In this document: positions 1-64,000 of the stretch, in pieces
Layout of the letters: every line of letters starts with the position of its first letter
How positions within the stretch are numbered: position 1 is the first letter of the stretch
Notes under the pieces: model-generated
Databases searched by the model: none
Told to the model about the DNA's origin: nothing
Seen by the model: the letters and a program-made list of their open reading frames with translations, nothing else
Made by a program: the position numbers and the translations under genes
Assembly (NCBI GenBank): GCA_018240425.1
Contig: JAFEFU010000029.1
Coordinates: 9,460-73,459 of the forward strand
Direction: 5' to 3'
From: Pseudomonadota bacterium
GTDB taxonomy: Bacteria > Pseudomonadota > Alphaproteobacteria > Rhodobacterales > Rhodobacteraceae
DNA length: 64,000 bases

Positions 1-30
1 TACCCTGCACCCCGCAGAGGGAGCCAGTCC

Positions 31-750
31 ATGCGGCTTTTCGTCGGCCTCGGAAATCCGGGGGCAAAGTACGCGGGCAACCGCCACAACGTCGGCTTCA
101 TGGCCCTTGACCGGATCGCCGCCGACCACGGCTTCCCTGCCTTCCGCGCCCGATTCCAGGGCCAGTGCAGCGAGGGCCGTCTTGGCCAGGAACGGGTGAT
201 GCTGCTGAAGCCCGAGACCTTCATGAACCTCTCGGGCCAGTCGGTCGGCGAGGCCATGCGCTACCTGAAGCTCGACCCTTCCGACGTTGTGGTGTTTCAC
301 GACGAACTGGACCTTGCCCCCTTCAAGGTCCGCCTCAAGGATGGCGGCGGCCATGCCGGGCACAATGGCCTGCGCTCGCTCCATGCCCATATCGGCGAGG
401 CCTACCGCCGGGTGCGCATCGGCATCGGCCATCCCGGCCACAAGGACCGGGTGGCCATCTACGTCCTGTCCGATTTCGCCAAGGCCGAAGTGGCTGGCCT
501 TGACGATCTGCTGACCGGGATTTCCGACGGGGCCGCCGCCCTTGCGACCGATGACGACGTGGCCTTCCTGAACGCGGTCGCCCGCCGCACCGCTCCGCCG
601 CGCCCGTCGACCGGCCGACAGGAGAGCGGCAGGAGAGAAGGCGCAGCCCCCGAGGCCGTTCCGCGCCCCGCGGCCACCGCAGCCGCAAACACCAGCCCGC
701 CCGAGGCGCCGGGTCTTCTGCAACGCCTGGCCGAGAGGTTTCGCAAATGA
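31..750 (+). CDS. pth: peptidyl-tRNA hydrolase
   Basis: 239-aa ORF. N-terminus MRLFVGLGNPG..YAGNRHNVGF and the HNGLRS segment are typical of Pth. It has a Pro/Ala-rich C-terminal extension. Confidence 0.95.
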   Translation: MRLFVGLGNPGAKYAGNRHNVGFMALDRIAADHGFPAFRARFQGQCSEGRLGQERVMLLKPETFMNLSGQSVGEAMRYLKLDPSDVVVFHDELDLAPFKVRLKDGGGHAGHNGLRSLHAHIGEAYRRVRIGIGHPGHKDRVAIYVLSDFAKAEVAGLDDLLTGISDGAAALATDDDVAFLNAVARRTAPPRPSTGRQESGRREGAAPEAVPRPAATAAANTSPPEAPGLLQRLAERFRK

Positions 751-1115
751 AGCCGGTACAGTCCGTCAATGTTCTGGGCTCCGCGCTTGCGCCCTGCTCG
801 ACCGCGCCGATGACCGGCTTCTTCCGCGACGGGCACTGCAACACCTGCGCCGAGGATCAGGGCAGCCACACCGTCTGCGTGACAGTCACCGCCGAGTTCC
901 TCGCGCTGTCGAAATACCTCGGCAACGATCTCTCGACCCCGCGGCCCGAATACCGCTTTCCCGGCCTGAAGCCCGGCGACCGCTGGTGCCTGTGCGCGGC
1001 GCGGTTCCTTCAGGCCCATGCCGAAGGCTGCGCGCCCAGGGTCAACCTTGCCGCGACCCATGCCCGCGCGCTCGAGATCGTGCCGCTCGACCTGTTGCGG
1101 GCCTGCGCCGGCTAG
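747..1115 (+). CDS. DUF2237 family protein
   Basis: 122-aa ORF overlapping the pth stop (ATGA). Motifs NVLGSALAPCST..TGFFRDGHCNT..DQGSHTVC..GNDLSTPRPE..GLKPGDRWCLCAARF are characteristic of DUF2237. Confidence 0.85.
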   Translation: MKPVQSVNVLGSALAPCSTAPMTGFFRDGHCNTCAEDQGSHTVCVTVTAEFLALSKYLGNDLSTPRPEYRFPGLKPGDRWCLCAARFLQAHAEGCAPRVNLAATHARALEIVPLDLLRACAG

Positions 1116-1274
1116 ATCAGTTTGCAATTTATCTGACGCAGCGCTAGCCCCGTCCGGTCGCCCAAAGCGACCGGGCCGCGCCGGCCCGCCCCCACGGGGC
1201 GGCGCGATGGCGCCACCCCGCGGGCCGACGCGGCCCTTGGTTGCGCCCGTGATTCACATATAAAGCAAACAGTT

Positions 1275-1799
1275 CTAGCCTGACGCCCGACGGGCGGCCT
1301 CGGCCATCGGTGCCGGCGGGCCATCGTCCATCAGATCCTCGATGAACAGGCTGAGCAACTGCGGGCGCCCGCTGACCCCGGCCTTGCGGTAGATGGCGTT
1401 GGTCTGGGCCTTGACCGTGCCTTCCGCGGTCCTGCGCAGGCTGGCGATTTCGGCGGTGCTCATCCCCTTGATCGCGAACAGCGCCACATCGCGCTCTGAG
1501 GGCGTCAGTTCCCAGTTGGTGAAGCGCTCCTCGAGCAGGTCCATGAAGGCCCCCGAGGCGCGGCGCAGCTTTTCCTCGGCGCGCTGACGTTCCTTCCAGA
1601 AGCGATGCAGCGCCACCGCGCCAAGCACCACCCCGAGGACGAGGCCGAGCGCGGCGCCGATCTCGATATACTCGCGGGTCTGCCAGGCAATCGGATGCGA
1701 GCGGATGCCCAGAACCGAAAACAGGATGTCAGATACGAAAAAGAAGGCGCAGACCGCCTGCACCATCAGGATGGCAAGAACCACAAGACTAGCACGCAT
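1275..1799 (-). CDS. membrane-anchored LuxR/GerE-family HTH transcriptional regulator (two N-terminal TM helices, no sensor domain)
   Basis: C-terminal LTPSERDVALFAIKGMSTAEIA..TVKAQTNAIYRKAGV is a GerE-type HTH. The N-terminus has two hydrophobic helices (LVVLAILMVQAVCAFFFV, IGAALGLVLGVVLGAVAL). The track ORF begins at a TTG (1826); the ATG at 1799 (MRASLVV) is preferred. Confidence 0.8.
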   Translation of the reverse strand: MRASLVVLAILMVQAVCAFFFVSDILFSVLGIRSHPIAWQTREYIEIGAALGLVLGVVLGAVALHRFWKERQRAEEKLRRASGAFMDLLEERFTNWELTPSERDVALFAIKGMSTAEIASLRRTAEGTVKAQTNAIYRKAGVSGRPQLLSLFIEDLMDDGPPAPMAEAARRASG

Positions 1800-1834
1800 G
1801 GACTGCCATCCTGCCCGCCGGATCAACGCTCGCC

Positions 1835-2374
1835 TCAGCCATCATCCGACCCGCCACCACCCGAACCGCCACCCGAACCACCGTGCCCCGACCCGCCGGA
1901 ACCGCTGCCGCCAGAGCCGCTGCCGCCAGAGCCGCTGCCGCCGGAACCGCCAGAACCGCTGCCCGAACCACCGGAACTGCCGCCAGAGCCGCCCGGCGTC
2001 GAACCGGAGCCGTTCGACCCCGAGCTGCTGCTGCCCTTGCCCGAGTTTGACCCGCTGGAACTGTTGTCGTCGGGTTCGGTTGCGTCCAGCGGTTCGGGAA
2101 CAGATCCCGAGGCAGCGGCGCCTCCCGCCCGCGGCTGCCAGTAGTCGCGCAATATCTCGCCGGTTGCCGGATTGACGATGATTTCCCGATCGAAAGCGCG
2201 GTTGTGGGTAACGATCCGCGTCCGGCCCAGCAATGTCCGGCTGACCTCGACATCGACATAGCCCTGATGGGTGAGGTCGGCCAGAATCGCGTCGACCAGG
2301 CTGTCCGGCCAGGCCGGACCGGCCAGCAGCACCCCTGCCAGGCCTGCGGCCATCCGCAAATTCCTGATCTTCAT
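1835..2374 (-). CDS. secreted PepSY-domain protein with long Gly/Ser-rich C-terminal tail
   Basis: Signal-peptide-like MKIRNLRMAAGLAGVLLAGPAWP. PepSY-like core LTHQGYVDVEVSRTLLGRTRIVTHN..REIIVNPATGEILRDYW. The tail is GGSGGSSGGSGSGSGGSGGSG...GHGGSGGGSGGGGSDDG. The start was moved to the ATG at 2374. Confidence 0.7.
   Translation of the reverse strand: MKIRNLRMAAGLAGVLLAGPAWPDSLVDAILADLTHQGYVDVEVSRTLLGRTRIVTHNRAFDREIIVNPATGEILRDYWQPRAGGAAASGSVPEPLDATEPDDNSSSGSNSGKGSSSSGSNGSGSTPGGSGGSSGGSGSGSGGSGGSGSGGSGSGGSGSGGSGHGGSGGGSGGGGSDDG
1902..1946 (-). repeat. 15-nt in-frame tandem repeat (2 identical copies ccgctgccgccagag plus 1 degenerate copy)
   Basis: Read directly: 1902-1916 equals 1917-1931, and 1932-1946 differs at 3 positions. 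The repeat encodes GSGGS-type units of the Gly/Ser tail. Confidence 0.85.
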
Positions 2375-2449
2375 CTTTGCGCCCATTCCCCTCGCGGGCT
2401 CCGGCCCCGGCAATCAACTATTTGCCAGAACCGGGCCCGCGGCAAGCCA

Positions 2450-2863
2450 TCAGCCGGAATTCCCGCCACCGTGGCCGCTGTTGCCACCTCCGCCGCCGCC
2501 GTCATGGCCGGAACTGCCGCCGTGATCGTCGCCGCCGCCATCGTCACTGCCGCCGCGGTCGCCGCCGTTGTCGTCGCCCGGCTCGCTGCCATCGTTGCCG
2601 TTGTCGTCGCCCACCTCCGGGCTGTCGTCGAGGCCCGAGGTCTCCGACTTGACCTGACGGCCGGTGGCGTTGTCGATCGTCACCTCGACCTTCTGCGTGC
2701 CGTTCGTCGCCTCGATCTTCGACGTCGTTACCCCACGGCTGATCTCGATCTTGGTGAAGCCCTGGCTGGCCAGGGCCTGGGCCGCGGCGTCAACCGCGCT
2801 TTGGGCCAGGGCCGCGCTGCCCGTCAGGGCAAGCAGGGCCAGGGCAATGGCTGTCCGTTTCAT
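2450..2863 (-). CDS. secreted PepSY-domain protein with Gly/Asp/His-rich tail
   Basis: GGAG lies 7 nt upstream of the ATG at 2863. Signal peptide MKRTAIALALLALTGSAALA. PepSY-like core LASQGFTKIEISRGVTTSKIEATNGTQKVEVTIDNATGRQV. Tail: DDNGNDGSEPGDDNGGDRGGSDDGGGDDHGGSSGHDGGGGGGNSGHGGGNSG. Confidence 0.7.
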   Translation of the reverse strand: MKRTAIALALLALTGSAALAQSAVDAAAQALASQGFTKIEISRGVTTSKIEATNGTQKVEVTIDNATGRQVKSETSGLDDSPEVGDDNGNDGSEPGDDNGGDRGGSDDGGGDDHGGSSGHDGGGGGGNSGHGGGNSG

Positions 2864-2920
2864 GTTCCACTCCATCCGTTTCTGTGGCGGGGCGCCCCGG
2901 AAGGCGCCCCATGTCCGGTT

Positions 2921-3118
2921 TCACTTGTGGCCCCGGCCATGATGGCCGCGGTCATCGCCCGCCGGGTCGTCGGCGCCATGGCGGGCCAGGACATCGACCT
3001 GGCCGGCAAGCGGCGCGAACATCCTGGTGGCCGATTGGCTGTCCACGGACAGCGGGCTGGCTTGCGCGATGGTGCCAAGGGCAAGAAGGACACCGGAAAG
3101 AAGGACAAGGCGTTTCAT
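2921..3118 (-). CDS. small secreted protein with Asp/His-rich C-terminus
   Basis: 65-aa ORF with AGGAG 7 nt upstream of the ATG. Signal peptide MKRLVLLSGVLLALGTIAQA. C-terminus HGADDPAGDDRGHHGRGHK. Confidence 0.55.
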   Translation of the reverse strand: MKRLVLLSGVLLALGTIAQASPLSVDSQSATRMFAPLAGQVDVLARHGADDPAGDDRGHHGRGHK

Positions 3119-3291
3119 GTCGTTGCTCCTACATGCAAGCGCCGCTTGTCGACGCAGACACAGGACAGCCGACCGGATCGCCGAAGCAAATTGGCCTGGG
3201 GTTTAACCGCCGGGGTCTAAACCCCCAGCCAGTGCGCCTAAACGCAGGTTTATCGGCGCCGCCACCCTGACAGGACGCGCCCGAAAGACCA

Positions 3292-3321
3292 GGGGCGCGG
3301 CCTTTCGACCGCGCCCCTTTT
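3292..3321 (-). terminator. GC-rich hairpin directly downstream of the 3338-3751 gene (possibly bidirectional)
   Basis: ggggcgcgg (3292-3300) pairs with ccgcgcccc (3309-3317) around an 8-nt loop. A TTTT run follows on the plus strand, and a weaker TGGTCTTTC follows on the minus strand. The hairpin starts 17 nt past the stop codon of the minus-strand gene. Confidence 0.5.
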
Positions 3322-3337
3322 CGAAACTCTGGCAGGC

Positions 3338-3751
3338 TTACTTGGTGGCGCCGCCATCACCGCCACCGTCACCGCCGCCGTCGCCACCGTGGTCGCCGCC
3401 GTCGCCACCGTGGTCGCCGCCGCCGTCACCGCCGCCTTCGCCGCCGCTGTGCTCGCCGTCGCCGCCCTGGTCGCCGCCGTGATCGTCGCCGTTCTCGGCG
3501 CCCTGGTCACCACCCTTGTCGTCGCCGTTCTCGGCGCCCTGGTCGCCGCCCTTGCCATCACCGTTCTCGGTGCCCTGGTCGCCGCCCTGGTTGTCGCCGT
3601 TCTCGACGCCGCTGCCCTCGGTGCCGCAGCCGCCGTCGGCCGAGCAGCTCTGCTCGGAGCCGGTCTTTCCATCGGAGCCCTGCTTCTGCTCGGCCATCGC
3701 ATAACCGCCGACCAGCGCCAGCGCCGTCGCCAGGATCAAGGAATATTTCAT
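3338..3751 (-). CDS. secreted Gly/Asp-rich repeat protein (four ENGDxxGGDQGx units plus GDHGGDGG units)
   Basis: GAGGA lies 8 nt upstream of the ATG at 3751. Signal peptide MKYSLILATALALVGGYAMA. The mature part is almost entirely G/D/E/N/Q/H, with 12-aa and 7-aa repeats. Confidence 0.65.
   Translation of the reverse strand: MKYSLILATALALVGGYAMAEQKQGSDGKTGSEQSCSADGGCGTEGSGVENGDNQGGDQGTENGDGKGGDQGAENGDDKGGDQGAENGDDHGGDQGGDGEHSGGEGGGDGGGDHGGDGGDHGGDGGGDGGGDGGATK
3374..3415 (-). repeat. 21-nt perfect tandem duplication (gccgccgtcgccaccgtggtc x2)
   Basis: 3374-3394 and 3395-3415 are identical. Each copy encodes DHGGDGG on the minus strand. Confidence 0.9.
3485..3610 (-). repeat. 36-nt in-frame tandem repeat, 3 full copies plus 1 partial copy
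   Basis: Units 3485-3520, 3521-3556 and 3557-3592 differ at a few positions. A partial fourth copy starts at 3593. They encode the ENGDxxGGDQGx units. Confidence 0.85.
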
Positions 3752-4105
3752 GGTTTCGTCCTCATCATTTGTGTTCGACAAGTGACAGGTCCGACCGGAC
3801 GGGCACTTCGCAGAAACCTCTGGATGCCCGGCAGGATCGCTGCCCGATTGCAGACCGCTGCTTGCGACCTGAGGGGAACTTACGGGCAGACCTGCGGCCA
3901 GAATATGGTGCCGGGTCCGGGTCGGCGGGAAGGCGCCACGGGGATTTGCCGCCTTTTCCGTCCCATCGCCACAAAATTATTTGGCGACTTGCCCTTAACC
4001 CTTGGCAAGAACCCGCCCTTTTTCCGGGGCAGACGCCGGCCGGAGACCCGCGGCTGCCCGGGCCGGGCACGGGGGGGTGCGAATCAATCCGCGGCCCGGG
4101 GCGAA

Positions 4106-5344
4106 TCACCCCTGGATCTTCATGTCGAATCCGAGGTGCCTTGCCACCGTGAAGATGTCCTTGTCGCCGCGCCCGCACATGTTCATGACGATGATATGGT
4201 CCTTCGGCAGCTTGGGCGCGATCTTCATCACATGGGCCAGCGCATGGCTGGGCTCGAGCGCCGGGATGATCCCTTCCAGCTTGCAGCACAGCTGGAACGC
4301 CTCCAGCGCCTCGGCGTCGGTGATGCTGACATACTGCGCGCGTCCGGTGTCGTGCAGCCACGAATGTTCCGGCCCGATGCCGGGATAGTCGAGACCGGCC
4401 GAGATCGAGAAGCCTTCGAGGATCTGCCCGTCCGCGTCCTGCAGCAGATAGGTGCGGTTCCCGTGCAGCACACCGGGCCGCCCGCCGGTGAGGGAGGCGC
4501 AATGCTGCATCCGCTCGTCCACACCCTTGCCGCCGGCCTCGACGCCGATGATCCGAACCGACTTGTCGTCAAGGAACGGATGGAACAGCCCCATCGCGTT
4601 CGACCCGCCGCCAATCGCCGCCACCACCGTGTCGGGCAGGCGGCCCTTGCCTTCCTGTTCCTCAAGCTGCCAGCGCACCTCACGCCCGATGATCGACTGG
4701 AAATCCCGCACCATCGCCGGATAGGGATGCGGCCCCGCCACCGTGCCGATGCAGTAGAACGTGTCGCGCACGTTCGTCACCCAGTCGCGCAAGGCGTCGT
4801 TCATCGCGTCCTTCAGCGTGCCGCGCCCAGAGGTGACGGGGTGCACCTCGGCCCCGAGCAGCCGCATGCGGAACACGTTCGGTGCCTGCCGCTCGACATC
4901 ATGCGCGCCCATGTAGACCACGCACTTCAACCCGAACTTGGCGCAGACCGTGGCCGTCGCCACCCCGTGCTGGCCCGCCCCGGTCTCGGCGATGATCCTT
5001 GTCTTGCCCATGCGGCGGGCGAGGATGATCTGGCCCAGCACGTTGTTGATCTTGTGGGCGCCGGTGTGGTTCAGCTCGTCGCGCTTCATGTAGACCTTGG
5101 CGCCGCCCAGATGCGCCGTCAGCCGCGAGGCGTGATACAGGGGCGAGGGGCGGCCGACGTAGTGCTTCCACAGGTCGTCCATCTCGGCCCAGAAGGTCGG
5201 GTCGGTCTTGGCGTGTTCGTACCGCTCTTCAAGGTCGAGGATCAGCGGCATCAGCGTCTCGGAAACGAACCGCCCGCCGAAATCGCCGAAGCGGCCGTTC
5301 TCGTCCGGCCCGGTCATGAAGCTGTTGATGAGATCCTCGGCCAT
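4106..5344 (-). CDS. trpB: tryptophan synthase beta chain
   Basis: 412-aa ORF with [28 protein letters not shown] and GGGSNAMG motifs. Confidence 0.97.
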
Positions 5345-5345
5345 G

Positions 5346-5987
5346 TCACTTCCCCTGTGCGGCGGCGACGAAGGCCGCGATCAGCCCGCTATCCTTGATT
5401 CCCGGCGCGGTTTCAACGCCCGACGACACATCGACCTGCCGGGCATTGGTGGACCGCACCGCCAGCGCCACGTTGCCGGGTGTGAGCCCCCCGGCCAGCA
5501 TCCAGGGCCGCCGCCAGACCCGGCCCAGAAGCAGCGTCCAGTCGAAGGCAAGGCCGTTGCCGCCCGGCAGCGCCGCGCCCTTCGGAGGCTTCGCGTCGAC
5601 CAGGATCTGGTCGGCCACGCCCTGATAGAGATCCAGCGCTGCAAGGTCGGCGCGTTCGGACAGGCCCACCGCTTTCATCACCGGCAGCCCGTAGCGCGCC
5701 TTGACCTCGGCCACCCGCGCCGGGCTTTCCTTCCCGTGCAGCTGCAGCATGTCGAGAGGAACCGCCTCGGTGATCGCGTCCAGCTCGGCATCGGTGGCAT
5801 CGACGGTCAGGGCCACCTTGGCCACGCCCTGCGGCACCGTCAGGGCAAGCGCGCCGGCGTCGTCCAGCGCCAGATGGCGCGGCGAGCGGGCGAAGAAGAC
5901 GAACCCGACATAGGCCGCGCCGGCCCGCGCCGCCGCCTCGACATGGGCCGCCTCGCGCAGCCCGCAGATCTTCACACGCGTGTCCAT
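5346..5987 (-). CDS. trpF: phosphoribosylanthranilate isomerase
   Basis: 213-aa ORF starting VKICGL and ending in DVSSGVE..PGIKD. It sits immediately upstream of trpB with a 1-nt gap. Confidence 0.93.
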
Positions 5988-6044
5988 TTTCCCGACTTAA
6001 GCCCGGATCGCCCCACTGCATAGCCTTGCGCGGAAAATTCCGGC

Positions 6045-6404
6045 TCAGCCGCCCTTGGGCTTGCCGTCGAGCAGTGACAGAACCTCGTCGGCGGGGGCCT
6101 TCTGCCCGCCCAGCCTGGCCACTTCCCTTTCCAGCCGGCCGACCTGCCGGCGATGGGCCTTCGCATCGCTGCGATGCCGCGACTCGCGCAGCCATTCCCA
6201 GACGAAGCCAAGCGCCAGTCCGGCCAGCATCGCCGCGAAGATGACCAGGAACAGCGGCATCTGCAGCCGCCAGCCGATGCCCAGGAAACGGTCCATCTCG
6301 GGCGGCAGCAGGCTCAGCACCACCGGTTCGCGGTTGGCCCCGGCAAGGGTCAGAAGCACGATCGCCAGGACCAGCAGGAAGAGATAGCGCGCCCAGCGGA
6401 TCAT
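6045..6404 (-). CDS. lapA: LapA-family (DUF1049) inner membrane protein
   Basis: 119-aa ORF with two TM helices and a basic coiled C-terminus. It occupies the conserved position downstream of ihfB. Confidence 0.8.
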   Translation of the reverse strand: MIRWARYLFLLVLAIVLLTLAGANREPVVLSLLPPEMDRFLGIGWRLQMPLFLVIFAAMLAGLALGFVWEWLRESRHRSDAKAHRRQVGRLEREVARLGGQKAPADEVLSLLDGKPKGG

Positions 6405-6414
6405 CGGTTCCCCG

Positions 6415-6696
6415 TCACTCGCCGTTCAGGCGGTCGCGCAAGAGCTTGCCGGTCTTGAAGAAGGGCACATGCTTCTGCTCGACGCTGACCGCCTCGCCGG
6501 TGCGCGGGTTGCGCCCGGCGCGGGCGTCGCGCTTCTTCACCGAGAAAGCGCCAAACCCGCGCAGTTCCACCCGGTCGCCGCGGGCCATCGCCTCGATGAT
6601 CTCCTCGAAGATCGTGTTGACGATCCTTTCCACGTCCCGCTGAAACAGGTGCGGGTTCTCGTCTGAAAGCTTCTGAATAAGTTCGGACCGGATCAT
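6415..6696 (-). CDS. ihfB: integration host factor subunit beta
   Basis: 93-aa [14 protein letters not shown]...[25 protein letters not shown], a classic HU/IHF fold sequence. Confidence 0.95.
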
Positions 6697-6926
6697 TCAT
6701 CCCCCCTGTGACGGCATCATTGTGCCGTCCTCACTTTTCTTCGGGCGGACTATAGGGCCATTTCGGCCGGCGACAAACAGGAAACCCATTGTAAAGGCGC
6801 GGTTTTCCCCGTGAATTCGCGGCGGGCCGCGGGCAGGGCGGCTGCCGCACCCCTGTCGCGGCGCAGCAAAAGCCCGCCGCCGTGCAGAAATCGCCCCGCG
6901 GCGCGAATCGCCCCCGGGCAAAGCAA

Positions 6927-6954
6927 GACCCCGTCCGGCGGACCGGGCGGGGTC
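6927..6954 (-). terminator. putative intrinsic terminator of rpsA
   Basis: The hairpin gaccccg...cggggtc (6927-6954) starts 22 nt past the rpsA stop. On the minus strand it is followed by TTGCTTTGCC. Confidence 0.45.
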
Positions 6955-6975
6955 TGGATCGGCTGTGCCTTGCGC

Positions 6976-8655
6976 TTACTGCTTGGCCTTCAGCGCGGCA
7001 CCGAGGATGTCGCCGAGGCTCGCACCGGAATCCGACGAGCCATACTGTTCGACGGCTTCCTTCTCTTCGGCGATCTCGCGCGCCTTGATCGACAGACCCA
7101 GCTTGCGGGTCTTCGAATCGACGTTGGTGACGCGGACATCGACGTGATCGCCCTTCTGGAAGCGCTCGGGGCGCTGTTCGGCGCGGTCGCGTGACAGGTC
7201 GGACCGGCGGATGAAGGACTTCATGCCGTTGTAGTCCACCTCGATCCCGCCATCCTCGACGGCGGTGACGGTCACGGTGATGACCGAGCCGCGCTTGACC
7301 CCGTCGACCGCGTCCGAGAACGTGTCGGCGTCGAGCGACTTGATCGACAGCGAGATGCGCTCCTTCTCGACATCCACTTCGGTGACGGCGGCCTTGACCA
7401 CGTCGCCCTTGCGGTAGTTCTGGATCGCATCCTCGCCGCGCTGGTCCCAGGACAGGTCCGACAGGTGCACCATGCCGTCGATGTCGTTGTCGAGGCCGAC
7501 GAACAGACCGAATTCGGTGATGTTCTTGACCTCGCCCTCGATGACCGTGCCTTCCGGGTGGGTCTCGGCGAAGACTTCCCACGGGTTGCGCATGGTCTGC
7601 TTCAGGCCCAGCGACACGCGACGCTTGGCGCTGTCAATCTCCAGCACCATGACGTCCACCTCTTGCGAGGTCGAGACGATCTTGCCGGGATGCACGTTCT
7701 TCTTGGTCCAGGACATTTCCGAGACGTGCACCAGGCCCTCGACGCCGGCCTCAAGCTCGACGAACGCGCCGTAGTCGGTGATGTTGGTGACGCGCCCGTG
7801 GTGGACCGAGCCGATCGGGAAGCGGCTTTCGACCGAATCCCACGGGTCGGACTGGAGCTGCTTCATGCCCAGGCTGATGCGGTGGGTTTCCTTGTTGATC
7901 TTGATGACCTGAACCTTGACGGTCTCGCCGATCGACAGGATTTCCGACGGATGGTTGACGCGGCGCCAGGCCATGTCAGTGACATGGAGCAGGCCGTCCA
8001 CGCCGCCCAGATCGACGAACGCACCATATTCGGTGATGTTCTTGACCACGCCATCCACCACCTGACCCTCGGACAGGCTGCCGATGACCTCGGCGCGCTG
8101 CTCGGCGCGGCTCTCCTCGAGGATCGCGCGGCGCGAGACGACGATGTTGCCGCGGCGGCGGTCCATCTTGAGGATCTGGAAGGGCTGCTTCATGCCCATC
8201 AGCGGACCGGCGTCGCGCACCGGGCGCACGTCGACCTGGCTGCCGGGAAGGAAGGCGACCGCGCCGCCCAGATCGACCGTGAAGCCGCCCTTGACCCGGC
8301 CGAAGATGGCGCCATCGACGCGCTCCTCGGCGGCATAGGCTTTCTCCAGACGGTCCCAGGCTTCCTCGCGGCGGGCCTTCTCGCGGCTGATGACCGCTTC
8401 ACCGCGGGCGTTCTCCACGCGATCCAGATAGACCTCGACCTCGTCGCCCACGTTGACGTTGGGCTGTTCGCCGGGGTTCGCGAATTCCTTGAGATCGATG
8501 CGGCCTTCCATCTTGTAGCCGACATCGATGATGGCCTGGCCCGCCTCGATGGCGATGACCTTGCCCTTGACGACCGAACCCTCTTCGGGGGTATCGATCT
8601 CGAAGCTTTCCTTCAGGAGGGCTTCGAATTCGTCCATGGTAGCTTTAGCGCACAT
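6976..8655 (-). CDS. rpsA: 30S ribosomal protein S1
   Basis: 559-aa ORF with six S1 repeats (GKV..I...G.FVD.GG..GL.H.S). The start could be the second Met at 8637. Confidence 0.97.
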
Positions 8656-8781
8656 GCGTGTTCAGTTCCTTTTCATCGGGTTGTTGCTGGCCAAGCGGTT
8701 GGCTCCGCCGGTCTGTGGTTCAAATGCCCAACCGGGCCTCGGCAGCGCCGGACCCGTCGGACCGCGACCGTATAGGCGTGT

Positions 8782-9369
8782 TTAGGCCTTGCGGCAAGGG
8801 TCAATGCGCCGCGCTGGAATCTCCGCAAGTTCCAGCCTGCCCTCGCGGTAACGTCCCCGGATCAGAAGGTCCGACCCCTCGACCTCGGGGTAGTCGGCAC
8901 TCCAGTCGCGGTAGCGGTCGTTGGTCACGATCTGTGCGCCAAGCCCACGCGCGGACCGCAGGATGAATGCATCGGCTGGCGTGCCCTTCGGGACGACAAG
9001 GACGCGGTCCTGGGGCAGATGGAGCCATCGCGCCAGCCGGTGCTCGCCTAAGTATCGCCCTTCAAGCTTGTAGCCCGCATTCGCGTCAAAGACGACCCCG
9101 GGGCTGAACCCGCGCGTGGTCAGCTCCCGGAGGACTTCCATCACCGGTTCTATCCGGGCGGTACCGTCCAGCCAGTGCATGACGTTCGACCCATCGACGA
9201 CAATCCAGCGGGGGTCCGGTCGCCGCCGGAAGATCGGCCAGCCCCAGGCAAGAAAACTGACAGCCGCAAAGGCCAGCGCCGGCAGGATCAGCAGCCGGAA
9301 ATCTGGAAACATCAGCGCGACCATGGCCTGGACAAGCGCGGTCATGAACAGCAAACGGGCAAGACTCAT
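8782..9369 (-). CDS. membrane-anchored Zc3h12a-like NYN/PIN-type ribonuclease domain protein
   Basis: Two N-terminal hydrophobic helices are followed by IVVDGSNVMH, GVVFDAN, VLVVPKGTPADAFILRSA and QIVTNDRYRD. These align motif-for-motif with the MCPIP1/Zc3h12a nuclease core (VVIDGSNVAM..., DDRFIVKLA, VVSNDTYRD). Confidence 0.75.
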   Translation of the reverse strand: MSLARLLFMTALVQAMVALMFPDFRLLILPALAFAAVSFLAWGWPIFRRRPDPRWIVVDGSNVMHWLDGTARIEPVMEVLRELTTRGFSPGVVFDANAGYKLEGRYLGEHRLARWLHLPQDRVLVVPKGTPADAFILRSARGLGAQIVTNDRYRDWSADYPEVEGSDLLIRGRYREGRLELAEIPARRIDPCRKA

Positions 9370-9509
9370 GGCGCGAACTTGGCAGCGGCCTCAGATTCCC
9401 GCAAGTATCCTGCGTCCGAGCTGGAGCGGCACCGGTCCTTGCCCGACCTTGCGCAGCGATCAGGCAGCGACGCCCCGCTCCCGCCCGGTTCGCGACCCGG
9501 TGTGGTTGC

Positions 9510-10457
9510 TCAGCCCGCCGCCACCCCCAACCTCTCCGGCGGAAACCCCACCGCGGCAAAGGCCGCCAGCACCCGCACCTCCAGCCCAGGCGCGCACAGG
9601 TCGAGGCAGCGGTCGCGGAAATACCAGGCCAGCATCGCGTCATGGTCGCGCGGCAGGCTCAGCGCACGCGCCAGCGCCGGGGCGAAGTCGGCCTCAGCCA
9701 CACAGGTCTCGACCAGCCCGGCGAAATCCGACCGGCCGAACAGGATCGCCGGCTTGCGGTGCAGGAACCCCTCGAGCGCCACCGCCGAATTGACCGAGAC
9801 ATTGACCGCCGATCCGGCCAGGAGGTCATGGACATTGGCGTCGGTCGCCTCGATCGCCAGCCCCTCGGCCTGTGCGGCCAGAATCTGGCGGATACCCAGT
9901 TCCGGGCTGAGCGGATGGGCCTTGACCAGAACCCGCCTGCCACCAGCGCCAGCGGCCACCGCGCGCAGCACCCCGACGGTCGGCAGATGCTGCTGGCCCC
10001 GCCAATGCGCCATCCGCCCCTGCAGGAAGACGGCGATGGCGCCTTCGGGAATCGCGGTCGGCTGCGCCTTCTGGCGATAGCGCGAGTGGCGCGGGCGGGA
10101 ATAGCGGTCCCGCAGCGCCTCGGCAAAGGCCCCCGCATCCACGACGGCCAGGGGATCGAACGTCTGGCGGCGCAGCGAGCTGTCCGCCAGCACGCCCTCG
10201 GGATCGAGGTGCCAGAAATCCGGCAGATAGGCGACCGCGGCGTTCAGCCATCCCGGCCCCCGGCACCAGCCGCTTTCGACGACATGAAGGTCGCCGTCGC
10301 CCGCCATCTCGGCCCCCGACATCATCCCCTCATGGCGCTCGTCCACAAGCACGGTTCCGCCGCGCCGCCGGATCATTCCGGCGATCCGGCCATGCAGGGC
10401 CAGATGGCCCCGCGCCTCGAAATCGGCGTGGAACTTCGCGGGGATGTGCAGGATCAC
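9510..10457 (-). CDS. hypothetical protein, capsule-biosynthesis (KpsS/KpsC Capsule_synth)-like
   Basis: The C-terminal half (IAVFLQG...VLVKAHP...NVHDLL..SAVNVSVNSAVALEGFLHRKPAILFGRSDF) resembles the Capsule_synth glycosyltransferase-like family. The start is uncertain: I chose the GTG at 10457 to avoid overlapping cmk, whereas the track ORF extends to 10568. Confidence 0.5.
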   Translation of the reverse strand: MILHIPAKFHADFEARGHLALHGRIAGMIRRRGGTVLVDERHEGMMSGAEMAGDGDLHVVESGWCRGPGWLNAAVAYLPDFWHLDPEGVLADSSLRRQTFDPLAVVDAGAFAEALRDRYSRPRHSRYRQKAQPTAIPEGAIAVFLQGRMAHWRGQQHLPTVGVLRAVAAGAGGRRVLVKAHPLSPELGIRQILAAQAEGLAIEATDANVHDLLAGSAVNVSVNSAVALEGFLHRKPAILFGRSDFAGLVETCVAEADFAPALARALSLPRDHDAMLAWYFRDRCLDLCAPGLEVRVLAAFAAVGFPPERLGVAAG

Positions 10458-10494
10458 CCGCGCCGGCACGGCCCGCGCTCCGCCCTGCGCCGGG

Positions 10495-11112
10495 TCAACG
10501 GCCGGCCTCCGCGCCGGGCAGGCGGGCAGCGACCAGCGCGCAGGCCCGCGCCACCGCCTCGTCCGCATCGAGATCGGACGTGTCCAGCACCACCGCGTCC
10601 TCCGCCGGGCGCAGGGGGGCGTCGGCCCGCCCCATGTCGCGCCGGTCGCGCTCCTCGACCTCGGCCAGCACCTCGGGATAGGGCCTCGGTCCGGCCTCGC
10701 CCCCCAGTTCCAGCCAGCGCCGGCGCGCCCTGACCTCGGCGCTCGCGGTCACGAAAAGCTTCACCTCGGCCTCGGGGCAGATCACCGTGCCGATGTCGCG
10801 CCCGTCGAGCACCGCACCGCCCTCGGCCCGCGCGAACCGCCGCTGATAATCGACCAGCGCGGCCCTGACCTCGGGGATCGCCGCCACCCGGCTTGCCGCC
10901 TGCCCGGCCTCGAGCGTCCTCAGCCCTTCCGCCGCGAGATCGGCCTCGGACAGCCCCCGCGCCGCCGTAACCGGATCGCCACCCTTCGCCCCCACCGCCC
11001 GGTAGAGAAGGCCGGTGTCGAGGTGCGCAAGGCCGAACCGCGCGGCGACCGCGCGCGAAATGGTTCCCTTGCCCGCCGCCGCCGGCCCGTCGATGGCAAC
11101 CGTGAAGATCAT
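10495..11112 (-). CDS. cmk: cytidylate kinase
   Basis: [33 protein letters not shown] has the Cmk P-loop and signature. The start was moved to the ATG at 11112. Confidence 0.93.
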
Positions 11113-11213
11113 TCCTGCCCCCTTGCCCGCGGCAGGCCATCCCCCCGCCCGCTGGAAAGCTGCCACCGCGGCAAAAGGAAAGTCAAATCCATCCCATGCG
11201 CCCGGCGATCGCC

Positions 11214-12569
11214 TCAGGGGCGCGGCTCGTCGCGCCCGACCTGCGCGCCCAGACCCCGCATCAGATCCTCGAACACCGGAAACGAGGTGGCGATGGGCGA
11301 GCCGTCGTCCACCGACACCGGCTTCTTCGCCGCCAGCCCCAGGACGAGGAACGACATGGCGATCCGGTGGTCGATGTGGGTGCGCGCCGTCGCCCCGCCC
11401 GGCACGCCACCCGCGCCCATGCCGTGGACGATCAGCGTATCCTCGTCCTCCTCGACCCTGACCCCGCAGGCCTCGAGCCCCCGCGCCATCGCGTCGATCC
11501 GGTCGCTTTCCTTGACGCGCAGTTCCTTCACCCCGCGCATCACCGTCGCCCCCTCGGCGCAGGCCGCCACCACTGACAGGACCGGAAACTCGTCGATCAT
11601 GCTGGCGGCGCGTTCCTTTGGCACCCTGATGCCTTTCAGGCTCGAGAACCGCACCCGCAGGTCGGCGACCGGCTCGCCGCCCTCTTCACGCGGGTTCAGG
11701 AACTCGATGTCGGCGCCCATTTCGACCAGGGTCGTGTAGAGACCGTTGCGCGTCGGGTTCTGGCTGACCCCCGGCACCAGCACGTCGGACCCTTCGACGA
11801 TCAGCGCCGCGCAGACCGGGAACGCCGCCGAGGACGGATCGCGCGGCACCGCCACCACCTGCGGCCTGAGTTCCGGCCGCCCGGTCAGGGTGATGACGCG
11901 CCCTTCGCGCCCGTCCTCGACCGCCACCTCGGCGCCAAACCCCCGCAGCATCCGCTCGGAATGGTCGCGCGTCGGCTCCTTCTCGATCACCACCGTCTGG
12001 CCCGGCGCGTTCAGTCCGGCCAAGAGCACCGCCGACTTCACCTGCGCCGAGGGCATCGGCACCGCATAGCGCACCGGCACCGGATCGGCGGCGCCCACCA
12101 GGGTCATCGGCAGCCGCCCGCCCTGCCGCCCATAGGCCCGCGCCCCGAACAGCGCCAGCGGATCGGTCACCCGCCCCATCGGCCGCTTGCGCAAGGAGGC
12201 GTCGCCGGTGAAGGTCGCGGTGATCGGCGAGGTTGCCATGCAGCCCATGATCAGCCGCACCCCGGTGCCCGAGTTGCCGCAGTCGATCACCTCGGCCGGC
12301 TCGGCGAACCCGCCGACGCCGACGCCCCTCACCGACCAGCGGCCCGCGCCGTGGCGCACGACTTCGGCGCCAAAGGCGCGCATCGCCGCCGCCGTGTCCA
12401 GGACGTCCTGCCCTTCGAGCAGCCCCGTCACCTTCGTTTCGCCCACCGCCAATGCGCCGAGGATCAGCGCCCGGTGCGAGATCGACTTGTCGCCCGGCAC
12501 CTCGGCCCGGCCCTTCAGCGGCCCCGATCGGCGCGCGGTCATCGGAATGGGTTCACCGTGGCCGGACAT
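11214..12569 (-). CDS. aroA: 3-phosphoshikimate 1-carboxyvinyltransferase (EPSP synthase)
   Basis: [24 protein letters not shown]-like [10 protein letters not shown] and DHRIAMSF motifs. The start is at the ATG at 12569 (alternative 12542). Confidence 0.95.
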
Positions 12570-12677
12570 CTGGCAACTCCCTTGACATGGCCCCGCCTGA
12601 TAGCGCACCGGAAAAGGCCGGTCCATGCCATGCTCCGTTCATTGTGGGAAAAATATCCCCCGCGGAGCGTCCCGCCC

Positions 12678-13370
12678 TCAGAGCCTGCGGAAGGTCAGGT
12701 AATGCGGCACCCGCCCCTCGCGCAGCGCCTTCTGCTCGTAGCGGGTCGAGATCCAGTCACCCCACGGCTGGCCGCCCTGCGTGACCAGCGCGAACCCCGC
12801 CTTCGGCACCTCCTCGAGCGTCTGGCGCACATAATCGGGAATGTCGGTCGCCACCCGGAACTCCGCCCCCGGCGCCAACACGCGGCACAGCCCCGCCAGA
12901 TAGTCCGGCGTCACGAAGCGGCGGCGGTGATGGCGGGCCTTCGGCCAGGGATCGGGATAGTTGAGGAAGGCCCTGGCAAAGGCCGCGTCCGGGGCCACGT
13001 CGAAGAGGTCGCGGACATCGCCGGGATGCAGCCGCAGGTTCTCCACCCCGGCCGCCCGGATCTTGCCCAGCAGCATGGCGATGCCGTTGACGAACGGCTC
13101 GCAGCCGACGATGCCCACCTCCGGGTAGCGCGCCGCCATGTGCACCATGTGCTCGCCGCCGCCGAACCCCACCTCCAGCCACAAGGGCCGGCCGCCAAAA
13201 AGGGCCGCCAGATCGACCGGCGCCCGGCGCGGATTCTCCTCGCGGGTGATGCCCTTCAGGCTCAGCCGCCCCAGATCCTCGGCCAGATAGGCCTTCTGGC
13301 TGGCGCGCAGCGTCTTGCCATGCACCCGTCCATAGAAGTTCCGCCGCTCCTGAACCTGATCGTTCGTCAT
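12678..13370 (-). CDS. trmB: tRNA (guanine-N7)-methyltransferase
   Basis: FYGRVHGK..., EVGFGGGEHMVHMA and FLNYPDPWPKARHHRRRF motifs. The start was moved to the ATG at 13370 (MTNDQV). Confidence 0.9.
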   Translation of the reverse strand: MTNDQVQERRNFYGRVHGKTLRASQKAYLAEDLGRLSLKGITREENPRRAPVDLAALFGGRPLWLEVGFGGGEHMVHMAARYPEVGIVGCEPFVNGIAMLLGKIRAAGVENLRLHPGDVRDLFDVAPDAAFARAFLNYPDPWPKARHHRRRFVTPDYLAGLCRVLAPGAEFRVATDIPDYVRQTLEEVPKAGFALVTQGGQPWGDWISTRYEQKALREGRVPHYLTFRRL

Positions 13371-13462
13371 ACTCTCACCGCACGCCCTTCGGCCCGCCCA
13401 TTTTCCGTCCACAAGTATCCCGGTGGGGTCCGGGGAGGCAGCGCCTCCCCGGTCTTTGCCGC

Positions 13463-13927
13463 CTACCCCCGCCCGCGATAGGGCGCCACCCCCTGGTCGG
13501 GGATCCACACGCCCTCGGGCGGCGCGCCGGTCTGCCAGAAGACATCGATCGGAATCCCGCCCCTCGGATACCAGTAGGCGCCGATCCTCAGCCACACCGG
13601 ATCCAGCAAGGCGACCAGCCGCTTGGCGATGTCGATCGAACAATCCTCGTGAAAGGCCCCGTGGTTGCGGAAGGAATGCAGGTAAAGCTTCAGGCTCTTG
13701 CTTTCCACCAGCCAGTCCCTCGGCACATAGTCGATGACGATATGGGCGAAATCCGGCTGCCCGGTCATCGGACAGATCGAGGTGAACTCGGGCGCGGTGA
13801 AACGCACGACATAAAGCATGCCGGCATGGCCCGCCGGCACCCGCTCCAGCACCGCCGCCTCCGGGCTGGCCGGGGCCTCGGTCGCCCGTCCCAGCTGGGT
13901 CAGGCCCGATATGTCGGTCTTGGTCAT
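13463..13927 (-). CDS. queF: NADPH-dependent 7-cyano-7-deazaguanine reductase
   Basis: [27 protein letters not shown]....[20 protein letters not shown] is the QueF type I signature. The start is at the ATG at 13927. Confidence 0.92.
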
Positions 13928-13991
13928 GGTGCCCCCACGGGTCATCGAAGGATCGCCCATCCTAGTGCGAAGCCCGGACGGGCGAAAGGCG

Positions 13992-14438
13992 TCATCCGCG
14001 CTGAATAAGCGCAAGGCCCAGCGTCATGGCGGCGATGCCCAGCCCGCGCGACAGGTCGATTGGCCGCTGGACGGCGCCGAACAGGCCGAACTGGTCGATG
14101 ACCGAGGCCGCGACCATCTGGCCCAGCAGCACGCAGAAGATGGCGTTGCCCACCCCGAAGCGCGGCGCCACCCAGGTGACCGACAGCACATAGAAGGCGA
14201 CGAACAGCCCACCCAGGAACAGGTACCAGGGCTGGCCGGCCAGCCGCGTCATGGTGCCCCCCTGGCCCGAGATCAGAAGCGCCGCAGCGGTGGCCGCCAG
14301 GGCCACCAGGAACAGGACGACGCCCGCCGCCACCGGGGCGCCCGAGCGGGCGCCAAGCTGGCTGTTCAGCACCGCGAGGATCGGAATCCCGATCCCGGCC
14401 AGCAGCATCTGGACGGCATCCCGCAGGGTCGACGACAT
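13992..14438 (-). CDS. DMT-superfamily (DUF606/YdcZ-like) membrane protein
   Basis: 148-aa polytopic hydrophobic ORF. The pattern LNSQLG...P..A....F.VG and the C-terminal [11 protein letters not shown] resemble DUF606. Confidence 0.7.
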
Positions 14439-14493
14439 CGCTTCCTCCCTTGCCCGCTTCGACAGGCCCCACCGTCAGGGCGGCGGGGTCGCC

Positions 14494-15660
<1,167 letters not shown>

Positions 15661-15663
15661 GAA

Positions 15664-15713
15664 AGTGCTCCATTGGGGTTACCCCGCCACGCCAGGAAGC
15701 CGTTGTGGCGGTT
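15664..15713 (-). promoter_or_regulatory. SAM/SAH-class riboswitch in the metK leader
   Basis: The minus-strand RNA reads CCGCCACAACGGCUUCCUGGCGUGGCGGGGUAACCCCAAUGGAGCACUUUCAUG. P1 is CCGCCAC/GUGGCGG. The loop GCUUC can pair with the downstream GGAGC, which contains the SD, to form an H-type pseudoknot. The position and the CACAACGGCUUCCUG..GUGG...UGGAGCA pattern match my recollection of the Rhodobacterales metK SAM/SAH motif. Confidence 0.7.
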
Positions 15714-15746
15714 CTGCGCCGTCGGTACAGCGCAATCAGGCCGCGG

Positions 15747-17237
15747 TCAATCGGTGCGGCGGCGGCGCAGACCCACCGCCAGCAGACCCAGCGCCAGCAG
15801 CACCGCCACCGGCCAGTCGCCCCAGCGCGCGTAAAGGGTCGGCGGCAGCGCGGCGGGAACATCCAGGTCGATCCAGCCCTCGCGGTTCAGGCCGATCTGC
15901 CCCAGCACCCGGCCCTTGGCGTCGAACCCGGCGGTGATCCCGGTGTTGGCGGCGCGCAAGAGCGGCAGCCCCTGTTCGATCGCCCTCAGCCGCGCCTGTG
16001 CAAGATGCTGCCAGGGACCGGCGAGATTGCCGAACCAGCTGTCGTTCGTCACCTGCAAGATCCAGTCGGCCCGCACAGGCACCCGCAGGTCCTGGGGAAA
16101 GACCGCCTCGTAGCAGATCAGCGGAAGCACCTTCCCCGCCCGCCCCAGATCGAGGATCGCCGGTCCCGGCCCGGCGCTGTAGCCATTGCCGGCCTGCGCG
16201 GCAAAGGCCTTGACCCCGAAGGCCATCGCCAGGTCGCCCAAGGGAACATATTCCCCGAACGGCACCAGATGATGCTTGTCATAGACGGCGGCCAGCTGTC
16301 CCGCCGCATCGGTCACCGCCAGCGAGTTGAAATAGCGCGTCCCCTCCGCCCGCTGGATGCCAAGCGCAAGGGGCACGCCGCCCGCCGCCGCCGTCGCATC
16401 GGCCAGAAGCTGGCCGGAATCGCCCAGAAGGTAGGGCACGGAGGTCTCGGGCCAGACGATCAGGTTCAGCGGCCGGTCCTGCGGCGCGGCCGTGGCGCGC
16501 ATCATCCGGTCGATGAACTCGTCCCACATGCCCGGCAGCCATTTCAGCGCCTGGGTGGCGTTGGGCTGCACCAGCCGCACCCGGATCGGCGGATCGCGCG
16601 GTGCCTCGGTCTGCGCCAGCCGCCAGGCTCCGGCGGCCCAGACCGCCGCGACCAGACCCGCCGCCGCCAGCGCCGTTGCCGGTCGCGCGCGCCGCGCCAA
16701 TGCCAGCCCCAGCGCCGCCAGCACCGTCAGCACCGACAGCCCCACCGGCCCGGTGAACGCCGCCGCCTGCGCCACCGGGGTGCCGATCCAGACATGGCCG
16801 AGAAGCGCCCAGGGAAAGCCGGTCAGCACATAGCCGCGCAAGAGGTCGGTTGCCGCCAGCCCCAGCGCGAATCCCGCCGCCCGCCCGGCAGGCGACCGGC
16901 CGAGGCCCGCGATCCCCGCCGCCAGAAGCCAGAACAGAGCCATCCCCCCGGCCATGAAGACCAGCGCGAAAGGCGCCATCCAGCCGTCGCGCGGCGCATC
17001 GACCATGAAGGGTTCGACGATCCAGAACAGGCTTGCGGCGAAATAGCCCGCCCCCGCCGTCCAGCCCTGCCAGAGCCGCCCGCGCGGATCGCGCGCCTGC
17101 GCCACCCGGCGGATCAAGAGCGCCAGCGCCGCCAGCGTCATCCACCAGTATCCCAATGGCGCCTGGCCGGCGGCGGCCAGTGCGCCAAGGCCGGCGGGCA
17201 CCAGGCCCGACCGTCCGGCGGCGGCCAGTCGCCGCAT
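15747..17237 (-). CDS. lnt: apolipoprotein N-acyltransferase
   Basis: Multi-TM N-terminal half plus a C-terminal nitrilase-like domain (VVWPETS, YDKHHLVPFGEYVP, ICYE, TNDSWFG). The start was moved to the ATG at 17237, which overlaps the corC stop by 1 nt. Confidence 0.92.
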   Translation of the reverse strand: MRRLAAAGRSGLVPAGLGALAAAGQAPLGYWWMTLAALALLIRRVAQARDPRGRLWQGWTAGAGYFAASLFWIVEPFMVDAPRDGWMAPFALVFMAGGMALFWLLAAGIAGLGRSPAGRAAGFALGLAATDLLRGYVLTGFPWALLGHVWIGTPVAQAAAFTGPVGLSVLTVLAALGLALARRARPATALAAAGLVAAVWAAGAWRLAQTEAPRDPPIRVRLVQPNATQALKWLPGMWDEFIDRMMRATAAPQDRPLNLIVWPETSVPYLLGDSGQLLADATAAAGGVPLALGIQRAEGTRYFNSLAVTDAAGQLAAVYDKHHLVPFGEYVPLGDLAMAFGVKAFAAQAGNGYSAGPGPAILDLGRAGKVLPLICYEAVFPQDLRVPVRADWILQVTNDSWFGNLAGPWQHLAQARLRAIEQGLPLLRAANTGITAGFDAKGRVLGQIGLNREGWIDLDVPAALPPTLYARWGDWPVAVLLALGLLAVGLRRRRTD

Positions 17238-18121
17238 CACGCCGCGGGCTGCGGCAGGCGCACCCGCAGCCGCTTGATCCGGCGCGGGTCGGCGTCGACG
17301 ATCTCGAACTCGGCGCCGCTGTCGTGGCGGATCACCTCGCCCCGTGCCGGGACCCGGCCGGTCAGCATGAACACCAGCCCGCCCAGCGTGTCGACTTCCT
17401 CGTCTTCCTCGGGCGCGGCCAGCTTCAGGCCGATCTCGGCCTCGAAGTCCGTCAGGGGTGCGCGGGCCTGGGCCAGATACTGCCCAGGCTTCTCCTGCAC
17501 CCACAGGCGATCCTCGGCCTCGTCATGCTCGTCGGCGATCTCGCCGATCACCTGTTCGATCAGGTCCTCGATCGTCACCAGCCCGTCGACCCCGCCATAT
17601 TCGTCGATGACCAACGCCATGTGGATATGTTCGTTCTGCATCTTTTGCAGCAGCACCCCGATCGGCATCGAGGGCGGGGCATAGAGAAGCGGGCGCAACA
17701 GCTTGCGCAGGCTGAAGCGCGGCTTGGTCTCGGCAAAGGCGTGCTGAAGCGCCAGATCCTTCAGGTGGACAAGCCCCAGGGGGCTGTCGAGCGTGCCCTT
17801 GAACACCGGCAGCCGCGAAAAGCCGCTGTCGCGGAAGGTGGCGACCAGATCGTCCATCTTGATCGTCACCGGGACCGCGATGATCTCGACCCGCGGAATC
17901 GCCACGTCGTCGACGCGCATCCGCCGCAGGTTGCCCATGCCCGGCAGGCCGGCCGCGCCGGGGGCCTCGGCGGGAACCGGGGCGTCCTCGCCGCCCTCCG
18001 CCCCTGCCGCTGGGGAAAAGGCGCTGAAAAGCCTGCCCAATATCCCGCGCTGCTGGCTGCTACTGTCCGACGACTCCGACATGTCCGTGTCGGTCGTGGC
18101 ATCATCCGACTTTTCACCCAT
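17237..18121 (-). CDS. corC: CorC/TlyC-family CBS-domain transporter-associated protein
   Basis: CBS pair (MRVDDVAIPRVEI..., SRLPVF) and a CorC_HlyC C-terminal domain (DTLGGLVF...GRVPARGEV). Confidence 0.9.
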   Translation of the reverse strand: MGEKSDDATTDTDMSESSDSSSQQRGILGRLFSAFSPAAGAEGGEDAPVPAEAPGAAGLPGMGNLRRMRVDDVAIPRVEIIAVPVTIKMDDLVATFRDSGFSRLPVFKGTLDSPLGLVHLKDLALQHAFAETKPRFSLRKLLRPLLYAPPSMPIGVLLQKMQNEHIHMALVIDEYGGVDGLVTIEDLIEQVIGEIADEHDEAEDRLWVQEKPGQYLAQARAPLTDFEAEIGLKLAAPEEDEEVDTLGGLVFMLTGRVPARGEVIRHDSGAEFEIVDADPRRIKRLRVRLPQPAA

Positions 18122-18159
18122 TGGGTCCGCCTGTCACCTTCCTGCCGTCAAGCTGTCCG

Positions 18160-18678
18160 TCATTCATAGGGATTCGCAAGACCCATACCGGCCAGGATCC
18201 GGATCTCCAGCCCCTCCATCAGCGCCGCGTCGCCGTCGCGCACATGGTCGTAGCCCAGAAGGTGAAGGGTGCCGTGCACCAGAAGATGCGTCACATGGTC
18301 GCCCAGCGCCTTGCCCTGTTCGTCCGCCTCGCGCTCGCAGGTCTCCCAGGCGATGGCGATGTCACCCAGTTCCTCGGGCATCCCCTCCGGCCCGGCGCGC
18401 GGGTGCGCCGGCTGGCCGCCATCGTCTGCGGCGGCGCGCTCGGCCGAGGGCCATGACAAGACGTTGGTCGGCTGCGGCTTGCCGCGGAAATCCTCGTTCA
18501 GGTCGGCAATCCGGCGGTCGTCGCAGCCCAGAAGGCTGATCTCGAATCCGTCCGCCGGCACACCCGCCCCGGCCAGCGCCGCCCGCGCGGCGGCTTCGGC
18601 CAGTGCCTCGAGGTCCAGCGCCTGCCAGCGCGGGTCTTCGATCAATGTGTCAACCAGCGGCTCCATCGTCGCGGTCAT
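18160..18678 (-). CDS. ybeY: rRNA maturation RNase YbeY
   Basis: HLLVHGTLHLLGYDH zinc motif. The start is provisional (ATG at 18678 or 18666). The track start at 18702 would overlap phoH by 53 nt. Confidence 0.9.
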   Translation of the reverse strand: MTATMEPLVDTLIEDPRWQALDLEALAEAAARAALAGAGVPADGFEISLLGCDDRRIADLNEDFRGKPQPTNVLSWPSAERAAADDGGQPAHPRAGPEGMPEELGDIAIAWETCEREADEQGKALGDHVTHLLVHGTLHLLGYDHVRDGDAALMEGLEIRILAGMGLANPYE

Positions 18679-19675
18679 AGGCTTCGATGATGCGCGCGAC
18701 AAGAGGATGGCGCACCACGTCCTTGGCGGTGAAGTAGTTGAAGCTGATCCCCTTCACCCCGTCGAGGATGCGCTCGGCGTCGATCAGCCCTGACGTGCTG
18801 CCGCGCGGCAGGTCGACCTGACTGCGGTCGCCGGTGACGACCATGCGGCTGCCCTCGCCCAGGCGGGTCAGGAACATCTTCATCTGCATGGTCGTGGCGT
18901 TCTGCGCCTCGTCGAGGACGACAAAGGCATTCGACAGTGTCCGCCCGCGCATGAAGGCAAGGGGCGCGATCTCGATCCGCTTTTCGGCGATCAGTTTCTC
19001 GACCTGCTTGGCCGGCAGGAAATCGTTCAGCGCGTCATACAGCGGCTGCATGTAGGGATCGACCTTCTCCTTCATGTCGCCGGGAAGGAACCCCAGCCGC
19101 TCGCCGGCCTCGACCGCCGGGCGCGACAGCACGATCCGGTCGACATGGCCGCCGATCAGCATGGTCACGCCGACCGCGACCGCCAGATAGGTCTTGCCGG
19201 TGCCCGCCGGGCCGATGCCGAAGGCCATCTCGTTCTGGAACAGGTTCTTCACATAGGCCTTCTGCGCCTCGGTCCGGGGCTCCACCTGCTTTTTCCGGGT
19301 GCGGATCTCGATCCGCCCTGCCGCGAACATCTCCAACTGCTCGTCCAGGCTGACCGGCGCGGGGGCGCCCGCGTCGCCCATCATCCGTATCGCGCCGTCG
19401 ATCTCGCCCGCGTCGATCTGCCGCCCGGTTTCCAGACGCCCGTAAAGCTGCTGGAGCACCGCCGCCGCCTGCCCGCGCGACGCCGCCGGCCCGACCAGCG
19501 CCAGATGATTGCCCCGCCTGAGGATGTGGATGCCCAACTGATGTTCGATCTGCGCCAGGTTGCGGTCGAACTCGCCGCACAGGTCTATCAGCAGACGATT
19601 GTCGGGAAATTCCAGAAGAGTCTCGTGATGATCTTCGGGATGCGGCGGCGGGGTCAAGGCGCTGATGCCCAACAA
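18650..19675 (-). CDS. phoH: PhoH-family ATPase
   Basis: Walker A GPAGTGKTYLAV and VLDEAQN motifs. I propose a TTG start at 19675 or 19672, preceded by GGAGAG. The 487-aa track ORF adds an Arg/Pro-rich N-terminus that overlaps the next gene. Confidence 0.88.
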   Translation of the reverse strand: MLGISALTPPPHPEDHHETLLEFPDNRLLIDLCGEFDRNLAQIEHQLGIHILRRGNHLALVGPAASRGQAAAVLQQLYGRLETGRQIDAGEIDGAIRMMGDAGAPAPVSLDEQLEMFAAGRIEIRTRKKQVEPRTEAQKAYVKNLFQNEMAFGIGPAGTGKTYLAVAVGVTMLIGGHVDRIVLSRPAVEAGERLGFLPGDMKEKVDPYMQPLYDALNDFLPAKQVEKLIAEKRIEIAPLAFMRGRTLSNAFVVLDEAQNATTMQMKMFLTRLGEGSRMVVTGDRSQVDLPRGSTSGLIDAERILDGVKGISFNYFTAKDVVRHPLVARIIEAYDRDDGAAG

Positions 19676-19797
19676 ACTCTCCTGTGCAGAGGTCCTGGGG
19701 CCGATGGTGCCCGTGCTGGCCCCCCAAAGCAAGGGCCGAGTTCCCGCCGCCCGAAAACGTGCGCCCCGCTGCCGCCGCAGGGCCACAATCGCCGGTT

Positions 19798-20265
19798 TCA
19801 GGGGCGGGTTCCGATGCGATGCTGCAACAATGCCGCAAAGGCCGCGAGTCGCGCGGCATAGCGGCCACGCAACCGGCTGCGCCCCAGCTTCAGCGTCTGC
19901 AGCAGCACCCGCGCCGTCAGGCTTTTCGGCCTGACCTCGAGATCGGCCCACAGCCGCGTGCTCTGGCGCGACAGCGCCGTCAGGCTGAGGATCGCGCGAT
20001 ACTCGAAGCCGCTGCTGCGGCCGCACAGCACCATCCGGCGCGGGTGGTCCAGCTCCTCGATCCGGCTGGTGGCCTCGCGCAGGCGACCGCGGAAGGGAAA
20101 CTCGATCTGCCATTCGGCCCCCGGCCGCAGGCTCCCTTGCCCGTCCAGCCGTTCCAGGCTGACGCCGTGGCGCAGGGACAGGCGCTCGAAATAGCCAAGG
20201 TCGGTCAGCGCGCCGAACACGTCCGGCGCGGCGGCCTCGATGTCGGCGCTCTCAACCAGCCGCAT
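19798..20265 (-). CDS. SRPBCC-superfamily (polyketide cyclase/dehydrase-like) protein
   Basis: 155-aa ORF. The N-terminal pattern ...IEAAAPDVFGALTD...F and the overall length fit SRPBCC. This is a weak family-level call. Confidence 0.55.
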   Translation of the reverse strand: MRLVESADIEAAAPDVFGALTDLGYFERLSLRHGVSLERLDGQGSLRPGAEWQIEFPFRGRLREATSRIEELDHPRRMVLCGRSSGFEYRAILSLTALSRQSTRLWADLEVRPKSLTARVLLQTLKLGRSRLRGRYAARLAAFAALLQHRIGTRP

Positions 20266-20300
20266 GACACCCCCCTTGGTCCCGTCAGGGCTTCATCGCG

Positions 20301-21263
20301 CTAGGCGGCCCGGTCCGCAAGCCAGCATTTCATCAGGTGGCCTGCAATCGCCCCCCGGCGCGGGTGGCGGATCGCAGGATGACGGCCGGCAAACACCTCG
20401 GCCAGCTCCTCACGCGTCAGCCACAGGGCCTGCTCGATCTCGGCAGGGTCGGGGCGGATCTCGTCCGAGAGGGCCTCGGCCGCGCAGCCGATCATCAGCG
20501 AGGCGGGGAAGGGCCAGGGCTGGCTGGCCAGATAGCGCACCCGGCCGACAAGGACCCCGGTTTCCTCGGCCACCTCCCGGCGTACCGCGCCCTCGATCGT
20601 CTCGCCCGGCTCCATGAACCCCGCCAGCAGCGAGAACATCCCTTCGGGCCAGCCCGGAGAACGCCCGAGCAAGAGCCGATTGCCGCGCGTCACCAGCATG
20701 ATGACGACCGGATCGGTGCGGGGGAAATGGTGGGCGCCGCAGGCCGGACAGGTCCGCTGCCAGCCGCCGGCGGTGATACGGCTTGGGCTGCCGCAGCAGG
20801 CGCAATGGCCGTGGGTGGCGTGCCAGCCCGTCAGTGCCCGGGCCGTCGCCAGCACCTCGGCATCGCCCGGATCAAGAAGGCCGAGCAGCGCCCTAAGCTC
20901 GACAAAGGCCGCGTCCCCGCCGATCAGCGGGTGCGGCCAGGCGCGGTCGTCGGCGAACCCGGGCCGGTCACGCATCTCGCCGCCCGCCTCGCTGCCGGCC
21001 CAGTCGGGAATCGTGGCGCAAAACAGCGCCGCGCCGCCGCTCAGCCCCAGGAACAGCCGCTCGCCCACACCGGCAAACAGCGGGTGCGCAGCCGGCAGGA
21101 GCCCCGCCCTATCCCCGCGAAACAGCGGTCGGCCCCGCCAGAGCGGCAGGCACATGGCCCCTTCGCCGCCCCAGAGAGCCGCCAGCGCCGCCGGATCGTT
21201 TCGCATCCCGCCGGCGCGGTCCAGACCGCTTGCCGCGAAGGTTACCGCCGGATCGCCATGCAT
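20301..21263 (-). CDS. nudC: NAD+ diphosphatase (NADH pyrophosphatase), Nudix with zinc ribbon
   Basis: CACCGSP....CPACGAHHFPRTDPVVI zinc ribbon followed by the Nudix box GFMEPGETIEGAVRREVAEETGV. The start was moved to the ATG at 21263. Confidence 0.88.
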   Translation of the reverse strand: MHGDPAVTFAASGLDRAGGMRNDPAALAALWGGEGAMCLPLWRGRPLFRGDRAGLLPAAHPLFAGVGERLFLGLSGGAALFCATIPDWAGSEAGGEMRDRPGFADDRAWPHPLIGGDAAFVELRALLGLLDPGDAEVLATARALTGWHATHGHCACCGSPSRITAGGWQRTCPACGAHHFPRTDPVVIMLVTRGNRLLLGRSPGWPEGMFSLLAGFMEPGETIEGAVRREVAEETGVLVGRVRYLASQPWPFPASLMIGCAAEALSDEIRPDPAEIEQALWLTREELAEVFAGRHPAIRHPRRGAIAGHLMKCWLADRAA

Positions 21264-21456
21264 CGTCCACCTGTCCTGCCGCGCCCGCCAAACATAACCG
21301 ATGGCGCAGCCGGGGCCAGAGGTGTTGCAGGCACAACCACAAGACGAAAAATGATTGCGCCCACCGATCACAAGATGGGCATCGGACCTTGTCCCGGCTA
21401 CGATCGGACCCAGGCGGCGGCCCGGTCCGGCCGCGCGCCCGCGGGGAACGGCAGAC

Positions 21457-23394
21457 GTGGAACAGGGCGACGAAGACAGGATCGCACGGCCGGAAGCCCC
21501 GGCGGGGCGCTTCCATTTGCGGCTGATGGCGACGACCGACCTGCACGCGCGCCTCCTGCCCTACTGCTATGCGCAGGACCGGCCGCTGCCCTCGGTCGGG
21601 CTGGCGCGCACCGCCACCCTGATCAGGACTGCAAGGGCCGAGGCCGAGAACGCGCTTCTCCTCGACAATGGCGACTTCCTCGAAGGCGACCTTCTGGGCG
21701 AGCGCCAGCGGCTTGGCGGCCGCGGTCCGCTTGCCGCCTGCCATCCGGTGATCGCGGCGATGAACCTTGCGGGCTATGACGCCGCGACGATCGGCAACCA
21801 CGACTTCAGCTTCGGGGTCGAGTTCCTGGCCCGCGCGATAGGCGGCGCGTCCTTTCCGGTGGTCTCGGCCAATGCCCTTCGCCATCGCGGCGCCGATCCG
21901 CATGGCGACCATCCCTTCCTGCCGCCGGTCGCGCTCCTCCGGCGCCGGCTGGTGAACCGGGCCGGGCAGGAGGCCGCGATCGCCGTCGGCGTCATCGGCC
22001 TTCTGCCGCCGCAGGTCGAACAGTGGGAGCGCCGCGCCCTGGCCGGCCGCATCGTCACCCGCGACATCCTCGAGACCGCCTGCCACTGGGTGCCGCGGCT
22101 GAGGGAGATGGGCGCCGATCTGGTCGTGGCCCTTTGTCATTCCGGCATCGGCGACGGCGCGGCCCGGCCCGGCCTCGAGAACGCCGCGGTTCCGCTGGCC
22201 GCCCTTCCGGGGATCGACGCGGTCATCGCCGGCCACACCCACGGCCTCTTTCCGTCGCCGGATGCCGGCATTCCGCCCGGTCTGGACCCGGCCATCGACC
22301 CGGTGCGGGGCAGCCTGCACGGCAAGCCCGCGGTGATGGCCGGACACTGGGGATCGCACCTGGGACTGATCGACCTGACCCTCGACCGCGCGGCGGACGG
22401 CTGGCGCGTCACCGGCTTCGCCACCAGCCTGCGCGCCATCGCCGCACCCGCAGCCGGCTACCGGATCCGGGCGCTGGTCGCCACCGATCCCGGCCTGCGC
22501 AGCCTTCTCCGCCAGAGCCACAGGGATACCCTGCGCGCCATCCGCCGGCCGGTCGGCCACAGCCCGCGCCCGTTGCACAGCTACTTCGCGCGGATCGAGC
22601 CGTCCGCCGCCCTTTCCCTGATCCACGCGGCGCAACTGTCGTGGCTGGACCGCGCGGCACAGGGCGGCCCCCACGCCCACCTGCCGCGCGTTTCGGCGGC
22701 CAGCCCGGTCAAGTCGGGCGGGCGCGGCGGCCCGGCCTTCTTCACCGACATTCCGGCGGGCGAGCTGGCGCTGCGCCACATCAGCGACCTTTACGCCTTT
22801 CCCAACACCGCCTGCGCCGTCCTTGCCACCGGCGCCACGCTGCGCAACTGGCTCGAACGGTCCGCAGCCCAGTTCGCCCGCCTGACCGCGGGTGTGACCG
22901 ACCAGCCCCTCTTCGACCCCGCCATGCCTGCCTACAATTTCGACACGATCGCCGGCCTGAGCTATGCGATCGACCTCATGGCTGCGCCCCGCTTCGCCGC
23001 GGACGGCCAGCCCCTTCCGGGCGCAGAGGGCCGCATCCGCGATCTGGCCTTCGACGGCGCGCCGCTGGACGACGCGACAACGTTCCTGGTCGCCACCAAC
23101 AATTACCGCGCCACCGGCGGCGGCGGCTTTCCCGGCCTCGGATCCGGCGCCCCGGCGATCGACAGCGCCGCCTGCCTGCGCGACATCCTTCATGCCCACA
23201 TTGCCGCCGGCGGCGCGGCCGGGCCTGCGGCGGCGGCCCCTTCCTGGCGCCTGTTGCCGCTGCCCCCGGGGACCGCCGCCTGGTTCGACACCGGCCCCGC
23301 CGCCACGGCCCACCTGCACGAACTGACCGAGACCCCGGCCCGCCCTCTCGGCTCCGCCGCCGAGGGCTTCCTGCGCTGCCGGATCGGCGGCTAG
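21457..23394 (+). CDS. bifunctional 2',3'-cyclic-nucleotide phosphodiesterase/3'-nucleotidase-like metallophosphoesterase (5'-nucleotidase family)
   Basis: LRLMATTDLHARL, LLLDNGDFLEGD, GNHDF and AGHTH metallophosphatase motifs plus a 5'-nucleotidase C-terminal domain. No signal peptide is evident. The start is uncertain (GTG at 21457 after GGGGAA; the track uses the TTG at 21355). The TAG stop lies inside the IS481 target duplication. Confidence 0.85.
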   Translation: MEQGDEDRIARPEAPAGRFHLRLMATTDLHARLLPYCYAQDRPLPSVGLARTATLIRTARAEAENALLLDNGDFLEGDLLGERQRLGGRGPLAACHPVIAAMNLAGYDAATIGNHDFSFGVEFLARAIGGASFPVVSANALRHRGADPHGDHPFLPPVALLRRRLVNRAGQEAAIAVGVIGLLPPQVEQWERRALAGRIVTRDILETACHWVPRLREMGADLVVALCHSGIGDGAARPGLENAAVPLAALPGIDAVIAGHTHGLFPSPDAGIPPGLDPAIDPVRGSLHGKPAVMAGHWGSHLGLIDLTLDRAADGWRVTGFATSLRAIAAPAAGYRIRALVATDPGLRSLLRQSHRDTLRAIRRPVGHSPRPLHSYFARIEPSAALSLIHAAQLSWLDRAAQGGPHAHLPRVSAASPVKSGGRGGPAFFTDIPAGELALRHISDLYAFPNTACAVLATGATLRNWLERSAAQFARLTAGVTDQPLFDPAMPAYNFDTIAGLSYAIDLMAAPRFAADGQPLPGAEGRIRDLAFDGAPLDDATTFLVATNNYRATGGGGFPGLGSGAPAIDSAACLRDILHAHIAAGGAAGPAAAAPSWRLLPLPPGTAAWFDTGPAATAHLHELTETPARPLGSAAEGFLRCRIGG

Positions 23395-23395
23395 A
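23390..23395. repeat. left copy of 6-bp target-site duplication GCTAGA
   Basis: Identical hexamer at 24407-24412. It fits the NCTAGN target preference known for IS481. Confidence 0.8.
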
Positions 23396-24406
23396 TGTTT
23401 GATCCCACGGTTTGATGGTGCGATCCTTTCGTCAGAATGGAAGGATGCCCTATGGGACAAGTTCGTCACGGCAGCGCCACGACCACGCACGCTGTCCGAG
23501 CAGCAATACAGCGATCGCAGGCTTCGCTCGCGCAGTTGAGCCGTGAGTTGGGGATCAACCCGAAGACGGTCGCCAAGTGGCGGAAGCGCGAGACCGTGGA
23601 GGATCGCAAGACCGGTCCGCAGGAGCCGCGGTCCACTGTCTTGACCGAAGCCGAGGAGGCAATGGTGGTTGCCTTCCGGCGTCACACGCTGTTGCCGCTG
23701 GACGATTGCCTCTATGCGCTGCAGCCGACAATCCCGCACCTGACGCGGTCGGCATTGCATCGCTGCCTGCAACGTCATGGCATCTCTCGGCTACCGGACG
23801 TCGGGGGCGACAAACCCAAACGGCAGCGGTTCAAACGCTACCCCATCGGCTTCTTTCACATCGACATCGCGGAAGTGCAGACGGCGGAAGGCAAGCTCTA
23901 CCTCTTCGTGGCCATCGACCGGACCAGCAAGTTCGCCGTCGCCCAACTCGTTGAAAAGGCCGACAGGCGCACCGCCTGGGAGTTCCTGCAGCACATGCTC
24001 GAAGCGGTCCCCTACCAAGCCCATACCATCCTGACCGACAACGGCATCCAGTTCGCCGAGCAGCCGCGGAACCGGAACACCATCTACTCCCGGCCGATGC
24101 GCTTCGACATGATCTGCGAGGCCAACGGGATCGAGCATCGCCTGACCAAGCCCAATCACCCGTGGACCAACGGCCAGGTCGAGCGGATGAACCGCACGAT
24201 CAAGGAGGCAACGGTAAAGCGCTACCACTACGACGACCATGACCAGCTGCGCAGCCACCTCGCCGACTTCCTCGCAGCCTACAACTTCGCGCGCCGGCTC
24301 AAGACTCTCAGCGGCCTCACCCCATACGAATACATCTGCAAAATCTGGACTTCAGAGCCAGATCGATTCATCCTCGACCCGATCCACCAGATGCCGGGAC
24401 TGAACA
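23396..24406 (+). mobile_element. IS481-family insertion sequence (about 1011 bp)
   Basis: Bounded by GCTAGA direct repeats. The imperfect terminal inverted repeats are TGTTTGATCCC (left) and TGTTCAGTCCC (reverse complement of the right end). The element carries a single DDE transposase ORF. Confidence 0.85.
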
Positions 24407-24411
24407 GCTAG
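23437..24411 (+). CDS. IS481-family transposase (HTH plus rve integrase core)
   Basis: 324-aa ORF with an N-terminal HTH (LSRELGINPKTVAKWRKR). The DDE core is visible in FHIDIAEV, ILTDNGIQF, HPWTNGQVERMNRTIK and the C-terminal LSGLTPYE. The stop codon TAG (24409-24411) lies in the right target duplication. Confidence 0.93.
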   Translation: MEGCPMGQVRHGSATTTHAVRAAIQRSQASLAQLSRELGINPKTVAKWRKRETVEDRKTGPQEPRSTVLTEAEEAMVVAFRRHTLLPLDDCLYALQPTIPHLTRSALHRCLQRHGISRLPDVGGDKPKRQRFKRYPIGFFHIDIAEVQTAEGKLYLFVAIDRTSKFAVAQLVEKADRRTAWEFLQHMLEAVPYQAHTILTDNGIQFAEQPRNRNTIYSRPMRFDMICEANGIEHRLTKPNHPWTNGQVERMNRTIKEATVKRYHYDDHDQLRSHLADFLAAYNFARRLKTLSGLTPYEYICKIWTSEPDRFILDPIHQMPGLNS

Positions 24412-24412
24412 A
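24407..24412. repeat. right copy of 6-bp target-site duplication GCTAGA
   Basis: Identical to 23390-23395. Confidence 0.8.
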
Positions 24413-24610
24413 CGCCGCCACACCCCATCGCGCCTCCCATCGCGCCTGTTGCATTTCCCGCCGGATCACCCTATGTCCGCCCCCGAGAGGTTGGCGCGGG
24501 CAGGCGCCTCGCCAACCCGGTCAGGTCCGGAAGGAAGCAGCCGTAACGAGCCCCGCTTGGGTCGTTGTCCAGCCTCTCACCTTTCCCCGCCCCGTCCTGT
24601 GCCGCCGGAC

Positions 24611-25531
24611 TCAGCCCGACCAGGCGGCACCCGCGCCTCCGGCGAGAAATCCGTCCGAGAGCCGGTGGCCGGGAAGCAGCGCCCGCAGCGTGCCCTCGGC
24701 CTCGCCCGCTGTCCGCCGTCCGGCCAGCGCCTCGGCATACTCGGTGCAGACGGCGGCGAAATCGCCGGAATGGGGCGACAGGCGCAGGCTGCCCACTCCG
24801 GCATTGGCCAGCGGCCCGAGCCAGCGCAGGGCGCTGGCGGTGGTCTGGCTCAGCGTCTGGACCCCGTTCACGGTCAGGAACCGCTGCCCGTCCAGCGTGT
24901 CGACGTCGCGCCCGTCGGCATCCTCGCCGCAGACGAACTGGCAACTGTCCTTGGCCCGGTCGTGAAGGCGCGCATGATAGCAGCGCCCCGAGATCGCCAG
25001 GGGCACCCTTCCGTGGCCCCAGACCTCGACGGCGACTCCTTCGGCGCGCCCGGCCTCGGCGAGGACCGCGACCGAAGCCAGCGGCAGTTCCGGCGGCAGG
25101 CAGATGCGCCGCGCGCCCCTTCCGGCCAGCCAGCGCAGGGTGCCCTCGTTGTAGACATTGACCATCGGACCGACCCAGAAGGATGCCCCCTCCGGCACGA
25201 GGCGCAGCGCCGAAAGGTCGTTGACCTCGACCGGCAGGCCCATGTCCATCAGGTCGGCGGTCAGGCGCCGCTCGCGCTTCAGGGTGATGAGGGCGAGCGT
25301 GGTCAGCGCCACATCCTTGCCCGCCTGGCGCAGCCGGTCGATGGCCAGAGGGATTTCGCCCTGCCAGAAGGGCAGCCGCTTCGAGCAGACCCACTCGCCG
25401 ATCACCACCCGTGCGACCGGTGCTGCGGACATCCGCTCGTAGAAGTCGCGCACCCCGGCCGCGGGCCAGAAGAAGGGGTTGGGTCCGACCGTCAGGTCGA
25501 TCGCGGCCGGGCCGACGGCATTGTGGGCCAT
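24611..25531 (-). CDS. ubiV: U32-family protein UbiV (O2-independent ubiquinone biosynthesis)
   Basis: Motif-level match to E. coli UbiV/YhbV: VGPNPFFWP, GEWVCSKR, LTTLALI, GRVPLAISGRCYHARLHDRAKDSCQFVC, SLRLSPH. Confidence 0.88.
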   Translation of the reverse strand: MAHNAVGPAAIDLTVGPNPFFWPAAGVRDFYERMSAAPVARVVIGEWVCSKRLPFWQGEIPLAIDRLRQAGKDVALTTLALITLKRERRLTADLMDMGLPVEVNDLSALRLVPEGASFWVGPMVNVYNEGTLRWLAGRGARRICLPPELPLASVAVLAEAGRAEGVAVEVWGHGRVPLAISGRCYHARLHDRAKDSCQFVCGEDADGRDVDTLDGQRFLTVNGVQTLSQTTASALRWLGPLANAGVGSLRLSPHSGDFAAVCTEYAEALAGRRTAGEAEGTLRALLPGHRLSDGFLAGGAGAAWSG

Positions 25532-25534
25532 GTC

Positions 25535-26512
25535 CTACCTCCAGGTCTTGGCATAGGCGCCGGTGGTCGCTGCCTGGCCCTCGGTCAGGCCCAGAAGGGC
25601 GGCCTCGGGCAGGGGGCGCCCCGCCGCGACCGCCTCGACCGCGGCGCGGAAATTCCTCACTACCTCGGCGACATAGGCGCGGCTGCGCTGGCGGCCCTCG
25701 ATCTTCAGCGCCGACACCCCGGCCCTGGCCAGCGCCGGGATCACCCGCGTGGCATCAAGGCTGACCGGATCCTCGAAGATATGGCCGGTCTGCTCGCCCG
25801 AGGTGAAGCAGCCCTTGCAGAGCGTCGGGTAGGGCGCGGGCTGACCCTTCGGCGTGCGGTGGATGGTGAAGCCGCCGAGCCGGGCCACGGTCTCGCCCGC
25901 TTCCCCGGAATAGGCGACGTGACTGGCCGGCGAGCAGACGCCGTTCATGTTGGGCGACTGGCCGGTGGCATAGGACGACAGAGAACAGCGCCCCTCGGCC
26001 ATCACGCACAGGCCGCCGAAGACGAAGACCTCGGTCTCCACGTCGATCTCGCGGTTGATGGCGGCGATCTCCTCGACGGTCAGGACGCGCGGCAGGACGA
26101 CGCGGCGGACGCCGAAGGCCTCGGCATAGAGGTTGATCGCATCGGGGTTGGCGGCGGCGGCCTGGACCGACAGGTGCAGGCGCTGGCCGGGATGGCGGTC
26201 GGCGGCGTGGGCCAAGAGCCCCGGGTCGGCCAGGATCAGCGCGTCGGCCCCGGCGTGCGAGGCGTCGGCGACCGCACGGTGCCAGATCGCCTCGTCGCCG
26301 GCGCGCGGAAAGGTGTTGATGGCAACCAGAACCTTGACGCCGCGGACATGGGCATGGGCGATGCCCTCGGCCATCTCCTCGCGGCTGAAGTTCAGGCCGG
26401 GGAAGTTGCGCGCGTTGGTCTCGTCGGCAAAACCGCAATAGACGGCATGGGCGCCGGCCTCGACCGCGGCGCGGAGCGCGGCCGGGGTGCCAGCCGGGCA
26501 GACCAGTTCCAT
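25535..26512 (-). CDS. ubiU: U32-family protein UbiU (O2-independent ubiquinone biosynthesis)
   Basis: MELVCPAG..L.AAVEAGA.AVY.G..D.TNARNF.GLNF, LCVMAEGRCSLSSY.TG.SPN..G.CSP, YPTLCKG and KIEGRQRS match E. coli UbiU/YhbU. The ATG at 26512 overlaps the ubiT stop (TGATG). Confidence 0.9.
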   Translation of the reverse strand: MELVCPAGTPAALRAAVEAGAHAVYCGFADETNARNFPGLNFSREEMAEGIAHAHVRGVKVLVAINTFPRAGDEAIWHRAVADASHAGADALILADPGLLAHAADRHPGQRLHLSVQAAAANPDAINLYAEAFGVRRVVLPRVLTVEEIAAINREIDVETEVFVFGGLCVMAEGRCSLSSYATGQSPNMNGVCSPASHVAYSGEAGETVARLGGFTIHRTPKGQPAPYPTLCKGCFTSGEQTGHIFEDPVSLDATRVIPALARAGVSALKIEGRQRSRAYVAEVVRNFRAAVEAVAAGRPLPEAALLGLTEGQAATTGAYAKTWR

Positions 26513-27045
26513 CACCATGCCCGTCCCTCCTCTGCGACCCGGCGCAGCCGGTAGCCGGTCAACCGTTCGGCAAGGCCCGCGAACCGGACCAGCGGTGCCG
26601 CCGGGCAGCCGCCGATCGCGGCAAGTTCGGCGCTCAGGTCCAGTTCGGCATCGTCCAGCGCATTGCGCAGGGCAAGGACCGCGCCGGTATCGCCCTCGAT
26701 CGCCAGGTCGCCCGAGAAGAACAGCGCATCACCGTCCGCCGCCCCGTGCAGCATGGCCAGAAAGGCAGCCAGCAACCCGGTGATCCGGGCATCATGGGCG
26801 GGCGGGCGGCTGCGCCGGTGCGCGGTCATCCGGCCCTCCTCGGGGTGCAGCAGCAAGAGGACGGGCGCATCGGTCACATCCATCAGCACGCGCGCCCGCG
26901 CATGGGGGCCGAGTCGGCGAAGGATTCCGGGATGGCGGGCCGTCAGGCGCCGCGTCAGCGCCGTCAGCGCCAAGGACAGGGGAGTGAGCGGCAGCGGCCG
27001 GGCGGCAAGGGCCAGCGCGCGCGGCAAGCGGGGCATTGCGGTCAT
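26512..27045 (-). CDS. ubiT: SCP2-domain lipid-binding protein UbiT
   Basis: DGDALFFSGDLAIEGDTGAVLALRNALDDAELD matches the YhbT/UbiT SCP2 core. The ATG at 27045 is preceded by GGAGG with a 5-nt spacer. The track start at 27051 is a GTG. Confidence 0.85.
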   Translation of the reverse strand: MTAMPRLPRALALAARPLPLTPLSLALTALTRRLTARHPGILRRLGPHARARVLMDVTDAPVLLLLHPEEGRMTAHRRSRPPAHDARITGLLAAFLAMLHGAADGDALFFSGDLAIEGDTGAVLALRNALDDAELDLSAELAAIGGCPAAPLVRFAGLAERLTGYRLRRVAEEGRAW

Positions 27046-27095
27046 CTGCACCTCCGGGGTGGTGCCCTTGCTACGCCACCCTCGCCGCCCCCGAA

Positions 27096-27109
27096 TTGAT
27101 TTATATCAA
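27096..27109. promoter_or_regulatory. perfect FNR/CRP-family anaerobox TTGAT-N4-ATCAA
   Basis: The sequence ttgat ttat atcaa is read directly. It sits in the only AT-rich patch of the ubiT/ubiD divergent intergenic region. Its centre is about 57.5 nt from the ubiT ATG and about 58.5 nt from the proposed ubiD start. Confidence 0.75.
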
Positions 27110-27160
27110 GATCAGCCACCGGACCGGCTGCTACACAGGCGCCAGACTCGGAGTCCCGCC

Positions 27161-28660
27161 ATTCGCAGCCTGCCCGCCTTCCCCGACCTGCGCGCCCTCC
27201 TCGGCTGGTCCGAGGCCCGGGGCGACCTCCTGCGCCTGTCCGACCGGGTTGCGGTCCGCCACGAGATGACGGCCGTGCAGCTGGCGGCCCTGCGGGCAGG
27301 CGGGCCGATCCTGCGCTTTGACGCGGCCGTGGCCGACGATGGGGGCGCCGCTACCATGCCGGTCATCGCCAACCTGTTCGGCACAAGGGCGCGGGTCGCG
27401 GCGGGCCTTGGGCTGGCGCCCGGCGACGTTGCGGCCTTCGGCGAGTTCCTGGCGGCGCTGCGCAGCCCCGCGCCGGTGGCTGGCGCCCGCGACGCTCTGT
27501 CGCGCTGGCCGATGCTGAAGGCGGCGCTGGCCACCCGGCCCCGGCTGGTCAGCCGCGCCCCGGTCCAGGAGGTCGGCGCCGGACCCGACCTGTCGGCCCT
27601 GCCGGTGCAGACCCCCTGGCCTGGCGATGCCGGGCCCCTGGTCACCTGGCCGGTCGTCGTCACCCGCCCGCAGGGGTCCGAGCCACCGCAGACGGCGGCC
27701 TACAACCTCGGCGTCTACCGCGCACAGGTGATCGGCCGCGACCGGCTGATCCTGCGCTGGCTTGCCCACCGCGGCGGCGCGGCCCACGCCCGCACCTGGG
27801 CGCGGGCGGGGCAGGCGATGCCGGTGGCGATCGCGCTTGGCGCCGATCCCGCGACGCTGCTTGCCGCAGCGCTGCCCCTGCCCGAAACCCTGTCCGAGGT
27901 GGCCTTTTCCGGCGTCCTGCGCGGCGCGCGGACCGAGCTGACCGCCGCGCGGACCGTCCCCCTTCTGGTCCCCGCGCGGTCTGAGATCGTGATCGAGGGC
28001 TGGGTCCACCCCGGCGACATGGCGCCGGAAGGCCCGTTCGGCGACCACACCGGCTATTACAACGCCGCCGAACCCTTCCCGGTCATGCGGGTCAGCGCCG
28101 TGACCCACCGGCGCGACCCCCTGTATCTGACCACCGTGACCGGGCGCCCGCCGGACGAGCCTTCGGTCATCGCCGAGGTCTTCAACGACCTCGCCCTGCC
28201 GGTGATCCGCACCCAGATCCCCGAGGTGCGCGACCTGTGGCTGCCGCCCGCCGCCTGTTCCTACCGCATCGCCGTCGTGCAGATCGCCAAGCGCTATCCC
28301 GGCCAGGCCCGGCGGGTGATGATGGCGCTCTGGGGGATGCTGCCGCAGTTTTCCTATACCAAGCTGATCGTCACCGTGGACGACGACATCGACGCGCGCA
28401 ACTGGGACGACATCGCCTGGGCGATCGCCACGCGCATGGACCCGGCGCGCGACCTGATGGTGATCGACGACACGCCGATGGACTATCTCGACTTCGCCTC
28501 GCCGCGCGAGGGGCTGGCCGGCAAGCTGGGGGTCGACGCCACGACCAAGATCGGCGCGGAAACCGCGCGCGACTGGGGCCAGGTCATGGCGCTTGATCCG
28601 GCGCACGAGGCGCGCGCCGCCGAAATCCTGGCGCGCCACCTGCCAGCGAGGGCGGCATGA
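27161..28660 (+). CDS. ubiD: UbiD-family (4-hydroxy-3-polyprenylbenzoate) decarboxylase
   Basis: FPDLRALLGWSEARGDLLRL..., LRAGGPILRF, GPFGDHTGYY and later segments parallel E. coli UbiD from about residue 5. No ATG/GTG/TTG is available in frame, so I propose ATT at 27161 (GGAG 7 nt upstream) or CTG at 27170. The stop overlaps the ubiX start (ATGA). Confidence 0.88.
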   Translation: MRSLPAFPDLRALLGWSEARGDLLRLSDRVAVRHEMTAVQLAALRAGGPILRFDAAVADDGGAATMPVIANLFGTRARVAAGLGLAPGDVAAFGEFLAALRSPAPVAGARDALSRWPMLKAALATRPRLVSRAPVQEVGAGPDLSALPVQTPWPGDAGPLVTWPVVVTRPQGSEPPQTAAYNLGVYRAQVIGRDRLILRWLAHRGGAAHARTWARAGQAMPVAIALGADPATLLAAALPLPETLSEVAFSGVLRGARTELTAARTVPLLVPARSEIVIEGWVHPGDMAPEGPFGDHTGYYNAAEPFPVMRVSAVTHRRDPLYLTTVTGRPPDEPSVIAEVFNDLALPVIRTQIPEVRDLWLPPAACSYRIAVVQIAKRYPGQARRVMMALWGMLPQFSYTKLIVTVDDDIDARNWDDIAWAIATRMDPARDLMVIDDTPMDYLDFASPREGLAGKLGVDATTKIGAETARDWGQVMALDPAHEARAAEILARHLPARAA

Positions 28661-36481: not shown

Positions 36482-37081
36482 ATGACCGACGCCACCCGCG
36501 ACATCGAGGCGCTGATCGAACTGATGGCCCGGCTGCCGGGCCTCGGCCCGCGCTCGGCGCGCCGGGCGGTCCTGCATCTCATCAAGAAGCGCGGGCAGGT
36601 GATGGCGCCGCTGGCGCAGGCGATGGCCCGCGTCGCCGAAACCGCCCGCGAATGCGCAGTCTGCGGCAACATCGCCACCGCCGACCTGTGCGAGATCTGC
36701 GCCGACGACCGCCGCAACACCGGCGAGATCTGCGTGGTCGAGGATGTGGCCGACCTCTGGGCGATGGAGCGCGGCCAGGCCTACAAGGGCCGCTACCACG
36801 TCTTGGGCGGCACGCTCTCGGCGCTCGACGCCGTGGGCCCCGAGGAACTGGGCATCCCGCGCCTCGTCCGCCGCGTAACCGAGGAAGCCGCGCGCGAGGT
36901 GATCCTTGCGCTGAACGCCACCGTCGACGGCCAGACCACCGCCCATTACATCGCCGAGGCGCTGGACCCCACCGGCGCCGCCGTCACCACCCTCGCGCGC
37001 GGCGTTCCGGTCGGGGGCGAGCTCGACTATCTCGACGACGGCACCATCCAGGCGGCGCTCCGGGCGCGCAAGGCGTTCTGA
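36482..37081 (+). CDS. recR: recombination protein RecR
   Basis: [18 protein letters not shown]hH motif, CAVCGNI....CEIC zinc finger and a Toprim region ([15 protein letters not shown]). The start is at the ATG at 36482. Confidence 0.96.
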
Positions 37082-37241
37082 CGGGCGCGGCGGCCCCGCC
37101 GTAAAGCGTCTTGCACCTGATCGGACACGCTGCTTGTCTTCTCTTTTCCTTGCCCGGATCCCCCGGGCAGCCCTTCGGTTTCGCCGTCGATTCGGGAGGC
37201 CGACGGACCGGGAGGGCGGCACACGGCCGCTTCGCCCAAGC

Positions 37242-37267
37242 AAAACCCCGGCACGGGGGCCGGGGTT
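37242..37267 (-). terminator. intrinsic terminator downstream of the DUF1013 gene
   Basis: ccccggc (37246-52) pairs with gccgggg (37259-65). On the minus strand the stem is followed by TTTTGCTT. The hairpin starts 9 nt past the stop. Confidence 0.65.
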
Positions 37268-37275
37268 CGTCAGGG

Positions 37276-38037
37276 TCAGCGGCGGCCGTGGTCGTCCTCG
37301 TCGTCGTCCTCGCCCGCGTCGGGCAGGTTGAAGAAGCTGTCGGCGTTGGAATAGTCCTGCGGCGAGCGCTCCTCTTCCTCACGGCTCGCGGGTGTGAACT
37401 TCTCGACGCCCTCGAGCCCGGTGCCGTGGCGCGGTTCGGCCGGCATGCCCAGCGACTGTTCGGTGGACACGAGCTTGCGCCGCTCATCGTCGTTCATCAC
37501 GCCGCCATCGGCCGCCTTCTTCTTGACCGCCTTCTGCACCGCCGCGTCCAGTTCGGACTGCCGGCAGAGACCGAGCGCGACCGGATCGACCGGGGTGATG
37601 TTGCCGATGTTCCAGTGGGTGCGCTCGCGGATTGCCGAAATCGTCGGCTTGGTGGTGCCGACCAGCTTGGCGATCTGGGCGTCGGCGAGTTCGGGGTGGA
37701 ACTTCACCAGCCACAGGATCGAGGCCGGCCGGTCCTGGCGCTTGGACAGGGGCGTATAGCGCGGGCCGCGGCGCTTTTCCTCGCCCAGGGCGGCGGCGTT
37801 GAACTTCAGCTTCAGCTTGTGCAGCGGATCCTTCTGGCCCTTCTCGATCTCGCTCGCCTCAAGCTGGTTGTTGGCGATCGGATCAAAGCCCTTCACCCCC
37901 TGCGCCACGTCGCCGTCGGCGATGCCCTGCACCTCCAGCTCATGCATCCCGCAGAAATCGGCGATCTGCTTGAAGCTGAGCGTGGTGTTGTCCACCAGCC
38001 AGACGGCGGTCGCCTTGGCCATCAGCGGTTTGGTCAT
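37276..38037 (-). CDS. DUF1013-domain protein (TrcR-like cell-cycle transcriptional regulator family)
   Basis: MTKPLMAKATAVWLVDNTTLSF.QIADFCGMHELEV.GIADG.... plus a second repeat ILWLVKFHPEL.DAQI.KLVGTTK.TI..IR.RTHWN are typical of DUF1013. It has an acidic C-terminal tail. The start was moved to the ATG at 38037. Confidence 0.85.
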   Translation of the reverse strand: MTKPLMAKATAVWLVDNTTLSFKQIADFCGMHELEVQGIADGDVAQGVKGFDPIANNQLEASEIEKGQKDPLHKLKLKFNAAALGEEKRRGPRYTPLSKRQDRPASILWLVKFHPELADAQIAKLVGTTKPTISAIRERTHWNIGNITPVDPVALGLCRQSELDAAVQKAVKKKAADGGVMNDDERRKLVSTEQSLGMPAEPRHGTGLEGVEKFTPASREEEERSPQDYSNADSFFNLPDAGEDDDEDDHGRR

Positions 38038-38187
38038 CGGATCACTCCTTCGCATTGCCCCACTTGCGGGGGCCGGACAAATCTTTCCCGCGCCGGGAAA
38101 ACGGCTGCGGTCTTTCGGCCGCCTTTCCACGTTTTCGGGGAAGTTGGCGCGCTATATAGTCCCGCAGCCTGCCCAAGGAAAGAGAAA

Positions 38188-38820
38188 ATGCGCGCCGCCC
38201 ATTTCCTGATTGCGCTCCTGCTGGCCAGCCCCGCCCTGGCGGGCGGGCGACCCGGCGATTTCGACTATTACGTCCTCTCTCTGGGCTGGACCCCAAGCTG
38301 GTGCGCCGAGACCGGCGACACCCGCCAAGATGCCCAGTGCGACGGCGGCGCGGGCCTTGGTTTCACCCTGCACGGGCTCTGGCCGCAGTACGAGAGCGGC
38401 TGGCCCGAAGGGTGCCCGACCTCGGCCCGCCCGCCGTCACGCCGACAGACGGCGGAGATGGCCGACATCATGGGATCGGCGGGGCTGGCCTGGCACGAGT
38501 GGAAGAAGCACGGCACCTGTTCGGGGCTGACGGCAGGGGATTACTTCGCCCTCGCTCGCCGGGCCTTTGGGCAGACCCATATCCCCGCCACTTTCTCGCC
38601 CCTCGGCCATGACCTGCGCATCGCCCCGGAGGCGGTCGAGGAGGCGTTCATCGAGGCCAATCCGGGGCTGGACCGCGCCACGATCGCCGTCACCTGCGGG
38701 CAGGGCAGGATCGAGGAGGTGCGCATCTGCCTGACCGGCGACCTGCAACCGCGCCCCTGTGGCGCGGACGTGGCGCGGGGGTGCGCGGCATCCTCGGCGC
38801 TGATGGAGCGGACACGCTGA
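38188..38820 (+). CDS. secreted ribonuclease T2 family protein
   Basis: Signal peptide MRAAHFLIALLLASPALA. CAS I-like FTLHGLWPQ and CAS II-like WHEWKKHGTC motifs, with conserved Cys pairs. Confidence 0.88.
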   Translation: MRAAHFLIALLLASPALAGGRPGDFDYYVLSLGWTPSWCAETGDTRQDAQCDGGAGLGFTLHGLWPQYESGWPEGCPTSARPPSRRQTAEMADIMGSAGLAWHEWKKHGTCSGLTAGDYFALARRAFGQTHIPATFSPLGHDLRIAPEAVEEAFIEANPGLDRATIAVTCGQGRIEEVRICLTGDLQPRPCGADVARGCAASSALMERTR

Positions 38821-38826
38821 GCGGGA

Positions 38827-39816
38827 TCACCGCACCTTCAGCACAATCTTTCCGACATGGTCCGCGCCCTCGATCCGGCGGTGGGCTTCGGATGCCTCGG
38901 CCAGCGGAAACTCCGAATCCATCACCGGCGCGACCCGGCCCGCCGCCAAGAGCGGCCAGACCCGGGCGCGCAGGTCGTCGGCAATCGCCGCCTTGGCCAC
39001 GTCCGACTGCGGGCGAAGCGTCGAGCCGGTGATCGTCAGCCGCCGCGTCATCACCTGGGCGAAATTCAGCTCGACCTTGGGGCCCTGCAGGAAGGCGATC
39101 TGCACCAGACGGCCATCATCGGCGAGGGCGCGCACGTTGCGCGGCAGGTAGTCGCCGCCGACCATGTCGAGGATCAGGTCGGCGCCGCCCTCTGCGGCCA
39201 GGACATCGACGAAATCCCCGGTCCGGTAGTTGATCGCCCGCTCGGCCCCCAGCCGCTGGCAGACGGCACATTTCTCGTCCGAACCGGCGGTGGCGAAGAC
39301 CCGCGCGCCGAAGGCCCGCGCGAGCTGGATCGCGGTGGTGCCGATGCCCGAGGTGCCGCCATGCACCAGGAACCGTTCGCCGGCCCTGAGGCCGCCGCGC
39401 AGGAACACGTTCGTCCAGACGGTGAAGAAGGTCTCGGGCAGGCAGGCGGCCTCGCGCAGGCCAAGCCCCCCGGGGACCGGCAGGGCGTGGGCGGCTGGCG
39501 TCAGCGCATATTCGGCGTAGCCGCCGCCGGGCAGAAGCGCGCAGACCTGATCGCCCACCCGCCAGCCGCCGACCCCTTCGCCCACTGCCGCCACCCGCCC
39601 CGATGCTTCGAGCCCGGGCAGGGGCGAGGCCGAGGCCGGCGGCGCATAGGCCCCGGCGCGCTGCAAGGCATCGGGCCGGTTGACGCCCGCCCAGGTCACC
39701 TCGATCAGCACCTGCCCCGCCCCCGGCCGCGGCACCGGCCTTTCGCACGGGGCCAGAACCTCGGGGCCGCCGGGCCGGGTGATCTCGACGGCGCGCATGG
39801 TCGCGGGCAGGGTCAT
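38827..39816 (-). CDS. qor: NAD(P)H:quinone oxidoreductase (zeta-crystallin/PIG3-type MDR)
   Basis: 329-aa ORF with VNRPD..QR.G.Y.PP, VHGGTSGIGTTAIQLA and a C-terminal GKIVL. Confidence 0.88.
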   Translation of the reverse strand: MTLPATMRAVEITRPGGPEVLAPCERPVPRPGAGQVLIEVTWAGVNRPDALQRAGAYAPPASASPLPGLEASGRVAAVGEGVGGWRVGDQVCALLPGGGYAEYALTPAAHALPVPGGLGLREAACLPETFFTVWTNVFLRGGLRAGERFLVHGGTSGIGTTAIQLARAFGARVFATAGSDEKCAVCQRLGAERAINYRTGDFVDVLAAEGGADLILDMVGGDYLPRNVRALADDGRLVQIAFLQGPKVELNFAQVMTRRLTITGSTLRPQSDVAKAAIADDLRARVWPLLAAGRVAPVMDSEFPLAEASEAHRRIEGADHVGKIVLKVR

Positions 39817-39818
39817 GG

Positions 39819-40505
39819 TCAGCCTTTCCGTCCGGGCAGGTCCGAGGGGATGGGCGCGGGCGCGCGCACCCGGTCGAGCAGTTTCAGCGGCCCGGCCAGC
39901 GCCTTGCCCAGCCCCGAGGCGCGGAAGTCGGCCTTGGTCTTCTCGAACCGCATCACGTCGGCAATCCGCCGGTCGAGAAAGTCCCAGGTCGCCTCGTGCC
40001 CCGGGCTGTCGTCGCCCAGCCAGTAAAGGACGGTGGCCGAATAGACCGCCGACAGGGTCATGCGCTTGGAATACCAGTTGATGTCGGCCGAATTGTCGCC
40101 AAGCGCCCGCCAGATCGCGTCGGCCGTGCCCCAGATCAGCCGGCTGCCGGTGGCCAGGTGCTGCGGCAGGGCGAAGAGCGCGGTGCCGCGGCGGACCGCC
40201 TCGCGGTCGGCACCCTCGATGCGCAGGCGGGCGGCCCTTGCGACCCGCTGGCTGAAGCGCAGGCCACCGAGGTCCGCCGCCTCCAGCGCCTGTGCCAGCG
40301 CCCGGTCGCCCGCCAGATGGTGATCGACGGCAAGATCAAGCGCCCCGCGCGGGCAGAGGACGCGGGCGAGGTCCGGGGCGATCCCGGCGTCCGCCGCCGC
40401 TGCGCGGAAGGTCGCCTCGGTCCAGCCGTCGAAGGCCACATGCGGAAGCGCCGCCGCCAGAAGGCGGGCGCGGTCCCCGGCCCCGGTGGTCCTCTCTGCG
40501 CTCAT
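39819..40505 (-). CDS. COQ9-family protein (rpsU-divergently transcribed protein)
   Basis: 228-aa ORF in the classic divergent position to rpsU. Its helical TetR-like N-terminus (LLAAALPHVAFDGWT) and the C-terminal ...WY.KR..L..VY..T.LYWL.D.S fit the COQ9 family. Confidence 0.78.
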   Translation of the reverse strand: MSAERTTGAGDRARLLAAALPHVAFDGWTEATFRAAAADAGIAPDLARVLCPRGALDLAVDHHLAGDRALAQALEAADLGGLRFSQRVARAARLRIEGADREAVRRGTALFALPQHLATGSRLIWGTADAIWRALGDNSADINWYSKRMTLSAVYSATVLYWLGDDSPGHEATWDFLDRRIADVMRFEKTKADFRASGLGKALAGPLKLLDRVRAPAPIPSDLPGRKG

Positions 40506-40610
40506 GCCCCTTGATACCGCGCGCGGACGGTGGACAAAAGCCCAAACCCCTGCTAAGCGGGCGCTTCCTGCAATTCATGCAACTCTAACTTAGGAAGGTG
40601 GTGACACCAC

Positions 40611-40817
40611 ATGCAGGTCAGCGTTCGCGACAACAATGTCGAACAGGCTCTTCGCGCCCTGAAGAAGAAACTTCAGCGCGAGGGTGTGTTTCGCGAAATG
40701 AAGCTCAAGCAGCATTTCGAGAAGCCGTCCGTGAAGAAAGCCCGCGAGCAGGCCGAGGCCGTCCGCCGCGCCCGTAAACTGGCGCGCAAGAAGGCCCAGC
40801 GCGAAGGCGCTCTCTGA
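40611..40817 (+). CDS. rpsU: 30S ribosomal protein S21
   Basis: 68-aa [34 protein letters not shown]....EKPS.K. Confidence 0.96.
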
Positions 40818-40876
40818 GCACCTCGCACCGGCGCTTGCCCGGAACGTTGGCGGGGGCAACCCCGCGCCACGATCAA

Positions 40877-40904
40877 CCCCTGCGGCCCGGCCACAGGGGT
40901 TTTT
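40877..40904 (+). terminator. intrinsic terminator of rpsU
   Basis: cccctg (40877-82) pairs with cagggg (40894-99) and is followed by TTTTT (40900-04). Confidence 0.75.
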
Positions 40905-41001
40905 CGTTGCCCGAGGTCGATGGAGATGAAAAGGTTAGCCATTGCGCTAACTTTCTGCGCGGGCAATAATCGCCTGACAGCCACTGGACCAGAGGCCTGA
41001 C

Positions 41002-41232
41002 ATGACACCCGACACACCCGCCGCCGCCAAGGGGCCGGCGTCCTACTTCCCCTCGATCATCAAGACCTATGGCCGCCCGATCGAGGAATGGCAGGCGCTG
41101 ATCCGCGCCCGGCCGGATCTGAAGCACATGGAACTGGTGGCCTGGCTGAAGGAAGCGCATGGCCTGGGCCACGGTCATGCCAATGCACTGGTCGCCCATA
41201 CGCTTGCCCAGGACCGCAAGGCCGCGCCGTAG
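41002..41232 (+). CDS. DUF4287-domain protein
   Basis: 76-aa ORF with SYFPSIIKTYGRPIEEW..LI......KHMELVAWLK.EHGLGHGHANALV, typical of DUF4287. Confidence 0.8.
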   Translation: MTPDTPAAAKGPASYFPSIIKTYGRPIEEWQALIRARPDLKHMELVAWLKEAHGLGHGHANALVAHTLAQDRKAAP

Positions 41233-41253
41233 CCGGCGGCGTCTGGCCGGACC

Positions 41254-42093
41254 TCAGACCAGCAGCGTCGCCAGCGCCCAGATGCCGAGGACCGAGGCCG
41301 TCAGCGGCAGGGTGCGCGCGCCGAAGGGGGCGAGCCGTTCGGTCAGGATCAGCGCGCCGAGGGCCGCGATCCAGATCAGGTTCATCGCGCCGCCCACGAA
41401 CAGGAGAAGCATCAGCGCCCAGCAGCAGCCGACGCATTCGATCCCGTGCCGGAACCCCATCCGCAGCGCGCCCCGGCGGCCCGGCCGCCAGTGCCGCGAC
41501 AGGAAGGCGACGGGCGAGCGGCAGGCCGCAAGGCAGGTCCGCTTCAGCGGCGACAGCTGGAAGACAGCGGCGAAGGCCAGAAGCCCGGCGCTCAGCCAGC
41601 GGCTTTGCGACCAGAGCATCATCTCGGAAATCAGCCCCGTCGCCGACAGCCCGACCTGAAGGGCGGAGGCCGCCAGCGAAAATCCCAGCCAGACAAGAAG
41701 ATAGCCGCCCAGCATCCAGGCCGCCGGGACCGGCCCCCGGGCAATCTGCCCCAGCCGCTGGCCGCGCCGGATGGTGCGGGCATAAAGCAGGATCATCGGC
41801 GCCGAGGCGGGCACCATCATCGCCGCCATCATCACCCACCACATGAACGCGACGAGGCCCAGACAGGCGATGTCCAGAGAGGCGGGCGCGTCCATCCCCG
41901 GCATAACGGTGGCCGGAGTGCTGTGAGGAAACAGCGCCGCCTGCGTCATGTCGAGGGCGTTCATCCCGAGGCCCGCGCCTTCGAGGATCCACAGCCAGGC
42001 CGCCAGCGTCACGACGGCAAGCGCGGCAAGGGCCAGGGCCTGTTCGTGCCGCACAAGCCGTTCGGCCAGGGCATTCTCGCCGCCGGCGGTCAC
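41254..42093 (-). CDS. DUF2182-family predicted metal-binding integral membrane protein
   Basis: Polytopic ORF with the MWWVMMAAMM(V/L)P motif. I propose the GTG start at 42093, which overlaps the DUF1326 stop (GTGA). The track ORF starts at 42132. Confidence 0.8.
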   Translation of the reverse strand: MTAGGENALAERLVRHEQALALAALAVVTLAAWLWILEGAGLGMNALDMTQAALFPHSTPATVMPGMDAPASLDIACLGLVAFMWWVMMAAMMVPASAPMILLYARTIRRGQRLGQIARGPVPAAWMLGGYLLVWLGFSLAASALQVGLSATGLISEMMLWSQSRWLSAGLLAFAAVFQLSPLKRTCLAACRSPVAFLSRHWRPGRRGALRMGFRHGIECVGCCWALMLLLFVGGAMNLIWIAALGALILTERLAPFGARTLPLTASVLGIWALATLLV

Positions 42094-42731
42094 GACGCGA
42101 TCAGGCCGAAGGGGCCGAAATGCGCATCCCACAGCGCGACATAGCAGCCGTCATGGGCGAAGTCGGCAAGGCCATCGACCTTGACCTGAAAGTCGGCGCT
42201 GCCCATCTCGGCCTCCCTGAACTCGAAGCCTTCGGGCAGCCGGATGAGCGCGCGGTGCGGCCGGCCCGTCACCGGATTGCGGATCGGGGCAACGTCGGCG
42301 GCCAGCCTCTCGCCGATCCGGAGGCGCGCGGTGCGGGCCGAGACATCGCAGGCAAAATCGATCTCGGCGAAGAGGGGGTCATGTTCGACCTCGATCGTCG
42401 AGCCGTAGATGTTGGCCGCCGTGGTCGGTTCCTGCTCCTTGCCGCCGAGGATGGTCAGAAGCGCCTCGACCTGGGAAGCGGTCGCGCGACGGTCGATGAT
42501 TCCCTGCACCACGCCGCGGCCCTCGTGGACGGCGCCCGGCCAGCGGTACCAGGACGCGACCGCGAGTCCGTCAAGCCGGACATCGCCGAAATGCCCCTTG
42601 TCGATGCGCTGCGCCTCGAGTCCCTGGCAATAGCCCCGCGTCGGGCGGGCGTTGAATTCGCAGGGGCAGCCGTAATCACAGCTGCAAACGCCGATCTTCG
42701 GACCCCGGATTTCCCAGTCCACATAGGCCAT
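42090..42731 (-). CDS. DUF1326-domain protein
   Basis: The N-terminal W.I.G....VCSCDYGCPCEFNARPT.G.C cysteine motif is characteristic of DUF1326. Confidence 0.85.
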   Translation of the reverse strand: MAYVDWEIRGPKIGVCSCDYGCPCEFNARPTRGYCQGLEAQRIDKGHFGDVRLDGLAVASWYRWPGAVHEGRGVVQGIIDRRATASQVEALLTILGGKEQEPTTAANIYGSTIEVEHDPLFAEIDFACDVSARTARLRIGERLAADVAPIRNPVTGRPHRALIRLPEGFEFREAEMGSADFQVKVDGLADFAHDGCYVALWDAHFGPFGLIAS

Positions 42732-42945
42732 CTTCGCCCCTCCCCACAGGGGTCGGCGCCGCGACTCGGGCCGACGCGCAACGCAAGAGTATCACGATCC
42801 CGTGAGCCAGGACATGCCGAGCGGCAGGGCGGCGATCGGCGGATTCCCGCCGCGGTTGCGGCGCAGACGCTGGGAAGGCTTTTCCAAACGGGGAGGCCTC
42901 TCTAGAAAAACCGCAGCTAACAGGCAAAAAACCGAGGGACAGACG

Positions 42946-43404
42946 ATGACCGACCTTTCCCGACGATCGTTCTTTGGCTTGGGCGCAGCCTTGGCCGTGG
43001 CAGCCTGCGGGGCGCCGCCGCGGGTGGCCGAAGCGGCCGGCACCGGCGCTTCACCGCAGATGAACCGGCTCATCAACCGCTACGCCGACTACTACGACAT
43101 GCCGGAATCGCTCGTCCACCGCGTCGTGCGGCGGGAAAGCGGCTACAATCCCGCGGCGCGCAACGGCAACTACTACGGCCTGATGCAGATCGACCCGCGC
43201 ACCGCCCGGACGATGGGCTACACCGGCACCCCTTCGGGCCTCCTCGATGCCGAGACCAACCTGAAATATGCCGGCAAGTACCTGCGCGGCGCCTGGCTGG
43301 TCGCCAGGGGCAGCGAGGACCGCGCCGTCATGTGGTACTCCAAGGGCTATTACTACGAGGCCAAGCGCATGGGTCTTCTGGAAGAAACCGGCCTGCGCGC
43401 CTGA
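42946..43404 (+). CDS. lytic transglycosylase (SLT domain) lipoprotein / Tat-signal protein
   Basis: MTDLSRRSFFGLGAALAVAAC signal, then the SLT catalytic region VVRRESGYNPAARNGNYYGLMQI. The start was moved to the ATG at 42946. Confidence 0.85.
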   Translation: MTDLSRRSFFGLGAALAVAACGAPPRVAEAAGTGASPQMNRLINRYADYYDMPESLVHRVVRRESGYNPAARNGNYYGLMQIDPRTARTMGYTGTPSGLLDAETNLKYAGKYLRGAWLVARGSEDRAVMWYSKGYYYEAKRMGLLEETGLRA

Positions 43405-43411
43405 GCGGGTC

Positions 43412-43882
43412 TCAGACCGGAATCGCGGTGGTCTTGAACACCGTCCTCAGCGCGAAGGACGAATGCATCTGCGCAACCCCCGGCAGGCGGGCCAGATACT
43501 GGCGGTGGATGCGGGCAAAGTCGTCGGTGTCCTCGGCCACCACCTTCAAGAGATAGTCGGCGGTTCCCGCCATCAGGTGACATTCCAGCACGTCCGGCAC
43601 CCGGCGCACCTCGCGCTCGAACGCCTCGAGAACCTCGTCGGCCTGACCCGACAGGGTGATCTCGACGAACACGGTCGTCGGCCGCCCCATCCGCCGCGCA
43701 TCGAGAAGCGCCACATAGGCGTCGATCGGCCCCTCGCTTTCCAGCCGCTGCACCCGGCGGTGGCAGGCCGATGGCGACAGGTTGACCAGTTCCGAAATCT
43801 CGGCGTTGGTCAGCCGGCCGTTTTTCTGCAATGCGGCAAGAATTCGGCGATCTGTTGCGTCCATCTCCATGCTTGCGCACAT
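43412..43882 (-). CDS. Lrp/AsnC-family transcriptional regulator
   Basis: DRRILAALQKNGRLTNAEISELVNLSPSACHRRVQRLE plus a C-terminal RAM domain. It is divergent from ald. Confidence 0.92.
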   Translation of the reverse strand: MCASMEMDATDRRILAALQKNGRLTNAEISELVNLSPSACHRRVQRLESEGPIDAYVALLDARRMGRPTTVFVEITLSGQADEVLEAFEREVRRVPDVLECHLMAGTADYLLKVVAEDTDDFARIHRQYLARLPGVAQMHSSFALRTVFKTTAIPV

Positions 43883-44012
43883 CCTTTCGACAAATCACCG
43901 GGCAATTCGTAAATACTCCCGCGCCCTGTCAAAAGCACCACCGATCTTTGCAAAGCAATTGCGCCGGGGAAAGCGCATTGTGCCGCCAATGATATTCGGA
44001 GGATTCCCCAAA

Positions 44013-45128
44013 ATGAAAATCGGCTGCCCCAAGGAAATCAAGCCGCAGGAATTTCGCGTCGGCATGACGCCGAACGCCGCGCGCGAGGCCGTCTCGCACG
44101 GCCACGAGGTGCTGATCGAGAAGAACGCCGGCGCGGGCGCGGGCTTTTCGGACGCCGACTATGTCGCGGCCGGCGCCAAGATCCTCGATACCGCCGCCGA
44201 GATCTTTGCCAGGGCCGACATGATCGTGAAGGTGAAGGAACCGCAGGCGGTCGAGCGCAAGATGCTGCGCGAAGGCCAGATCCTCTTCACCTACCTGCAC
44301 CTGGCGCCCGATCCCGATCAGACCCACGACCTGCTGAAATCCGGCGCCACCTGCATCGCCTATGAAACCGTGACCGACCGCAACGGCGGCCTGCCCCTGC
44401 TTGCGCCGATGTCGGAAGTGGCCGGACGCCTCGCCCCGCAGGTCGGCGCCTGGACCCTGCAGAAGGCCAACGGCGGCCGCGGCGTGCTGCTGGGCGGGGT
44501 TCCCGGCGTGTCGCCGGCGCGCGTCCTTGTCATCGGGGGCGGCGTCGTCGGCACCCACGCGGCCAAGATCGCCGCCGGCATGGGCGCGGACGTGACCGTG
44601 CTCGACCGCTCGATCCCGCGCCTGCGCTATCTGGACGACGTGTTCGGCGGCAGGTTCAAGAACGCCTATGCCAGCGAAGGCAACACCATCGACCTCGCCC
44701 GCCAGGCCGACATGATCATCGGCGCGGTGCTGATCCCCGGCGCCGCGGCGCCGAAGCTGATCTCGAAGGCGCAGCTGAAGGAACTGAAACCCGGCGCGGC
44801 ACTCGTCGACGTGGCCATCGACCAGGGCGGCTGCTTCGAGACCTCGCGCGCGACCACCCACCAGGATCCGATCTACGAGGTGGACGGGATCATGCACTAT
44901 TGCGTGGCCAACATGCCCGGCGCGGTGGCGCGGACCTCGACGCTGGCGCTTGGCAACGCGACCATGCCCTTCATGCTCGCGCTCGCCGACAAAGGCTGGA
45001 AACAGGCCTGCGCCGACGATGTTCACCTGCTGAACGGCCTGAACGTCCATGCCGGCAAGCTGACCTATGAGGCCGTGGGCAAGGCGCTGAACCTGCCGAC
45101 CGTCAAGGCGGCCGATGTGCTGAAGTAA
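44013..45128 (+). CDS. ald: alanine dehydrogenase
   Basis: [16 protein letters not shown] and the [22 protein letters not shown]ossmann fold. The start was moved to the ATG at 44013. Confidence 0.96.
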
Positions 45129-45149
45129 GCAGGACCGGAGAAACCAGAA

Positions 45150-45174
45150 GGCCCGCCAATTGGCGGGCCTTTTT
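45150..45174. terminator. bidirectional intrinsic terminator between ald and mscL
   Basis: ggcccgcc (45150-57), loop aatt, ggcgggcc (45162-69), then TTTTT on the plus strand. On the minus strand it is followed by TTCTGGTTTCT. Confidence 0.75.
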
Positions 45175-45191
45175 CGTCCGCAGCGGACGGA

Positions 45192-45611
45192 TCACTTTTT
45201 CAGTGCGTCGCGGATCTGCAGAAGAACGTCCAGTTCGCTCGGGCCGGCCGGCGCCGCGGGTGCCGCTTCCTTCTTGACCGCCGCGTCCTTCACCTTGTTG
45301 ACCATCTTGACCAGCAGGAAGACCACGAAGGCGATGATCAGGAAGTTGATGACCGCGGTGATGAACGCGCCATAGGCAAAGACCGGGGCGCCCGCGTCCC
45401 TGGCGGCCTTGAGCGATGCGAACTCGCCGCTGCCGAGATTGATGAACAGGTTCGAGAAATCGATTCCACCGGTGACCAGGCCAATGATCGGATTGATCAG
45501 ATCGGAAACCAGCGATGTCACGATCGCCGTGAAGGCCGCGCCGATGATGATGCCGACGGCCATGTCCATGACATTGCCCTTGGCGATGAAATCCTTGAAC
45601 TCTTTCAACAT
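45192..45611 (-). CDS. mscL: large-conductance mechanosensitive channel
   Basis: [31 protein letters not shown] is canonical MscL. Confidence 0.96.
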
Positions 45612-45779
45612 TTCATGTCCCCGTGTTGACGCTTCTTTCCCCGGCGCTTCTCACACACCGGATGCGGGCCGAAGCGTAGCATGGGTTTCGCAAATCGAAA
45701 CGGTCAAAAATTCCGAAAATTTCCCCCCGGGCCGCGCCACTGCCCGGCAGGGACGCCGGGCAGCGCAGCCGCGCGGCGG

Positions 45780-48197
45780 TCAGCCGCGCAGGGTGCCGCC
45801 GGTGGCTTTCGCCACCTTCTCGACGATGCGGGCCGAGACCGCCTCGATCTCTTCGTCGGTCAGGGTTCGGTCGCGCGGCTGAAGCCGGACGCTGATCGCG
45901 AGCGACTTCTTGCCCGGCCCCATCTGCGCCTCGGCCCTTTCCCCGGTGAACTGGTCAAAGACCGAGACCTGCTCGACCAGGGCCTTGTCCGCGCCAAGGG
46001 CGGCATTGACGATGGTCAGGGCCTCGACGCCGCTGTCGACCACGAAGGCGAAATCGCGCTCGACCGCCTGGAGGCCAGAGAGGGCCAGCGCCGGGCGGGT
46101 CGCGCTGCGGCTCTTGGGGAAGGGGACCGCGGCCAGGTCAAGACTGAAGGCGACCGCCGGCCCCTTCACGTCCATCGCCTGCATCACCCTGGGGTGGACC
46201 TCTCCGAAGGTCGCCAGCACATTCGGCCCCAGCGCCACCGCGCCCGACCGGCCAGGGTGCCACCAGGGCGCGACCTTGCGTCCGATCTGCACCCGCGCCG
46301 GCGCGCCGATGGCGGCCAGCACCGCCTCGGCGTCGGCCTTGACGTCAAAGACATCGGCGGACCGGCGCGAGGCGAAGGGATCGCGCGCCGCCGTCGCGCC
46401 GGTCAGAAGGCCCGTCACCATCAGCCGCTGATCGCCCGGCTCGCCGCCAGCAAAGGCGGGGCCGATCTCGAAGAGCGCCAGATCCATGAAGCCGCGCGCC
46501 TGGTTGCGGGCCGCCGCCTGCATCAGGCCGGGCAGCAGGTCGGGGCGCATGTGGGTCATTTCCGACGAGATCGGGTTCTCGATGCGTGTCGCTTCGGCCC
46601 CGCCGCCGAAAAGGGCGGCAGAGGCCGCGTCGATGAAGGAATAGGTCACGCATTCGTTGTAGCCGAGCGCCGCCAGCGTGCGCCGTGCCGTCGCCTCGCG
46701 CACCTGCATCGGCGTCAGCACCGGCCGCAGGACACCGGCCGTGGCCCTGGCGAGCGGCTTGCCCTTCAACCGCGAGAGCGAGGCGATGCGCGCCACCTCC
46801 TCGACCAGGTCGGCCTCGCCGAGGACATCCGGGCGCCAGGTGGGCGGGCTGGCCATGTCGCCCGCCAGCGTGAAGCCAAGCGCGGTCAGGGTCGCGCGCT
46901 GCTCGGCCTCGGGGATCGCCATGCCCACCAGCGACACCACCCGCGCCGGGTCGAGCCGGTAGGCGCGCGATGTGTCCGGCACCGCGCCATCGCGCACGAC
47001 ATGGCTGGCCGCGCCGCCGCAAAGATCGAGGATCATCCGGGTCGCAAGCTCGAGCCCCGGCTCGGTGAAGGCCGGATCGACCCCGCGCTCGAACCGGTAG
47101 CGGGCATCGGAATTGATCCTGAGCGCCCGGCCGGTCGCGGCAACGGTGATCGGATCCCAGTAGGCGCTTTCGACGAACACGTCGGTCGTGGCCTCGGTGC
47201 AGCCCGAATGTTCGCCGCCCATGATGCCGGCCAGGCTTTCCGGGCCCCGGTCATCGGAGATCACCATCATCCCCTCGCGCAGGGTGTAGGTCCTGCCGTC
47301 CAGCGCCAGAAGCTCTTCGCCGCCCCTGGCCGGGTGGACGCGCAGGCCGCCCGCCACCCTGGCCGCGTCGAAGACATGGAGCGGGCGGTTCAGGTCGAAG
47401 GTGAAGAGGTTGGTGATGTCGACCAGGGCCGAGATCGGGCGCAGGCCGATGGCCTTGAGCCGGGCCTGAAGCCAGGCGGGCGACGGGCCGTTCGTGACCC
47501 CGCGGATCAGGCGGCCGGCAAAGAGCGGGCAGCCCCTGGCCTTCAGCTCCGGCGCAATGGTCACGCCGATCGGGCTGTCGAAGCTGCCGGGAACAGGGGT
47601 GACGGCAAGGGGCTTCAGCCGCCCCAGCCCGCGCGCGGCAAGATCGCGGGCAATACCGCGCACGCCAAGCGCGTCGGGGCGGTTGGGGGTGATCTTGACG
47701 TGGATCATCGGGTCGTTCAGGCCCCGGTAGTCGATGAAGCGCGCGCCGAGCGGCGCATCCTGTGGCAGCTCGATGATGCCGTTGTGATCGTCGCTGAGTT
47801 CCAGTTCACGCTCGGAGCAGAGCATCCCGTTCGATTCGACGCCGCGAATGACGCCGGGCTTCAGGTCGACCCCGGTGCCCGGCACATGCGTACCCACCGG
47901 GGCGAAGACACCGACAAGGCCCGTGCGCGCATTGGGCGCCCCGCAGACCACCTGGACCTCTTCCATCCGCCCGCCCTCGCCCTCGGGCCAGGTCGCCACG
48001 CGGCAGAGCCGCAGCTTGTCGGCGTTCGGGTGCTGGACGGCCTCGATCACCTTGCAGATGCGGAACGCGCCGAGGCGCGCCGCCGGATCGGCGACCTCCT
48101 CGACCTCGAGGCCGAGATCGGTCAGGGCATCGAGAATCTCGCCAAGCGGCGCCTGCGTTTCCAGATGATCTTTCAGCCAGGAGAGGGTGAATTTCAT
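45780..48197 (-). CDS. pheT: phenylalanine--tRNA ligase beta subunit
   Basis: MKFTLSWLKDHLET start, tRNA-binding, B3/4, B5 and FDX-ACB domains recognisable by length and motifs. The start was moved to the ATG at 48197. Confidence 0.96.
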   Translation of the reverse strand: MKFTLSWLKDHLETQAPLGEILDALTDLGLEVEEVADPAARLGAFRICKVIEAVQHPNADKLRLCRVATWPEGEGGRMEEVQVVCGAPNARTGLVGVFAPVGTHVPGTGVDLKPGVIRGVESNGMLCSERELELSDDHNGIIELPQDAPLGARFIDYRGLNDPMIHVKITPNRPDALGVRGIARDLAARGLGRLKPLAVTPVPGSFDSPIGVTIAPELKARGCPLFAGRLIRGVTNGPSPAWLQARLKAIGLRPISALVDITNLFTFDLNRPLHVFDAARVAGGLRVHPARGGEELLALDGRTYTLREGMMVISDDRGPESLAGIMGGEHSGCTEATTDVFVESAYWDPITVAATGRALRINSDARYRFERGVDPAFTEPGLELATRMILDLCGGAASHVVRDGAVPDTSRAYRLDPARVVSLVGMAIPEAEQRATLTALGFTLAGDMASPPTWRPDVLGEADLVEEVARIASLSRLKGKPLARATAGVLRPVLTPMQVREATARRTLAALGYNECVTYSFIDAASAALFGGGAEATRIENPISSEMTHMRPDLLPGLMQAAARNQARGFMDLALFEIGPAFAGGEPGDQRLMVTGLLTGATAARDPFASRRSADVFDVKADAEAVLAAIGAPARVQIGRKVAPWWHPGRSGAVALGPNVLATFGEVHPRVMQAMDVKGPAVAFSLDLAAVPFPKSRSATRPALALSGLQAVERDFAFVVDSGVEALTIVNAALGADKALVEQVSVFDQFTGERAEAQMGPGKKSLAISVRLQPRDRTLTDEEIEAVSARIVEKVAKATGGTLRG

Positions 48198-48324
48198 GCG
48201 TCTCGTTCCGTTCCAGCAGTCCGGCCGGGTCGCTTGCCGGCGCTCGCGCCCTCTGTGACGCCTTTGCGCGAAAACGTCAAACCTTGCGCGAAATTCCGCC
48301 CCGCCGCGGCCCGGTTTCGCGGGC

Positions 48325-48636
48325 ATGGTCGGTGCGGGGAATTTGGAGACCACGATTTTGAGAAAGACCATTCGACCGGGACGCGGCGGAACCCTGCACA
48401 TCATGCTGGGTCTGGCGATTCTGGGCTGCGTCGCGCTGACCGGGCTTTACGGGCAAAGCCTGGACGATCTGATCGCCGGCCAGGACCTGCCCGAGCGCGT
48501 CGCCACCGCCGGCGACAAGAACGCCGCCTGCGCCGCCGACACGCTGGAGACGATCTTCGGCACCATCGGCTGTGGCAGCAGCAAGAAGGGCGCCCATCTC
48601 GCAGGGATCACCTTCCTGAGCGCCACCAAGAAGTGA
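48325..48636 (+). CDS. hypothetical small lipoprotein / secreted protein
   Basis: Possible TTG start at 48358 after GGAG, giving RKTIRPGRGGTLHIMLGLAILG-C, which is lipobox-like. No homology recognised. Confidence 0.4.
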   Translation: MVGAGNLETTILRKTIRPGRGGTLHIMLGLAILGCVALTGLYGQSLDDLIAGQDLPERVATAGDKNAACAADTLETIFGTIGCGSSKKGAHLAGITFLSATKK

Positions 48637-48653
48637 CGGCGGATCGCGCGGCG

Positions 48654-49481
48654 TCAGTCGCGCAGCAGATCGTTGATCGAGGTCTTGGACCGGGTCCGGG
48701 CGTCCACCTTCTTGACGATCACCGCGCAATAAAGGCTGATGCCGCCCTTCGATGGCATCGAGCCTGCCACGACGACCGAGCCGGCCGGCACCTCGCCATA
48801 CATGACCGCGCCGGTTTCGCGGTCGACGATCTTGGTGGACTGGCCGATGAACACGCCCATGCCAAGGACCGAGCCCTCGCGCACGATGCAGCCCTCGACC
48901 ACTTCCGAGCGCGCGCCGATGAAGCAGTTGTCCTCGATGATCGTCGGGCCGGCCTGCATCGGTTCCAGCACCCCGCCGATGCCGACGCCACCCGACAGGT
49001 GAACGTTCTTGCCGATCTGCGCGCAGGAGCCGACGGTGGCCCAGCCGTCGACCATCGTGCCTTCGTCGACATAGGCGCCGATGTTGACGAACGAGGGCAT
49101 CAGCACCACGCCCCTGGCGACATAGGCCGAGCGCCGGACGATCGAGCCGGGCACCGCGCGGAACCCGGCGGCGCGCCACTCGGCCTCGCCCCAGCCGTCG
49201 AACTTGGACGGCACCTTGTCCCACCAGGTGGTGCCGCCGTTGCCGCCCGAGATCGGATACATGTCGGTCAGGCGAAAGGACAGGAGGACCGCCTTCTTGG
49301 CCCACTGGTTCACATGCCAGTGTCCATCCGCCTGACGTTCGGCCACCCGCAGCCGCCCGCTGTCGAGCGCGCTCAGCGTCGCCTCGATCGCCTCGCGCGC
49401 CTCGCCCTTCGTCACGGGCGAAATCCCGTCGCGGGTCTCCCAGGCGGCTTCGATCGCGGTTTCCAGCGCAGCATTGGACAT
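48654..49481 (-). CDS. dapD: 2,3,4,5-tetrahydropyridine-2,6-dicarboxylate N-succinyltransferase
   Basis: [15 protein letters not shown] start and hexapeptide-repeat body ([38 protein letters not shown]). The start was moved to the ATG at 49481. Confidence 0.95.
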
Positions 49482-49543
49482 GGGTTTCTCCCGCAGGTCA
49501 GAGGTGGCATCCCCGTGGCCTATAGTGGCGGCCCGGTGCGAGT

Positions 49544-50470
49544 TCAATCCGGCGTTTCGGCGATCGGGTCCGGCGCGGGATTGGCCCCGCAGAGCAGCAC
49601 CGCAACCCTTTCGCCCGCCTCGGGCCGGTAGGCCCCCGACAGGAGCGCGGCCAGAGCGGTGGCGCCGCCCGGCTCGACCCACTGCCTGAGTTCGCGCCAG
49701 AGAAGCGCCTGCGCGGCCAGGATGTCCTCGTCCGTGACCAGGACCGACCGCACGCCCGCCGCGCGGCAGAGGTCATAGCCGATGCGCCCGATGTGGCGCG
49801 AGCCGAGCGCGCTGGCCGCGACGCCCGAGACCTCGACCTCGGCATCCGGTCCGTCGGCGAAGGCCCGGTTCAGGGTCGGGGCGTTCTCGGGCTCGACCGC
49901 GACGATGCGCCGTCGCCCGCCCAGCCAGGCCGCCGCCCCGCCGATCAGCCCGCCGCCGCCCACCGCGATCAGCAGCGTGTCGGCGGCCAGCCCCTGCTCC
50001 TCCCATTCGCGAAACAGCGTCCCCTGCCCGGCGACCGTGGCCGGCGCGTCATAGGCATGGACCTGCATGGCGCCGGTCGCCTCCTCGTGCACACGCGCCG
50101 CGGCCAGCGCATTGTGATAGGCACCGGGCACCACGGTCAGCTCGGCGCCCGACCGGCGCACCAGGGCGATCTTGGCCGGACCCGCCAATTCAGGAACGAA
50201 GATGCGCGCGCGATGGCCGAGACGGCTGGCCGCGAAGGCCACCGCGGCCCCGTGATTGCCGCCTGACGCCGCGACCACCCCAGCCGCCGGCACCGGCAGC
50301 GACAGCATCGAGTTGAAGGCGCCGCGGGCCTTGAACGATCCCGTGTGCTGGGTGTTCTCCAGCTTCAGCGCCAGGTCGAACCCGCCGAGGCGCGCGTGCA
50401 TGACCGGCGTGCGGCGGATATGGGGCGCGATCCGCATTCCGGCCTCGGTTATGGCGGATTTCCAGTCCAC
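49544..50470 (-). CDS. PLP-dependent threonine/serine dehydratase family protein
   Basis: [22 protein letters not shown]-lysine motif and the GGGGLIGG glycine loop. Confidence 0.85.
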
Positions 50471-50538
50471 GATGGCCTCCCTAGCCTCGGGTTCCGCGAA
50501 TCTATAGGTCTGGGCCGACAGACGAGCAAGGACGCGCC

Positions 50539-51384
50539 ATGAAGCAAGACCCCCGCCGCCATCCGTTCCGCGACAGCCACCAGGACGCCGAGGCCGCCAA
50601 CCGTATCCCCGACACGGCGCAGACCCGCGCTTCTGCCTATCGGCTGGCCTTCACCGACCATGATTTCATGTGCCGCGAGGAGCTCAGGCCGGTGCGCCTG
50701 CAACTGGAACTGCTGAAGCCGCAGATGATGCTGGACGAGCGCGGCATCCGTTCGACCATCGTGCTCTTTGGCGGCGCGCGCATCCCCGATCCGGCGCGCA
50801 GGGATCAGGCCCGGACGCCGGTGCTCGCCGACCTGTCGCGCTATTACGACGAAGCGAGGCGCTTTGCCGCGCTGATGACGGCGCGGAGCCTCGAAAGCTA
50901 CGGGCGCGAGAACGTGATCGTCACCGGCGGCGGCCCCGGAGTGATGGAGGCCGGCAATCGCGGCGCGCACGAGGCCGGCGGCTATTCGATCGGCCTGAAC
51001 ATCGTCCTGCCCCACGAACAGGCACCGAACGCCTATGTGACGCCGGACCTGTGCTTCAACTTCCACTATTTCGCCATCCGCAAGATGCACTTCCTGATGC
51101 GCGCCCGCGCCGTCTGCATCTTTCCCGGCGGTTTCGGCACCCTGGACGAGATGTTCGAGGCGCTGACCCTGATCCAGACCGGACGCATGGCCAAGGTGCC
51201 GTTCCTGCTGTTCGGAAGGGCCTTCTGGGAGAAGATCATCAACTGGCAGGCGCTGGCCGACGCCGGCACCATCGCCCAGGCCGACCTCGACCTGTTCCGT
51301 TTCGTCGAGACCGCGGAAGAGGCCGTGGGCCACATCGTCAGCTTCTACGGCGAGGACCGCGACCGCAGCAGCGACGGGCAGTAG
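50539..51384 (+). CDS. LOG-family (TIGR00730) nucleotide 5'-monophosphate nucleosidase
   Basis: VTGGGPGVMEAGNRGA and the PGGFGTLDEMFEALTLIQTG motif. Confidence 0.88.
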   Translation: MKQDPRRHPFRDSHQDAEAANRIPDTAQTRASAYRLAFTDHDFMCREELRPVRLQLELLKPQMMLDERGIRSTIVLFGGARIPDPARRDQARTPVLADLSRYYDEARRFAALMTARSLESYGRENVIVTGGGPGVMEAGNRGAHEAGGYSIGLNIVLPHEQAPNAYVTPDLCFNFHYFAIRKMHFLMRARAVCIFPGGFGTLDEMFEALTLIQTGRMAKVPFLLFGRAFWEKIINWQALADAGTIAQADLDLFRFVETAEEAVGHIVSFYGEDRDRSSDGQ

Positions 51385-51519
51385 CCTGCTTGGTTGACCC
51401 ACGCGGATGTCGTGCGCCACAATCCTTGCGGCAGCGGCCGCCCTCGGGGCAAACGCCCAAAATTTCGTAACGACGTGGGGGGCTCCCTATGTCTCTCAGC
51501 CCGGCGAACGAGATAAACG

Positions 51520-52308
51520 ATGTTTTTCAGCACGATCAATCCGCTTTACTCGCTCTCGGGGCTGGCGGTTGGAATGATTGTCGGCCTCACCGGGGTGGGC
51601 GGCGGGTCACTGATGACGCCGTTGCTGGTGCTTTTGTTTGGGGTTCACCCAGCGACAGCAGTCGGTACCGACCTGCTTTATGCGGCGGCGACCAAAACTG
51701 CGGGAACCTTTGTCCACGGCAGATCGAAGACGGTCAACTGGCGGATAGTCGGGCTGCTGGCATCCGGTTCTGCGCCCGCCACCCTCCTGACCCTCCTTTG
51801 CCTGAATATCTTTGGGCTGCAAGGCGCCAGGGTATCGGCAAGCATTTCATTCACATTGGGCATCGCACTTGTTCTGACCTCGCTATCGCTCGTGTTCCGC
51901 AGACAGATCGTCGCTTTTGCCCGTCGTAACGCCGGCCAGGAAAACCCGCGGCGCACTGCATTACTCACCATGATCACTGGCGCAGTACTGGGTATTCTGG
52001 TTTCGATTTCATCGGTCGGAGCCGGGGCGCTTGGCGTGACCGCGCTGATTATCCTCTATCCCAAATTGCCGACTGTCCGCATCGTCGGCTCTGACATTGC
52101 CCATGCCGTTCCGCTCACGCTTCTCGCAGGGATAGGCCACTGGTGGCTGGGTTCGGTTGATTGGGCGATGCTGCTGTCGCTGCTGATCGGCTCGATTCCC
52201 GGCATCATGATCGCCAGCATGTTGGCGCCGAAATTGCCGGAGCATGTCCTGCGTCTCACCCTGGCCGTGGTGCTGGCGCTTGTCGGGCTGCGTCTGGTCC
52301 TGGGTTAG
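51520..52308 (+). CDS. TauE/SafE-family sulfite exporter-like membrane protein (DUF81)
   Basis: 262-aa polytopic ORF with G.GGGSLMTPLL and a second-half G.GAG repeat. GC content is visibly lower than in neighbouring genes. Confidence 0.85.
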   Translation: MFFSTINPLYSLSGLAVGMIVGLTGVGGGSLMTPLLVLLFGVHPATAVGTDLLYAAATKTAGTFVHGRSKTVNWRIVGLLASGSAPATLLTLLCLNIFGLQGARVSASISFTLGIALVLTSLSLVFRRQIVAFARRNAGQENPRRTALLTMITGAVLGILVSISSVGAGALGVTALIILYPKLPTVRIVGSDIAHAVPLTLLAGIGHWWLGSVDWAMLLSLLIGSIPGIMIASMLAPKLPEHVLRLTLAVVLALVGLRLVLG

Positions 52309-52405
52309 GCCGCCGCCACCAGGCTGCGACTTCATGCGGCATTGGGGCAGGTCCGGCTTTTCCGTGGCGCCGTCCCCTCCCCCGCCGAGCCACAGGTTCA
52401 GCTCC

Positions 52406-53611
52406 TCAGACTCTGGACTCGGACGCGATCTGGGCACGGCTTTTCCGCACCCTTTCGGTCGCCGATTTCAGCTGGCCGCAGGCCGCCATGATGTCCTCGC
52501 CCCGCGGGGTGCGGATCGGGCTGGCGTAGCCGGCCTTGTGGATGATATCGGCGAAGGCATGGATGCGGTTGCCCGACGAGCGCCTGTAAGGCGCGCCCGG
52601 CCATTCGTTGAAGGGGATCAGGTTCACCTTGGCCGGAATGCCCTTCAGCAGTTCGACCAGCCGGTGGGCGTCTTCCCTGGTGTCGTTGATCCCGTCCAGC
52701 ATGACATATTCGAACGTGATCCGCTCCGAGTTCGAGAGACCCGGATAGGCACGCAGCGCATCAAGCAGCGCGGCGATGTTCCACTTCCTGTTGATTGGGA
52801 CCAGCTGATCGCGCACCGCGTCGGTGGTGGCGTGGAAGCTGACCGCCAGCAGGCAGCCGATCTCGGTCGCGGTCCGGGCGATCTCGGGCACCACGCCGCT
52901 GGTCGAAAGGGTGATGCGGCGGCGGCCGAGGGCGATGCCCTCGTTGTCCATCACCACCCTCATCGCGTCACGGACGTTCTCGAAGTTGTAGAGCGGCTCG
53001 CCCATGCCCATCAGGACGATGTTCGACACGAGGCGCGTCTCGTCCTTGGGGGCACCCTGGACCGGCCATTCGCCCAGGTCGTCGCGGGCCAGAAGCACCT
53101 GGCCGACGATCTCGCCCGCCGTCAGGTTGCGCACCAGCTGCTGAGTTCCGGTGTGGCAGAAGGAACAGGTCAGAGTGCAGCCCACCTGCGACGAGATGCA
53201 GAGCGTGCCGCGGCCCTCCTCGGGGATATAGACCACCTCGACCTCGTGTCCGCCGGCGATGCGCACCAGATACTTGCGCGTGCCGTCGGCCGAGACCTGC
53301 CTTTGCGTGACCTCGGGCAGGGCGATGGTGAAATGGGTGGCGAGAAAGGCGCGGTAGTCCTTGGCGAGATTGGTCATCGCCGCGAAGTCGCGCACACCCC
53401 AGTGATAGATCCATTGCCAGATCTGGCCGACGCGCATCTTCGCCTGCTTTTCCGGCGTTCCGGCGGCGATCAGCGCCGCGCGCATCGCCTCGCGCGTCAT
53501 GCCGATCAGATTGGTCCGGTCCGCCGCCTTGCGCGGCAGGATCTGCACATCGCGCACCAGCGGCGCAGGCTGGATCGTTGCGGGCTGGGCCGGGGCGGGT
53601 GCTTTTTCCAT
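52406..53611 (-). CDS. rlmN: 23S rRNA (adenine2503-C2)-methyltransferase, radical SAM
   Basis: [18 protein letters not shown] radical-SAM cluster motif and GMGEPL, ending in C-terminal ACGQL. Confidence 0.95.
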
Positions 53612-53684
53612 CGGACGTCCTCGGGTGTGAAGGCTGCGTATATAGGCCGAGGCGGCGGAAATTGGAACAGGACGCGCGCGCGGC

Positions 53685-55472
53685 CTATCCGACCGCGCGG
53701 AACTGCTGGTCGTAGAGCCGGCGGAACATGCCGTCCTGGGCCAGAAGCTCGGCCGTGGTCCCCTGTTCCAGAAGCCGTCCCTCGTTGATGACGCAGATCC
53801 GGTCGGCCTCGAGCACCGTGGACAGGCGATGGGCGATGACGATCGTGGTGCGCCCCCTGGTCAGGTGGCGGATCGCCTCTTGCACCAGGGCTTCCGAGCG
53901 GGCGTCGAGCGCGCTTGTTGCCTCGTCCAGAAGAAGGATCGGGCTGTCCTTCAGGATCGCGCGGGCGATGGCCAGGCGCTGTTTCTGCCCGCCCGACAGG
54001 AAGGCCCCGTTCTCGCCCACCGGCGTCTGATAGCCCTGTGACAATTCCGCAATGAATTCATGGGCATTGGCCGCACGGGCGGCGGCGATCACCTCATCCT
54101 CGGTGGCATCGGGCCTCCCGAAGCGGATGTTGTCGAGAACGCTGGCGGAAAAAAGAAAGGTGCCCTGCCCGACGAAGGAAATCCGCTCGCGCAGCGACCG
54201 GAAGCTGGCCCGGGTCAGGTCGGTCCCGTCGATCGAGACCCGGCCCGAGGTCGGATCGTAAAGCCGCAGGATCAGGTTGAGGATCGTGGACTTGCCGCCC
54301 CCCGACGGCCCGACGAGCGCGGTTGTTTTCCCCGCCGCGCAGACCATCGACAGGTCCTGCAGTACCGGGCGGCTGCCCTTGTAGGAAAACCCGACCGTCT
54401 CGAACGTCACCTGGCCGGGTCCGGCCGGAAGATCGACCGGGGCGGGGGCCTCGGTCAGTGATTCGGGGGCGTCGAGCAGGTCGAACATCATCCGCACCCC
54501 GATCAGGTTGGCCTCGATCGCCACCCGCATCCGCGACAGGCGCTTGGCCGGCTCGTAGGCCATGAGCAGCGCGGTGACGAACGACATGAGCTGGCCGGCG
54601 GTCGTGGCACGCTCGCCGAAGATGTTGACCGCGCTCAGCGCCACCACCGCGGCGATGGCAAAGCCCGACAGCGTGTCCATCAGCGGGCTGGTCACCGCCT
54701 CGAGTCGGGCGATGGCGTTCGAGCGTTTCTCGACCTGGCCGACGGCAGAGTTCATCCGCGCCGCCATCCGGTCCTCGAGCGCGAAGGCCTTGACCACGAG
54801 GATTCCGGCCGAAGTCTCCTGGATGACCTTGATGATCTCGGCCAGCGATGCCAGCTCCATCTCCATGATGGCGCGCACCTTCTTGAGGATCAGCCGCACG
54901 CCCAGAAGCGCCAGCGGTCCGATCAGCAGCGAGATGAAGGTCAGCGCCGGCTGCTGGTAGAGCATGACCGAGACGAGACCGATCAGCGTCAGGCAGTCGC
55001 GCACGAAGCTGGTCACGAGGATGTCGATGATCATCCGCGCCGACTGGGCCGACTGCGTGACCCGGGTCAGCAGGTCGGAGGATTCGGTGAGGTTGAAGAA
55101 GGCGACGCCCTGGCGCAGCAGCTTGGCATAGAGCCGCTTTTGCTGGGTGGCGACGATGCGGTTTCCGGCCCTGATCAGCGTCACGTCCTGGACATAGCTG
55201 CCGACGCCCTTCAGGAAGAAGATCAGGGCGACCATCCCCGCCACCATGAAGACGCGCGCGTGGTTCCCGGGGTTCGTCATCGTGTCGACGATGTCGCGCA
55301 TGACCCAGGCGGTCGCCGAGGTCATCGCCGAGACCAGGATCATCGCCCCGACCGCGATGGCATAGAGATGCGCCTGCGCCCGCAGGTTCTCGGACAGAAG
55401 CCGCGAGATCTGCGGCCCCGCCAGTCTCGGCAGGAGGGTTCTGAGCAGAAGGGTTCTGAGCACCTGACTCAC
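53685..55472 (-). CDS. ABC exporter, fused permease/ATPase (MsbA-like type I exporter)
   Basis: Six-TM domain followed by Walker [10 protein letters not shown], signature [14 protein letters not shown] and Walker [13 protein letters not shown]. Confidence 0.9.
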
Positions 55473-55592
55473 GCGTCATCGGGGTTTTGGTCCATATGGA
55501 CGCAAAGGCAGCGAAAAGCCAGCCTTGCGGCGAATTTCGGCGCGGTCCCATCCGGCCGGGCAGCAGGCGGCGCGGGCAGCGGGCGCGGCAGG

Positions 55593-56099
55593 TCAGCTGT
55601 CCTGGCGGACGATGTCGGTGATGAGCACGTCGGTCACGTCATGGCCGAGCGCGCGTTTCGCGGTCTCGAGAAGCGCCGCCCGCAGCCCGTCCATCGCGTC
55701 CGAACTGGTGAAGGCGCCGTCGAAGCCGCCCGCATTGGCATGGTCGAACAGCACCTGGAGAAAGGCGTCGCGCAACTTCGGCTCGACCGCATAGACCTTT
55801 TCCCCGCCCCCGAACGGCACTTCGAGGCTGACCGACAGGATCACCAGCGCGCCGACCCTGCCGCTTTCGACCACCGGGACGATGAACTGGTTGTTGAGCT
55901 TCACATATTCCTTGGCCGGCGCCTCGCCTTCGGGCAGGGCGGCCCCGCCGCCACCGCCGCCCGCCGCGGTGTCCACCGCAGGGCCGCAGGCGGCGGCCTC
56001 GGCCTTGCCGGCGTCGGCCGGCCGCAGGTAGAGCCCCGCGCCCGCGCCGCCGCCGAGGCCGGCCAGCGCCAACAGGATGGGAAGGACAAGCTTGCGCAT
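55593..56099 (-). CDS. fliL: flagellar basal body-associated protein FliL-like
   Basis: Single N-terminal TM and a FliL-like core (YVKLNNQFIVPV....R.....ILSVSLEV). It occupies the position after flgH, as in other alpha-type flagellar clusters. Confidence 0.65.
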   Translation of the reverse strand: MRKLVLPILLALAGLGGGAGAGLYLRPADAGKAEAAACGPAVDTAAGGGGGGAALPEGEAPAKEYVKLNNQFIVPVVESGRVGALVILSVSLEVPFGGGEKVYAVEPKLRDAFLQVLFDHANAGGFDGAFTSSDAMDGLRAALLETAKRALGHDVTDVLITDIVRQDS

Positions 56100-56110
56100 C
56101 GCCGGACCGC

Positions 56111-56833
56111 TCAGAAAGGCAGAAGCTTGTCGGCGATCTGCTGGCCGTAGCGCGGCTGCTGGACGTCGCTGATCATGCCGCGTCCGCCGTAGGAAATCCG
56201 CGCGCCCGCGATCTTGTCATAGGTGATCTCGTTCTGGCGCGAGATGTCCTCGGGCCGGGCGAAGCCGGTCACCACCAGTTCGCGGATTTCGTAGTTCACC
56301 CGGACCTCCTGCGAGCCCTGGATCTGCAGGACGCCGTTGGGCAGGACCTGGGTGATCGTCGCGGCGATGCGCAGGGTCAGCTTTTCCTTGCGCTGGATGC
56401 TGCCGGTGCCCTGATAGCTGGAGGCGCCCTTGGTCGCGACCGCGTCCGCCATCCGCGATCCTTCGGCCAGCGCATCGTCCAGCCGCTGCGGAATGCCGAG
56501 GAGCGAGGGGATTCCCATCTTCTCGGCCGAGGTGCGGCTGCGCCCCGAGGTGTCGGTCATCTCGGCCTTGTCGTCGATCTCGACCACGACGGTCAGGATG
56601 TCGCCCCGCTGCCGGGCCCGCTGATCGCCCAGGAGCGAGGCGCGCGCGCCCGACCAGAGCGAGGCATCCGCCGACGGCCCTCGCGGCGGCGCAGCGCCGG
56701 GCAGCGATCCGCCTGCCATCGCGAAATATTCGTTCCCAGATTCGACCGGGCTTAAGGACGGAGCCTTTCCCACCTCGCTCAACCGGCCGCAGCCCGCCAG
56801 CACCAGGCCCAGGGCCATCAGGACGTTGCGCAT
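56111..56833 (-). CDS. flgH: flagellar L-ring lipoprotein
   Basis: Lipobox LVLAGC. GDILTVVVEIDDKA, IAATITQVLPNGVLQIQGSQEVRVN.E and GGRG..SD.Q.P.YG motifs. Confidence 0.93.
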   Translation of the reverse strand: MRNVLMALGLVLAGCGRLSEVGKAPSLSPVESGNEYFAMAGGSLPGAAPPRGPSADASLWSGARASLLGDQRARQRGDILTVVVEIDDKAEMTDTSGRSRTSAEKMGIPSLLGIPQRLDDALAEGSRMADAVATKGASSYQGTGSIQRKEKLTLRIAATITQVLPNGVLQIQGSQEVRVNYEIRELVVTGFARPEDISRQNEITYDKIAGARISYGGRGMISDVQQPRYGQQIADKLLPF

Positions 56834-56846
56834 TCTCTCTCTCCTG

Positions 56847-57269
56847 TCAGTTGGTTGCGCCCACGCGGATCGTGCCGCCGGGTGCCACGGCCCCGAGGAC
56901 GGTCGTCCGCGAGCCGGTGTTCATCACGCGGATCCGCTCGCCCACTCCGCCGCGGTCAAGCGCGCGCCCCTCGGCCGAGATGGTGACCCGGCCGCTCGCG
57001 TAAAGGATGGTGACAAGCTGGTTGCGCTCGACCTCGGCCGCCCGCGCCAGGTTGGACAGAAGGATCGGCTGGCCGCGATAGACCGCGGTGCGCACTTCCT
57101 GCCCCTCGACCTCGGACACGGCCTGCGCAGCGCCTTCGGCCTCGCGCGGCGCGACAACGACATCGGCCGGTCCGATGATGCTGTGCGCGGGCAGCGTCCG
57201 GGCGGCGATCAGCGACTGGGCGTCGGCGGCCACGGGCATCAGGACGGCGATGACAAGCAGCCGGATCAT
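56847..57269 (-). CDS. flgA: flagellar P-ring formation chaperone
   Basis: 140-aa secreted ORF with a SAF/FlgA C-terminal pattern (G..LD.G..GE.IRV.N..S...V.G.V...G.V.V). Confidence 0.8.
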   Translation of the reverse strand: MIRLLVIAVLMPVAADAQSLIAARTLPAHSIIGPADVVVAPREAEGAAQAVSEVEGQEVRTAVYRGQPILLSNLARAAEVERNQLVTILYASGRVTISAEGRALDRGGVGERIRVMNTGSRTTVLGAVAPGGTIRVGATN

Positions 57270-58054
57270 CAGCGCACCTGGGCCGTGGCGCCGAGCATCT
57301 GGTCGGCGGCGGTGATGACCTTGGCGTTCAGCTCATAGCCGCGCTGCGCCTCGATCAGGTCGGTGATCTCGCGCACAGCGTCGACGGAGCTCTCTTCGAG
57401 ATAGCCCTGGCGCAGGGTGCCGAGCCCGCTTTGCCCGGGCGCGGCGATGGTCGCCGACCCCGAGGCCGCGGTTTCGAGAAACAGGTTCGATCCGGTCGCC
57501 TCGAGACCCTTGTCGTTGGTGAAGCCGGCGAGCGTCAGTTGGCCCAGGAGCTGCGGGGCGGTCTGGCCGGCGAAATAGGCATAGACCTCGCCCGAGGCGT
57601 TGATGGTCAGCGACTTCGCATCGGCCGGGATGGTGATTCCCGGCGCGACCACATAGCCGTCCGAGGTCACGATCTGGCCATCGGCCGACCGTTTCAGCGC
57701 CCCGTCGCGGGTATAGGCCGCCCCCCCCGAGGGCAGCGTCACCTCGAGATAGCCGGGCCCCTCGATCGCCAGATCGAGATCGCCGCCGGTCTGCGACAGG
57801 GACCCCTGCTGAAGATTCACCGAAACCGCGGTCGGCCGCACCCCGAGACCGATCTGGATCCCGGTCGGAACCACGGTTCCGTCGGCGGCACTGATCGCGC
57901 CGGGGGCGGTGACCTGCTGGTAATGCAGGTCGGCGAATTCGGCCCGGCGGGCGTTGTAGCCGGTGGTGGACATGTTGGCGAGGTTGTTCGAGATCACCTC
58001 GACCCTGGTCTGCTGGGCGGTCATGCCGGTCGCGGCAATCTGAAGGGCGCGCAT
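57269..58054 (-). CDS. flgG: flagellar basal-body rod protein FlgG
   Basis: MRALQIAATGM.AQQ...V.SNNLANMSTTGY start and C-terminal LE.SNVD.V.E...LI.AQR.YE.N.K.I...D.M. Confidence 0.95.
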   Translation of the reverse strand: MRALQIAATGMTAQQTRVEVISNNLANMSTTGYNARRAEFADLHYQQVTAPGAISAADGTVVPTGIQIGLGVRPTAVSVNLQQGSLSQTGGDLDLAIEGPGYLEVTLPSGGAAYTRDGALKRSADGQIVTSDGYVVAPGITIPADAKSLTINASGEVYAYFAGQTAPQLLGQLTLAGFTNDKGLEATGSNLFLETAASGSATIAAPGQSGLGTLRQGYLEESSVDAVREITDLIEAQRGYELNAKVITAADQMLGATAQVR

Positions 58055-58063
58055 TCCTGCCTC

Positions 58064-58780
58064 CTATCGGCCGATGGTCTGGACGACCGAGCGGATCCGG
58101 CCGTCCTCGGCGTCAAGGAAGCCCTGGCCCATCTCGTAGGCCCGCTGGACCGCGATCATGCGGGTGATCTCGGCCACCGGATTGACATTCGATCCTTCCA
58201 GAAATCCCTGAAATACATGTCCGCCCTCGAGCGGCTGCGGGTCGGACGAGGTGCGGAACCGGGTGCCTCCGGCCTCGGTCAGGTCGGCGGGGCTCGCCGG
58301 GCGGTACAGGCCGACCTGCGCGACCGGCTGGCCGTCGGCCGAGATCGTGCCGTCGCGGGCGACGCTCCATTGCGCCACTCCCGGCGGCACGGCGATGGGC
58401 GAGCCGCCGCTGTCGAGGACCGGATGGCCTTCGGCGGTGACGAGGGTTCCGTCGGCCGAGGGCGTGAAGGCGCCCGCGCGCGTCAGCTGGTTGCCCTCGG
58501 GCGTCTGCACCATGAAGAACCCCTCGCCCTCGATCGCCAGGTCGAAGCGGCCGCCGGTCTCCTGCAGGACGCCCTGCGACAGGTTCACGGCGCGGCCCTC
58601 GGCACTGGCCATCGACAGCGAAGGCTCGTTCCCGCGCAGGTCGGCGACATGCTCGGCGAAGATCACCCCCTCGCGGCGGAAACCCGTGGTGGACATGTTG
58701 GCGATGTTGTTGGCCACGACCTGCATTTCCTGCATCAGTCCCGACTGGCGGTTCAGGGTGGTGTAGATGCCGTTGTCCAT
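58064..58780 (-). CDS. flgF: flagellar basal-body rod protein FlgF
   Basis: MDNGIYT.L.RQ......M.VVANNIANMST.GFR start and C-terminal LE.SNVNPV.E...MI.VQRAYE. Confidence 0.9.
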   Translation of the reverse strand: MDNGIYTTLNRQSGLMQEMQVVANNIANMSTTGFRREGVIFAEHVADLRGNEPSLSMASAEGRAVNLSQGVLQETGGRFDLAIEGEGFFMVQTPEGNQLTRAGAFTPSADGTLVTAEGHPVLDSGGSPIAVPPGVAQWSVARDGTISADGQPVAQVGLYRPASPADLTEAGGTRFRTSSDPQPLEGGHVFQGFLEGSNVNPVAEITRMIAVQRAYEMGQGFLDAEDGRIRSVVQTIGR

Positions 58781-58783
58781 CGT

Positions 58784-59050
58784 TCAGCTTCCTGCGATCA
58801 GGGGGATGATCCGGTCGGTCAGGAACGACACCAGCGTGCCGGTCATGAAGGTCATGCTGACCCAGAAGACGATCAGCATCGCCCCCACCTTCGGCACGAA
58901 GGTCAGCGTCATCTCCTGGACCGACGTGAGCGCCTGCAGAAGGCCGATCGCGAGGCCCATGGCCAGGGCCACGGCCAGAAGCGGAGCCGAGACAGTCACC
59001 GCAGCCCACAGAGCCTGGCGCAGGGTGTCGAAGAAGACGGCATCGCTCAT
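58784..59050 (-). CDS. fliQ: flagellar export apparatus protein FliQ
   Basis: 88-aa two-TM ORF with LLQALTSVQEMTLTFVPK. Confidence 0.93.
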   Translation of the reverse strand: MSDAVFFDTLRQALWAAVTVSAPLLAVALAMGLAIGLLQALTSVQEMTLTFVPKVGAMLIVFWVSMTFMTGTLVSFLTDRIIPLIAGS

Positions 59051-59051
59051 G

Positions 59052-59342
59052 TCAGATCTGCATCCTGAGGATTTCCTGATAGGCCTCGACCACCTTGTCG
59101 CGCAGCGTCACCGCGGTCTCGACCGCAAGCTCGGACGAGGCGAGCGCCTGGACCAGCGCGTGCGGATCGGCACCGCTGGTCATCGCCGCGCGGGCGGTGT
59201 CCTCGCCGGCCTTCAGGGTGGTGGCCAGCCCGTTCAACACCGTTCCGAATCCCGCCGGGCCGGAGGGCGCTGCACCGCCCGCTGCCGTGGCGGGCCGCGC
59301 CTGGCCGTAGCCGAGCGAGGCGAGCGTCGTTCGCACATCCAT
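59052..59342 (-). CDS. fliE: flagellar hook-basal body complex protein FliE
   Basis: 96-aa ORF with C-terminal ...ELAVETAVT.RDKVVEAYQEI.RMQI. Confidence 0.85.
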   Translation of the reverse strand: MDVRTTLASLGYGQARPATAAGGAAPSGPAGFGTVLNGLATTLKAGEDTARAAMTSGADPHALVQALASSELAVETAVTLRDKVVEAYQEILRMQI

Positions 59343-59353
59343 GATCGCCCCCC

Positions 59354-59746
59354 TTACCGGCGCAGCAGTTCAAGCAGGCTCTGCGACATCTGCCGCGCCT
59401 GATCGAAGAGCTTGAGGTTGGCCTCGTAGCTGCGCTGTGCCTCGCGCGCGTCGGCGATCTCGACCACCATGTCGACGTTCGATCCCTGGTAGTAGCCATC
59501 GGCGCCGGCCAGCGGATTGCCCGGGTCATAGATGCGGCCTGGCTCGGTCGGATCGAGTTCGACCGGGCCGAGGGCCACCCGGCCCGTGCCCGTGCCGCCG
59601 TCGAGCGCGGTCTCGAAGGCGGCGGTCTTGCGGCGGTAGCCGGGGGTGTCGGCGTTGGCGACATTTTCCGAGATGTAGCGCAGGCGCATGGACTGCGCCT
59701 CCATCCCCGAAGCAGCGACGGACAGGGCCGTGACGGTCTCGCCCAT
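59354..59746 (-). CDS. flgC: flagellar basal-body rod protein FlgC
   Basis: SASGM.AQ..RL..ISEN.ANADT.GYRRK start and C-terminal V.EI.....A.RSYEAN. Confidence 0.93.
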   Translation of the reverse strand: MGETVTALSVAASGMEAQSMRLRYISENVANADTPGYRRKTAAFETALDGGTGTGRVALGPVELDPTEPGRIYDPGNPLAGADGYYQGSNVDMVVEIADAREAQRSYEANLKLFDQARQMSQSLLELLRR

Positions 59747-59756
59747 GACGGCCTCC

Positions 59757-60143
59757 TTACCTGCGGCCCAGGCTGGCGCGAAGGATGCCGAGCGAGCTTT
59801 TGTAGACGCTCAGCGCCAGATCATTGTCCTGGCGGATCTGCGCCGCCCGCATCATCTCGTCCTCGAGCGAGACATTGTTGCCGTTGGGCGACATGTGTCC
59901 GCCAGCGCGCTCCGACAGGCTCTGTCCGGCCAGCCGGGCAGAGCCGCCGAGATGGCCGGGCCGGGTGCGGCGAAGGCCAAATCCGTCGTCGTCGGCATAG
60001 GCCGCGGCAAAGTCCGGCCCGTCCTTGGCGCGATAGCCGGGCGTGTCGGCATTGGCGACATTCGCGGCGATGGCCGACAGGCGCAGGGACGCGTTCGACG
60101 ATCTGGCGGCGGCCATCGTCAGGATTTCAGGCGTCTCGAACAT
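59757..60143 (-). CDS. flgB: flagellar basal-body rod protein FlgB
   Basis: 128-aa ORF with IAANVANADTPGYRAKD and the C-terminal rod-family heptads. Confidence 0.9.
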   Translation of the reverse strand: MFETPEILTMAAARSSNASLRLSAIAANVANADTPGYRAKDGPDFAAAYADDDGFGLRRTRPGHLGGSARLAGQSLSERAGGHMSPNGNNVSLEDEMMRAAQIRQDNDLALSVYKSSLGILRASLGRR

Positions 60144-60226
60144 CGGGGCTTCTCCTCCGAGCTTTCAATCAAGCCTTAAGGGCGATTCGTTTAGAAACGG
60201 TAATGAGCCGCCGATGAGGGAAGCGA

Positions 60227-61570
60227 ATGTCCGGAACCATGTTCCAGCCCCTGCAGGACCAGATTGCCGCCATCCGGCCGGCGCGCCCGATCGCCCGGGT
60301 CAGCGAGGTCGGCCGCGGACTGGTGCGCGTCGGTCGGGCCGGTCCTGACTGGCGGATGGGCGACCGGGTCCACGTCCGCGCGGGCGACGGTGCGACGCTG
60401 GGCGGCGAGATCGTCCTTCTGGATGCCGGCGGAGCCGCGATCCTGACCGACCGGGCGCCGGATGGCCTCCGGCCGGGCGATCCGGTCGCTTTGGCCGGGG
60501 ACCGGGCCTTCTGCCCGCACGAAGGCTGGATCGGCCGCATCATCGACCCGTTCGGCCAGCCGCTCGACGGGCGGCCGCTGGCCGCCGGCCCGCTCGCCCG
60601 GCCCCTGCGTACCTTGCCGCCCCCGGCGGCGGCAAGGCGGAAGCTCGGAGCACGGCTTGAAACCGGGATGCGGCTGTTCAACACCATGCTGCCGCTGGTG
60701 CGCGGCCAGCGTATCGGGCTTTTCGCCGGCTCGGGCGTGGGCAAATCGACCCTCCTCGGCGAACTCGCCCGCCGGGTCGAGGCCGACCTGATCGTCATCG
60801 CCCTGATCGGCGAGCGCGGCCGCGAGCTGCGCGAGTTCGCCGAGGATGTGCTGGGCCGCGAGGGGCGCGCGCGCAGCATCGTCGTTGCCGCCACCTCCGA
60901 CCAGTCGCCCCTGGTGCGCCGGCGCTGTGCCTGGGCGGCGATGGCGGTGGCCGAGCATTTCCGCGATCAGGGCCGCCATGTGCTGTTCCTGGCCGATTCG
61001 ATCACCCGCCTCGCCGAGGCCCACCGCGAAATCGCCCTCGGCGCCGGCGAGCCTGCCGCGCTGCGGGGCTATCCGCCCTCGACCGCGCCGCTCGTCATGG
61101 CGCTGGCCGAACGGGCAGGCCCGGGCGCCGAGGGGGCCGGCGACATCACCGCCGTCTTCTCGGTGCTGGTCGCCGGGTCGGACATGGACGAGCCGGTCGC
61201 CGATATCCTGCGTGGAACCCTTGATGGCCATGTCGTGCTCGACCGTGCCATCGCCGAACGCGGCCGCTTTCCCGCCGTCGACCTCCTGCGGTCGGTGTCG
61301 CGGTCGCTTCCCGCCGCAGCCAGCGCCGGCGAGAACCGCCTGATCGGGCGGGCGCGGCGCCTGCTTGGCGCCTATGAGCGCGCCGAACTGATGATCCAGG
61401 CCGGCCTGTATGCGGCGGGCAGCGACCCGCTGATCGACGCGGCAATCCGCGTCTGGACGGACCTCGATGCCTTCATGGCCGAGGAAGAGCGTGCGGACGC
61501 TGCGGCAAGCTTCGCCCGGCTGGGTGCGATCCTCGGCAGGGCAGGGCTGGCCGAGGAAGCGGCGCCCTGA
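60227..61570 (+). CDS. fliI: flagellum-specific ATPase
   Basis: Walker A GSGVGKSTLL and the F1-like core (ALIGERGRE, VLFLADS.TR.A.A.REI.L..GEP). Confidence 0.95.
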   Translation: MSGTMFQPLQDQIAAIRPARPIARVSEVGRGLVRVGRAGPDWRMGDRVHVRAGDGATLGGEIVLLDAGGAAILTDRAPDGLRPGDPVALAGDRAFCPHEGWIGRIIDPFGQPLDGRPLAAGPLARPLRTLPPPAAARRKLGARLETGMRLFNTMLPLVRGQRIGLFAGSGVGKSTLLGELARRVEADLIVIALIGERGRELREFAEDVLGREGRARSIVVAATSDQSPLVRRRCAWAAMAVAEHFRDQGRHVLFLADSITRLAEAHREIALGAGEPAALRGYPPSTAPLVMALAERAGPGAEGAGDITAVFSVLVAGSDMDEPVADILRGTLDGHVVLDRAIAERGRFPAVDLLRSVSRSLPAAASAGENRLIGRARRLLGAYERAELMIQAGLYAAGSDPLIDAAIRVWTDLDAFMAEEERADAAASFARLGAILGRAGLAEEAAP

Positions 61571-61723
61571 CGACCGCTGCGTCAGAGTCGGGCAGCCCGA
61601 TCCGCCGAGTCGCGGGCCTCGGGGCCATGACAGCACGGAACATGGCGCCCGAGTCCACACAGCACCTGCCGAGGCTTGGCCCCCTGCCGGTTGCCACTCC
61701 AGCGCGCCGCCCTCAGCCGGGCC

Positions 61724-62536
61724 TCAGGCATAGCGCGACAGCGACAGGCCGGTCCTGTCCGTGCCCTGAAGCAGCGACAGGGCCGGAGACGTGGCGCCGC
61801 CCGCCGCCGCCGAACGCAGCAGGAAAAGCCGCACGATCCTGTCAACCCTGGCCGGATCGGCAAACTGCTCGATGCCGCTCTCTCCCAAGGCAGCACCGGC
61901 TCGCGCCTTCAGGATCGCCAGTTGCCGGTCGATGTCGACCGAGACGAAGCTTGACGGCAGGCCGAACGCCGTCTGCAGGACCTGCCGCAGGGGCGGCGAC
62001 CCCATCGCCGCATACCACTTGCCATCCGCCGACAGGCTGCGCCCGGCGATTGCCGCAAGTTCCGAGCGGGCGTTCAGCGCCAGCCGCATGTCGCCGCTGA
62101 CCTGGCCGACGGCGGCCTCGAACCTCTTGGCCTCATATGCGCCAAGCACCTTGTCGGCAAAGTCGGATTTCTTCGTGTTGGGCACCGGGAGATCGCCAAA
62201 GCCGAAGGCCCGCGCGAATTCGAGATAGCGCTTGTCGGCAAGCCGGTTGGCCAAGGCCCCGGGCGAAAGGGTGCCGTCTTCGAGCACCTTCCTCAGAAAC
62301 GCCCGGTTGTTCAGGTCGCCTTCGAGACCGAAGGCGGTCAGCGCCACCGACAGCAGGCGGCGGTCGCCGAGCAGCGCATCCGCCGAACCGACCGCCCCGA
62401 TCCGGTCGCGGAAATACTCCTCGTCGCCTCTGGTCTGCGCGCCGGTGGCGAAGGCCTTCTTCTGCGCGGCCAGGGTCCGGCTCAGGAAGGCCCAGCCGGT
62501 CAGGCCCCCGCCGGGAATGACCGGCGCAAAGCTCAC
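61724..62536 (-). CDS. DUF1217-domain flagellar-associated protein
   Basis: MSFAPVIPGGGLTGWAFL.RT...Q...F and repeated ..AFGL..D.... segments are typical of DUF1217. Its start overlaps the flbT stop. Confidence 0.78.
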   Translation of the reverse strand: MSFAPVIPGGGLTGWAFLSRTLAAQKKAFATGAQTRGDEEYFRDRIGAVGSADALLGDRRLLSVALTAFGLEGDLNNRAFLRKVLEDGTLSPGALANRLADKRYLEFARAFGFGDLPVPNTKKSDFADKVLGAYEAKRFEAAVGQVSGDMRLALNARSELAAIAGRSLSADGKWYAAMGSPPLRQVLQTAFGLPSSFVSVDIDRQLAILKARAGAALGESGIEQFADPARVDRIVRLFLLRSAAAGGATSPALSLLQGTDRTGLSLSRYA

Positions 62537-62937
62537 CCGCGGGCCGCGGCCAGAAGGCGTGCCTCGCGCGGCAGGAGGGCGCGCAGCGACTTCAACGCCT
62601 GGTAGAACTGATCATCCAGAAGCGCCTCGGTCGCTGCCGCAAGCTGGCTGCGACTGTCATGGTCGGTCAGCGCCAAGCTGAGTTGCTCGACCCCGCGGAT
62701 CAGTTGGACCTTCGCCTCGGCCGGGGCCGCGTCGCCGGTCAGGACCAGCTGGGCGACATAGCAGACCCGGCGGACCGGGGTGTTGACCTCGTGCGGGTGG
62801 ATGGCGTCGCGCAGGCGCAGGATGTTGGCATTGGGCGTCAGGATCGCCAGGCGCGATCGCTTGTCGCCATTCTCGATGACCGCCCCGTTGACAAGAACCC
62901 GCTCGTGCGGGGCGAGTTTCAGCACCAGCCCGCTCAT
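62533..62937 (-). CDS. flbT: flagellin synthesis repressor FlbT
   Basis: MSGLVLKL.P.ER.LVNGAVIENGD.R.RL.I......ILRL.DAIHP is canonical FlbT. The start was moved to the ATG at 62937, which overlaps the flaF stop (ATGA). Confidence 0.88.
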   Translation of the reverse strand: MSGLVLKLAPHERVLVNGAVIENGDKRSRLAILTPNANILRLRDAIHPHEVNTPVRRVCYVAQLVLTGDAAPAEAKVQLIRGVEQLSLALTDHDSRSQLAAATEALLDDQFYQALKSLRALLPREARLLAAARG

Positions 62938-63308
62938 CCCGCATCCTCCGCGCCGCGCAGACCGCGCATGATTGCCATGTTGATCTCGACCAGGGCACGG
63001 GCATCCGCCTCCCCGGCCAGAACCCGCGAGGTATGGTGGCGGGCGAAGTCGGCAAGATAGTAAAGCCGCGCCCTCAGGTCGGGCGGAAGGCCATTGGCCG
63101 GCTCTGCCACGTCGGCGGCGATCAGCGTCCAGAGCCGGTGGTTGTCGTGCAGGGCGGCGGCCAGGGCAGGAAAGTCGCCGGGCGCGGACAGCGCCGCGTT
63201 CAGCCGGCGGGTCGCGGTGGCGAAAGCCTCGTGCTCGATGCTGCGTGGGGTGCGGGTGGCGCCTGCCGCGCCGGAATAGACTGCGTGCGCCATCATCTGT
63301 GCGGTCAC
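62934..63308 (-). CDS. flaF: flagellin synthesis regulator FlaF
   Basis: 124-aa ORF with RSIEHEAF......L, L..NHRLW and LP..LRA.L..LA.F pattern. Confidence 0.88.
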   Translation of the reverse strand: MTAQMMAHAVYSGAAGATRTPRSIEHEAFATATRRLNAALSAPGDFPALAAALHDNHRLWTLIAADVAEPANGLPPDLRARLYYLADFARHHTSRVLAGEADARALVEINMAIMRGLRGAEDAG

Positions 63309-63393
63309 TTAGGAATCTTCCCATCTCGGTCATGTCGGATGCGGCCTTGCCGCGCGGTCGGGGGCGCAGGATCTGCGCCCCCGGTGGTCCGGG

Positions 63394-64000
63394 TCAGCCG
63401 CGGAACAGCGCCAGGATGTGCTGCGGCGCCTGATTGGCGATCGACAGCGACTGGATGCCCAGCTGCTGCTGGACCTGCAGCGCCTGAAGCCGCGCCGAGG
63501 CTTCCTCCATGTCGGCATCGACCAGCGAGCCGATGCCGGCCTTGAGAGAGTCCGACAGCTGGCCGACAAACTTGTTCTGGATGTCGATCCGGCTCTGGGC
63601 CGAGCCGAATTCCGCTGCGGCGTCGATGCCGGTCTGGATCAGCGTCTCGATGTTGCCCAATGCCGCCTGCGCCCCGGCTGCCGTCGAGACATCGATCGCC
63701 GAAAGTGCCGAGAGCCCGCCCGACCCCGCGTTCCTGAACTGAGCCGAAACCGTCAGATCCTTGCTCCCGGCATTGGCAAAGTCCAGCTGGCCGGGGTTGG
63801 CGCTGTCATAATCGACCGTCAGGCCGCCGATGCCGAGCTTGTCGATCGCATTCTTCAGCCCGACCGCCACCAGATCCGAGGTGGTCGTCGCGGCCACGTC
63901 GCTGGCGCTGACCGTGTAGGTGGCGGTCTTGCCGCCGATGGTCACCGTCACGCTGTCGCCGGCGGCAAAGCTGGTGGTGGTGTCGTCGACGACGATCTTG
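63394..64000 (-). CDS. flagellin (C-terminal part; the gene runs off the window end)
   Basis: The C-terminal D0/D1 segment ...DADMEEASARLQALQVQQQLGIQSLSIANQAPQ.IL.LFRG is present. The open frame continues to position 64000, so the internal Met in the track is not the true start. Confidence 0.85.
   Translation of the reverse strand, partial: KIVVDDTTTSFAAGDSVTVTIGGKTATYTVSASDVAATTTSDLVAVGLKNAIDKLGIGGLTVDYDSANPGQLDFANAGSKDLTVSAQFRNAGSGGLSALSAIDVSTAAGAQAALGNIETLIQTGIDAAAEFGSAQSRIDIQNKFVGQLSDSLKAGIGSLVDADMEEASARLQALQVQQQLGIQSLSIANQAPQHILALFRG

Follow-up and report, generated by a model that had tools for sequence, protein, structure and literature searches.

Background

[quoted passage not shown] In the DbfQ-DbfRS module and in the Pseudomonas aeruginosa module BqsP/BqsQ (PA2659/PA2658)-BqsRS, one or two small secreted PepSY genes lie just upstream of the membrane transducer and in the same orientation (PMC12714742). 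Of other secreted PepSY-domain proteins, LanP (lanpepsy) is implicated in the binding of polyvalent metal ions (PMC9988556), and so is UipA, as cited in PMC12714742. In the so-called co-component systems, such as ToxR/ToxS, TcpP/TcpH, VtrA/VtrC and CadC, an inner-membrane transcription factor depends on a co-encoded periplasmic partner and works as a one-component system without phosphotransfer. Intramembrane-sensing kinases of Firmicutes two-component systems, such as BceS with BceAB and LiaS with LiaF, receive their input from accessory proteins.

Organization of the locus

We have analysed a 64-kb stretch of DNA, hereafter the window, in which the row of five minus-strand genes claimed in the original prediction was recovered in full (genes A to E), flanked by trpB/trpF on one side and DUF2237/pth on the other. 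The features of the locus are the following:

3338..3751, minus strand: gene A, 137-aa low-complexity Gly/Asp protein, predicted to be secreted, in which units of 12 aa and of 7 aa are repeated in tandem
3291..3318, minus strand: terminator-like hairpin directly after the A stop codon, with a 12-bp G+C-rich stem and a GAAA loop, then UGGUCUUU
3190..3252, minus strand: conserved operator region, composed of the next three elements
3239-3252: IR1, TAAAC-CTGC-GTTTA (pattern TAAAC-N4-GTTTA)
3201-3222: IR2, GTTTA-N12-TAAAC
3190-3193: conserved CAAT box
2921..3118, minus strand: gene B, small predicted secreted protein, 65 aa, with the C-terminal Asp/Gly/His/Arg motif ARHGADDPAGDDRGHHGRGHK, located between the operator and C
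2450..2863, minus strand: gene C, predicted secreted PepSY_2-like paralogue of D, 137 aa (from sub-threshold Pfam and profile matches), with a Sec-type signal, a PepSY-like core at residues ~22-74 and an acidic Gly/Asp/His/Asn tail
1835..2374, minus strand: gene D, predicted secreted PepSY_2-like protein, 179 aa (from the homologue upstream of E, the AF2 core and hhalign to C), with a signal peptide, a helix and four strands at residues 23-81 bearing the motif RTLLGRTRI...REIIVNPATGEILRD, and, over the ~100 aa up to a final DDG, a disordered tail rich in Gly and Ser
1275..1799, minus strand: gene E, transmembrane LuxR-type regulator, 174 aa (from Pfam GerE, AF2 model, Foldseek and homologue alignment)
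E, about residues 5-28: predicted TM1, with conserved Q14, C17 and FFVSD24
E, between the TM helices: predicted periplasmic loop of ~16 aa bearing G31, P36, W39 and E43
E, after the loop: predicted TM2, with E46 and the glycine zipper G48/G52/G56/G60, prolonged into the cytoplasm by a long helix that reaches residue 95
E, residues 98-157: GerE/LuxR helix-turn-helix (HTH)

The locus resembles the DbfQ and BqsPQ modules in the small PepSY-like genes that lie just upstream of a co-oriented membrane transducer, in its apparent self-regulation and in having two PepSY paralogues, as in P. aeruginosa. On the other hand, the transducer is here one LuxR-type protein with two TM helices instead of a histidine kinase and a response regulator, E offers its short loop and no periplasmic sensor domain on which a PepSY protein could dock, and the PepSY proteins of Rhodobacterales have long disordered acidic tails, with a twin-arginine signal being usual in the D type. 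The assignment of the locus as a DbfQRS-like module, which would need genes for a histidine kinase and a response regulator no more than a few genes away from the PepSY gene, was rejected: PepSY-like genes do adjoin the transducer, but the locus contains neither a kinase nor a receiver gene.

Reading of the sequence upstream of each gene bore out part of the Shine-Dalgarno assignments of the original prediction. The AGGAG 7 nt before the ATG at 3118 (B) is as claimed, whereas the spacing is 6 nt for the GGAG before the ATG at 2863 (C) and 7 nt for the GAGGA before the ATG at 3751 (A), and D (ATG at 2374) has only a distant GAGG; E (ATG at 1799) is preceded by AGGA at 9 nt. By reading of the sequences, the N-termini of A, B and C are signal-peptide-like, with AxA-type sites (AMA/EQ, AQA/SP and ALA/QS, respectively), and that of D is less canonical (AGPAWP/DS). 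Third-position G+C content (GC3) in the annotated frames is 0.74-0.86, as compared with 0.87-0.90 in trpF and trpB.

The original prediction had grouped four secreted genes and the regulator as one set, of which the grouping of B, C and D with E behind the conserved operator holds, whereas A forms a unit apart and is followed by a terminator-like hairpin of its own. The hairpin that follows A has a predicted RNA fold energy of −36.9 kcal/mol (z-score −3.0), a value reached by 1 of 200 shuffled sequences, although it was not flagged by a consensus terminator scan. Gene A (GC3 of 0.86) contains a 36-nt unit repeated 4.2 times at 3459-3610, with 83% matches and no indels, corresponding to a 12-aa ENGDxxGGDQGx unit, and a 21-nt unit repeated 3.4 times at 3361-3431, all periods being multiples of 3. 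No family match to A was found in Pfam, NCBIfam or PADLOC, and tblastn retrieved A from no contigs other than this organism's own, namely those identical to the window, L001 and L002. It lies upstream of the operator, outside the conserved module, and encodes a lineage-specific secreted protein. Gene B is a clade-specific addition: a related ORF with 35% identity occupies the same position in locus L012, and in Ruegeria pomeroyi the operon begins with a gene whose product, a repeat protein (GGRGRGGDDGADHDAGDDH), resembles B in composition and has no PepSY core. The conserved unit, operator followed by B, C, D and E, is smaller than the five genes first proposed.

The PepSY_2-like proteins C and D

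A recognisable PepSY core had been claimed for two of the proteins. Direct profile searches do not bear this out, as C remains below the Pfam gathering thresholds (24 bits for PepSY, PF03413, and 24.3 bits for PepSY_2, PF13670), scoring 13.8 bits (E 0.075) and 12.5 bits (E 0.16), respectively, and the Pfam search returned no PepSY or PepSY_2 match for D. The core is nevertheless supported by remote homology and by a confident α+4-β model. The D and C profiles align with each other with a probability of 99.1% (hhalign, E 1.5e-18), PepSY_2 matches below threshold occur in 8 of 24 D homologues (best E 0.0027), and the C profile matches PF13670 proteins of other clades, which themselves score 41-62 bits, at 1.6e-10; the reverse profile, built from PF13670 proteins of other clades, matches the window C at 1.8e-4. 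The AF2 model of D comprises a helix and four strands with pLDDT ~96 in the core and ~50 in the tail. A Foldseek comparison of this model with the PDB gave nothing significant, including no significant PepSY match (best E 0.07), and the Clostridioides difficile lipoprotein 4exr, which we take to be PepSY-like, was matched at E 0.17. On the profile and model evidence, C and D are probably paralogues, both being secreted PepSY_2-like proteins whose tails are disordered.

The low-complexity Gly/Asp/Ser/His tails attributed to all four secreted proteins, and their tandem repeats, are real, except that in D the tail is rich in Gly and Ser and contains only 7% acidic residues and 1% His. Within the family, the tails are mostly poly-Asp rather than Gly/His and their composition varies freely. 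The low acidic content of the window D tail implies that any cation-sensing role of the tail would be weak in this organism. Export signals also differ: a twin-arginine motif (RRx followed by two hydrophobic residues) is present in 50 of 72 D-type proteins and in 1 of 54 C-type proteins, and is absent from the window D, which starts MKIRNLRMAAGL and, having no RR, lacks the RRxFL-like n-region motif of Tat-exported proteins. LanP and UipA are built with either two PepSY domains or a membrane anchor, and it is their folded domains that bind the metal, whereas the proteins described here each combine one small PepSY-like core with a low-complexity tail.

The membrane regulator E

The presence in E of two TM helices and a GerE/LuxR HTH, without a receiver, autoinducer-binding or other sensor domain, as originally proposed, is supported by several lines of evidence. 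GerE (PF00196) matches residues 98-150 with 28.1 bits, above the Pfam cut-off of 23.5, and it is the only domain found in Pfam and NCBIfam profile searches. In the AF2 model (pLDDT 79.6) the N-terminal part forms two helices, H2-29 and H39-95, and the DNA-binding domain, made up of four helices, is superimposable on the DNA-binding domains of VraR, RcsB, LiaR, NarL, GerE and DosR with rmsd 0.8-2.2 Å over 51-60 residues (Foldseek, probability 1.00). The TM helices were predicted from the helices of the AF2 model together with hydropathy and the positive-inside distribution; the invariant residues in them are common to 18 E homologues, and the TM region is conserved to the same degree as the HTH. 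With a GerE HTH and two predicted TM helices in one protein, E falls within the class of transmembrane transcription regulators (TTR), whose definition requires that a DNA-binding domain and one or more TM regions occur in the same protein (PMC10269533).

Several better-known classes do not accommodate E. A LuxR-type quorum-sensing receptor was rejected, as the autoinducer-binding domain is absent and the N-terminal 95 residues form two TM helices and a stalk helix; so was a NarL/FixJ response regulator, as Pfam finds no N-terminal receiver domain with a phospho-acceptor Asp and the NCBIfam response-regulator models cover only the HTH part (residues ~80-155). The ToxR/CadC-style architecture of the original prediction is not sustained either. 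In ToxR-like proteins an OmpR-type winged helix at the cytoplasmic N-terminus is followed by a single TM helix and a folded C-terminal periplasmic domain, whereas E has a C-terminal LuxR/NarL-type HTH, two TM helices and no periplasmic domain beyond its loop, and was thus rejected as a ToxR-like regulator; the partners also differ, PepSY proteins accompanying E and ToxS/VtrC-type barrels the ToxR-like regulators. What E would share with the co-component systems is the proposed one-component action of an inner-membrane transcription factor with a co-encoded periplasmic partner. It would likewise share with BceS and LiaS two TM helices, a minimal external loop unable to bind a ligand and input from a partner protein, but E itself is the DNA-binding output and not a kinase.

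Among the known families closest to E is NCBIfam NF047608, which takes its name from the Leptospira interrogans gene LIC13292 and whose 166-position model is of similar length. All 21 tested members of the E family match it (best E 9.9e-20), and one of them, P0287, aligns to positions 5-162, N-terminal region included, with 54.5 bits. Membership was rejected, E scoring 59 bits against a curated cut-off of 200 bits. A literature search found no paper on LIC13292, so that the family name carries no known function. At E≤1e-10 the E family amounts to about 1,600 clusters at 50% identity, with generic names only. E is a homologue of a large family of TM regulators of roughly 175 aa, with two conserved TM helices, a ~16-residue loop, a stalk helix and a C-terminal LuxR/NarL-type HTH.

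Operator and genomic linkage

The IR1 pattern has a single match in the window, where 0.02 would be expected. IR1 was found in 73 fetched loci, upstream of the first PepSY-module gene where checked, and the operator yields the 76-site consensus gCaTAAACt..gGTTTA.g...GGt.tA...tAAaCc...gg.caaT. Among the matches listed it occurs twice in 8 loci, most of which carry two PepSY units, and in some distant clades related AAAC-N4-GTT half-sites lie upstream of the PepSY gene. From this co-occurrence we infer E as the probable binder of the candidate operator.

The claimed linkage of the regulator to secreted PepSY-type genes proved to be widespread. In about 77 of 80 Rhodobacterales species E is directly preceded by a D-type gene, mostly with gaps of 13-130 nt (in Loktanella the two overlap by 1 nt), and C homologues are present in about 54 of the 80 loci; Ruegeria pomeroyi and Celeribacter have the same gene trio as the window module. 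In other Alphaproteobacteria, with unrelated flanks, 23 of 27 loci place a PepSY_2 gene beside the E homologue, the order being PepSY_2, E in Roseitalea and PepSY_2, E, PepSY_2 in Labrenzia. In these distant clades the PepSY partners score above the Pfam threshold, are 82-110 aa long and have no tails. E and secreted PepSY genes behind a conserved operator are found across hundreds of alphaproteobacterial species.

It could be argued that this arrangement reflects inherited gene order only, as the rpsA-ihfB-trpF-trpB...DUF2237-pth neighbourhood is syntenic throughout in Rhodobacterales, or that the low-complexity ORFs are spurious and the other strand is the one read in Pro/Glu-rich frames, as long antisense ORFs overlap the tails. 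However, the PepSY-E adjacency recurs with unrelated flanking genes, which indicates that the linkage is functional. Furthermore, conserved signal-plus-PepSY domains share their reading frame with the tails in at least 70 species, the repeat periods and the only indel between the D tails of the window and L001 (15 nt, in frame) are all multiples of 3, and the antisense ORF 3389-5398 passes through trpB and is clearly spurious. These observations largely refute both versions of the argument, which we consider barely credible.

Proposed signalling mechanism

Read as a whole, the locus may be an autoregulated envelope-signalling operon (operator, B, C, D, E), conserved across Rhodobacterales, in which the activity of E is modulated by C and D, PepSY_2-like proteins located in the periplasm, a proposal that we hold with about even confidence. 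E would dimerise via the TM2 glycine zipper and the stalk helix and bind both TAAAC/GTTTA inverted repeats ahead of the operon, which would then be autoregulated. Periplasmic C and D, which in family members carry a Sec signal (C) and usually a twin-arginine signal (D), would set the activity of E by contact with its short loop or TM helices, much as DbfQ does on DbfS. Through their disordered tails, poly-Asp in most species, the PepSY proteins might respond to some condition in the periplasm, for which the leading guess is polyvalent cations or envelope charge. In agreement with the original prediction, no characterised system with the E plus PepSY architecture was found in the searchable literature, and the module is most likely an uncharacterised envelope-sensing circuit, a putative one-protein counterpart of PepSY-controlled two-component systems.

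An unlikely though serious alternative is that the PepSY and acidic proteins are output only, with E itself sensing a membrane-intrinsic cue via Q14, C17, D24, E43 and E46 and inducing, for example, periplasmic cation buffers or envelope-protective polyanions. The conservation of the TM region at the level of the HTH is compatible with this, as are the separate operator copy for each PepSY gene unit, expected of regulated targets, the existence of E homologues with no PepSY neighbour, and the freely varying tail composition, expected of bulk polyanions. However, PepSY genes co-transcribed with a sensor-less membrane transducer follow the DbfQRS/BqsPQRS pattern, in which the PepSY protein is a direct modulator, and the tail-less partners outside Rhodobacterales are still linked to E, which indicates that the conserved partner is the PepSY domain and not a polyanion effector.

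Extending the periplasmic modulation of E by PepSY proteins to the whole family is more tentative. The E family would be a large class of sensor-less two-TM LuxR-type regulators, in Alphaproteobacteria and distant Leptospira relatives, whose periplasmic input is a secreted PepSY protein, joined in some clades by a cytochrome b561 or ferric-reductase-type protein, the poly-Asp disordered tails acquired by the PepSY partners in Rhodobacterales serving as sensors of polyvalent cations or envelope charge. If true, the family would be the one-component counterpart of PepSY-controlled two-component systems.

The gene content of the distant loci also bears on a quite improbable reading, periplasmic redox or metal-reduction sensing, in which E would respond to the condition of a redox partner in the membrane, Fe, Cu or another metal would be handled by the PepSY proteins, and Rhodobacterales would have lost the cytochrome. 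In about 20 metagenome loci a cytochrome b561 gene (PF01292, 73-84 bits) stands between PepSY_2 and E; 4 of the 27 distant loci have no PepSY gene, one of these having a ferric-reductase/FAD/NAD protein directly upstream of E, and another distant locus has Fer4_5 and an iron-transport (PF10634) gene downstream. Metal-binding PepSY proteins such as LanP are also in line with it (PMC9988556), but neither the window module nor the Rhodobacterales loci read in detail contain a cytochrome or reductase gene. Redox sensing of this kind is compatible with modulation of E by C and D.

Coding sequences of the locus

Five genes, designated A to E, lie in a row on the minus strand between positions 1275 and 3781 of the window, as the original prediction had described them, and the Shine-Dalgarno sequences that it named were found to within one base.

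Features of the locus, in window coordinates
31–1115, plus strand: pth and the DUF2237 gene, flanking A–E
1275–1799, minus strand: E, membrane LuxR-type regulator, 174 aa
1835–2374, minus strand: D, PepSY_2-like protein, 179 aa
1893–1950: tandem repeat of 15 nt, 3.9 copies
2450–2863, minus strand: C, PepSY_2-like protein, 137 aa
2921–3118, minus strand: B, small secreted protein, 65 aa
3190–3193: CAAT of the GGTCAAT box
3201–3222: second repeat, GTTTA-N12-TAAAC
3239–3252: first inverted repeat, TAAAC-N4-GTTTA
3338–3751, minus strand: A, upstream-most gene, 137 aa
3361–3431: tandem repeat of 21 nt, 3.4 copies
3459–3610: tandem repeat of 36 nt, 4.2 copies
4106–8655, minus strand: trpB, trpF, LapA-domain gene, ihfB and rpsA, flanking A–E

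The repeat periods in the low-complexity tails are without exception multiples of three, and GC3 is 0.74–0.86 in the annotated frames. In more than 70 species the tails continue the reading frame of conserved signal-plus-domain N-termini; A to E are therefore minus-strand coding sequences. Reading of the repeats in antisense Pro/Glu-rich frames was rejected, as the long ORFs on the opposite strand are shadows and one of them crosses trpB. A contig of GCA_018240385.1 (L001, a MAG) is essentially identical to the window; across 2.7 kb, the whole module (an operator followed by B, C, D and E) included, the two differ solely by one 15-nt in-frame gap (window 1893–1950; L001 5408–5932). This gap corresponds to the loss of one GSGSG unit in the tail of D and points to repeat slippage and length polymorphism inside one population.

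A search of window positions 1–9000 against Rfam returned no RNA family, and PADLOC gave no relation to defence systems, its sole match (CARF-associated HTH) falling on the HTH of E. In nearly all Rhodobacterales loci the DUF2237 gene (window 747–1115, plus strand) is convergent on E and sometimes overlaps its 3' end, as in Ruegeria pomeroyi (L086, 7014–7391 versus 6508–7035 for E); this probably reflects synteny only, and the overlap could be relevant to termination.

The membrane regulator E

The HTH of E, predicted earlier to be of the GerE/LuxR type, passes the Pfam threshold (28.1 bits, cut-off 23.5), and domain-model searches identified no further domain in the protein. The AlphaFold model (18 input sequences, pLDDT 79.6) comprises a helix at residues 2–29, a short loop, a continuous helix at residues 39–95 and then a four-helix bundle, which superposes on the DNA-binding domains of VraR, RcsB, LiaR, NarL, GerE and DosR with 1–2 Å rmsd. 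From hydropathy and charge distribution, we read a topology in which both termini would be cytoplasmic and the two transmembrane helices would be joined by a periplasmic loop of ~16 residues; the stretch after TM2, HRFWKERQRAEEKLRR, is strongly positive. In 18 homologues the membrane part matches the HTH in conservation, with invariant residues in TM1 (Q14, C17, F20–S23 and I25, D24 being nearly invariant), in the loop (G31, P36, W39 and E43) and in TM2 (E46 and a glycine zipper formed by G48, G52, G56 and G60). This degree of conservation argues for a role of the membrane part beyond that of an anchor.

The nearest relatives of E are found in the Paracoccaceae (Tabrizicola, Frigidibacter, Rhodobacter). 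Searched against 1.84 billion cluster representatives, the E profile retrieved 191 sequences at E≤1e-30 and 1,609 at E≤1e-10, the best matches being mostly aligned across both the transmembrane part and the HTH, and the architecture is shared, along with the Q..C..FF..D and E motifs, by 20 distant members. In the source databases these proteins are annotated only as 'helix-turn-helix transcriptional regulator' or 'CsgD family'. All 21 family members tested match the NCBIfam model LIC13292, one of them over nearly its full length; membership was rejected, the scores of 54–59 bits lying far under the 200-bit cut-off, and no paper mentioning this name was found in the literature searched. Assignments of E as a ToxR-like regulator, a quorum-sensing LuxR receptor or a response regulator were likewise rejected, the features that define each of these classes being absent.

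The PepSY_2-like proteins C and D

The PepSY core that had been proposed for two of the secreted proteins stays below the Pfam threshold in the window proteins (C, E=0.075; D, no match) and is supported by remote homology. The N-terminal profiles of the homologues of C and D (C-type, n=54; D-type, n=72) align to one another with 99.1% probability (E 1.5e-18); C and D are thus paralogous, and both are predicted to be secreted. With the C profile, small PepSY proteins from other clades are retrieved (1.6e-10) that themselves score 41–62 bits on PF13670 (threshold 24.3), and the reverse profile built from these proteins finds the window C at 1.8e-4. In the AlphaFold model of D, residues 23–81 form a helix and four strands with pLDDT ~96, which is the topology of PepSY domains, and the tail of ~100 residues has pLDDT ~50. 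A Foldseek search of the PDB with the full-length D model gave nothing significant, probably due to a query made of a folded core of ~59 residues and a disordered tail, and a PDB sequence search with the D profile yielded no meaningful match. Given the profile matches, the D model and the sub-threshold Pfam scores, we refer to C and D as PepSY_2-like, an assignment made on remote homology and not as members under the Pfam criterion.

A twin-arginine motif, typically MKRRxFL, occurs within the first 20 residues of 50 of the 72 D-type proteins and in a single one of the 54 C-type proteins (loci L006–L085). Its prevalence in the former and rarity in the latter suggest different export routes in most species, probably Tat for D-type and Sec for C-type proteins; the window D, which starts with MKIRNLRM, is devoid of the motif. 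Six loci (L045, L063, L064, L070, L074 and L082) have an additional D-type PepSY gene, which sits between trpB and the main module, comes with an operator copy of its own and encodes a tail that is Pro/Thr-rich and not acidic.

Linkage of PepSY genes to the regulator

A scan of one genome per species identified an E homologue in at least 578 species, and the best 80 loci were fetched. A D homologue is directly upstream of E in ~77 of them and a C homologue upstream of D in ~54, the same arrangement being found in Celeribacter and in the marine model Ruegeria pomeroyi. The gap between D and E is mostly 13–130 nt, and a Loktanella genome shows a one-base overlap of the pair. As the wider neighbourhood (rpsA...trpB on one side, DUF2237...pth on the other) is also conserved among the Rhodobacterales loci, D–E adjacency alone is unable to separate a functional linkage from inherited gene order.

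We have considered contexts outside the Rhodobacterales, obtained from relatives of one distant E-family member and from a metagenome scan with a second distant subgroup (4 sequences). In Roseitalea a PepSY_2 gene precedes E beside the genes for EPSP synthase and histidinol dehydrogenase, and in Labrenzia E is placed between two PepSY_2 genes. One large contig and ~20 metagenome loci (L095–L118) have the order PepSY_2 (82–94 aa), cytochrome b561 (PF01292, 73–84 bits) and E, usually followed 3' of E by a gene for a secreted SLT-domain transglycosylase of ~200 aa. In Lentilitoribacter (L092) a gene for a ferric-reductase/FAD/NAD protein is directly upstream of E, in the place of the PepSY_2 and cytochrome b561 genes, and a PepSY gene is absent. 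Overall, a same-strand PepSY-type gene is found within 1.3 kb of E in 23 of the 27 non-redundant loci that have at least 1 kb of upstream sequence and lie outside the Rhodobacterales neighbourhood, and the flanking genes of these loci are wholly different from those of that neighbourhood. Pure synteny is therefore rejected and, since the pairing recurs amid unrelated flanking genes, we consider it to be maintained by selection. The linkage expected by the original prediction thus holds in related genomes and beyond them, and its recurrence in unrelated contexts is the main support for the proposal that the regulator receives its input from PepSY proteins.

In the main competing explanation, C and D serve only as outputs of E, which would itself sense a membrane cue. 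The PepSY partners outside the Rhodobacterales are devoid of low-complexity tails; that such tail-less PepSY genes are nevertheless kept beside E favours a partner role of the PepSY domain.

L095 has Fer4_5 and iron-transport (PF10634) genes downstream. Ahead of either E or the PepSY gene, a plus-strand translation, MEPLRRYCSAILARxSLKIATECHSVRSLRSPE..., recurs in L116, L119–L122 and L099–L115; it probably represents a conserved gene of the minus strand seen in antisense, or else a non-coding element under conservation.

Candidate operator and probable operon structure

Upstream of the first gene of the module there is a fixed layout, consisting of an inverted repeat (G)C(A/C)TAAAC-N4-GTTTA(T/G)G, a second repeat GGTTTA-N12-TAAACC ~21 bp after the first, and then a conserved GGTCAAT box. 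In the 64-kb window TAAAC-N4-GTTTA has a single occurrence even with one mismatch allowed (0.02 expected). The motif is found in 73 fetched loci (within L009–L089) and stands upstream of the PepSY module wherever its position was checked. Eight loci have two copies, most of them with two PepSY units, and each copy precedes one unit where checked; in some distant clades degenerate AAAC-N4-GTT and CAATGG elements are upstream of the PepSY gene. A 20-bp palindrome is the expected target of a dimeric LuxR/NarL-type HTH, and E is the only regulator that travels with the motif, from which we infer that E binds this candidate operator.

In the window the operator sits between A and B. Right after the stop codon of A, a hairpin at 3291–3318, with 12 G+C-rich pairs and a GAAA loop (−36.9 kcal/mol, z-score −3.0; missed by a consensus terminator scan), separates A from B-C-D-E. 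Within the latter the intergenic spacings are 57, 75 and 35 nt with no terminator between. A consensus promoter scan returned no sigma-70-like promoter. The short gaps, the absence of terminators and the operator ahead of B indicate that B-C-D-E most likely constitutes one autoregulated operon.

Gene A had been counted with the other secreted genes and is now set apart from the conserved unit, as it lies upstream of the operator, is followed by its own hairpin and, among the fetched species, was seen solely in contigs identical to the window. We treat it as a putative lineage-specific insertion encoding a secreted low-complexity protein, outside the module. For B, one other fetched locus gave a weak match. 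B is one of a loosely related set of small, secreted Asp/Gly/His/Arg repeat proteins encoded by the first gene of the operon in some species, as in L012 and Ruegeria pomeroyi, whose first operon gene (L086, 5459–5908) encodes four copies of GGRGRGGDDGADHDAGDDH and no PepSY core.

Proposed mechanism and precedents

We propose that a dimer of E would occupy the operator, the operon being autoregulated, and that, as E has no sensor domain, its state would be set by the periplasmic PepSY proteins. A precedent is DbfQ, a small PepSY protein that is secreted by the Sec route from a gene upstream of dbfRS and which binds the sensor domain of the DbfS kinase and shifts it to phosphatase mode, the first demonstration, in 2025, of a PepSY protein as a direct receptor modulator (PMC12714742). 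The same work reports a more than 60-fold enrichment of PepSY genes near two-component systems, and two such genes upstream of bqsRS in P. aeruginosa (PMC12714742). Membrane-bound one-component regulators form an established, widespread class (PMC10269533). The A–E locus is not classed as a DbfQRS module, as the features that define it were not found; in contrast to DbfQ-DbfS, the transducer here is a simpler, ~175-aa membrane LuxR-type factor without sensor domain. The locus suggests that PepSY modulation also acts on such simpler, non-two-component transducers. As for the nature of the signal, a redox or metal-related one is hinted at by the cytochrome b561 and ferric-reductase genes that neighbour E in other clades, and metal-binding PepSY proteins such as LanP are known (PMC9988556).

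In the literature searched we found no description of the two-TM LuxR-type family, its pairing with PepSY genes, the operator or the poly-Asp tails. The module is widespread, cleanly delimited and present in model marine bacteria, with a clear candidate operator. If the proposal is correct, it would give a function to many genes annotated as 'helix-turn-helix transcriptional regulator' or 'hypothetical protein', extend the PepSY-modulator concept from two-component to one-component signalling, and turn the function of disordered poly-Asp tails in periplasmic proteins into a testable question.

Low-complexity tails

Across species the tails are kept as a feature and not as a sequence. D-type tails have a median length of 70 aa with a median Asp+Glu content of 38%, the corresponding values for C-type tails being 88 aa and 51%; both typically end in DDD and contain scattered Gly, Ser, Asn, (RG)n and NSGxGGG elements. 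Metal binding by the poly-Asp tails of the family, a role suggested earlier for the window proteins, is plausible. The case is weakest for the window D, whose tail, unlike those of the family, is 74% Gly/Ser/Asn and 7% acidic; that of the window C is 25% acidic. In many tails and first-position proteins (RG)n runs abut acidic runs, as in GRGRGRGRGGDD.
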